Positions 1-32,456 of a DNA stretch of 32,456 bases are shown here, one piece after another. Position 1 is the first letter of the stretch. The number at the start of each line of letters is the position of its first letter. The DNA is from an uncultured delta proteobacterium (GTDB taxonomy: Bacteria; Desulfobacterota; Zymogenia; Zymogenales; Zymogenaceae): positions 1-32,456 of the forward strand of contig CAWBYW010000021.1 of NCBI GenBank assembly GCA_963792965.1, in the 5' to 3' direction. The notes beneath the pieces were generated by a model that saw only the letters and a program-made list of their open reading frames with translations, searched no databases and was not told the DNA's origin. The translations under genes were made by a program, and so were the position numbers.

Positions 1-69
1 TTGTATTAGCCTCGAAATTAGCACTGCCATCCCAACAAAATATTTGCGATGTTAGCAACCGGCTTTTTC

Positions 70-381
70 TTATTTTTGTCCCTTTAGTTGGGCTAACATA
101 TTTTTAGCTTTTGGATTATTTGGATTAAGCTCTAAAGCTTTTTCCAGGTTGTTAATAGCTAGTTCTTTATTGTCATGAAACATATAAAATGTACCTAAAA
201 CAAAATAAGCCTCCGATGATTTTGGATAATTCTCAACATTTAACTCAAAGAGTTCCTTAGCTGCATTGGTCAGTTTTTCTTTTGTTACCGGATGTTCAAC
301 CTCAGGGTCAACAAACTCCATTCCAATAAAGTTGAGTAAATATTCTGGATATTTAACCTTGTATCCATATTTACCCGATTT
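70..381 (-). CDS. C-terminal fragment of a TPR-containing protein (AT-rich, foreign to the rest of the window; 5' end missing at the ~380 junction)
   Basis: The reading frame stays open upstream of the called ATG (321) to the junction: KSGKYGYKVKYPEYLLNFIGMEFV...AKELFELNVENYPKSSEAYFVLGTFY...AINNLEKALELNPNNPKAKNML. This is a typical C-terminal TPR pair, and the DNA is much more AT-rich than the rest of the window. Confidence 0.7.
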   Translation of the reverse strand, partial: KSGKYGYKVKYPEYLLNFIGMEFVDPEVEHPVTKEKLTNAAKELFELNVENYPKSSEAYFVLGTFYMFHDNKELAINNLEKALELNPNNPKAKNMLAQLKGQK

Positions 382-1202
382 GTGGTGGCCGCCGAATAGA
401 GGAGCGGCTGGCCCTTGGGCTCAAGTCCCTCGGTCTTGATGTAATAGTTACGCTCGGTGCCCACGCAGTACATGTCGGGCCGCATAAAGACCACGTCATC
501 CTGGCGGATGATGATCCCCTCGTCTCCGGTCAGGTCGTGGTTGTGGCACGAGAGAGAAGTCTTGCCGGTCCCGGAAAGTCCGAAGAGGATCGCCCCCTTC
601 TGGACGAGTTTCCCGTCCTTCTGCTTGACCTTTATGATTTTACTCCCGGCGTGGAGCCCCAGTCCTCCCTTCTTCTTTGCCCGGTACATTCCCATCCTCA
701 GGTGGGCCTTCTTGTTCTCGCCGAGGTAGTCCGTTCCGAGGATGTAGGTGACGCCGAGGTCGGGCTGGACCAGGACCTTGCGCTCCCGCCACTCGGGGAC
801 ATAGACCGTGACCTGTTCGGGGTCCCGCTTGGAGCTCTTCGGAGCGAAAAGCGTCTCGTTCCACATATAGGCGATGCGCGCGTATTCCTCGGTAATGAAG
901 AGCCTGCAGGGTATGACGTGGTCCGGGTTGATGCACATGTCCCGATCCACCTGGATCATCGTCTTCCACCTGAGGTATTCCTGTACATCGCTGATTATCT
1001 TGGCCTGCTCGGGCGTCGGGTCGTCAAAGACGATCTCGGTGAACTTCGCCGAGCGGTTCCTGACCACGCTGATATAGGCGGCGCTCCCGTATTTTGTCGT
1101 TCGCTCGTCCTTCTTGGCTAAATCGCGGAGCTCTTTGGTGTCGAGATCCCGCTTGATGTCATTGGCATCGATCGGTTTTGTGAAGATGTGCTTGTCCGCC
1201 AT
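382..1202 (-). CDS. pckA: Phosphoenolpyruvate carboxykinase (ATP) family protein, truncated at the 3' end by the junction
   Basis: Motifs YLGENKK, GLGLHAGSK, P-loop FGLSGTGKTSLS, QDD and GTERNYYIKTEGL. SD AAGGAGG precedes ATG 1202. The sequence after PLLYSAATT runs into unrelated AT-rich DNA. Confidence 0.85.
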
Positions 1203-1334
1203 GCAAATACCTCCTTAGTTGCCCCGCAAAATCTCCGATTCCACGGGGGCCCGACGGTGAGAAGAATACGATAGTCTCAAACTTTTCTGTATGATCGGGT
1301 CCCTCTATGAACAACAGGTCGATTTTTCTTCCGC

Positions 1335-2211
1335 TCATAGCGTATCGATGGCCTCCCGCATCCGGCGGGTCGTCTCGGGGGTGGTGCCGCAGCAGCCTCC
1401 GACGATCCGCGCGCCGGCCCTGATAAGGTCGGGCGTCCGCGCGGCAAAGACCTCCGGGCCGTCGGCGAAGTTTGTCACGCCGCCACTCGATCTCGGGATT
1501 ACCCGCGTTGGGCTGGGCGATGATGGGGATAGCGGCGGCTCGTTTCATCTGCTCCACTACCTCGATCATATCGCCGATCCTCAAGGAACAGTTGGTCCCC
1601 ACCGCCGCCGCGCCCGCGTCGGCAAGGCTCCTGGCCGCGTCCTCGGGCCTGTTTCCCATGATCGTAAAATAGCCCCGCGGCTTCCGGTCAAACGAGATCG
1701 TCACAAAGACCGGAAGCCCCGTGGCTCGGGCCGCCTCAGCGCGATGAGCGCCTCGTTAACGTCTATCATCGTCTCGATAATGAATAGGTCAACCCCGCCT
1801 TCCGCCAGGGCGAAGGCCTGGACGGTAAAGGCCTCCGAGAGCGTCTTCTCGTCCGCGTTTCCGGCGGGCGCGAGCAGCTTTCCCGTCGACCCGATATCCC
1901 CCGCGACGAATCTTCCCGCAGGACAGACCCCCTTGGCGAGCTCGGCCCCCCGTCTGTTGATCTCGGCGGCCCTGTCGGCAAGGCCGTAGTGCGCAAGCTT
2001 CAGCGACGTCGCCCCGAGGGTGGCGGTGGACACGATGTCCGCGCCGGCATCAAAATACATCTTGTGGACCGCCGCGATGTCGTCGCGGGCGGTTGAGTAT
2101 CCAGGCCTCGGAGCTCTCGCCCGCCTTCATCCCCCGCTCCATGAGCATGGTGCCCCAGGCCCCGTCAAAGAGCAGGATTCCTTCCCGCATGCTATTTACT
2201 ATATCAGCCAA
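1335..2211 (-). CDS. Homocysteine S-methyltransferase family protein, copy 1 (stand-alone MetH Hcy-binding domain), frameshifted near 2085, 1720 and 1490
   Basis: Reconstructed across frames: ILLFDGAWGTMLMERG...YFDAGADIVSTATLGA...FVAGDIGSTG...GGVDLFIIETM...AVGTNCS...AQPNAG...IVGGCCGTTPE. Probable TTG start after SD GGGAGG. Confidence 0.85.
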
Positions 2212-2266
2212 AGACTAATTCCCTCCCGCTTCCTTCCCCCACCGGGCCCGCAAGCGTTCCTTACTA

Positions 2267-3136
2267 TCACATCGCGTCGATGACTTCGCGCATCCGCCGG
2301 ATCGTCTCAGGTGTCGTGCCGCAGCAACCGCCGACGATCCGGGCGCCCGCGCGGATCAGGTCGGGCGTCAGCCGCGCATAGACCTCCGGCCCGTCGGGGT
2401 AGGTCATGACACCCCCCTCAAGGTCGGGCTTTCCCGCGTTGGGCTGGGCAAGGATAGGCGCGTTGGTGGCCGCTCTCATCTCGGCCACGAGGTCGACCAT
2501 CTCCGCGATCCTGAGCGTGCAGTTGGTCCCAACCGCCGCCGCGCCCGCATCGGCCAGCGCACGGGCGGCATCCCCGGGTCGGTTTCCCATGATCGTGGCG
2601 TAGCCGCGCTTTTTTTCAAACGTAATCGACGCAAACACCGGTAGGCCCGTAGCTCGGGCCGCCTCCAGCGCCACGAGCGCCTCCTTCAGGTCCATCATCG
2701 TCTCGATGATGAAGAAGTCCACCCCACCCTCGGCCAGCGCGAAGGCCTGCTGCGTGAACGCCTCGGAGAGCGTCTTGTCGTCGATCTGGCCCAGCGTGGG
2801 GAATTTCCCCGTCGGCCCGATGTCTCCCGCGACAAATTTCCCCGGGGGCAGACCTTCCTGGCAAGCTCGGCCCCCTTCCGGTTGATCTCGACGACCTTAT
2901 CGGAAAGCCCGGCGTGCGCGAGCTTGATCGAGGTTGCCCCAAAGGTGGCGGTCGTCGCAACGTCGGCGCCCGCGGCAAAGTACGCGGCATGGACGGCCGA
3001 CGATATCATCCGGCCGTGTGAGGACCCAGTTTTCCGCCGTCTCACCCGGACCGATTCCCCGCTCCATAAGCATCGTGCCCATGGCGCCGTCAAAGAGGAG
3101 GATGTCGGTTTTCAGCTTCTTTTCTATCTCATGCAT
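2267..3136 (-). CDS. Homocysteine S-methyltransferase family protein, copy 2, frameshifted near 3000 and 2850
   Basis: LLFDGAMGTMLMERG, YFAAGADVATTATFGA, FIIETMMD, GTNC, AQPNAG and GGCCGTTPE (Zn-binding cysteines intact), spread over three ORFs. Confidence 0.87.
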
Positions 3137-3190
3137 TCCTTACCACCCCGATATACCCCGTTTACCCGGGGGTCACGTCAGAGGATAACC

Positions 3191-3960
3191 CTAATAATAT
3201 ATTTCGGGGCCGAACAGCTCGCCGAGGACATCAGTGACCACCGCACGTACACCCCGATTGATGAGCGAGTAGAGGTACGGCCTCCTGGTCCGCAAATAGA
3301 TGACGCGCTGCGGGTTTTACGCCGGCTTCCTTGGCCAGCGCTTCCGTTGCGGCCCGCAGGTCGCACAGCTCGTCCACCAGCCCCAGCTCCTTCGCCCGCC
3401 GCGCGGTGAAGACCTCTCCCGTAGCGATCTTTCTTACGGCCTTCTCGTCGAGCTTCCTTCCCCCGGCCACCGCCTTTACAAAGTCGTCGTACACCTCCCG
3501 GTTAATGGCCTCGATCTTACTTCTTCCGGCCGGCGTCATTTTTCTGGAGAACAGGGTGTCGTCCTTGAGCGACCCCTCCTTCAGAACCTCGAGCTTGACG
3601 CCGAGACGGCTCATGAGGGCGGAGATGTCCGGCTTGATAAAAATCACGCCGATACTGCCGATAAGCGCTGACGGCACAGCCATGATCTTATCGGCCATTG
3701 CGGCCGCGTAGTACCCGCCGGAGGCCGCCATCGTCGTCCAGACGAAAAGCGGCTTCTTCTCCTTAAGTCGGGCCAGGGCCATGACGAGGACCTCGGTTGC
3801 GGTGACCGATCCTCCCTGGCTGGAGAGATTAAGCAGCACCCCCCTGACCCGTGGTCGACTTTTCGGCGTCCTCGATAACTCCGGAGGAGGTGCTCACCGT
3901 TCTCATCGACAGCACACCCGAAAAGGGGATAACTGCCACAACACCCCGCCGAAAGGCCAT
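3191..3960 (-). CDS. sppA: Signal peptide peptidase SppA (S49 family), frameshifted near 3850 and 3315
   Basis: MAFRRGVVAVIPFSG...RGVLLNLSSQGGS, AASGGYYAAAMADKI, GSIGVI, IATGEVFTARRAKELGLVDEL. The C-terminus in the alternate frame ends ...GPEIYY-TAG at 3191. Confidence 0.88.
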
Positions 3961-3998
3961 ATAACAAACCTACCGCCCATAAAATAAAATGCGGCGAT

Positions 3999-4027
3999 AT
4001 GATAGCAAGATTCGCGTCTATTGTCAA
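3999..4027 (-). promoter_or_regulatory. Sigma70-type promoter for sppA
   Basis: TTGACA-17 nt-TATCAT with an extended TG, ~40 nt upstream of the start codon. Confidence 0.65.
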
Positions 4028-4188
4028 GGGAAGATGAGAAATGGAAGACAGGTGAGATTATCGGCGCTACACCAACCGCAACGACGATACAACAGCGGCC
4101 GTGCCCTGCCCGGAGCGCCGCGTAACTCTCCCGATTATACGTCTCCCTCGGCCCGGGTCGCCCACGCCTCAAGAACCCACAATTCTTA

Positions 4189-4216
4189 TTGACTTTCCGC
4201 GCCACGCGACTAAAAT
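4189..4216 (+). promoter_or_regulatory. Sigma70-type promoter for the oxidoreductase beta/gamma operon
   Basis: TTGACT-16 nt-TAAAAT upstream of ATG 4270. Confidence 0.55.
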
Positions 4217-4269
4217 GATAGGTTAGTATCTTTAACAACACGAGTTTTCCGAATCAAACGGGAGCATCC

Positions 4270-5032
4270 ATGACCGAGCTCAAAAAAGTCTTCTCGAGGC
4301 CAAAGAGCCTGACCACGAAACCGTACCACTTCTGCCCCGGCTGTAACCACGGCATCATCCACCGGCTGGTGGGGGAGGCGCTGGACGAGTTCGACCTCGT
4401 CCCGAGAGTGACCGCCGTTGCGTCGGTCGGCTGCAGCGTGTTCCTCTATGACTACTTTGCCGTCGACGTGCTGGAGGCGCCCCACGGCACGGGCTCCGGC
4501 CGTGGCAACCGGCGTCAAGCGCTCGCTTCCGCACAACATCGTCTTCACCTACCAGGGCGACGGGGACCTGGCCTCCATCGGGATGAGCGAGATCGTCCAC
4601 ACGGCAAACCGCGGCGAGCCCATCACCGTCATCTTCGTCAACAACACCGTCTACGGCATGACCGGCGGCCAGATGGCCCCCACCACGATGCTCGGCCAGA
4701 AGACAACCACCTCGCCCTACGGCCGCGAGTATTCGCAGGACGGATATCCGATCCGCATGGCCGAGATGCTGGCCACGCTCGAAGGCTCGGCGTTTGTCGC
4801 GCGCGTGGCCGTCAACAAGCCCAAGAACGTCATCGCCGCCAAAAAGGCGATCAAGACCGCTTTCAAGATGCAGATAGACGATATCGGTTTTTCCTTTGTG
4901 GAGGTCGTCTCAACCTGCCCCACCAACTGGCGGATGTCGCCCAAGGAGGCGGCGTGGCGGGTGGAAGAGGAGTTGTTGCCCTACTTCCCGCTCGGGGTAT
5001 TCAAGGAAAGGACGATGTCGGACGTCATGTAG
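4270..5032 (+). CDS. 2-oxoacid:ferredoxin oxidoreductase beta subunit (TPP-binding), frameshift near 4490
   Basis: HFCPGCNHG, SVGCS, (HG)RAPAVATGVK, TPP motif YQGDGDLASIG...NNTVYGMTGGQMAPTT, and STCPTNW. Confidence 0.92.
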
Positions 5033-5132
5033 ACGGTACCCCAAGAAAAGTGCATTTTCCTGGGGGCCCCACAAGAGAAAGGGCTCTTATACACCTGTTG
5101 GTTCTTCCGGATACAAAGAAAGAAAAGAAGAC

Positions 5133-5689
5133 ATGTACTTTGACACCATCATGGCAGGCTTCGGCGGGCAGGGGATCATGCTCATCGGCAACCTCTTCGC
5201 CTACGCCGCGATGAACGAGGGCAAGAACGTCACCTACATGCCCACCTACGGCGTCGAGATGCGGGGCGGCACCGCAAACTGCACGGTCGTTATTTCCGAC
5301 GGCGTCATCGGCTCGCCCATCGTCGGCTTCCCGATGACCGCCGTGGTCATGAACCGGCCCAGCCTTACGCGTTACGGCACGACGGTCAAAGAGGGCGGAC
5401 TTCTCGTCATCAACTCGTCTCTTATCCCCGAGACCCTCGAGGACCGTCCCGACCTGAGACAGATCCGGGTCCCGGCCAACGACATCGCCGGAAAGCACGG
5501 CAACGACAAGATCGCCAACATGGTCATCTTCGGCGCCTTTCTGGACTCACCAAGGTCATCGAGCCGAAGTCGGCCTTCGACGCATTCGAGCACGTGCTGG
5601 ATGCCCGCCACCACCGTCTGATACCCACCAACATCGAGATGATCAAGGCGGGCATGGAATTCATCACCAACAACGGGGGGAACGCATGA
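5133..5689 (+). CDS. 2-oxoacid:ferredoxin oxidoreductase gamma subunit, frameshift near 5545
   Basis: MAGFGGQGIM, PTYGVEMRGGTANCTVVIS, GGLLVINSSL and ANMVIFGA. The stop overlaps the next start (ATGA 5686-5689). Confidence 0.9.
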
Positions 5690-6262
5690 CCGAAGACCTC
5701 AAGGTAGGTGAAAAGATCAAGCTCCTTCGCGAAAAGAAAGAAGCTGTCGCTTCCCGACCTCGCCCAGAAGTCGGGCTTCTCCTCGGCCATCCTCTCCCAG
5801 ATCGAAAATCATATGGTCTCCCCGCCCCTCGGCACGATCATCAAGCTGGCAAAGGCCCTCGAGGTGGAGCCGGGCTACTTCTTCAAGGAAAAGCCGAAAT
5901 CCCCCTATGTGCTCGTCAGGAAGGACGAGCGGGTCTCGATCTCCCGGGTGGCCTCCAAGGAGGGCGTCAGCTACGGCTATTCGTACGAGTCGCTGGGCGC
6001 CGATAAGAAGGACCGCAAGATGGAGCCCTTCATCGTGACGCTCGATGCAAACCCGGTGAAAAAGGTCAGCCAGTCCACGCACGACGGGGAGGAGTTTATC
6101 TTCGTCCTCGAGGGGGAGATGGAGGTGACCCTCGGCGATCACTCCGACGTGCTGGCCGCCGGCGATTCGATCTATTACGACTCGACGATTCCCCACCGGG
6201 TCACGGCCCACGGGGACACACCGTCCAAGATTCTGGCGGTGCTCTACACCGGGACGAAATAA
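5686..6262 (+). CDS. XRE-family HTH / cupin-domain transcriptional regulator, frameshift near 5735
   Basis: MTEDLKVGEKIKLLREKK joined to LSLPDLAQKSGFSSAILSQIEN (HTH). Cupin motif HDGEEFIFVLEGEMEV...GDSIYYDSTIPH. Confidence 0.9.
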
Positions 6263-6314
6263 CACCACCCCACTATCGAATGTTTTCAAATCTAATTACC
6301 GGATAGTACAAATC

Positions 6315-7214
6315 ATGTGGATTAAAGAACCCGGCCTGATTACGGACCGTATCCTGCTCTTGGGCAGGGAGGAATCGTGCGTCTATCTCTTGAAAGGCGA
6401 CGAACATACGATCATTGGCGGAGGGATGGTCTATGTCGTCCCGGATGTCATCGAGCAGCTCAAGAAATTCGGGATCGACGAGGATAAGATCACGCGCCTC
6501 CTCATCCTCCACACGCACTTTGACCACACCGGGATCGTCGCCACGCTCCAGAAACGCTGGAAAAACCTGAGGGTCTACGCGTCGCCCCGGGGCAAGGAGC
6601 TCCTGGCCACCCCTGACGTGGCCGCCCAGATACGGGCGCTCAACGAGGGACTCATCTCGATGCACAAGATGGAAGAAAAGGTCAGGGAATTCGGCGTCAG
6701 CCTTGACGGCATCCGGGTGGACGATACCGTCAAAGGGGGCGACCGGGTAAACTGGGGGGGCATCGAGCTTGAAATCATCGACGCGCCGGGGCACTCCTCC
6801 TGCTCGATCGCGGCATATATGCCCGAGGACAAAGCGCTCTTTGCCTCGGACGCCGGCGGCATCCCCTACGGCGACATGATCTTTGCCTCCGGCAACGCCA
6901 ACTTCACGAAGTACCAACAGACCCTCGAGCGCTTCGCGACGTACGACGTATCCATCCACCTCTCGGAACACTACGGCGCATTTACCGGCCAGGACGGGGA
7001 AGAGTTCATGGGACGGTCGATCGCCGCGGCAAAGGAGACGCGCAAAATCCTCGAGGAGTCTTACCGGAGGACCCGCGACGTGGAGAAGAGCAAGAAGGAG
7101 ATTACCGACTCACTCACCGAGGGAGCCAAGGGATACTTTCTGCCCCGGCCGGTCATGGAGATGGTGGTCGGCCAGATGTTGCGCCATATCGCCAAGGTCA
7201 TCGACGGCGCGTAG
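6315..7214 (+). CDS. MBL-fold metallo-hydrolase
   Basis: HTHFDHTG (HxHxDH), APGHS, LFASDA and a distal His. Confidence 0.88.
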   Translation: MWIKEPGLITDRILLLGREESCVYLLKGDEHTIIGGGMVYVVPDVIEQLKKFGIDEDKITRLLILHTHFDHTGIVATLQKRWKNLRVYASPRGKELLATPDVAAQIRALNEGLISMHKMEEKVREFGVSLDGIRVDDTVKGGDRVNWGGIELEIIDAPGHSSCSIAAYMPEDKALFASDAGGIPYGDMIFASGNANFTKYQQTLERFATYDVSIHLSEHYGAFTGQDGEEFMGRSIAAAKETRKILEESYRRTRDVEKSKKEITDSLTEGAKGYFLPRPVMEMVVGQMLRHIAKVIDGA

Positions 7215-7296
7215 CGCCGCAGCGCCCCCTCCGATTCAACTTCATGGTCGCGGCCCCCACGGCAATGCGAAGTCCTTATTGGAAAAGGAGGTTCAG

Positions 7297-7935
7297 ATGC
7301 AAGATCGTATCTCCAACTCCACCATGTTTGTCTCACTGTTGGCCCTCAATGGAATCCTGGGGACCAACGGCCTCAACGCCATCCTCAATTACGGCGACCT
7401 GAAGAGATTCAAGGACGCATTCCCCCCAAACAATGATAAGCTCGAGATCCCGATAGCCGACTTCACGCAGCTCAACGCCAGCATCCTCGACATTTTCGGA
7501 GAGAAGGGGGCCCGTCCCCTCCTCTATAACTCCGGCAGGATGGGGGTACAGGTCATATTGAAGGAAAACCCCTCCCTCATGGGTTTCGTGCGCCTCGGCT
7601 TCAGGGCGCTGCCCGTCAGAAAACGCGCCGAGAAGGTCCTGGCCGTGACCTCGAAGCAGGCAAACAAGATCTTCGGCGAGAACCAGCGGTTTTCCGTCAC
7701 GAAAGACGGCTTTGTGACCGAGATCTACGACTGCTTCTGGTGTAAAGGGCTCAAGACGAGCGAGCCGATCTGCCATGCCGAGGTGGGGTTCGAGACCGAG
7801 GCGATCAAGTGGGCCACGGGTGGGGTGGAGTACGACGTCAGAGAGGTTTCGTGTGTCGCCTGCGGGGACAAGAGCTGCACGTTCGTGGCCAGGGAGAAGG
7901 AAAGGCCGGAGGAGATCGAACGAGCCCGCGCCTGA
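7297..7935 (+). CDS. V4R (4-vinyl reductase) domain protein
   Basis: Start after SD AAGGAGG. Contains DCFWC...PICH...EVSCVACGDKSCTF and an N-terminal LGTNGLNAILNY typical of stand-alone V4R proteins. Confidence 0.82.
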   Translation: MQDRISNSTMFVSLLALNGILGTNGLNAILNYGDLKRFKDAFPPNNDKLEIPIADFTQLNASILDIFGEKGARPLLYNSGRMGVQVILKENPSLMGFVRLGFRALPVRKRAEKVLAVTSKQANKIFGENQRFSVTKDGFVTEIYDCFWCKGLKTSEPICHAEVGFETEAIKWATGGVEYDVREVSCVACGDKSCTFVAREKERPEEIERARA

Positions 7936-8117
7936 AACATCGGGGCCGAGTCACTACGCGGTTTCAGATATCAAGAAAGAACCGTGATAGGTAACCGAAT
8001 CGATCCTCGATCCGTGAGGAACGGCGAAATAGATCACCGGATTGTGGAGAGCACGAGCGTGCTCTCCTTTTCTCCTCGCTTCTTATGATCAAGAAAAGAT
8101 GTCTTCAAGGAGGTCCC

Positions 8118-9092
8118 ATGGGTAAGAGAATCACCGTCTCCGCGGTCCAATTAACGCCCAGCGTGGGAGACGTCGACACCAACATCAAGCGCGCGGGCGT
8201 GCTGGTGAATCGAGCGTTCAAAGATGGGGCCCAGCTGGTGGTCCTTCCCGAGTTCTTCCCCACCGGCGTCGCGTTCAGCCCAAAGCTCCTGTCGGCCGCG
8301 CGCCCGATCGACGGAACCCCGTCCCGTTTCCTCATCGAGACGGCCACGCGGCATCACGGCTTCGTCGGAGGGTCATTCATCGCCTCACGGGGCGGACATA
8401 ATCACAATACCTTTGTGTGGGCCAATCCCGACGGCACGACGGCCTCCCACGACAAGGACCAACCCACCATGTGGGAGAACTGTTATTACGTCGGGGGCCG
8501 GGATCCCGGTCGCCTGAACACACCGCTTGGGCCGGTGGGCGTCGCCCTCTGTTGGGAGCTGGTTAGGACCAGGACCGCGAGGCGCCTTCTGGGTCAAACA
8601 GACCTCCTCGTATCCGGCTCCTGCTGGTGGACCGTTCCCGACTGGAAGGTGATGAGGGGCTTCTGGGAGTCCGTTCACCGGTCAAACCTCACCGTCATGG
8701 AAGAGACCCTGCCGACCATGGCGCGCCTCCTGGGTGTGCCGGTCATCCACGCCGCCCATGCGGGAAGCTTCACCGCGAAAATGCCCCTCATGCCGATGAT
8801 ACCCTACCGCTCGTTCTACATGGGAAACACACAGATCGTGGATGCGGACGGGACCGTTCTGGCGAAACTCGGCCCCGAGGACGGGGAGGGAGTCGTCACG
8901 GCAGAGATCGAGCTCGGACGAAAGAAACCATCCCTCAAGATACCCGACGGGTTCTGGATCCCCCGCATCCATCCCTTCGTCCGGTTCGTCTGGTTCTACC
9001 AGAATCTTCACGGAAAGTGCTACTACGCGATCGTCCGAAGGACAAAAAGGCTTCACATACCGCAGGAGGGTTCCGCGGGTCCGCCGTCGTGA
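8118..9092 (+). CDS. Carbon-nitrogen hydrolase (nitrilase superfamily)
   Basis: E-K-C triad contexts LVVLPEFF, HDKDQP and VALCWE. SD AAGGAGG before ATG 8118. Confidence 0.88.
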   Translation: MGKRITVSAVQLTPSVGDVDTNIKRAGVLVNRAFKDGAQLVVLPEFFPTGVAFSPKLLSAARPIDGTPSRFLIETATRHHGFVGGSFIASRGGHNHNTFVWANPDGTTASHDKDQPTMWENCYYVGGRDPGRLNTPLGPVGVALCWELVRTRTARRLLGQTDLLVSGSCWWTVPDWKVMRGFWESVHRSNLTVMEETLPTMARLLGVPVIHAAHAGSFTAKMPLMPMIPYRSFYMGNTQIVDADGTVLAKLGPEDGEGVVTAEIELGRKKPSLKIPDGFWIPRIHPFVRFVWFYQNLHGKCYYAIVRRTKRLHIPQEGSAGPPS

Positions 9093-9274
9093 AAAAAGGG
9101 GATCGGAGGTGTGAAAGGGGCCGCGTGGTGGCGTGGGGGGTCTGCGTGACGTTTCATTGCCTTTCGGTCTTCGTGTTCCGCGGAAAATTCACTGAGCGGA
9201 TGATCGAAAAGGAGATGGGACGGCAGGCTCAGGGAGGGAGATAGGATATAATTAGACATTCTCCCTACGCAACG

Positions 9275-9302
9275 AAGGGACACCCTATATGGTGTCCCTT
9301 TC
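9275..9302. terminator. Hairpin between convergent genes, probable terminator
   Basis: AAGGGACACC-CTATAT-GGTGTCCCTT, a perfect 10-bp inverted repeat followed by a T-rich stretch. Confidence 0.55.
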
Positions 9303-9397
9303 ATTTTCTCTCGAGGGACTCTATCTAAAATCGCTCCTTCTGATCCCGTGCTTTCACTTCCGATCTCGGACGTATAGGATGCCTGACTTTCCAGGGG

Positions 9398-9785
9398 TCA
9401 GAACCTCTCATCCTCAACCCTATTCGGCACGAAGTCCAGCTGCTTCTCCACGATATTCAGCGACTTCCCGTGCGCGATCGCGTCTTTCCAGGTCTTCTTG
9501 TCCGGCGTGGCCACAAACGTCTTATCCCTGAAGACGATAATCAGCTCGTCTTGCCCGATAGAAATGTGCGTAATATTCCTGCTTCTTGAACAGGAACAGG
9601 GAAGACATATTCTTCTGGATACGCTTTATGACGCGGTCGAGATCCCGCGGGCTGACTCGTATCTTATAAAAGGTTATCAGGCCGAAAAGGATCTTCCTCT
9701 TTCCGATGACGTCAAGCTCATCGAAGACGGCCTTGTCTTTCTGGCTCCGATTAATCACGATTCCGTGATAGTCACCGGCCTTCAC
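9398..9785 (-). CDS. Hypothetical protein coupled to hisS, frameshift near 9550
   Basis: GTG start overlaps the hisS stop. Reconstructed C-terminus: ...YYAHFYR-DELIIVFRDKTFVATPDKKTWKDAIAHGKSLNIVEKQLDFVPNRVEDERF-stop. Confidence 0.7.
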
Positions 9786-11088
9786 TCGACCACCTCCGCC
9801 ACCTTATCCAGCCCCACCTCTTTCTCCTCCCCCGTCTTCATGTCCTTCACCTTCACCACCCCCCGCGACAGCTCGTCGGGGGCGACGATGACGACCTTGC
9901 CCACCCCGATCTTATCGGCATAGGCGAATTTCTTTTTGAGCTTGCCGCTCTCGGTGTAGACGTCGGTGTTGACACCATTCTTCCTCAGCTCCCGCGCGAT
10001 CTTCAGCGCCTGCCCTACCTCCGCCTCCCCGAACGGCACCACGAGGACCATTACCCCCGCGCCCCCGTCCCGGAACGTCCCGGCCTCGTTGATCACCTCG
10101 ATGATCCGCTCCAGCCCCAGCGCCATCCCCGTGGCCGGCACGTCGATGCCGGTGAATAACCCGATCACCCCGTCGTACCGCCCCCCACCGGCCAGGCTCC
10201 CGATCTTCGGCGTCTGGACGACCGCCTCGAACACCGGGCCCGTGTAGTAGGCAAGCCCCCGCGCCAGCCGCGGCGCAAACTCGACCCGCTTTGGGTCGAC
10301 ACCGGCATCGCCGAGGAGCGCAAATATCCGCTTCAGGTCACCCGTCCCCTCAAGGGCGAGCTCCGCGCCCGCAAGCTCCTTCTCGAGGCGCGCGAGGTCC
10401 GCCGCATGGGTCACCCGTCGTGGCCGTCAGCGAAAAGAGCGCCTCTACCTTCGCCCGGTCATACCCCGCCTCGGCAAACTCCTCCCGCACCGCTTCCTCG
10501 CCGACCTTGTCGATCTTGTCCAGGATACGGATCGCCGCCGGCCACTGCCTCCGGCGCGATCCCGAGGCGTCCCATCAGGCCGGACAGGAGCTTGCGGTGG
10601 TTGACCAGCGTGACGGAGGCCCCAAAGCCGAGGTCGTCCATGACGTCGGTGATGAGGCTGATGATCTCGCTGTCGGCCGCAGGGCTCCCTACCCCCACGA
10701 TGTCGGCGTCGCACTGGAAAAACTCGCGGAGCCTCCCCCGCTGGGGCTTCTCCGCCCGCCAGACCGGCTGGATCTGGTAGCGCTTGAACGGCATGACGAT
10801 CTTGTCCTGATACTGGGCGATGACCCGGCACATCGGCACCGTCAGGTCGTACTTGAGCGCGACCTCTTTGCCCCCCTTGTAGGCCAGGTCGAAGATGAGG
10901 CCTTCGCCCTCGTCGCCGTATTTACCGGTCAGGATGTCGTAATATTCCATGGCCGGGGTGGAAAGCGGGGCAAAGCCGTAGGTCTCGAATCGCTTCTTGA
11001 TGATGCCGATGACCCGCTCGCGCACGTACATCTCCTGGGGGAGGAAGTCGCGGGTGCCCTTCATGATCCGAGGTTTGATAATGTCCAT
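9782..11088 (-). CDS. hisS: Histidine--tRNA ligase, frameshifted near 10540 and 10405
   Basis: KGTRDFLP, LKYDLTVP, motif 2 WRAEKPQRGRLREFFQCDAD, ARGLAYYTG, GGGRYD, motif 3 GMALGLERI and a C-terminal anticodon-binding domain. Confidence 0.95.
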
Positions 11089-11249
11089 CGTGATTACTGA
11101 TTTCCTGCGATAGAAAAAGGAGATGGTCTTTTGTATCAGAAGCGCCGTCAAAAGTCAACATCCCGTCGGGTCGTGCTGACCATATCTCGGCCCAGAGGTG
11201 CTCGCGGATTCACATAATGATAGATAGTAAAATATATTCCAGATTTTCC

Positions 11250-11278
11250 TTGACATCCGATAAATAACGGCGTAAACT
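11250..11278 (+). promoter_or_regulatory. Sigma70-type promoter of RRM gene 1
   Basis: TTGACA-17 nt-TAAACT with an AT-rich upstream segment. Confidence 0.7.
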
Positions 11279-11284
11279 TAGTTA

Positions 11285-11491
11285 AAGATTGGGAAACGGT
11301 TCCTGATCTTGAGTGCTGCCGGAGAGGGAGTCTGACTACCTTCTTTGAGGTGATCAGCGAACTTTTCAGGCGGCTTTTTTATTATTCAATTCTCGTGTTT
11401 AATAATGCTTTCTATGAAGAGGTTCTGCTGCACTTCTCACTCCTACCTCCTCAGCGATCATTGTTAGCAGGAGAGTAAGAAGGAGTTGAAG
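11285..11491 (+). ncRNA. Conserved structured 5' leader of RRM gene 1 (candidate cis-regulatory RNA)
   Basis: Three hairpins shared with 12901-13110, showing compensatory changes (see findings). Confidence 0.65.
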
Positions 11492-11773
11492 ATGCAGGAA
11501 AACAAACTGTTTGTAGGAAACCTGAGCTATTCGGTAACGTCCGAGGCGCTCACCGAGCTCTTTGCCAACCACGGGTCGGTCGTTGAGGCCAAGGTTATCG
11601 AGGGGAAGGGCTTTGGATTCGTGGAAATGTCCACGAAGGAAGAGGCCGACGCGGCCAAAGAGGCTCTGAACGGCACGGACTATTCCGGCCGCTCCCTGAA
11701 CGTGGATACGGCAAAGCCGCCCAAGAGCAGGGACGACAGAGGTGGCGGCGGTGGTGGCTACCGGAGGTACTAA
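11492..11773 (+). CDS. RRM-domain RNA-binding protein with Gly-rich tail, copy 1
   Basis: RNP2 LFVGNL, RNP1 KGFGFVEM and C-terminal RGGGGGGYRRY. SD AAGGAG. Confidence 0.95.
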   Translation: MQENKLFVGNLSYSVTSEALTELFANHGSVVEAKVIEGKGFGFVEMSTKEEADAAKEALNGTDYSGRSLNVDTAKPPKSRDDRGGGGGGYRRY

Positions 11774-11796
11774 TCCGATAGTCTATTCCGACTAAG

Positions 11797-11826
11797 AAAA
11801 AGGGGGGATTATTCCCCCCTTTTTTT
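11797..11826. terminator. Intrinsic terminator (probably bidirectional)
   Basis: AAAAAGGGGGGA-TTAT-TCCCCCC followed by a T7 run, between convergent genes. Confidence 0.85.
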
Positions 11827-11842
11827 ATTTGTACGAAGTCAA

Positions 11843-12544
11843 TTATGCGCCCCGTGGAAGCCTTTGGGACAGACCGGGGCCGTGGGGACAGACGCTGCGG
11901 CACGCACGGCACGTGTAGAGACTATAACCTTTCTTGGTGACTATCGACGACGCCCGGCGGCACCGCTTCTGGTCCACCCCCGCGTCTGTGATCGCGTGCG
12001 CCGGGCACGACTCGATGCAGAGGCCGCACTCGTCGCAGCCCATGTCGCCCACAAGGACGGGATCAGGATCGAGGTCCGCGTCAACGAGCAGGGCGCCGAG
12101 GGTGATGCGGTTTCCGAAGACCGGGTTGGTGAGAATGGTGTTCTTGCCCATCGTCCCCAGCCCCGCAAGAGTCGCCGCATGCTTGAGCGACAGGATGCCC
12201 CGCCCCTCCCGTTTTTCCTCGTCCCAGAAGACGTAGGGCTCGCTCGGAACGGGGACCGCCGCGACCCCGGCGTCCTCGAGCTTCACCGAAAGGTCCAGAA
12301 TGAGACTGAAGACCGCCTGCATGGTCGTATCACACGCAAACGTGTACGGAACGGGATTAGGCGAGAGGAAGATGCCCTCCGGCAGCCTCTTTGCGACCAC
12401 CGCGACGGATTTCGCCCCGGGATAGATATCGGGCGGCCGGAAACCCTCGGGCGCCCCCGAGAATCTCGAAACGGGGGCGATGCCGCAGAGATCGGCGCCC
12501 GCCTCCCGCGAAAGCTCCTTCACACGCGCCGCCGTCATCATCAT
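11843..12544 (-). CDS. Epoxyqueuosine reductase (QueG)-like, cobalamin/4Fe-4S protein
   Basis: GADLCGIA, SLKHAATLAGLGTMGKN, FGNRITLGALL, CDECGLCIESCP...C...CRACRSVCP. Confidence 0.8.
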   Translation of the reverse strand: MMMTAARVKELSREAGADLCGIAPVSRFSGAPEGFRPPDIYPGAKSVAVVAKRLPEGIFLSPNPVPYTFACDTTMQAVFSLILDLSVKLEDAGVAAVPVPSEPYVFWDEEKREGRGILSLKHAATLAGLGTMGKNTILTNPVFGNRITLGALLVDADLDPDPVLVGDMGCDECGLCIESCPAHAITDAGVDQKRCRRASSIVTKKGYSLYTCRACRSVCPHGPGLSQRLPRGA

Positions 12545-12866
12545 GACTGCTTCACCTGACACCTCGTTCATTGGGTTTTGCGTCCTGCTTATAGAACTAT
12601 GTGACACTCGGATTGGGAAAAGGATTCGCCCTTGGCCCGTATCGCCGAAATAACGTACCGAAGGGGCCGCCCCGCGGTATCGGCATGCTTGTCCTTCGTT
12701 CGACCGCATATGCCGCCGTCTGACCTACGGGCGGACAACTGCTTTGTACCATAATCGGCCCCGAGAGTCAACAAACGGCCCGCCTCCCGCCCATCCGTCA
12801 CCCGGGCCGGATGGAAAACTCTCCGATCAGGTAATAGCTCATGTCCGGCAATATTAATATTTTTAC

Positions 12867-12895
12867 TTGACACGCGATAACCGGTGCGGTAAATT
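12867..12895 (+). promoter_or_regulatory. Sigma70-type promoter of RRM gene 2
   Basis: TTGACA-17 nt-TAAATT with an AT-rich upstream segment, at the same position relative to the leader as in copy 1. Confidence 0.7.
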
Positions 12896-12900
12896 TATAC

Positions 12901-13110
12901 TATAGCCAGGACACGGGGTCCTGAGTGTGGATGCTGCCTGAGAGTGAGTCTTAATATCTCGCTTGAGGTATCCGACAAATTCTCATGCAGCTTTTTAATT
13001 TCTTAGTTTCTCGTGTTTAATGATGTTGTTCTGCGTGGTGAGGTATGTCGTTTTCCTTCTCTCCGCCTCCTCAGGCGACCATTGTTAGATAGGAGAAAAA
13101 GGAGCTTAAA
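12901..13110 (+). ncRNA. Conserved structured 5' leader of RRM gene 2 (candidate cis-regulatory RNA)
   Basis: Homologous to 11285-11491. Shared blocks include TGCTGCC, TTGAGGT, GCTTTTT, TTCTCGTGTTTAAT, CCTCCTCAG and CATTGTTAG. Confidence 0.65.
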
Positions 13111-13395
13111 ATGCAGGAAAACAAGCTTTTCGTGGGTAACCTCAGCTACTCGGTGACCTCGGAGGCCCTCAGCGAGCTCTTCTCGGAATACGGAGAGGTC
13201 ATAGAGGCCAAGATCATCGCGGGAAAGGGCTTTGGGTTCGTTGAAATGTCGACCCTGGAAGAAGCCAACAATGCCAAAGAGGCATTGAACGGCAAGGACT
13301 TTTCCGGTCGCACCCTGAACGTGGACACGGCCAGGCCGCCCAAGAGCAGGGACGACAGAGGTGGGGGAGGCGGAGGCGGTTATCGGAGGTACTAA
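13111..13395 (+). CDS. RRM-domain RNA-binding protein with Gly-rich tail, copy 2
   Basis: LFVGNL and KGFGFVEM. Close paralogue of 11492-11773. Confidence 0.95.
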   Translation: MQENKLFVGNLSYSVTSEALSELFSEYGEVIEAKIIAGKGFGFVEMSTLEEANNAKEALNGKDFSGRTLNVDTARPPKSRDDRGGGGGGGYRRY

Positions 13396-13427
13396 TCCGA
13401 CCGGCCGTTTCTGAGAAAGAACCACAG

Positions 13428-13454
13428 AAGGGGGGATCATATCCCCCCTTTTTT
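13428..13454 (+). terminator. Intrinsic terminator
   Basis: AAGGGGGGAT-CAT-ATCCCCCCTTTTTT. Confidence 0.85.
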
Positions 13455-13548
13455 ATTTCACCGCCGACACGAAGCGGCGTCGTCCGGCCGCCTAAGTCAT
13501 CCGGACTGGGTAAGCCGGGGACTGGCAGGTAACCATATCAGGAATGAT

Positions 13549-14547
13549 TCAAAAAGCGTGCAAGATCCCGTGCACGAGATAATAAGTCAAAGCGGCAAAG
13601 AGCCCGGCCAGCGGTATCGTCAGTATCCAGGCCCAGAGGATTTTTCGCGCGGTGATCCACCGGACATTCTTTATCCCCTCGACGGTGCCGACCCCCATGA
13701 TGGAGCCCGCGATGACGTGGGTGGTGCTGACGGGGATCCCGAAGTGAGCGGTCCCGAGCAGAACGAATGCCGATGAGGTCTCGGCGCAGAAGCCCTCCAT
13801 GGCCCTGATTTTCGTTATGTTGGTCCCCATCGTCTTGACGATGCGCCATCCTCCGAAGGTCGTTCCGAGCGAAATCGCCAGGTAACACGAGAACTCGACC
13901 CATGTGTCGATATGAAAGGTGGGTATCATCCCCGACGAAAAGAGCACCAGCGCAATGATGCCCATCGTTTTCTGCGCGTCGTTCGTCCCATGTCCGATGC
14001 TGTAGAGCGCCGCCGAAACCAGCTGGAGTCTTCTGAAAAGGTGGTTTGTTTTTTCGCGATTAAACGTGTGGAAGATGCGTATCACGACCGTCGTAAAAAA
14101 GACCGCGCCTATCATCCCCAGGATCGGCGCAAAGAAAATGAACAGAAAAATCTTAATCACCCCGTAGAGCTCGATAGCCGAGAAACCGACGGAGGCCATC
14201 GCGCTCCCCACAAGCCCCCCGACCAACGCGTGGCTGCTGGACGTGGGAAGGCCCAACAGCCACGTCACGATGTTCCATATTATCGCTCCCATCAGGGCCG
14301 CAAATATGATCGGCAGCGTTATGACGGAGGTGTCCACGATCCCCTTGCCGATCGTTACCGCGATCGTCACCCCAAAAAAGGCAAAGCCGATGAAATTGGC
14401 GAAGCCCGCCATCAGAACGGCTTGAAAGGGAGTAAGAACCCGGGTGACGACAACTGTCGCAATGGAATTTGCTGAATCGTGAAAACCGTTGAGGAAATCG
14501 AAGAGCAGCGCGACAACGATTATGACGACCGCGAAGGAGAGATGCAT
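13549..14547 (-). CDS. pit: Inorganic phosphate transporter, PiT family
   Basis: PiT signatures NGFHDSANSIAT, GLPTSSSHAL, HGTNDAQKTMG and GIPVSTTH. Confidence 0.93.
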   Translation of the reverse strand: MHLSFAVVIIVVALLFDFLNGFHDSANSIATVVVTRVLTPFQAVLMAGFANFIGFAFFGVTIAVTIGKGIVDTSVITLPIIFAALMGAIIWNIVTWLLGLPTSSSHALVGGLVGSAMASVGFSAIELYGVIKIFLFIFFAPILGMIGAVFFTTVVIRIFHTFNREKTNHLFRRLQLVSAALYSIGHGTNDAQKTMGIIALVLFSSGMIPTFHIDTWVEFSCYLAISLGTTFGGWRIVKTMGTNITKIRAMEGFCAETSSAFVLLGTAHFGIPVSTTHVIAGSIMGVGTVEGIKNVRWITARKILWAWILTIPLAGLFAALTYYLVHGILHAF

Positions 14548-14548
14548 C

Positions 14549-15190
14549 CTAAACCCACTTTACGGTTATTCCTCTGATCAACTTGGCAATGTCATCCATC
14601 GAATTGATAATCTGCTCCAGATGCTCGTACATGTCCTTGAACTTTATTATATAGATCGGATCTTTGGTTTGGAAGAGCTCGGCCATACTCGTATGGATCA
14701 GCGCGTCGGCCTCATTTTCCAGCACGTGGACTTTCTTAATGTAGGGGAGGAGGTCTTTTTTCTTCTGAAGGGAGTTGATCAAGCTCTTCAGCTCGCGCGA
14801 TACGGCGATGATGATCTCTACGAATTGAAGGATATTCGGGGGAACCTTTCTTATCTGATATTTCTCGATCTTCTGGGCGACGTCATTCAGGATATCCATG
14901 GAATTGCCGATGCTGACTACGAGATGGTGTATGTCTTCCCGGTCGATGGGAGTGATGAACGTATCATTCAACTTGTTCAGGATAACCATCTCCAATTCGT
15001 CTTCGCTTGACTCATATTGCTTTATCCCGATCACCAAAATATGGATCTCTTCCGGAGATAGATTCCCCACTTCTGAAACGAGTCTCTTAAACGATTCGCA
15101 CGCGTCGCAAAAGAGGGAAATCTGGTCATTGAAATATTTGAAGAACGCCACTTCTCTCGGCAGCAGTAGGTCGAGCAGTTTCAGCGCCAT
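14549..15190 (-). CDS. DUF47 (PhoU-like) phosphate transport regulator
   Basis: TFITPIDREDIH and LENEADA. Directly upstream of pit, the usual arrangement. Confidence 0.9.
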   Translation of the reverse strand: MALKLLDLLLPREVAFFKYFNDQISLFCDACESFKRLVSEVGNLSPEEIHILVIGIKQYESSEDELEMVILNKLNDTFITPIDREDIHHLVVSIGNSMDILNDVAQKIEKYQIRKVPPNILQFVEIIIAVSRELKSLINSLQKKKDLLPYIKKVHVLENEADALIHTSMAELFQTKDPIYIIKFKDMYEHLEQIINSMDDIAKLIRGITVKWV

Positions 15191-15410
15191 AGCAACACCT
15201 TAGCAGAATAGTAAACGGGTAAACGGCTCACCATGTTGTCAACGATAGCCGGGACATCGGGTCGGGAAGCGCGGCTGTTCCCGAGGGCTCGGCCCTCTTT
15301 CCAGTGCCCGGGCTCCTGCGCTTTATTGCCGCTCTTTTCAGGTCCACGTCTCTTGGGCACGAGACTCAGCCCCCGAGATAGTCCCGGGGGACGGCGGACG
15401 GTAACGTTAC

Positions 15411-15439
15411 ATAGTATCTTCGGGCAGGGCAAAAGTCAA
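15411..15439 (-). promoter_or_regulatory. Sigma70-type promoter ~220 nt upstream of DUF47-pit
   Basis: TTGACT-17 nt-TACTAT, flanked by two GTAAC/GTTAC inverted repeats. Confidence 0.65.
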
Positions 15440-15516
15440 CACATTTGCGTAACTCGTTACACGATATGGGGGGTCTTGCCGGACGAGGCGCACCGCGCAG
15501 TATGAGGTTGTTGAAC

Positions 15517-16093
15517 TCACGCCGTTTTCGTATCACCTGACGACTCCCTCGGCTCGATTCTGTCCGAGCGTATGTCTCGTATCAAAACCCTTTTTGCCGC
15601 CAGGTAGATGACTCCCCCCGCAAGCGCGGTAACGATTTGGGGCCATGAGAAGCTGAAAAACAATACACCGGAAAGGCCGGCGGGAAGAGTCTTTATCCTG
15701 AGGAAAAACGTAACGGCCGCAAAGAGGAAACAGAATTTCAGGATGGCCCCGGCCACGATCCCCACTATCTTTCGTTTCAACGCGAAGAAAGTCAGGACGA
15801 ATAGGAAGTTCCCGATCCCTATAAAAGGAATGAATGGGATGGGGATCGGGGAGCCCGTGAGCAGCGCCGTGAACGGCGCGACAAAGGCAATCATCGTCGC
15901 CCCCCAAAAACCCGCGTAGTCGACGGCGATGAGCAGGCAGGCGTTGACGAGGGTACCGACGACAAATATGTTCAGCGGCCCCGATAAACGAGGTCAGATA
16001 TCTGCCCGAAGCCTGCATCGCGGCCGTCAGGGCAAGCAGAATGGCGCTTCTCGCGATCCTCCTGGTCCCGGATAATAATTCGCTGTCTTTCAT
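15517..16093 (-). CDS. ECF transporter S-component family membrane protein, frameshift near 15975
   Basis: IARSAILLAL...FVVGTLVNACLL...FIPFIGIGNFLFV...GAILKF...FSWPQIVTALAGG across two frames. Confidence 0.75.
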
Positions 16094-16132
16094 CTGCCCT
16101 TCCCTCACGAGCGCAAGCAGGGTCCGAGTGTG

Positions 16133-16480
16133 TCAGCTCTTGCTCTCAAGGTATTCTCTTAACACGACGGCGTTGTTCAATTGCTCATCTCTGGCCGCGT
16201 ACAATAAGGTAACCGTCTCTTTCTCGGCGATGGATATGATCCGCTGAACCGGTTCTCTTTTTTCATCTAACTCTTTGGTGTAGGCCCTCTTGAACTGGTC
16301 CCACTTATCCGGCCTGTGTCCGAAATCTTTCCTCACTTTATCGCTCGGGGCAATCTCTTTCATCCAAAGATCCACGCGTGCCCCTTCCTTCTTTACACCC
16401 CGCGGCCACAGCCTGTCAACCAATATCCGACAGCCATCGTCTTCGGCGACTTCATTATAGATCCTTTTTATTCTTATCAT
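16133..16480 (-). CDS. DUF488 (YeaO-like) protein
   Basis: MIRIKRIY, DGCRILVDRLWPRGVKKE, WMKEIAPS, VTLLYAARD and NNAVVL. Confidence 0.92.
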   Translation of the reverse strand: MIRIKRIYNEVAEDDGCRILVDRLWPRGVKKEGARVDLWMKEIAPSDKVRKDFGHRPDKWDQFKRAYTKELDEKREPVQRIISIAEKETVTLLYAARDEQLNNAVVLREYLESKS

Positions 16481-16658
16481 AGTGCGCGGCTCCTCCTTCC
16501 GACTTCAGATTCACCCGGAAAATGACGGTTAACCGGCCGTATCCGTTTTCCGTGATCTTACTGCATTATCGAAAACGCATATGCAGGCGCCATTGACCCT
16601 CGGACCGTATCGTGGAAAAGGTATAAAATCGGCGCTTTGCCGACGGGTGAGCAGATCG

Positions 16659-17102
16659 TTATCGGCAGGTATAGGGATAGGGGTACGTCTTGTCGGTGAG
16701 ATCGTTATAGATGTTCCACGGGTCACGATTGCAGTCCGTGACCATCCAGAAGTCGTTCTTGCCGTCGTTGTCGAGATCGGCCGAGCAGGTGGACGTGAAA
16801 TGGAACTTGTCTCCCGAGATGTTGAGGTACCAGTTCTTGTAGTACTTCGGCTCGCACGCCGGCTTGAAATTTATGCCGCTGAAGCTTCCGGCGTAGACCG
16901 AATGCTCGGCGAAATAGGCGATCTCACTCGTGTAGACACCGGCCAGAAGCACCCGCGCCTCGGATTGCCTGGTCTTGTTTTGATACATCATATAGTTCGG
17001 GATGGCTACCGCGGCAAGGACTGCGATGATGGCTACCACGATCATCAGTTCGACGAGGCTGAAACCCGAATCTCTCCCTGGGTCTTTTTTATCCGCCATC
17101 AT
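16659..17102 (-). CDS. Type IV pilin (PilA-like prepilin)
   Basis: Prepilin cleavage/methylation site G|FSLVELMIVVAIIAVLAAVAIPNY. Four cysteines in the C-terminal domain. Confidence 0.92.
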   Translation of the reverse strand: MMADKKDPGRDSGFSLVELMIVVAIIAVLAAVAIPNYMMYQNKTRQSEARVLLAGVYTSEIAYFAEHSVYAGSFSGINFKPACEPKYYKNWYLNISGDKFHFTSTCSADLDNDGKNDFWMVTDCNRDPWNIYNDLTDKTYPYPYTCR

Positions 17103-17363
17103 GGATGTCCTATCGGTTGAAGGTAACAGACAGTAACACGGACAAAAACGTCATGTAGTGTGTCGGACCTCAACTCTGGACGCCCCCGGCCCGATTTGTG
17201 AGGTACGTCTATAGACAGCGGTGCTCGAAAGTCACACTATTGGTTCCGGCTCAAGAGAAATTCCGGGGTCCCCGATTTCTTTACGGCAACGGGTGCACTG
17301 TCTCCGCTGGACTGGGCTCATCCTGGAAAGGTCGTGGTTGTTTCTTGCACCATTTTTATATAG

Positions 17364-17392
17364 ATTTTAATCTCCCCGACGGCCAAAATCAA
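17364..17392 (-). promoter_or_regulatory. Candidate sigma70-type promoter upstream of the pilin gene
   Basis: TTGATT-17 nt-TAAAAT in an AT-rich stretch, ~260 nt before the start codon. Confidence 0.45.
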
Positions 17393-17602
17393 CTACTAAT
17401 ACTATATACATTATTCATATTTAAAATAGTGAACCATTAACACAAAGTCTCTTGAGGATAACACGACCGCAAAAAAGGGGCTTACGTGGTTGCGTAAGCC
17501 CCTTCTCATCGGCGGTGGATGGATCCGCCGCCTTTCTATCTATTCATCCGTAATTTACCATCTACTCCAATACAGCACTCGCGCCGAACGGATCGTACGG
17601 CC

Positions 17603-18847
17603 TCAGGACGTGAGCTCGCGGACGAATCGCGCCCGCCTCATCGCCAATATCCCGAGGACCATTGCCAGCAGTGTCAGGACGATGTAAAGCACAAAGGCAT
17701 AACTATACGAGCCGGTTGCATCATAAATGTAGCCGGAAAGCGGCATTCCGATTCCCGCGCCGAGCGTCGAGAAGATGTTCATAATCCCGTAGATCAGGGC
17801 ATAATGTTTGAGCCCCACGCAGTCTGCCGTCATCAGGGGAGGCATGACCGTCTGGATCGCGTTGGCAAATCCATAGACCACGCCGAACAGGACGGCGACC
17901 CAGACGAGCTTAGCGCCGAAGAGGATCCCGATGCCGAGCGCCAGCACGATACTGAAGACGATAAAGCCCCGTACCACCCCCTCCTTGTCGCTCAATCTGC
18001 CGAGGACGAGCTTGCCGAGGACTGTCATACCGAGATACACGGCCATAATGTTTGCCGCAAGGGTGGAGCTGTGGCCGAGATCGGTAAGATACGGGATGAG
18101 GTGCTGCTGAATCCCCATATTGAGCGCGTTCAGAAACAGAATCATGCCGGCAAGCATCCAGAACATGGGAAGCTTGATCGACTGTCCGAGGGTGAGGCCT
18201 GGGACCTCGACGACCTTTTTCTCCTCCACGGCGGCCTCCCCGTCGGGCACGAGTCCCATTTGAACGGGCGACCTCCTCATTATCAGGAGCGCTGTCGGGA
18301 TGCAGAAAAGGCCGATGATGACCCCGAGGATTATGTACGTATTCTGCCAGCCGTAGGTGAGCACGAGCCAGTTGGCCACCGGGTTGAATACCAATCCCCC
18401 GAGGCCCGTGGCCGTGAAGACGATCCCCATTGCCATCCCGCGTCTCTTGACAAACCAGTTATTGATCATCATGGAAACCGGGATGATGTGGCTGCCCGCG
18501 TGGCCAATCCCGACCACCACCGCGACAAGGTAGAAATCGAGCAGTGTCGTGCACTGGGAAAAGAGGGCAAACCCCACCGCAAGCAGGGTCGTGGCCACCC
18601 CCATGACAATTCTGACGTCGAACTTCTCCAGGAGCTTTCCGATAAACGGCGCGGCGACCATCATCGAGAGCGCCGAGATCGTAAAATAGAGAGAGAAGGC
18701 GCCACGGGAAAAGCCGAGGGAATCGACGACCGGTTTGAAAAAGACACCGATCGCGTTGATCCCGATGCCTATGCCGATAAAGTGGAGGATGAATCCCCCG
18801 ATAACGATCCACCAACCATAGAAGAATCCCGTCTTTCTGTCTTTCAT
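17603..18847 (-). CDS. MFS transporter (OFA/MCT-like)
   Basis: FFYGWWIV, about 12 hydrophobic segments, GKLLEKFDVR, WFVKRRGMAMGI and GRLSDK. Confidence 0.92.
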   Translation of the reverse strand: MKDRKTGFFYGWWIVIGGFILHFIGIGIGINAIGVFFKPVVDSLGFSRGAFSLYFTISALSMMVAAPFIGKLLEKFDVRIVMGVATTLLAVGFALFSQCTTLLDFYLVAVVVGIGHAGSHIIPVSMMINNWFVKRRGMAMGIVFTATGLGGLVFNPVANWLVLTYGWQNTYIILGVIIGLFCIPTALLIMRRSPVQMGLVPDGEAAVEEKKVVEVPGLTLGQSIKLPMFWMLAGMILFLNALNMGIQQHLIPYLTDLGHSSTLAANIMAVYLGMTVLGKLVLGRLSDKEGVVRGFIVFSIVLALGIGILFGAKLVWVAVLFGVVYGFANAIQTVMPPLMTADCVGLKHYALIYGIMNIFSTLGAGIGMPLSGYIYDATGSYSYAFVLYIVLTLLAMVLGILAMRRARFVRELTS

Positions 18848-19064
18848 CTCAAGGTCCTCCCGGTATCATTACAAGAAACGTAATGATTCAGTTCTTATCA
18901 TGATTCCGATCGGTAATAAAGAGAAAAATCGTCGAGCCACAACGATCACGCCCGACAGGTCAGCGTCCCCCGGCGCAGGAAAGACAAGGACCGGAATGTT
19001 TCACTTATCGGCCCCGACCCGATGGCCGGGCATTCCGAGTCTTCAACTCGTCCGCGTGTAAACC

Positions 19065-19856
19065 TTACCCGTGGACGTAGTCCCCGATTTTTCTGATGCG
19101 GGCCATTTCCTTAGTCGAGAGGGGTCCCCGCTTCATGGCGGTGATTCCCTCTTCTAATTCCTTGCCGCTTGCGGGCCCCATCATGCACAGGTCCACCTGG
19201 GGGCTTGAGAGCACAAATCGGTAGCAGTCCGAGGCGGTAAGGGGTTTTTCTCCGGGCGGCATCTTCTTCGGGTTCAAGAGCTTACCCCAGCAGGTCGCCG
19301 TGTAGGTGGTTATTCCCGGCCGGCTTTTCTTAGAGAGATGAGGGAATATGTCCTGTTCCGCACCGCGGTGGGCCGCGTTGTATCGTATCATGAAGATATC
19401 GATGGGAGAGGCGCTCTCTTGCGCGATCCTGCCAAAGAGTTTCCGGTTATGTCCGGACATGGCCACGAAATGAACCAACCCCTTTTCTTTTAACTCCAAC
19501 ACGTCGCGGATTATCATTCGATTAGGGTACCAGTTGTTCCAGCCAAGGAGCACGACGTCGACGTAGTCGACGCCGAGGCTCTTAAGGCCCTTGTGAACCG
19601 AGCGCTTTACCGTCAGCCCGATATGATCGTACGATTGCAGGACAATGATCATCTTCTCCCGGTTCTTCTTTACCAGGTTGCGCAGGCCCTCCCCCATTCC
19701 CGACCTCCGAGGGCTGCTCCAGTAAAAATAGTTGATATCGTACTCATGAAAGGCCTTTTCGACGGCCGCTGCCTCGACGCCGTAACCGCCTGCGAGTCCC
19801 AGCCTGCTTATGGACAGGCCGGTCCTTCCAAGGATCGTCCTTTTTTTGAAATCCAT
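19065..19856 (-). CDS. Aldo/keto reductase family protein
   Basis: LGRTGLSISRLGL, LKSLGVDYVDVVLLG, KEKGLVHFVAMSGH and RYNAAH. SD AAGGAGG before ATG 19856. Confidence 0.82.
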   Translation of the reverse strand: MDFKKRTILGRTGLSISRLGLAGGYGVEAAAVEKAFHEYDINYFYWSSPRRSGMGEGLRNLVKKNREKMIIVLQSYDHIGLTVKRSVHKGLKSLGVDYVDVVLLGWNNWYPNRMIIRDVLELKEKGLVHFVAMSGHNRKLFGRIAQESASPIDIFMIRYNAAHRGAEQDIFPHLSKKSRPGITTYTATCWGKLLNPKKMPPGEKPLTASDCYRFVLSSPQVDLCMMGPASGKELEEGITAMKRGPLSTKEMARIRKIGDYVHG

Positions 19857-20000
19857 GAATTTATCCTCCTTCGCCGAATATAACTCACCCGGGCTCCCGT
19901 GCCGGCTTCCCACGGCGGGATTTCGCACGATGAACGGCCCGGCAAAGATGAGACCTGCGGGAGCCGGTTGCTATCTTGGATAGCCCTTTCTGATGACTTC

Positions 20001-20348
20001 CTATCTCTCAAGCGGCCTGATTTCCGTATACGTCAGCTCCCCGTTCTCCAGATCCCCGGTTATCGATACCTTGGTATTAAGGAGCTTGTCAAGCTCCGGA
20101 TCACGCTGCCATAATATGCCGTGCTTGATGACATGGATCTCGCTATCGTCCCACAGCTGGAGGTAATAGGCGGGGCCCTCGGACTTCGTTCCGATATTGT
20201 CGAGCTTCGCAAACAGGTAACCGTCATAGGTCTTGGCCTTATACTGCTCGTTTTCCGCGGCGACCAGAGGATGTATTCCGGGGCCGACCAGGGAAAAGGC
20301 CGTAATTGCGATAAGGCAGACAATCACGAGGATTCCTTTGGTTTTCAT
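20001..20348 (-). CDS. Secreted hypothetical protein
   Basis: SD AAGGAGG. N-terminal signal peptide (MKTKGILVIVCLIAITAFSL...VAA) followed by a small beta-rich domain. Confidence 0.7.
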   Translation of the reverse strand: MKTKGILVIVCLIAITAFSLVGPGIHPLVAAENEQYKAKTYDGYLFAKLDNIGTKSEGPAYYLQLWDDSEIHVIKHGILWQRDPELDKLLNTKVSITGDLENGELTYTEIRPLER

Positions 20349-20511
20349 CGTTTCCTCCTTCATTCGATCGTTGACCTTGATTTTATCATCCTAAGGTGAG
20401 AAGCTCCAGCGTATTTATCCGCTCCGGCAGGGTTTTCGCATTTCATAGAGGGGTCTTCAGGCAGGAATTAATTTGAGGGAGGTCGCTGAAGGACCCGGGC
20501 GTACCGCGGGC

Positions 20512-20799
20512 CTACGTGCGCCGCCTTAGGTCTTCCCGGAAATTGAGGGCGACGTAGAGGTTAAAGGCTACTTCGGGGGGAAAAAAGGCCACCCGGTCAC
20601 CGTGCTTTACCGTGTCATCGAAGGCGGCGACCTGTCCGTTTATCATGATCATCCTCACTCTGTCCTTCGGGATGTCCAAAAACGACAGCACGCTCTCGAC
20701 GGACGAGCCTTCCGGGACCTTCGTGTCTATCTCGCCTACCGGACCACATGAAACAAGCTTTCTCAAGGAGGCAAACAACTTAACGGTTATCTCGGCCAT
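20512..20799 (-). CDS. MoaD/ThiS-like beta-grasp protein lacking the C-terminal Gly-Gly
   Basis: ITVKLFASLR...MIMING...VKHGDRVAFFPP followed by EVAFNLYVALNFREDLRRRT. SD GAGG upstream of ATG 20799. Confidence 0.75.
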   Translation of the reverse strand: MAEITVKLFASLRKLVSCGPVGEIDTKVPEGSSVESVLSFLDIPKDRVRMIMINGQVAAFDDTVKHGDRVAFFPPEVAFNLYVALNFREDLRRRT

Positions 20800-20917
20800 A
20801 TTCGGGCTTCCCTCACGTTGCAGTATATGCAACGAAGAGGAAATTTGCACGTTCGGACGATCCGACGGCGTGTTTGCGGCACCTCTCCACGCCGGGGCGA
20901 AGAGAGGCTCCGCCCTT

Positions 20918-21153
20918 TCAGCCCCCGGCGACCGGGGGAAAACGCCGACCCGGTCGTTGTCGGCAAGCTCCGTACCCTCGATCCCGTGGATACCGTTTAC
21001 GAAGATAATCTTCGTAATATCTTCGGGAACCTCAAGTAACGTGAGGATATCCCCCACGGTGCTGCCGTGGGGGATATCCATGATAACAAGTCCCGCCTTT
21101 TCGCGCGGCGCATAATTTCTGAGTCCGGCGAAGAGTCTGACCTGGACCTTCAT
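20918..21153 (-). CDS. MoaD/ThiS family sulfur carrier (frameshift in the C-run near 20935 hides its GG end)
   Basis: MKVQVRLFAGLR...IFVNG...DNDRVGVFP. Adding one C in the homopolymer restores VFPPVAGG-TGA. Confidence 0.82.
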
Positions 21154-21209
21154 AATACGGCGCCTTGACTCTGGGGAGATAGTAAACCGATCCGAGCTCC
21201 CCTTCTATC

Positions 21210-22941
21210 TCAGAAGTTGAAAACCTGATCCAGCTCCGCGTCGGTGACCTCGAACACCTTGTTATGCGGCTTCAACAGCTCCGTTGTGAAGAACTTCGGG
21301 AGGCGGTCGTCGGCACTGGTGAACCCGGCCTTCCTGTTGAACTCCCGTTCCGTCTTAAGGACCGATTTACCGAGCGCGGTCACGTCGTCGGCGGTGAGCT
21401 TGAGGCCGTACTGTGCATTGAGCATCTCGTATATCCCCTCGAATGCCGCAGGGATGTCCAGGACGGCAAAGGCCACGAAGAGACAGAGCCCCGCGGTATC
21501 GACGGCGGCGGTGGCGATCTGAAGATTTCGAGACGTGTCCACTTGTCCTGTCGGCCTCAGCGGATCGACAAAGCCCCCCACCTTCAGGATATTGGGGGCG
21601 ATGGCATATCCCGGCGGTATGGTCGGCTCCCATCGGGGAGGTGGCGTAGGTAACGCCGATGCCCATGACCGGCCTCGGGTCATAGGCCGGAAGCCCCTGG
21701 CCCTTGACCACGGGGACCCGCGTTACATTGTACTCCTTGCCCGTGGCTGCCGCCCCGTTGCCGAGGATCAGGCCCAGCTCCGTCCCCTTCGGGACCTCCT
21801 TGAGCAATTCGATGGCGCCCTTGGCGTCGCCGAATTTCTTGACGCCGCCCTCCATCGCCACGGCCACCGTGTCGCCCCACTCGATGGTGTCCAGGCCGTA
21901 ATCGTCGCAGAGGCGGTCTATCTGCGCGATGGCGTCCAGATCGTCGATCCCGCAGTTGGCGCCGTTGGCCCATATGGTCTCGTACTCCGGCCCCTTCGTG
22001 AGATAGTTGCCGTCCTTATCATTATAGATGCGCGAGCACTGGATCACGCACCCGGGCATGCAGGCGTGGGCGATCTTCCCGCCCCGCTCGAGGATGACGT
22101 CGTGCTGCCGCTCGCCGCTGATTTTCTCCACGCCCTCGAATCTCCCCTCGGAGAAGTTCCGGGTCGGGTATCCGCCGGCCTCGTTGAGGATGTTGGCCAG
22201 GATATTCGTGCCGTACGTGGGAAGCCCCTGGCTGGTCACCGGGTGCGTCTTGAGGGCGTCAAGGAGCTTCTTCGAGGCCTTCTTGAATCCCTCCGGGTCG
22301 ACGGGCTTGGGCAGCTGGCCCCCGGCATCATCGACGACGACGGCCTTGAGCCCCTTGGATCCCATCACGGCGCCCACGCCCCCCCGGCCCATGTGCCTGG
22401 TGGGACGGTTCTCCCGGTCGGTGTTGGCGATGGACGCCGCCTTGAGGAGCATCTCCCCGGCCTGACCGATCGAGACGTAGCCGACCTTTGGCCCATATTT
22501 TGAGGTCAGCTTCGCGATTGTGTCGTAGTTGCCTAATCCCTTCAGGTCGTCGGCCGGCTCCAGCTTTCCCCCGTCCTTGTTCAGGACGAGCTTATAGAGC
22601 TTATTGCCTTTCGGCTTACCCTCTACGACGACGGCCGCGATCCCCATCCTGCCGAACTTGCTGCCGACGACGCCGCCGGCGTTGGCCTCCTTGATGCCGC
22701 CCGTCAGCGGGCTCTTGCACCCCACCGATATGCGTCCGGCGTTCGGCGCAGGAGTGCAGTTTAGGAGGCCGGCGGCGAATACGAGCTTATTATCTCTGCC
22801 GAGCGGATCGCACATCGGCGGCACCTCAGACGCCACGATCGTAGAGGTGAGTCCCCTGCCTCCTAGTCCCTTGTATTTGTCGGGGACCGGCTCCACCTTC
22901 ACGGAAAGGTTGTCCATATTGACTCGGAAGATCTTTTCCAT
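21210..22941 (-). CDS. aor: Aldehyde:ferredoxin oxidoreductase (tungstopterin AOR family), frameshift near 21610
   Basis: GLGGRGL, KSPLTGGIKEANAGG, GRGGVGAVMGSKGLKA, ACMPGCVIQC, GPEYET, CDDYGLDTI, AYDPR, GADH, and a C-terminal EREFNRKAG..DDRLP. Confidence 0.93.
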
Positions 22942-23001
22942 GTCAAACCCCCTGATAAGTTGATAAGCCCAGTGAACAGAGAAGTATCGCGCTTGGGGAA
23001 T

Positions 23002-23059
23002 AAAAAAAGGAAGCAACTACCAACGATCCTCAAGGAGTATCGTCGGTGGTTCTTCCTTT
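23002..23059 (-). terminator. Intrinsic terminator (attenuator) in the aor leader
   Basis: On the minus strand: GGAAG-AAC-C-ACCGACGAT-loop-ATCGTTGGT-A-GTT-G-CTTCC followed by T7, ~60 nt before the aor start. Confidence 0.75.
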
Positions 23060-23141
23060 GCAAACACGGCAGGGTAGCCGATTGCTCCGTTACCCTTATC
23101 GTCCCGGACATCCCAGGAGGATCTCCGGGATCGGAAGAGCC
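23048..23141 (-). ncRNA. Moco/Tuco (molybdenum/tungsten cofactor) riboswitch aptamer, P3-less type
   Basis: Minus strand: P1 GGCUCUUCC/GGAAGAACC, UCCGA junction, P2 UCCCGGA.AUCC/GGAU.UCCGGGA, P4 AGGGUA/UACCCU capped by a GCAA GNRA loop, and 3' CCUGCCGUGUUUGCAAAGG. As I recall it, this matches the Moco RNA 3' consensus CCUCCCGUAUUUGGAAAGG with a compensatory change. It lies upstream of aor and moaD-like genes. Confidence 0.85.
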
Positions 23142-23162
23142 GTTATGAATTAATGTAACTTA

Positions 23163-23191
23163 CCTATATACCAATCATAGACATATGTCAA
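23163..23191 (-). promoter_or_regulatory. Promoter of the riboswitch-aor transcript
   Basis: TTGACA at 23191-23186, with a -10-like TATAGG (17-nt spacer) or TGnTATATA. A GACATATGTC palindrome (23180-23189) overlaps the -35. Confidence 0.5.
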
Positions 23192-23327
23192 CAGCTTTTT
23201 ACGCTTGACCGGCCGCGGTCAACAAACGATCGATGTCGATTTACAGGTCTTCTTTTCCGTCCACACCGGCGGCGTGGCTAATAGTGGATACTCTCCCTCA
23301 ACCTATTAACGGGTGACGGCTGACAGC

Positions 23328-24416
23328 TTATTCAAATTTCAAATCGATCCCGCGATTCTGCGCGCGGGCAAACAGCCACAGGAGGAAGTTTTCCGGCGGC
23401 TTATCCTGCTCGGACTGGGGCCTTCTGACGAGTAGAATCGAATCGGTCGGACACGTCGATGCGCAGACGCCGCACCCGATGCATCGCGAGCCGTCTACCC
23501 GATAGGTGCCGTTCTCTTCGTGAATCGCGCCCACGGGGCACCGCTCATCACCGCACGTACCGCATCCAGAGCAGGTCTCAGGATCTATCCGGGAGACAAA
23601 ATTGCTCCGGGCCAGGAGGTGGGGCGCGTCAAGCTCCCTCATCCCGCGGATGAGGCCGCAGCAGCACGAACAGCAGTTGCAGACGGCGAAATGTCCCGTC
23701 TCGGTGTTATAGAAGGCGTTGTGAATCATGCCCCGTTCTTCGGCAAGCTTAAGGATGCCTTCCGCTTCCTCTCGGGAAATATCCCTCCCCCCGAGCGAGA
23801 AATCCCCCTCGCTTGTCTCTTTTGGCGAAAAAGAAAGGCAGACTTCCAGAGGATCATCGCACGGATGCCCCATAAGGGCTCGCTCCTTCCTGCAGATGCA
23901 CTCATTAACGTGGAACGATTTCGCGTCGACCATCATCTTTTTGACATCCTCGTAGATGAGCACCTCGCCCCTGGCTTCGATTGAGGCATTGACCGGAACG
24001 ACGCGGGCGATAGCCGGCGCAAAGCCGCCGAGGGTCCTGTTGAGCGTGGGCGCATACTCCTCGAAGAGCTCGGCAAGCTCCCTGTCTATCCGGTACATCT
24101 GAAACTCGTAAATGCCGACGACAAACGGCATCAACAGGTAGAACGGCTCACCTCCCCACGTCACGCAGCCTATCTGCCCTTTTTTCGCCATGGCATCGAG
24201 GATTGTCTTCATCTCGGACGCCGGCCTCGAGAGGCGCTCGGCTATCGTCTCCGCATTCTCGGGGATGGGTTTCAGCAGGAGCGCCGTTTCGGCGTCCCCG
24301 GGTGAAAATATCTTCTTAAGGATCTTCAGCTCTACGCCGTCTTCTGTGGGCGGAAAACCGTTTGGCAGCTCATCCAGGCGCTTTGCCAGCCGTTTGTATA
24401 CGTCATTCATCATCAC
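23328..24416 (-). CDS. 4Fe-4S dicluster domain protein (HTH-like N-terminus, Cys-rich centre, 2x[4Fe-4S] ferredoxin C-terminus)
   Basis: CICR...C...EVCL, CNCCSCCC, CSGCGTCGDERCP and CIGCGVCASTCP. Confidence 0.88.
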   Translation of the reverse strand: MMMNDVYKRLAKRLDELPNGFPPTEDGVELKILKKIFSPGDAETALLLKPIPENAETIAERLSRPASEMKTILDAMAKKGQIGCVTWGGEPFYLLMPFVVGIYEFQMYRIDRELAELFEEYAPTLNRTLGGFAPAIARVVPVNASIEARGEVLIYEDVKKMMVDAKSFHVNECICRKERALMGHPCDDPLEVCLSFSPKETSEGDFSLGGRDISREEAEGILKLAEERGMIHNAFYNTETGHFAVCNCCSCCCGLIRGMRELDAPHLLARSNFVSRIDPETCSGCGTCGDERCPVGAIHEENGTYRVDGSRCIGCGVCASTCPTDSILLVRRPQSEQDKPPENFLLWLFARAQNRGIDLKFE

Positions 24417-24595
24417 CGATCTCTCACAAATGGATTGTTATTGCGTGACGAGTCGAGGTCCCCACAATACGCGCACTTTTGTGAGGGCCGGGGCGGCCTC
24501 TCATACAAACGGAAAGGGAATATCATTCGTTCCCCTTTCGCTCAAAGGTCACCTGTCGCTACCTTTTACTCTCGATTAACGTGCTCCAGTGGCTA

Positions 24596-24976
24596 TCATC
24601 TGTTGCCCGTAATTGTCGCCTCCCAATATCCTGCGGTATAAGTCCCGCTCACCCTCGTTCCATCGGACGACAGGTTTCCTCTGTAATCGAGATCACCGCC
24701 TTCACTGCCATACCGTCTCTGCACGTATACCCTGTTGCCGCGGATTTGAATCGTGAGGATCGCCGTGACCCGTGAATCTCCGCAAGTCCAGACCGCATCA
24801 AACACGTTGCTGTCGCCTCTCCGGGTCCAGACGCCATTATAGCAGCCTTCTCTTTCATACCAGACCGTGCCCAGTCTGTACGTCTCCGGGACCAAAACAA
24901 ACGGCCCGATTCCATACACGCAGGATAATAAGAAGATAAGGGACGACATGAAGGAAAGAACGAGTATTTTTTTCAT
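24596..24976 (-). CDS. Hypothetical lipoprotein
   Basis: MKK + hydrophobic stretch + lipobox LLSC, then a Trp/Gly-rich beta-strand domain. Confidence 0.72.
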   Translation of the reverse strand: MKKILVLSFMSSLIFLLSCVYGIGPFVLVPETYRLGTVWYEREGCYNGVWTRRGDSNVFDAVWTCGDSRVTAILTIQIRGNRVYVQRRYGSEGGDLDYRGNLSSDGTRVSGTYTAGYWEATITGNR

Positions 24977-25027
24977 ATGACACCCGCCTCACGTTGGTCG
25001 GCTAACATCGTCTCAAGAGAGGTTATG

Positions 25028-25056
25028 ATGATATCAAATCGGCACATCTCTGTCAA
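25028..25056 (-). promoter_or_regulatory. Sigma70-type promoter of the lipoprotein gene
   Basis: TTGACA-17 nt-TATCAT with an extended TG. Confidence 0.65.
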
Positions 25057-25244
25057 TAGCGCCCAAGGAGGACGGGCTCCACGACAAGATGGTCGTCTCG
25101 GGCCGACCATCCTGAATGAACGCTCATCCGAGATGGCGTGCGTGATCCCCCCGCATATTCGTCACCCTTTTGACTTTCGAGAACGGCGGCAAAGGGGTCG
25201 GGTTGTGGTCCCGGCGGATATGGTCTATATCCCCCTGAGACCAT

Positions 25245-25273
25245 AAAAAGAAAAAAGGGCCTCTTCGGCCCTT
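25245..25273 (-). terminator. Intrinsic terminator after tRNA-His
   Basis: AAGGGCC-GAAGA-GGCCCTT followed by TTTTCTTTT on the minus strand. Confidence 0.8.
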
Positions 25274-25284
25274 GATAGTATGGC

Positions 25285-25361
25285 TGGGGTGGGTAGAGGG
25301 ACTTGAACCCTCGGCCTTCGGGGCCACAACCCGACACTCTAACCACTGAGCTATACCCACC
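25285..25361 (-). tRNA. tRNA-His (GTG)
   Basis: Cloverleaf with G-1, acceptor GTGGGTA/TACCCAC, D arm GCTC/GAGT, anticodon arm TCGGG-TTGTGGC-CCCGA, T arm GAGGG-TTCAAGT-CCCTC, C73 and encoded CCA. Confidence 0.97.
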
Positions 25362-25372
25362 ATAACCTGTAA

Positions 25373-25437
25373 ATACTAATAATTTATCGCCCTTCTGTCA
25401 ACTTAATTTTGACAATCCGATAAAATATGATATATAT
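25373..25437. promoter_or_regulatory. Back-to-back promoters for tRNA-His (-) and hisZ-hisG (+)
   Basis: Minus strand: TTGACA (25401-25396)-17 nt-TAGTAT. Plus strand: TTGACA (25409-25414) followed by TGaTATATA. Confidence 0.6.
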
Positions 25438-25460
25438 CAGGTCTATCTTCGGAGACGTGT

Positions 25461-26699
25461 ATGTACCGCGAGAAACGGGGAAGAGACCTTCTGCCCAAAG
25501 ACATGATGCGGTTTAGGCACGCCGAGCGGATATTCCGCGAAGAGGCGATCCGGTGGGGCTATCAGGAAGTCAGAACCCCGACCATCGAGCCGATATCCCT
25601 CTTTACCGCCGCCGGTACGCTGGACCCGAGGATGCTGGACAACCTCTACTCGTTTCTGGACTGGGACGGCTGGAGCGGCGAGCGGGTCGTGTTGCGCCCG
25701 GACGGAACGATCCCGACCAGCCGCCTCTTTATCGAGAGATTCAAGGACGCGGCCGACCCCGTGCGCCTGTGTTACATCGCCAACATCTTCTCATACGACG
25801 AAGAGGGTACCTCCGAGCACTGGCAGTGCGGGGTGGAGCTCATCGAGGCATATGACGGGAGCCCGGCCGCCTCGGACGCCGAGGTCGTCGCCTTGTCGCT
25901 CTCGGTGCTCGGGAAGATGGGCTTTCCCTCACCGCTTTTGAAGATCGGCTATCCCCCGCTGATCCGTGAGTTCCTCGAGGTCTCGGGGCTCACGCCCGAA
26001 CAAAAGGAGGAAGTGCTTGGGCTCATCCGGGAAAAGGATCGTGAAGAGCTTACGCGCATCGCCACTCACCGGGGAATCGAGAAGCTCACGGGGCTGTTGG
26101 ACCTCACCTCCGGCTCGGTCGACTTCCTAAAGAACGTCAGGGCCTTCCTCCCGAAGTCCGCCGGCATCGAGAGGGCGCTCGCGGATTTCTCCGCTTCGAT
26201 CTCGGCGATCTCGGATACCGGCTTCCCCTTTGAGATCACCTTTGCGCTTCCCCTCAACTTCGAGTACTACACCGGGCTCGTGATGGAAGTCTATCCGGGT
26301 CCCGGGCGGACGACCCGGGAGGAGATCCTCATGTCCGGCGGGCGGTACGACAACCTTGCCGCCATCCTGAGTGGGACGGCTAAATCCGCCCGGGCGGTCG
26401 GTTGCGCCCTCCGGATCGAGCACATCATCAAGAGCGCCGAGTTTCTTTCGACGCTTGCAGCGACCGCGGTGCTGGTCGTCCCCGGTCGTGATATCGTCTT
26501 TGCCCGGCACGCGGTATCGGTCCTCCGCGACCGTGGGCTCATCGCCGAGATCTCCGGCGTCGGGCAGGACCCGAAAAACTTCCGATGGGTGATGACAACA
26601 GAAGGCAAAGCTGCCATCGTCACCGATTCATTCACCGGCAAAGTCATGCGCATCTCACAGGAGAAAATCGGCGATGTCCCCGACCTCATCCGGAGCTGA
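25461..26699 (+). CDS. hisZ: ATP phosphoribosyltransferase regulatory subunit (HisRS paralogue)
   Basis: RGRDLLP, WGYQEVRTPTIE, VVLRPDGTIP, WQCGVELI, EYYTG and SGGRYDNL. Motif-2 and motif-3 Arg residues are degenerate, it precedes hisG genes, and a canonical hisS lies elsewhere in the window. Confidence 0.82.
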   Translation: MYREKRGRDLLPKDMMRFRHAERIFREEAIRWGYQEVRTPTIEPISLFTAAGTLDPRMLDNLYSFLDWDGWSGERVVLRPDGTIPTSRLFIERFKDAADPVRLCYIANIFSYDEEGTSEHWQCGVELIEAYDGSPAASDAEVVALSLSVLGKMGFPSPLLKIGYPPLIREFLEVSGLTPEQKEEVLGLIREKDREELTRIATHRGIEKLTGLLDLTSGSVDFLKNVRAFLPKSAGIERALADFSASISAISDTGFPFEITFALPLNFEYYTGLVMEVYPGPGRTTREEILMSGGRYDNLAAILSGTAKSARAVGCALRIEHIIKSAEFLSTLAATAVLVVPGRDIVFARHAVSVLRDRGLIAEISGVGQDPKNFRWVMTTEGKAAIVTDSFTGKVMRISQEKIGDVPDLIRS

Positions 26700-27351
26700 G
26701 GCCCCCCTCAAGATTGCCCTGCCCAAGGGCACCATGATGAGGCACGTGGCGGATCTTCTGGCGCGGGCACAGTTCGTCGTCCCCGGCTACCACGAGGGGT
26801 CCAGAACCTATCGGCTCGTCAGCGAATCTCCCCCGGGCCTATTCGTCAAGGTCTTCTCCCCCAAGGATATCCCGATCCAGGTGGCGGTGGGCAATTACGA
26901 TATCGGGATCACCGAATATCTCTGGGTGAGGGAATTGACCACGTCTTTCAAGAAGATCGCCATCGTAACCGTCATGGAGCTCCCCTTCGGAAGCGAGCGG
27001 CTCTTTGCGGCCGCCGCACCGGAGATGACGCCGGCCGAGATCCACGCCCGGGCGCGTCGTCACTCCGTCCGAATCGTCAGCGAATATCCGAACCTTGCCG
27101 AAGAGTTCGCCCGGTCGATGCGCTTTTTCCGCTACCGTGTCTTCCCGATCTGGGGACGGGCGTCCTCATATATACCGGATAGTGCGGAGATCGCCGTCGT
27201 GAAGGCGAAAAGCGAAGGAGATATCAGAAGACAGGGCCTTGCCCCCCTTGCCGTCATCGCCCGATCGGGCGCGGTCGTCATCGCCAACCGGGCGTCGTTT
27301 GAGACAAGGGACCTGAGCCGTGTCCTTTCACCCCTGAAGGAGGCCTCATGA
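26674..27351 (+). CDS. HisG-like protein (short form) with a degenerate PRPP-binding motif
   Basis: LKIALPKG, KDIPIQVAVGNYDIGIT and IVSEYPNLA are present, but the region for GxxE...D.I.D/E...TGxTL reads GRASSYIPDSAEIAVVKAKSEGDI. Confidence 0.75.
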   Translation: MSPTSSGAEAPLKIALPKGTMMRHVADLLARAQFVVPGYHEGSRTYRLVSESPPGLFVKVFSPKDIPIQVAVGNYDIGITEYLWVRELTTSFKKIAIVTVMELPFGSERLFAAAAPEMTPAEIHARARRHSVRIVSEYPNLAEEFARSMRFFRYRVFPIWGRASSYIPDSAEIAVVKAKSEGDIRRQGLAPLAVIARSGAVVIANRASFETRDLSRVLSPLKEAS

Positions 27352-28052
27352 TCAGGCTCGCGCTGCCCGACGGACACCAGCAAAAACACGTCATCGGGCT
27401 GCTTGCCAAGTCCGGCATCACCCTCTCAGGCTATGAGCCCGGCGCGATCCAAAAGGAGCCGCGTGCCAACGTCAAGGGTGTGCGCGTATCGGTGATCCGC
27501 CCCCAGGATATGCCCGGGCAGGTGGCCGTCGGCAACTTCGACCTTGCCCTTACGGGGGTAGACTGGCTGGTCGATCACCTCCGCCGCTTTCCCAAGAGCC
27601 CCGTCGCCGGACTCCTCGACCTCGGCATCGGGCGGGTCCGGATCGTGGCGGTGACCGGTGACGACGTCACGGCCGATGACGTGTCGGGGCTCCTCAGATC
27701 AATCAACGACGGCACGTTCGGACGCGCGCCTTTCCGGATCGCCTCGGAGTATGCCAACATCGCCGATCATTTTGCGATGCGCCACCGCATCGTCCGCTAT
27801 CGCGTGATCCCGACCTACGGGGCGACGGAGGCCTTGATTCCCGAGGACGCCGACCTGATCATCGAGAATACCGAGACAGGCACGACCCTTAAGAAAAACA
27901 GGCTCAAGATTATTGATGAACTCTTCGTTTCCGTGGGCTGCCTCATCGGCAGGCGGGGAATCCTCGAGGAGGGTAATAAGGCGGTCCGGACGATCATGAA
28001 CGAGCTCAGCGAAGTCCAGGGCGTTTCGCCGCACCGGGAAATAAAGTTTTAG
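27348..28052 (+). CDS. hisG: ATP phosphoribosyltransferase (short form)
   Basis: RLALPDG, IRPQDMP, DLALTGVDW, IASEY and GATEALIPEDADLIIENTETGTTLKKNRL. It has its own SD AAGGAGG and an ATGA overlap. Confidence 0.88.
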   Translation: MIRLALPDGHQQKHVIGLLAKSGITLSGYEPGAIQKEPRANVKGVRVSVIRPQDMPGQVAVGNFDLALTGVDWLVDHLRRFPKSPVAGLLDLGIGRVRIVAVTGDDVTADDVSGLLRSINDGTFGRAPFRIASEYANIADHFAMRHRIVRYRVIPTYGATEALIPEDADLIIENTETGTTLKKNRLKIIDELFVSVGCLIGRRGILEEGNKAVRTIMNELSEVQGVSPHREIKF

Positions 28053-28124
28053 AGTCAGTATACGCTTCCCGGCGCTCGCCGGCCTCTTGCCGCGAGGCGG
28101 GGGCAACAGTCTTCATAAATCATC

Positions 28125-28161
28125 GCGGGCTTCCTCGTCGGCCGGGGAAGCCCGCTTTGTT
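28125..28161. terminator. Terminator hairpin between convergent genes
   Basis: GCGGGCTTCCTCG-TCGGC-CGGGGAAGCCCGC followed by TTTGTT. Confidence 0.75.
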
Positions 28162-28183
28162 CTCTATGACATCGGCCCGTTTC

Positions 28184-28744
28184 CTATCCGGGGAACTTCG
28201 CTTCCAGCAGGCTTGCTCCCAACAGCCCGAGGAAAAAGCTGCAGATAAACGACACGGCATTCAGCACGATATAGGCCGTTAAAAAATCACCGTGCGAAAA
28301 GCCGGGCTGCACCGCGAGGAGCAGCATGACCGAGGAGAAAACGAAGAAGAGGACCCCGAGGATGATCTTCTTATTCAGGATGGGCGTCGTAACGCGCCTG
28401 AACCTGACTTTCCCGTCCAAAAGGCCGCTGAGGAAGGAAAGAATAATGACCAGCGGGCTAAAGACCGTCACGGTGATGAGGGTGGCAAACAGGTAAAGGC
28501 TGAAAGGTCCCCTGATAAACAGGCCCGCTATCGCAAGCACTAACGTGGAAAAACAAAACGCGATGGAAAAGTGAACGATAATGGGATGCATCTCCAGCTT
28601 CAATATCCTCCCTCTCTTTTCCGATACAGGGTCCGTATAGGGCTCCATCATCTTGGCCGACACCCCGCACGCGGGGCATACGTCTTTTACCTTCGATTGA
28701 TCGGTGATAAAACCGCACGACTTGCAGCGGACCAGCTGTGCCAT
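28184..28744 (-). CDS. Rubredoxin-like domain fused to a DUF2231-like four-helix membrane domain
   Basis: CKSCG...CPACG at the N-terminus, then HPIIVHFSIA and four hydrophobic segments. SD GGAGG. Confidence 0.78.
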   Translation of the reverse strand: MAQLVRCKSCGFITDQSKVKDVCPACGVSAKMMEPYTDPVSEKRGRILKLEMHPIIVHFSIAFCFSTLVLAIAGLFIRGPFSLYLFATLITVTVFSPLVIILSFLSGLLDGKVRFRRVTTPILNKKIILGVLFFVFSSVMLLLAVQPGFSHGDFLTAYIVLNAVSFICSFFLGLLGASLLEAKFPG

Positions 28745-28822
28745 CTATATACCTCCCTATATGGTTGATCCCGACTCTGTAATTATACACCGGGAAACCC
28801 GGTTTAAAACAGAAAATAGTCA

Positions 28823-28851
28823 TTGAAAATCGGCCGCCCATCAAATAGAAT
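28823..28851 (+). promoter_or_regulatory. Sigma70-type promoter of cydAB
   Basis: TTGAAA-17 nt-TAGAAT. SD AGGAGG before ATG 28879. Confidence 0.6.
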
Positions 28852-28878
28852 ATTATAAAATGGTTCAGGAGGTGTGCT

Positions 28879-30190
28879 ATGGACGCGACGTTGCTTGCAC
28901 GGATACAGTTCGCTTTCACGGTCGGCTTCCATTTCCTTTTCCCCGCGATGACCCTCGGCACCGGCCTCATCATCCTGATATCCGAATCGCTCTATGTGAC
29001 AAAGGGTGACGAAACATACAGAAAAATAACCGACTTCATGGCACGTCTCTTGGCCGCGGTTTTTGTGATGGGCGCGGCGACCGGCGTGGTCATGGAGTTT
29101 TCCTTCGGGACCAACTGGTCGGGCTACTCGAGGCTCGTGGGCGACGTCTTCGGACCCGTCCTTGCGGCGGAGGGGGTCATCGCCTTTTTCCTCGAATCGG
29201 TTTTCATCGGCGTCCTGGTGTTCGGCCGCAGCCGGGTTTCGAAAGGGACATACTGGCTTTCCGCGTTTCTTGTCTTCCTCGGCGGGCATCTTTCCGCCTT
29301 CTGGATTATCGTGGCCAACTCCTGGATGCAAACCCCCGCGGGGTACATGCTCACCCCCGATGGTAAGGTGGTTTTGACGAGCTTCCGCGAGGCGGTCTTT
29401 AATGCTTCCACGCTCCCGCGTTTCTCGCACACCGTAATGGCTTCCTGGGTAACGTGCAGCGTATACAGGCGCCGCCATCGCGGGATACTACTTGATTAAG
29501 AAAAGACACGTTCAGACCGCCAAGAGGCTGATGAAGATATCGATGATACTGTTTATCATCACCCCGCTCCTGCAGCTGGCGACGGGACACATCCACGCGC
29601 GTCAGGTGATAGCCACCCAGCCGTCGAAGGCCGCCTCCCTCGAGGGCCATTTCGATTCTGACATGGAAGGGGTGCCGCTCTATATCGGGGGGTGGGTCGA
29701 CGAAGAGAAGGGGGAAACCAGCGGCATCGGCATACCCGGATTTTTGAGCTTCCTGAACGACTGGAGCTTCAAATCGAAGATAACGGGGCTGAACGATATA
29801 CCGAGGGATGAGTGGCCGCCGCTGAATCTTGTCTTCCAGACCTACCATATCATGGTGGGTATCGGGATCGTACTGATCGGCGCGGGGCTCCTCGGTGGAT
29901 ACCTGCTATTGAGGGGAAAGCTCTACACGACCAGATGGTACCTTATACTGCTGCCGTTCTTGATCCCGCTGCCGCACATAGCCTACGAGACCGGCTGGAT
30001 GAGCGCGGAGATAGGCAGGCAGCCCTGGGTGGTATATGGAATCCTCAGGACCGCGGACGCGGCGTCGGTGGTGGTTTCCGCCGGCGAGGTCCTCTTTTCC
30101 CTGATCATGTTTTCACTGATATACCTGCTCCTCTTTACCGTCTTTATCTCCGTTGTCATCCGCCTCATCAGGACGGGGCCGGAGGACTAA
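28879..30190 (+). CDS. cydA: Cytochrome bd ubiquinol oxidase subunit I (short Q-loop), frameshift near 29465
   Basis: LARIQFAFTVGFHFLFP, MEFSFGTNW, AFFLES, ANSWMQTP, RFSH, QPSKAASLEG, HIMVGIG and GWMSAEIGRQPWVVYG. Confidence 0.94.
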
Positions 30191-30206
30191 AAGGGAGGCA
30201 AGAAAG

Positions 30207-31217
30207 ATGAACGACATAGAAACGTTCCAGAACTTATGGTTCGTACTCATAGGGATCTTGTTTACAGGCTATTCGCTCCTTGACGGATTTGACCTCGGGA
30301 TAGGCGCGCTGCTTCCTTTCCTCGGAAAGACAAAAGAGGAAAGAGATATTCTCATCAGCTCCATAGGCCCGGTGTGGGACGGAAACGAGGTGTGGCTCGT
30401 CACGGGCGGCGGCGCGCTCTTTGCCGCCTTTCCACAGGCATACGCCACGTCGTTTTCCGGGTTCTACCTCGCCTTCATGCTCGTGCTCTTTTGCCTGATC
30501 TTCAGGGCGGTCTCTTTTGAGTTTCGGGCGCACAGTAAAAAAAGACCCTGGTTCTGGGAACGAGCGCTGACGATCGGCAGCGGCCTTGCGGCCCTCTTGT
30601 TCGGCGTGGCGCTCGGTAACGTGGTCTTCGGCGTTCCGCTGGACGGCCGGATGGAATACGCGGGAACGTTCTTTACGTTGCTCAGACCGGTGCCCGTGAT
30701 TTTTGGCCTCATGGGGTTATCCGCGGTGCTGATGCAGGGATCGACATACACCATCATGAAAACCGAGGGTGAGCTGCAGAAGCGGGCTTTCAGGGCGGCG
30801 TCGGTGCTGATGGTTGTCGAGTCGGGCATGTTCGTCCTTTTTTGCGCGGCGCTGATCCTGACCGCGCCCGACAAGGCCCTCAGTCCGTTCTTCATCGGCG
30901 GCATTGCGCTCTTCGTGCTCGGGATCGCCGGGATACGGGCCTCCCTCAAAAAGATGAACGAGCGGGCGCCGTTCTGGGAATCGTCGGCGTCGTTCATCGG
31001 GCTTTGGCTTATGGTCGCCTCTTTTCACTTCCCGAATCTGATACGCGCCGTAAATGATCCGTCGATGAGCATCACGATACGAAACGGCTCGACGTCGCTA
31101 TTGACGCTGAAGCTCATGTCGGTGATCGCGCTTATCGGCATGCCGATCGTCATCGGCTACTCTCTTTTTGTCTACCGGGTTTTTAGGGGTAAGGCCGGTA
31201 AGGACGTCACCTACTGA
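30207..31217 (+). CDS. cydB: Cytochrome bd ubiquinol oxidase subunit II
   Basis: LDGFDLGIG, IGPVWDGNEVWLV, GGALFAAFP and RAVSFEFR. Confidence 0.95.
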   Translation: MNDIETFQNLWFVLIGILFTGYSLLDGFDLGIGALLPFLGKTKEERDILISSIGPVWDGNEVWLVTGGGALFAAFPQAYATSFSGFYLAFMLVLFCLIFRAVSFEFRAHSKKRPWFWERALTIGSGLAALLFGVALGNVVFGVPLDGRMEYAGTFFTLLRPVPVIFGLMGLSAVLMQGSTYTIMKTEGELQKRAFRAASVLMVVESGMFVLFCAALILTAPDKALSPFFIGGIALFVLGIAGIRASLKKMNERAPFWESSASFIGLWLMVASFHFPNLIRAVNDPSMSITIRNGSTSLLTLKLMSVIALIGMPIVIGYSLFVYRVFRGKAGKDVTY

Positions 31218-31513
31218 ATCCGCTCGCGCCCGGCACAGAGACTATGCGTCTCGCGCTCGTCGTCGGATCATGGGCTGCCATTAATAAGCCGGCCTTACGT
31301 GGATGCGCAGCAGGGAGTGAAAAAGGGGCGACACCGATTCGTTGTGACATAGAAGTGGGCGCGAAAAGGAGAACGGCAGGGCGCGAGATATTCGACATAG
31401 CCCCCGGCCAGTGCCATTCCTGCGTGCCCGTGCATGCCGAGGCGCTGCAGAGGCGTGGGGTGACGTAAACCTGAGTCTTGTCTGTCCCGCCGGTTCGGTC
31501 ATACGCTCCCTCT

Positions 31514-31984
31514 CTATCGGCCCTTCTCGGGAAAAGCGTCGTCCTTTCTCCCCTTCTTTTCCGACTCCCGGCAATTGACCACCGCCACGAAGCACCCGAG
31601 TGCGGTAAAGAGGATCACGTAGAGGAGGTCCTTGGGGTGGGCCCGAAACATGCCGACGAGATCCTGTAGCGGCCTCCCGATGGAGAGGTGGCCGGTGGCG
31701 GAAAAGAAAAGCCACATGTAGAAGAAGAGCTCGCCCAGGAAGACAATCAGAAGGGTAAGGTAGATCGACATCCAGATTCCCGTTCGATCGACTGTTCCCA
31801 TGCCCCGTCTCACGCGGGCCGAGGCAACCCACCCCGCCCCCACCGGCATCAGCATATTGTAGCCGTCGTTGAGGAATATATATGCCGCCCAGACGACGGC
31901 AGCGATTACCGCCCCGACAAGGTCGTAGAAAGCGCCCTTCCCGTGGTCGGCCAACGGGACCTGTGTCCCAACTTCGCCCACCAT
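31514..31984 (-). CDS. Hypothetical membrane protein
   Basis: A 156-aa ORF with several hydrophobic segments and SD GGAGG upstream. It follows the acyl-CoA synthetase on the same strand. Confidence 0.6.
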   Translation of the reverse strand: MVGEVGTQVPLADHGKGAFYDLVGAVIAAVVWAAYIFLNDGYNMLMPVGAGWVASARVRRGMGTVDRTGIWMSIYLTLLIVFLGELFFYMWLFFSATGHLSIGRPLQDLVGMFRAHPKDLLYVILFTALGCFVAVVNCRESEKKGRKDDAFPEKGR

Positions 31985-32073
31985 CTTTATGCCGATCCCT
32001 CCAGCCTATATTTCTTCCCTTCTTCGTCGATGCGGCCGGCGGGGCGCGTCTGCGCCCGCCGGCAAATCGTACC

Positions 32074-32456
32074 CTACTTCGGGGCCATCACCTTTCTGAG
32101 CTCCCGCTTCAGGATCTTACCGACGGCGCTCGTCGGGAGCGTGTCCATAAAATCGATGCGCTTGGGGACCTTGTAGGGGGCAACCTTCTCCTTCATGTAC
32201 GAGATGATCTTCTCCTTCTCGGAGTCGCTCTTGTCGATCCCTTGTTTGAGCACGATCGCCGTCGCCACGATCTCCGACCCGGGTTTGTTCGGGTCCGGGA
32301 GCCCGATTGTGGCGGCCATGTCGACGTCGGGGTGCTCCATGAGCGTGTCGTCAACGGTACGGGTGAAGACCTTGAATCCCGAGACGTTGACCATATCCTT
32401 GAGTCGGTCGACCACATAGAAATAGCCGTCTTCGTCCATGGTGCATACATCGCCGG
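32074..32456 (-). CDS. Long-chain acyl-CoA synthetase / AMP-binding enzyme, C-terminal part (runs off the window)
   Basis: GDVCTMDEDGYFYVVDRLKDMVNVSGFKV, APYKVPK and LPTSAVGKILKREL. Confidence 0.92.
   Translation of the reverse strand, partial: GDVCTMDEDGYFYVVDRLKDMVNVSGFKVFTRTVDDTLMEHPDVDMAATIGLPDPNKPGSEIVATAIVLKQGIDKSDSEKEKIISYMKEKVAPYKVPKRIDFMDTLPTSAVGKILKRELRKVMAPK

What the first reader, a model, noticed from the sequence alone, without database searches (positions are those of the whole stretch)
11285..13110. Duplicated ~200-nt structured leader with compensatory changes upstream of both RRM RNA-binding protein genes
Seen: both RRM genes have a TTGACA promoter ~210 nt upstream and homologous leaders (11285-11491 and 12901-13110) that keep their pairing although the sequence has diverged. 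Hairpin 1 is AAGAUUGGGAA-ACGG-UUCCUGAUCUU versus CAGGAC-ACGGG-GUCCUG, sharing an ACGG loop. Hairpin 2 is GCUGCC..GAGAG...UACCUU-CUUU-GAGGUG...CUUUUC.GGCGGC-U6 versus GCUGC.UGAGAG...UAUCUC-GCUU-GAGGUA...UUCUCA.GCAGC-U5. Hairpin 3 is UUCUC/GAGAG, UUAAUAAUG/CAUUGUUAG, GAGG/CCUC versus UUUCUC/GAGAAA, GUUUAAUGAUG/CAUUGUUAGAU, GAGG/CCUC. I do not recognise this as a named RNA family. Known: Gly-tailed bacterial RRM proteins such as cyanobacterial Rbp are often cold-induced through their 5' UTRs. Inference: this is a candidate undescribed cis-regulatory RNA (thermosensor or autoregulatory attenuator).
Basis: partly seen in the sequence, partly recalled or inferred. Interest (0 to 1): 0.8.

Follow-up and report, generated by a model that had tools for sequence, protein, structure and literature searches.

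The report
New structured leader of RRM genes
Both small RRM RNA-binding protein genes in this window are preceded by a conserved, folded 5' leader RNA that matches no catalogued RNA family and probably controls how much of these likely cold-stress proteins the cell makes.

Summary
Both RRM genes (11492-11773 and 13111-13395) have a TTGACA promoter and a ~210-nt homologous leader with three structural elements. P1 is a hairpin at the 5' end. P2 is a 60-nt hairpin followed directly by a U-run, so it looks like a terminator. P3 is a long-range A-U/G-U helix ending a few bases before the Shine-Dalgarno (SD) sequence.

Covariation supports all three. P1+P2: 22 leaders, 92.6% paired, 12 pairs changed on both sides. 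P3: 59 distinct rows, 96% paired, 11 such pairs.

Rfam 15 has no match.

P1+P2 occur only in this 10-genome class, and always at RRM genes (22 of 22 genome-wide matches). P3 is wider: it is present in four other families of the phylum and in metagenomes. 56 of 58 distinct copies lie directly upstream of an RRM gene.

The mechanism is inferred, not shown. The best guess is a cis-regulatory leader combining premature termination at P2 with P3-dependent control of translation or stability, responding to RRM protein level and/or cold. Equilibrium folding did not reveal a cold-on switch, and no RNA-seq data were available.

This is a new RNA motif of a known kind.

The parts
11250..11278 (+). Promoter of leader A (TTGACA, 17-nt spacer, TAAACT)
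   Evidence: TTGAC lies 34-39 nt upstream of the 5'-domain match in 34 of 35 distinct leaders.
11285..11310 (+). P1 of leader A: 11-bp hairpin at the 5' end, loop ACGG
   Evidence: -10.4 kcal/mol. Covariation in 4 of 7 pairs.
11315..11374 (+). P2 of leader A: 60-nt interrupted hairpin with GCUGCC/GGCGGC base
   Evidence: -28.4 kcal/mol, z -3.5. 8 of its 17 pairs change on both sides across 22 leaders.
11375..11380 (+). U6 run directly after P2 (terminator-like tail)
   Evidence: A T-run of 5 or more follows P2 in 33 of 35 distinct leaders.
11390..11407 (+). P3 5' strand of leader A (UUCUC GUG UUUAAUAAUG), nearly invariant
11419..11449 (+). Inner hairpin P3b of leader A: GAGGU (11419-11423) pairs with ACCUC (11445-11449). 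The loop carries a pyrimidine tract that resembles the anti-SD sequence (CUUCUCACUCCUACCUCC).
   Evidence: All 5 pairs change on both sides in at least one sequence.
11459..11475 (+). P3 3' strand of leader A (CAUUGUUAG CAG GAGAG)
11480..11494 (+). SD sequence AAGGAG (11480-11485) and start codon (11492-11494) of RRM gene A
11492..11773 (+). RRM gene A (93 aa, Gly-rich tail)
   Evidence: Pfam RRM_1, E 9.5e-20.
11802..11825 (+). Intrinsic terminator after gene A
   Evidence: -18.2 kcal/mol.
12867..12895 (+). Promoter of leader B (TTGACA, 17-nt spacer, TAAATT)
12907..12923 (+). P1 of leader B (CAGGAC, loop ACGGG, GUCCUG)
   Evidence: -9.3 kcal/mol.
12933..12996 (+). P2 of leader B (12933-12991) and its U5 run (12992-12996)
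   Evidence: -26.9 kcal/mol, z -5.6.
13007..13025 (+). P3 5' strand of leader B (UUUCUC GUG UUUAAUGAUG)
13040..13069 (+). Inner hairpin P3b of leader B: GAGGU (13040-13044) pairs with GCCUC (13065-13069)
13080..13098 (+). P3 3' strand of leader B (CAUUGUUAGAUAG GAGAAA)
13099..13113 (+). SD sequence AAGGAG (13099-13104) and start codon (13111-13113) of RRM gene B
13111..13395 (+). RRM gene B (94 aa, Gly-rich tail)
   Evidence: Pfam RRM_1, E 4.3e-21. 84% identical to protein A.
13426..13458 (+). Intrinsic terminator after gene B
   Evidence: -18.6 kcal/mol.

Best explanation
Each RRM gene is its own transcription unit: sigma-70-type promoter, ~210-nt structured leader, gene, terminator. The leader is a cis-acting regulatory RNA with three modules.

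- P1 forms within 2-4 nt of the inferred transcription start. It most likely protects the 5' end.
- P2 plus its U-run is a terminator inside the leader. Every transcript that reaches the gene must read through it, so it either sets or regulates the share of full-length mRNA.
- P3 is a long-range helix built almost only of A-U and G-U pairs. It ties the region just after P2 to the bases just before the SD sequence. It encloses a small hairpin in which an anti-SD-like ACCUCC is held by GAGGU.

When P3 and the inner hairpin form, the SD sequence is left mostly free. When they do not, the pyrimidine tract can pair with GGAGAG and the SD.

I infer that the RRM proteins themselves (feedback) and/or low temperature shift these equilibria, as with cspA and the cyanobacterial and Bacteroides rbp genes.

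Shown: the structures, their conservation, and their exclusive link to RRM genes. Inferred: transcription from the promoter, termination at P2, and the signal.
For: Structure and covariation:
- P1+P2: 22 leaders, 92.6% of cells paired against 39-48% when slid. 12 pairs and 52 cells change on both sides; 0 of 500 shuffles reach the cell count.
- P3: 33 sequences, 96% paired, 10 pairs changed on both sides, 0 of 500.
- P3 with metagenome copies: 59 distinct rows, 96% paired, 11 pairs, 28 cells, 0 of 500.

Link to RRM genes:
- All 10 genomes of the class carry 2-3 P3 copies.
- All 22 genome-wide matches of the P1+P2 model lie beside a P3 match at an RRM gene.
- 56 of 58 distinct P3 copies are followed by an ORF with the RRM N-terminal motif.

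Transcription:
- TTGAC lies 34-39 nt upstream of the 5' domain in 34 of 35 distinct leaders.
- No other promoter-like site lies inside either leader.

Terminator-like P2:
- -28.4 and -26.9 kcal/mol.
- A T-run of 5 or more follows directly in 33 of 35.

Weak helix:
- Among the 8 core P3 pairs beside the closing G-C, only 3 of about 466 cells are G-C.
- Its predicted probability falls from 0.66 at 5-25 C to 0.41 at 55 C.

Two states in leader A:
- SD 0% unpaired in the free ensemble.
- SD 75% unpaired when P3 is forced.

Context:
- Cold-shock-domain genes were found in 0 of 1 (own genome) and 2 of 10 class genomes. The RRM proteins may therefore fill that role.
- Bacteroides RRM-1 proteins are needed in the cold, have 122-155-nt 5' UTRs and show feedback through them (PMC13370968, passages read).
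- Gly-rich cyanobacterial Rbp proteins are frequently cold-induced (PMC12232666, passages read).
Against: - There is no expression data. No RNA run holds the stretch, so the start site, the 3' end at the U-run and any regulation are unobserved.
- P2 is an unusual terminator. It is a 60-nt interrupted hairpin, and the simple terminator scan did not list it.
- I found no conserved antiterminator by inspection.
- Equilibrium folding gives no cold-on signal:
  - In 21 full leaders the SD is mostly paired at all temperatures: mean unpaired 0.09 at 5 C, rising to 0.18 at 45 C.
  - In 3' domains the SD opens with heat in more sequences than it closes.
- SD sequestration is only slightly stronger than in composition-matched shuffles: 0.137 against 0.239, lower in 18 of 21, but rarely significant singly.
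- The alternative fold and the anti-SD:SD pairing are conserved (80.2% and 92.5% paired) but show no covariation, because both strands hardly vary.
- For leader A the P3 fold is 13.1 kcal/mol less stable than the alternative at 37 C.
- Binding by the RRM protein is untested.
Confidence: 0.5

Rival explanations
1. A purely RNA-intrinsic thermosensor. The weak A-U/G-U helix P3 forms in the cold and melts when warm, switching the leader between SD-open and SD-closed folds without any protein.
For: - The P3 core is almost free of G-C pairs.
- Its predicted probability drops with temperature, sharply in some copies. L083 goes from 1.00 at 15 C to 0.14 at 37 C; L082 goes from 0.99 to 0.56.
- In 5 copies (L098, L085, L104, L136, L112) the SD is more open at 15 C than at 45 C.
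- The cspA precedent is cited in PMC13370968.
Against: - In 16-19 of the 51 copies with an SD value, accessibility rises with heat instead.
- The SD lies outside the covariation-supported helix.
- The 5' strand of P3 is conserved in sequence beyond what pairing requires. This fits a protein site as well as a thermosensor.
Confidence: 0.15
2. A constitutive structural leader. P1 and P3 stabilise the mRNA and set translation efficiency, and P2 is a fixed, leaky terminator. Nothing is sensed.
For: - P1 at the 5' end fits the known stabilising effect of 5' hairpins (recalled textbook knowledge, no call).
- No antiterminator was found.
- There is no conserved junction that looks like a ligand pocket.
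Against: - A terminator kept inside the leader of 33 of 35 copies is costly unless it is used.
- Related gene families (csp, rbp) are regulated through their leaders.
Confidence: 0.15
3. P1-P2-U-run is mainly a ~95-nt small RNA with its own function in trans, for example Hfq-bound. The RRM mRNA arises as read-through.
For: - Promoter, stable hairpin and U tail give the shape of a typical small RNA.
- The genome encodes Hfq.
Against: - The module occurs only directly in front of P3 and RRM genes, 22 of 22 genome-wide matches.
- It sits at a fixed short distance from P3, and there is no second promoter.
- No trans target was sought.
Confidence: 0.1
4. A metabolite-binding riboswitch.
For: Structured leader with a terminator-like expression platform.
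Against: - The downstream gene is almost always an RRM protein (56 of 58), not a metabolic gene or transporter.
- Internal loops vary in length, with insertions of 30-40 nt.
- No Rfam match.
Confidence: 0.03
5. Leader-peptide control through a small ORF that starts at the conserved AUG inside the P3 5' strand.
For: An AUG is present in 13 of 16 leaders at A3 columns 131-133. An ORF of 12 codons or more starts at A3 column 128 or 131 in 8 of 16.
Against: - There is no SD sequence before it.
- ORF ends differ (columns 206-231), and half of the leaders lack the ORF.
- The region after it is the most variable part and has indels that are not multiples of three.
Confidence: 0.03

Closest known systems
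Chlorobi-RRM RNA motif (Rfam RF01697; listed in PMC2864571, table seen)
   Same: A candidate cis-regulatory structured RNA found upstream of RRM-domain protein genes in one bacterial lineage.
   Different: There is no match to its covariance model even at E<=10 in the leaders. Its structure was not compared by eye, because supplements are closed. It looks like an independent motif of the same kind.
cspA mRNA 5' UTR of E. coli (thermosensor with autoregulation; cited in PMC13370968; Rfam cspA family number recalled, not from a call)
   Same: A long leader of a small, abundant RNA-chaperone gene. It has alternative folds that decide SD access, and the protein feeds back on its own leader.
   Different: The gene family differs (cold-shock domain, not RRM). 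There is no sequence or model match. This leader has a terminator-like hairpin, and equilibrium folding gave no cold-on signal.
rbp 5' UTRs of cyanobacteria (rbpA1 of Anabaena variabilis: Ehira, Ohmori and Sato 2005, seen only as a reference in PMC4152365) and of Bacteroides (PMC13370968, passages read)
   Same: The gene type is the same: a single RRM, often with a Gly-rich tail. The leaders are long and implicated in cold accumulation and feedback.
   Different: Those UTRs were not available for comparison here. No shared structure has been described, and the lineage differs.
Autoregulatory ribosomal-protein leaders
   Same: An RNA-binding protein gene preceded by a lineage-restricted structured leader that the protein could bind.
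   Different: Binding is not shown here, and no mimic of a known RRM target is identified.

Membership tests
Chlorobi-RRM (RF01697) | Match to the family's covariance model at the gathering score | tested here: not met
   No match in the window at gathering score. None at E<=10 in 11150-13450. None at E<=0.1 in ten related loci.
Chlorobi-RRM (RF01697) | Lies upstream of RRM-domain genes | tested here: met
   56 of 58 distinct P3 copies. Pfam RRM_1 for all three paralogues.
cspA 5' UTR thermosensor | Match to any Rfam cold-shock leader model | tested here: not met
cspA 5' UTR thermosensor | The fold favoured in the cold exposes the SD and start codon | tested here: inconclusive
   The equilibrium models are mixed: 5 copies open in the cold and 16-19 open with heat. 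The full leaders stay closed. Co-transcriptional folding was not modelled.
Intrinsic-terminator attenuator | Stable G+C-based stem followed directly by a U-run inside the leader | tested here: met
   33 of 35 have a T-run of 5 or more. The simple scan did not list it because the hairpin is long.
Intrinsic-terminator attenuator | A conserved, mutually exclusive antiterminator, or a factor that acts on the terminator | tested here: not met
   I found no conserved complementary segment upstream of P2 by inspecting alignment A8. A protein factor cannot be tested here.
Intrinsic-terminator attenuator | RNA 3' ends at the U-run | not testable with these tools
   No RNA run listed.
RNA thermometer (fourU or ROSE type) | The SD itself is held in a weak helix that melts on warming | tested here: not met
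   The covariation-supported P3 ends 2-6 nt before the SD. P3 is weak, with only A-U and G-U pairs, but the SD is outside it.
Autoregulatory leader bound by its own gene product | Direct binding of the protein to the leader | not testable with these tools
   No protein-RNA tool is available here. Only the gene context is met.
Riboswitch | Conserved unpaired core, and genes of one metabolic pathway downstream | tested here: not met
   Loops vary in length. The downstream gene is an RRM protein.

The most novel reading that the evidence does not exclude
The leader is a bistable switch built from copies of the ribosome's own recognition words. An anti-SD mimic (CACCUCC, like the 16S rRNA 3' end) is passed between a decoy SD (GAGGU, or AAGGAGGUGGU in the type-2 form) and the true SD. 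The RRM protein or cold decides which pairing holds. The leader terminator's U tail acts as a second anti-SD in read-through RNA. This would be a widespread regulatory module in the phylum for the RNA chaperones of bacteria that lack cold-shock-domain proteins.
Probability: 0.15. Interest if true: 0.7.

Novelty: new member of a known kind. Interest (0 to 1): 0.55.

Why it matters
Small RRM proteins are emerging as the RNA chaperones and cold-adaptation factors of bacteria that lack or under-use cold-shock-domain proteins. This has been described for cyanobacteria and Bacteroides.

The 2026 Bacteroides preprint (PMC13370968) explicitly leaves open whether rbp 5' UTRs act as thermosensors. Here a third lineage offers a leader with clear, covariation-supported architecture in more than 50 natural variants. 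It also has two forms of its 5' half.

This gives a well-defined RNA for testing how such genes sense temperature or their own product. It also adds a candidate family to RNA databases.

Tried and rejected
Rfam. The whole window at gathering score gave only a tRNA and a Moco riboswitch elsewhere. The leaders at E<=10 gave only terminator-like noise after the genes. Ten related loci at E<=0.1 gave nothing in the leaders.

It returned 9 distant RRM genes that were of no use.

False matches dropped:
- DNA matches outside the family (L020, L021) resemble only the terminator tail and have no RRM gene downstream.
- Weak P3-model matches L068, L070, L071, L072 and L075 cover only the SD and ATGCA part and precede other genes.
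- Reverse-strand matches of the P3 model were excluded by E-value. One of them (L085, minus strand) remained as 1 of 64 rows in A11.

Metagenome pattern scan. Of 62 stretches, 29 held a P3-model match at E<=0.001. I did not examine the other 33.

Extra helix flanking the SD (UUCAA/UUGAA). Only 63.9% of cells paired, so it is weak.

Anti-SD:SD pairing and the alternative local fold. Both are conserved but without covariation.

Cold-on thermosensor by equilibrium folding. Not supported.

SD sequestration against shuffles. The effect is modest.

Leader peptide. Rejected.

CsrA sponge idea. No CsrA gene was found in the own genome, which is 88.85% complete.

Expression. No RNA holder was listed.

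Literature. Searches found no description of this leader. Supplements are closed, so the details of Chlorobi-RRM could not be compared.

Full report
WHAT IS THERE

The window is contig C21 of an 88.85%-complete genome. It holds two genes for 93- and 94-aa proteins, each a single RRM_1 domain with a Gly-rich tail. The proteins are 84% identical.

Each gene is a self-contained unit:
- a promoter-like site, TTGACA-17-TAAACT at 11250-11278 and TTGACA-17-TAAATT at 12867-12895;
- a leader of about 210 nt;
- a strong Shine-Dalgarno (SD) sequence, AAGGAG;
- the gene;
- a G6/C6 terminator.

The genes next upstream of both units (the frame reaching 11151 and the 4Fe-4S gene) are on the opposite strand. 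Nothing can therefore read into the leaders from upstream. The promoter scan found no other promoter-like site inside either leader.

THE OBSERVATION

The two leaders are homologous: 72% identity over 198 nt.
- P1: 11285-11310 and 12907-12923.
- P2: 11315-11374 and 12933-12991, at -28.4 and -26.9 kcal/mol (z -3.5 and -5.6). U6 and U5 follow directly.
- P3: a long-range helix pairing 11390-11407 with 11459-11475, and 13007-13025 with 13080-13098. It encloses a small hairpin, GAGGU/ACCUC.

Between the two paralogues alone, 6 predicted pairs change on both sides.

RELATIVES

A DNA search of 61 genomes found the leader in 8 of the 9 other genomes of the same family, usually twice. The two matches outside the family were false.

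I built one covariance model for the 3' domain (P3, model R1) and one for the 5' domain (P1+P2, model R2).

R1 results:
- The family, order and class hold the same 10 genomes in the library. All 10 have 2-3 R1 matches.
- In an even sample of 151 genomes of the phylum, R1 also found seven loci in six genomes of four other families. All seven lie directly upstream of RRM genes. Five weaker matches were false.
- RRM_1 genes occur in 100 of those 151 genomes. The leader therefore accompanies only a subset of RRM genes, at this model's sensitivity.
- A pattern scan of metagenome contigs gave 62 stretches. 29 of them held R1 matches, 31 forward matches in all. 14 held R2 matches, 16 in all.

R2 results:
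- Searched genome-wide in the class, R2 gave 22 matches. All 22 abut an R1 match at an RRM gene.
- R2 did not match the loci from other families or the third paralogues L011, L057 and L060-L062.

Association with RRM genes: of 58 distinct forward P3 copies, 56 are followed by an ORF with the RRM N-terminal motif. One is cut by a contig end, and one (L096) precedes a different ORF.

COVARIATION

P1+P2 on 22 leaders:
- 92.6% of cells paired, against 39-48% when the partner is slid.
- 12 pairs changed on both sides; 44 of 500 shuffles reach this.
- 52 cells changed on both sides; 0 of 500 shuffles reach this.

P3 on 33 genome-derived sequences:
- 96.0% paired.
- 10 pairs and 19 cells changed on both sides; 0 of 500 shuffles reach either.

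P3 on 64 rows, 59 distinct, one of them an unwanted reverse-strand row:
- 96.0% paired.
- 11 pairs and 28 cells changed on both sides; 0 of 500 shuffles reach either.

These alignments were fitted to the models, which favours the structure. However, the MAFFT alignment of 16 leaders gives the same helices by RNAalifold.

The P3 core is striking. Its 8 pairs beside the closing G-C are A-U or G-U in all but 3 of about 466 cells, and many positions toggle between A-U and G-U.

TRANSCRIPTION

TTGAC lies 34-39 nt upstream of the R2 match in 34 of 35 distinct 5' domains. That places the inferred start 2-4 nt before P1. A T-run of 5 or more follows P2 in 33 of 35.

TWO LEADER TYPES

The genome's third RRM paralogue (C13, 63% identical) and the copies in other families share P3, including a conserved inner-loop word, CUAUCUUGCUUC.ACCUCC. 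They replace P1+P2 with another conserved segment that holds an orphan SD-like AAGGAGGUGGU.

P3 is therefore the old core. P1+P2 is an addition specific to this class.

MECHANISM

What is shown is the architecture. What follows is inference.

P2 and the SD:
- P2 has the anatomy of an intrinsic terminator that every productive transcript must pass. It is unusually long, the simple scan missed it, and I found no conserved antiterminator.
- The SD lies just outside P3.

Competing pairings around the SD. The leader holds several SD-like words (GAGGU, GGAGAG, AAGGAG) and anti-SD-like tracts (ACCUCC, the pyrimidine run, the U-run). Alternative pairings are therefore possible.
- In leader A the free ensemble pairs the SD completely.
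- With P3 forced, the SD in leader A is 75% unpaired. However, the P3 state is 13.1 kcal/mol less stable at 37 C.
- 12 of 58 copies show a gap above 3 kcal/mol. In the rest P3 is at or near the minimum.

Conservation of the alternatives:
- The alternative fold is conserved at 80.2% paired but without covariation.
- The same holds for ACCUCC-tract:SD pairing, at 92.5% paired.

Temperature scans gave no consistent cold-on behaviour. SD sequestration exceeds composition-matched shuffles only modestly.

CONTEXT FOR THE LIKELY SIGNAL

- Cold-shock-domain genes were found in only 2 of 10 class genomes, and in none in this genome. Hfq is present and CsrA was not found.
- In Bacteroides, RRM-1 proteins support growth in the cold, have 122-155-nt 5' UTRs and show redundant feedback that acts partly through the UTR. 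The authors ask whether these UTRs are thermosensors (PMC13370968, passages read).
- In cyanobacteria, Gly-rich Rbp proteins are frequently cold-induced and cross-regulated (PMC12232666, passages read). A role for the rbpA1 5' UTR is on record (a reference seen in PMC4152365; that paper itself was not read).

By analogy, I favour feedback and/or cold control through this leader.

COMPARISON WITH KNOWN FAMILIES

The closest named family is Chlorobi-RRM (RF01697, listed in PMC2864571). It is of the same kind, but its model does not match here.

No paper in the library describes this leader.

It is a new RNA motif of a known kind: a structured leader of an RNA-chaperone gene.

VERDICT

- The interpretation as an undescribed cis-regulatory RNA is supported.
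- The mechanism is open.

I am about 85% confident that this is a functional structured leader. I am about 50% confident in the specific model of attenuation plus feedback or cold control.

Noticed in passing
G000:C13:7773-8051 (minus strand); locus L011 about 1782-2010: The third RRM paralogue of the same genome has a 'type-2' leader. It keeps P3 (GUUUGAUAAUGU/ACAUUAUUAAAC) but lacks P1 and P2. Upstream it has an orphan SD-like AAAGGGGGUGGU. The same type is found in other families and in metagenomes.
   Followed up: partly
L096:10-127 (metagenome contig): One P3 domain lies in front of an ORF that starts MSDISHQDLNPPYRVLLGPGPSN instead of an RRM gene. The contig begins 9 nt upstream of the match.
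   Followed up: no
L102, L108, L112, L120 (metagenome contigs): An insertion of about 30-40 nt sits in the inner loop of P3, so the loop tolerates large additions.
   Followed up: no
L067, L069, L073 (genomes G079 and G041): About 100 nt of extra sequence lies between P3 and the start codon of the RRM gene. It may be a further structured element.
   Followed up: no
window 11405-11407 and 13020-13025: An AUG is conserved inside the P3 5' strand. It opens an ORF of 12 codons or more in 8 of 16 leaders. The ends differ and there is no SD sequence.
   Followed up: yes
whole genomes of the class (G000-G009): Cold-shock-domain genes (PF00313) were found in only 2 of 10 genomes, while all 10 have 2-3 RRM genes with this leader. 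Hfq is present and CsrA was not found in G000.
   Followed up: partly
window 23037-23148 (minus strand) and 25288-25360 (minus strand): A Moco/tungsten riboswitch aptamer (39.6 bits, gathering score 36) and a tRNA.
   Followed up: no
window 12560-12866: About 300 nt of apparently non-coding sequence lies between the likely start of the 4Fe-4S gene (minus strand) and the promoter of leader B. It was not examined.
   Followed up: no

Follow-up and report, generated by a model that had tools for sequence, protein, structure and literature searches.

The gene for an aldehyde:ferredoxin oxidoreductase (AOR) family protein in the window analyzed here (32,456 nucleotides; contig CAWBYW010000021.1 of assembly GCA_963792965.1, an uncultured delta proteobacterium) is preceded by an aptamer of the Moco/Tuco riboswitch family (RF01055), and the 3' strand of the aptamer helix P1 is at the same time the 5' base of an intrinsic terminator. 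Aptamer and complete terminator exclude each other, and the overlap between them is conserved in related genomes. We consider it probable that this element is a transcriptional ON riboswitch, with the tungsten form of the pyranopterin cofactor as its probable ligand. The element is a real riboswitch, and the ON-wired subclass of the known Moco/Tuco class that it would represent is what is new.

A Moco/Tuco aptamer precedes an AOR gene

The initial annotation had described P1, P2, a GNRA-capped P4, a P5 of the form GC-CGUGUUU-GC and a following AAAGG on the minus strand, and each of these parts was located where it had been claimed. In the covariance-model search that had been proposed as a check, RF01055 (the Rfam Moco/Tuco model) matched positions 23148-23037 (-) with 39.6 bits and an E-value of 3.2e-6, which is marginally above the gathering score of 36, and the P3 positions were deleted in the alignment. 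The only further Rfam match in the window was a tRNA (25360-25288). With a model of the subclass described below (R1), the window aptamer scored 104.4 bits. Its parts are the following:

23037 to 23148, minus strand: Moco/Tuco riboswitch aptamer, P3 absent, from the RF01055 match
23133 to 23141, minus strand: P1 5' strand GGCUCUUCC, with the conserved core UCUUCC at 23138-23133
23102 to 23130, minus strand: P2, a short hairpin without a CCUAAG/UAUGG-type tetraloop receptor; double changes in 6 of 12 pairs
23071 to 23096, minus strand: P4 hairpin with a GCAA tetraloop at 23085-23082; double changes in 4 of 11 pairs
23060 to 23070, minus strand: P5 (GC / CGUGUUU / GC), with an outer G-C pair where C-G is the family norm, from the RF01055 and 51-copy alignments
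23057 to 23059, minus strand: J5/1 (AAA), a conserved junction and the partner of UUU from the U-run in the terminator state, from folding and alignment
23048 to 23056, minus strand: GGAAGAACC, the strand common to P1 (3' side) and the terminator (5' base), from folding

P1 of the window consists of six conserved pairs and two outer pairs, with one C.A mismatch. The unpaired junction nucleotides (CCGA after P1, J2/4, the P5 loop and AAAGGA) fit both the Rfam consensus and an alignment of 51 copies. P4 carries a GCAA loop, but the short P2 lacks the receptor, which is a docking feature of the family; in the available part of Regulski et al. (2008; PMC2408646), the members with a GCAA loop, four in all, likewise had no receptor. 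With P3 deleted and an AOR gene downstream, the window element has the features of a P3-less ('Tuco/Wco') member.

The riboswitch leader runs from a TTGACA hexamer to the ATG start codon of the AOR gene at 22941, and a gene for a 362-aa 4Fe-4S protein ends 5' of it (stop 23328). Leader and genes comprise:

23186 to 23191, minus strand: -35-like TTGACA, read from the sequence
23165 to 23170, minus strand: candidate -10-like TATATA (spacer 15 nt), or alternatively TATAGG at 23168-23163 (spacer 17 nt)
21213 to 22941, minus strand: AOR family gene, interrupted by a +1 frameshift close to 21611-21613; AFOR_N 207.6 bits, AFOR_C 204.1 and 59.9 bits
20512 to 21153, minus strand: gene with ThiS/MoaD-like domains; ThiS 58.8 bits, moaD_arch 37.8 bits and below its cut-off

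The frameshift corresponds to one extra base in a G-run (21600-21620), where a tblastn alignment with an intact 576-aa orthologue shifts between frames -1 and -2. The orthologous AOR genes of two relatives (G005 and G004) are intact and encode 576 aa. The interruption may reflect either an assembly error or a pseudogene; the source genome is a metagenome-assembled genome (MAG) of 88.85% completeness. The window element had been proposed as a clean test case, and the AFOR_N and AFOR_C domains are indeed found downstream, but given the one-base frameshift, an orthologous locus with an uninterrupted gene would make a cleaner test. The ThiS/MoaD-like gene is probably part of the same operon as the AOR gene. 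A 120-aa ORF (window 20001-20363, -) that separates the MoaD-like gene from an aldo/keto reductase gene encodes a hydrophobic N-terminus and gave no Pfam or NCBIfam match.

The leader adopts two mutually exclusive folds

Downstream of P1, the leader continues with the elements of an intrinsic terminator:

23019 to 23047, minus strand: upper terminator hairpin ACCGACGAU...AUCGUUGGU, -14.6 kcal/mol alone, with 10 nt between its end and the U-run
23009 to 23017, minus strand: terminator 3' arm GUU-G-CUUCC (CUUCC at 23013-23009), nearly repeating the 5' strand of P1, from folding
23002 to 23008, minus strand: U7 tract, read from the sequence

A minimum energy of -68.2 kcal/mol was calculated for the 156-nt leader, compared to a mean of -44.7 kcal/mol for shuffled sequences (z = -6.08), and none of 200 shuffles was as stable. 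P2 and P4 are present in the corresponding fold, as is a long hairpin (23059-23006) that pairs AAAGGAAGAAC with GUU.CUUCCUUU, immediately 5' of the remaining U7, and P1 is missing. Since AAAGGAAGAAC is taken up by the long hairpin in a fold without P1, the aptamer and the full terminator are mutually exclusive, in agreement with the earlier prediction that the 3' strand of P1 doubles as the terminator base. This sharing involves 6 of 6 nt of the strand, and the hairpin of which it forms the 5' base (-27 kcal/mol) ends with CUUCC-U7 (23013-23002). In the comparison of folds that had been called for, enforcing P1 led to a leader of -57.6 kcal/mol, a loss of 10.6 kcal/mol relative to the terminator state, and with P1 in place the upper hairpin stops 10 nt short of the U-run. 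A 5' helix ACGGC/GCCGU that also appears in the window minimum-energy fold was set aside as it is unconserved in the alignment.

When transcripts of different lengths were folded, the P1 fold was the minimum at 101, 105 and 135 nt, not at 120 nt, and the terminator fold was the minimum from 140 nt onwards, a modelled series that would leave a kinetic window for ligand binding. Given the greater stability of the terminator state, read-through would depend on ligand energy and on kinetics.

A consensus promoter and terminator scan of positions 22700-23500, in which the terminator search was restricted to loops of 3-8 nt and counted at most 20 pairs, found no site; nevertheless, the terminator reading was kept because of the folding results above and the conservation described below. 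A pattern TTGACA-N15-19-TANNNT, ending 8-24 nt 5' of the start of the aptamer model, occurs in 12 of 17 family copies, and the window has TTGACA alone. We also considered whether the hairpin simply ends transcription of the 4Fe-4S gene that lies upstream, and this was ruled out: the TTGACA hexamer lies between the two, and the hairpin accompanies the aptamer in 22 copies.

The overlap of P1 and terminator is conserved in relatives

RF01055 matched four times in the window's own genome and was present in 19 of 61 relative genomes searched, including 9/9 of the same family. In five relatives, matches of about 110 nt show the platform of the window, consisting of GCAAAGGAAGA, a variable hairpin and UCUUCCUUUUUUU. 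Eight aptamers were aligned (alignment A2) and used to build the covariance model R1. In A2, 87.1% of cells were paired, compared to 40-52% when partners were slid, and 0 of 500 shuffles reached as high a value. Double changes occurred in ten pairs, all of them in P2 and P4; P1 and P5 are invariant within the subclass, with 5 of the 6 P1 pairs invariant over the eight copies.

With R1, 17 copies of at least 69.8 bits were obtained in 10/10 genomes of the order, which here means this single family only, and the next matches reached at most 59 bits. Every one of the 17 copies precedes either an AOR gene or the gene for a selenocysteine formate dehydrogenase (FDH). Eight of them are distributed over six AOR loci, two of which have tandem copies with one terminator per copy, and the other nine precede FDH genes with a Tat signal and an in-frame TGA. 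AOR domains were confirmed with Pfam at five AOR loci (the window, L045, L052, L070 and L083). The FDH at L034, read through one in-frame TGA, matched TIGR01553 with 1137.8 bits (cut-off 814), and a Molybdop_Fe4S4 domain was detected at L051, L059 and L069; gene identities at the other loci were assigned from N-terminal sequences. Weak SECIS_3 matches, far below the cut-off of 63 bits, were seen just after the in-frame TGA of FDH genes at L069 (731-789, -; 31.7 bits) and L059 (2261-2319, +; 30.8 bits).

When RF01055 was applied to the same 17 copies, eight reached its cut-off, one scored 35.6 bits and seven were unreported at E<=0.01; the remaining copy was unreported in the RF01055 search of the relatives. 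Since the present Rfam model misses part of the subclass, leaders with an outer G-C pair in P5 before AOR and FDH genes are probably under-annotated.

Outside the family, five further copies of the same design were found in five genomes of a phylum sample of 151 genomes (L069, L070, L075, L083 and L077). Among 80 AOR-orthologue loci from named public contigs, R1 matched upstream of the AOR gene in 21, and three Bacillota MAG loci before AOR genes (L142 and L145, both Thermincola, and L130) show the same subclass and the same terminator overlap.

In 22/22 copies of the subclass (17 from the order and five from the phylum sample) an intrinsic terminator, consisting of a hairpin and a U-run, lies between aptamer and gene, and in the minimum-energy fold 5-6 of the 6 nt of the P1 3' strand are paired with the arm adjoining the U-run. 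Hairpin energies range from -18.8 to -52.5 kcal/mol, and the upper stems vary in sequence and length among copies. The three strands involved change in concert: CUUCC/GGAAG/CUUCC, as found in the family, is replaced by UCUCC/GGAGA/UCUCC in L077. An enforced P1 raises the energy by 5-12.6 kcal/mol in 19 copies, and P1 was not enforceable in the other three (G003_a2, xG114 and xG146). Among the weaker cases are the first members of the tandems of G004 and G006, in which enforcing P1 leaves a remnant of 3 bp only. Two copies from outside the family count against an ON reading: with P1 enforced, the terminator of L070 is still intact, and in L069 a 6-bp A/U-rich hairpin then adjoins the U-run.

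A separate antiterminator is absent from the G-C design. This bears on the suggestion that hairpin and U7 terminate or attenuate constitutively, or act as an OFF switch, and are not opened by the aptamer, in which case the element of the source genome may be a relic before a dead gene. Three observations would suit such an explanation: the minimum-energy fold is the terminator state, 10.6 kcal/mol below the fold with P1, the AOR frame is broken in this assembly and, in the parts of the literature available, the characterized family members are OFF switches. However, no candidate antiterminator segment is at hand for it, with complementarity between P5 region and terminator amounting to just 3-6 nt in the 22 G-C copies, and the element would have to silence intact AOR and FDH genes in 10/10 genomes, among them AORs of the full 576 aa; aptamer core and covariation have been maintained. 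We judge this explanation to be very improbable and favor the ON reading.

The outer P5 pair marks two subclasses

Aligning 51 copies to R1 (alignment A3) and splitting them by the outer pair of P5 gave 22 G-C and 29 C-G copies; the loci had been collected with the two RNA models and include many related ones, and the subclass counts are descriptive and not statistical. P3 columns were found in none of the 51 aligned copies from the phylum sample, including those before moaA and tupA-like genes. The initial annotation had described the window element as P3-less, and this is correct, but the loss of P3 as a mark of this particular element had to be rejected.

The G-C copies have a short P2 without the CCUAAG/UAUGG-type receptor, a P1 that is mostly CUUCC/GGAAG and P4 loops of the GNRA type (GCAA, GUAA, GAAA or GAGA) with two exceptions, and they precede genes for AOR, Sec-FDH, one ferredoxin and one WD40 protein. 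The C-G copies have a long P2 with the receptor, a GAAA loop in 27/29 and a CUCC/GGAG P1. Their genes encode MoaA, MoeA, MoaC, TupA-like binding proteins, aldehyde dehydrogenase, the small subunit of NiFe hydrogenase and NuoG-type FDH, and also one AOR (L081) and one FDH (L085); these last two aptamers are without the terminator described here and count against the ON reading. As judged from the alignment, the flipped P5 pair, the short receptor-less P2 and the CUUCC/GGAAG P1 are the distinguishing marks of the G-C subclass. Both subclasses occur together in every genome of the order.

The overlap of P1 and terminator was present in 22/22 G-C copies vs 0/29 C-G copies, and this comparison gives strong support to the ON wiring that had been predicted for the window. 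A U-run within 115 nt was found in 15/29 C-G copies. In 8 of these 15 (which include two mis-parsed rows, L006 and L010), the P5 region contains a run of 6-10 contiguous bases with complementarity to the terminator region, compared to 1/22 in the G-C group, and in the C-G copies this is the predicted hallmark of classic antiterminator (OFF) wiring.

The unpaired junction bases are equal in both groups (J1/2 GA, J2/4 CGAUA-like, P5 loop CGUGUUU-like, J5/1 AAA), and for this reason one ligand with opposite wiring is favored. The architecture could be as proposed and the two subclasses could nonetheless sense different ligands, for example the metal-loaded cofactor and a precursor, or Mo and W forms, and so report different steps of cofactor supply. 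It would fit this idea that the flipped pair adjoins the conserved junction, that the flip tracks platform type and gene class perfectly (22/22 vs 0/29), that each genome of the order carries both subclasses and that about half of the G-C copies are below or outside RF01055 detection. We nevertheless think it rather unlikely: the differences between the subclasses are compensatory pair changes, the unpaired bases are kept and P3 is missing in both, and a single ligand with opposite wiring accounts well for the gene sets.

Several observations concern the genes of the C-G copies. In the window's own genome, the gene for an NAD-type aldehyde dehydrogenase (Aldedh, 229.7 bits) is preceded by two C-G aptamers in tandem (L001, contig C7:181690-182149, -), and C-G aptamers before aldehyde dehydrogenase genes were also seen at L009, L012, L014-L016, L027 and L028. 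This association suggests reciprocal control of aldehyde dehydrogenase (ALDH) and AOR by the same cofactor. At L012, L015, L016, L028 and L031 and in the second aptamer of L001, the P1 3' strand contains a Shine-Dalgarno (SD)-like GGAGGA, followed 6-7 nt on by a start codon. The ORF beginning there is a conserved one of 24 aa that ends with YFPPPI-stop (CFPPPI-stop in L031), and in L001 it has 35 aa with an internal NYFPPP; the polyproline run before the stop makes a stalling peptide possible. For those C-G copies that precede genes for aldehyde dehydrogenase and hydrogenase, an OFF logic is only suggested, by the SD-like GGAGG in P1.

At L059 (G003:C39), a C-G aptamer (1145-1325, -) precedes the gene for the small subunit of NiFe hydrogenase and a G-C aptamer (1501-1598, +) precedes a Sec formate dehydrogenase gene, and the two aptamer/gene units diverge from a single intergenic region. 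Hydrogenase and FDH riboswitch loci are about 6 kb apart in G002, G005, G007 and G009. C-G-like aptamers were also observed at AOR loci of Geobacter/Desulfuromonadales (L144, L148, L151, L157-L159, L161, L163, L165-L167 and L169), where some 40 nt separate the aptamer end from the AOR start codon and where the ribosome-binding region AAAGGAGA repeats J5/1 and the P1 3' strand; such leaders could be a translational ON design.

Proposed mechanism and ligand

According to the mechanism that we propose, transcription would start a few bases 5' of P1, and the aptamer (P1, P2, P4 and P5) would be the first part to fold. Binding of the cofactor would lock the junction and P1 (UCUUCC/GGAAGA), making GGAAGA and the AAA of J5/1 unavailable to the later CUUCCUUU; the upper hairpin alone would then form, 10 nt from the U-run, and RNA polymerase would continue into the AOR gene. 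If no cofactor is bound, the terminator 3' arm, whose sequence nearly repeats that of the P1 5' strand, would displace the six-pair P1, and the full -27 kcal/mol hairpin beside U7 would stop transcription. Locked P1 and J5/1 would withhold the GC-rich terminator base adjoining the U-run, with no third element involved. A consequence of this mechanism would be that AOR apoenzyme is made only if its cofactor is on hand, and gating the gene of an apoenzyme by the presence of its cofactor is sensible. Cofactor-dependent expression, a parallel to the proposed AOR control, has been described for E. coli torCAD in a source available in part. In the literature searched, much of it accessible in part, no experimental precedent for ON behavior of any RF01055-family member was found, and the same sources contain no published direct-binding assay for any member.

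Tungsten specificity of the window aptamer is plausible. AOR-family enzymes are tungsten enzymes, and in the window's own genome one C-G copy (L003) precedes the gene for a TupA-like tungstate-binding protein, for which NF041772 is the best match with 254.7 bits, below its cut-off of 400. The ligand might instead be the molybdenum cofactor, or the aptamer might not discriminate between Mo and W and might report the general supply of pterin cofactor. In favor of this, the same subclass would control formate dehydrogenases, which are able to use either metal, and the claim that loss of P3 means tungsten is based on a gene-content correlation in the available part of PMC2408646, where deletion of P3 from the E. 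coli RNA left specificity unswitched. In view of the AOR and TupA-like genes and of the absence of P3 from all 51 aligned copies, we regard a molybdenum or general ligand as unlikely and the tungsten form as the probable one.

It is possible, and we suggest it tentatively, that the two P5-marked subclasses of one cofactor riboswitch constitute a genome-wide toggle in these anaerobes. If so, the G-C subclass would, in the presence of the cofactor, turn ON the tungsten-dependent enzymes AOR and periplasmic Sec formate dehydrogenase, and the C-G subclass would turn OFF cofactor synthesis and tungstate uptake, together with the cofactor-independent substitutes NAD-type aldehyde dehydrogenase and NiFe hydrogenase. 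The supply of tungsten cofactor would then decide between the AOR and the ALDH route and between formate- and hydrogen-based electron disposal, and the flipped P5 pair may tune ligand specificity as well. Such reciprocal wiring, if true, would provide a molecular basis for the way in which trace tungsten steers formate vs hydrogen metabolism and aldehyde oxidation in anaerobes. Moco/Tuco RNAs are among the least characterized riboswitch classes, and their ligand is unstable; the available parts of two reviews state that few studies of the family exist, the cofactor being oxygen-sensitive (2023), and that the Moco/Tuco RNA structure is unknown (2024). In an ON-wired form, read-through would be a positive read-out of cofactor sensing, and the sister OFF form in the same genome would be a built-in control.

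Comparison with known systems

ON and OFF forms occur in other riboswitch classes. The proposed wiring resembles that of the pbuE (ydhL) adenine riboswitch, a transcriptional ON switch that works by direct competition and without a separate antiterminator. There, too, P1 supplies its 3' side as the 5' arm of the intrinsic terminator, although aptamer and ligand are unrelated to those of the window element.

For the RF01055 family itself, the comparison relies on three papers that were available in part. Regulski et al. (2008; PMC2408646) reported 58 of 176 members without P3, correlated with tungsten genes, as well as members with terminators and an OFF function for moaA. In Eubacterium limosum (PMC11725836), P3-less members precede WOR1, tupABC, iron transporters and focA. 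Like these 'Tuco' riboswitches, one of which lies before an operon for an AOR-family tungsten oxidoreductase (WOR1), the window element is a P3-less RF01055 member. The designs differ, however: translational control by sequestors of the ribosome-binding site (RBS) was proposed for WOR1 and tupABC, the WOR1 transcript level being unchanged under tungsten limitation, and fetABC1 and focA have terminator hairpins and show increased expression under W limitation, that is, OFF control. An ON-type Moco/Tuco/Wco platform was not encountered in the literature found, of which Figs S1-S4 of Regulski et al. (2008) and SI Fig. S10 of the E. limosum paper may show such a platform.

Tandem arrangements are known as well (PMC2408646; PMC9481103), and Sherlock et al. 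(2022; PMC9481103) described tandem Wco riboswitches before hydrogenase genes; Wco-type riboswitches in front of hydrogenase genes are also found among the present loci. In G004 and G006, two serial G-C riboswitches, each with its own terminator, precede the AOR gene (L037, 688-1040; L038, 630-980), and in this they are like the published tandems, whose descriptions, in the parts available, state neither an ON platform nor a subclass marked by the P5 pair.

The Moco riboswitch of E. coli moaA (PMC2408646, available in part) shares with the window element the RF01055 membership, the P1-P2-P4-P5 junction, the CCGA...AAAGGA core and a GNRA loop on P4. The moaA element has P3, contains the RBS inside P1 and switches OFF a biosynthesis operon. 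The window element differs in its lack of P3, its short P2 without a receptor, its flipped P5 pair and a P1 shared with a terminator, and it is located before the gene of an enzyme that uses the cofactor.
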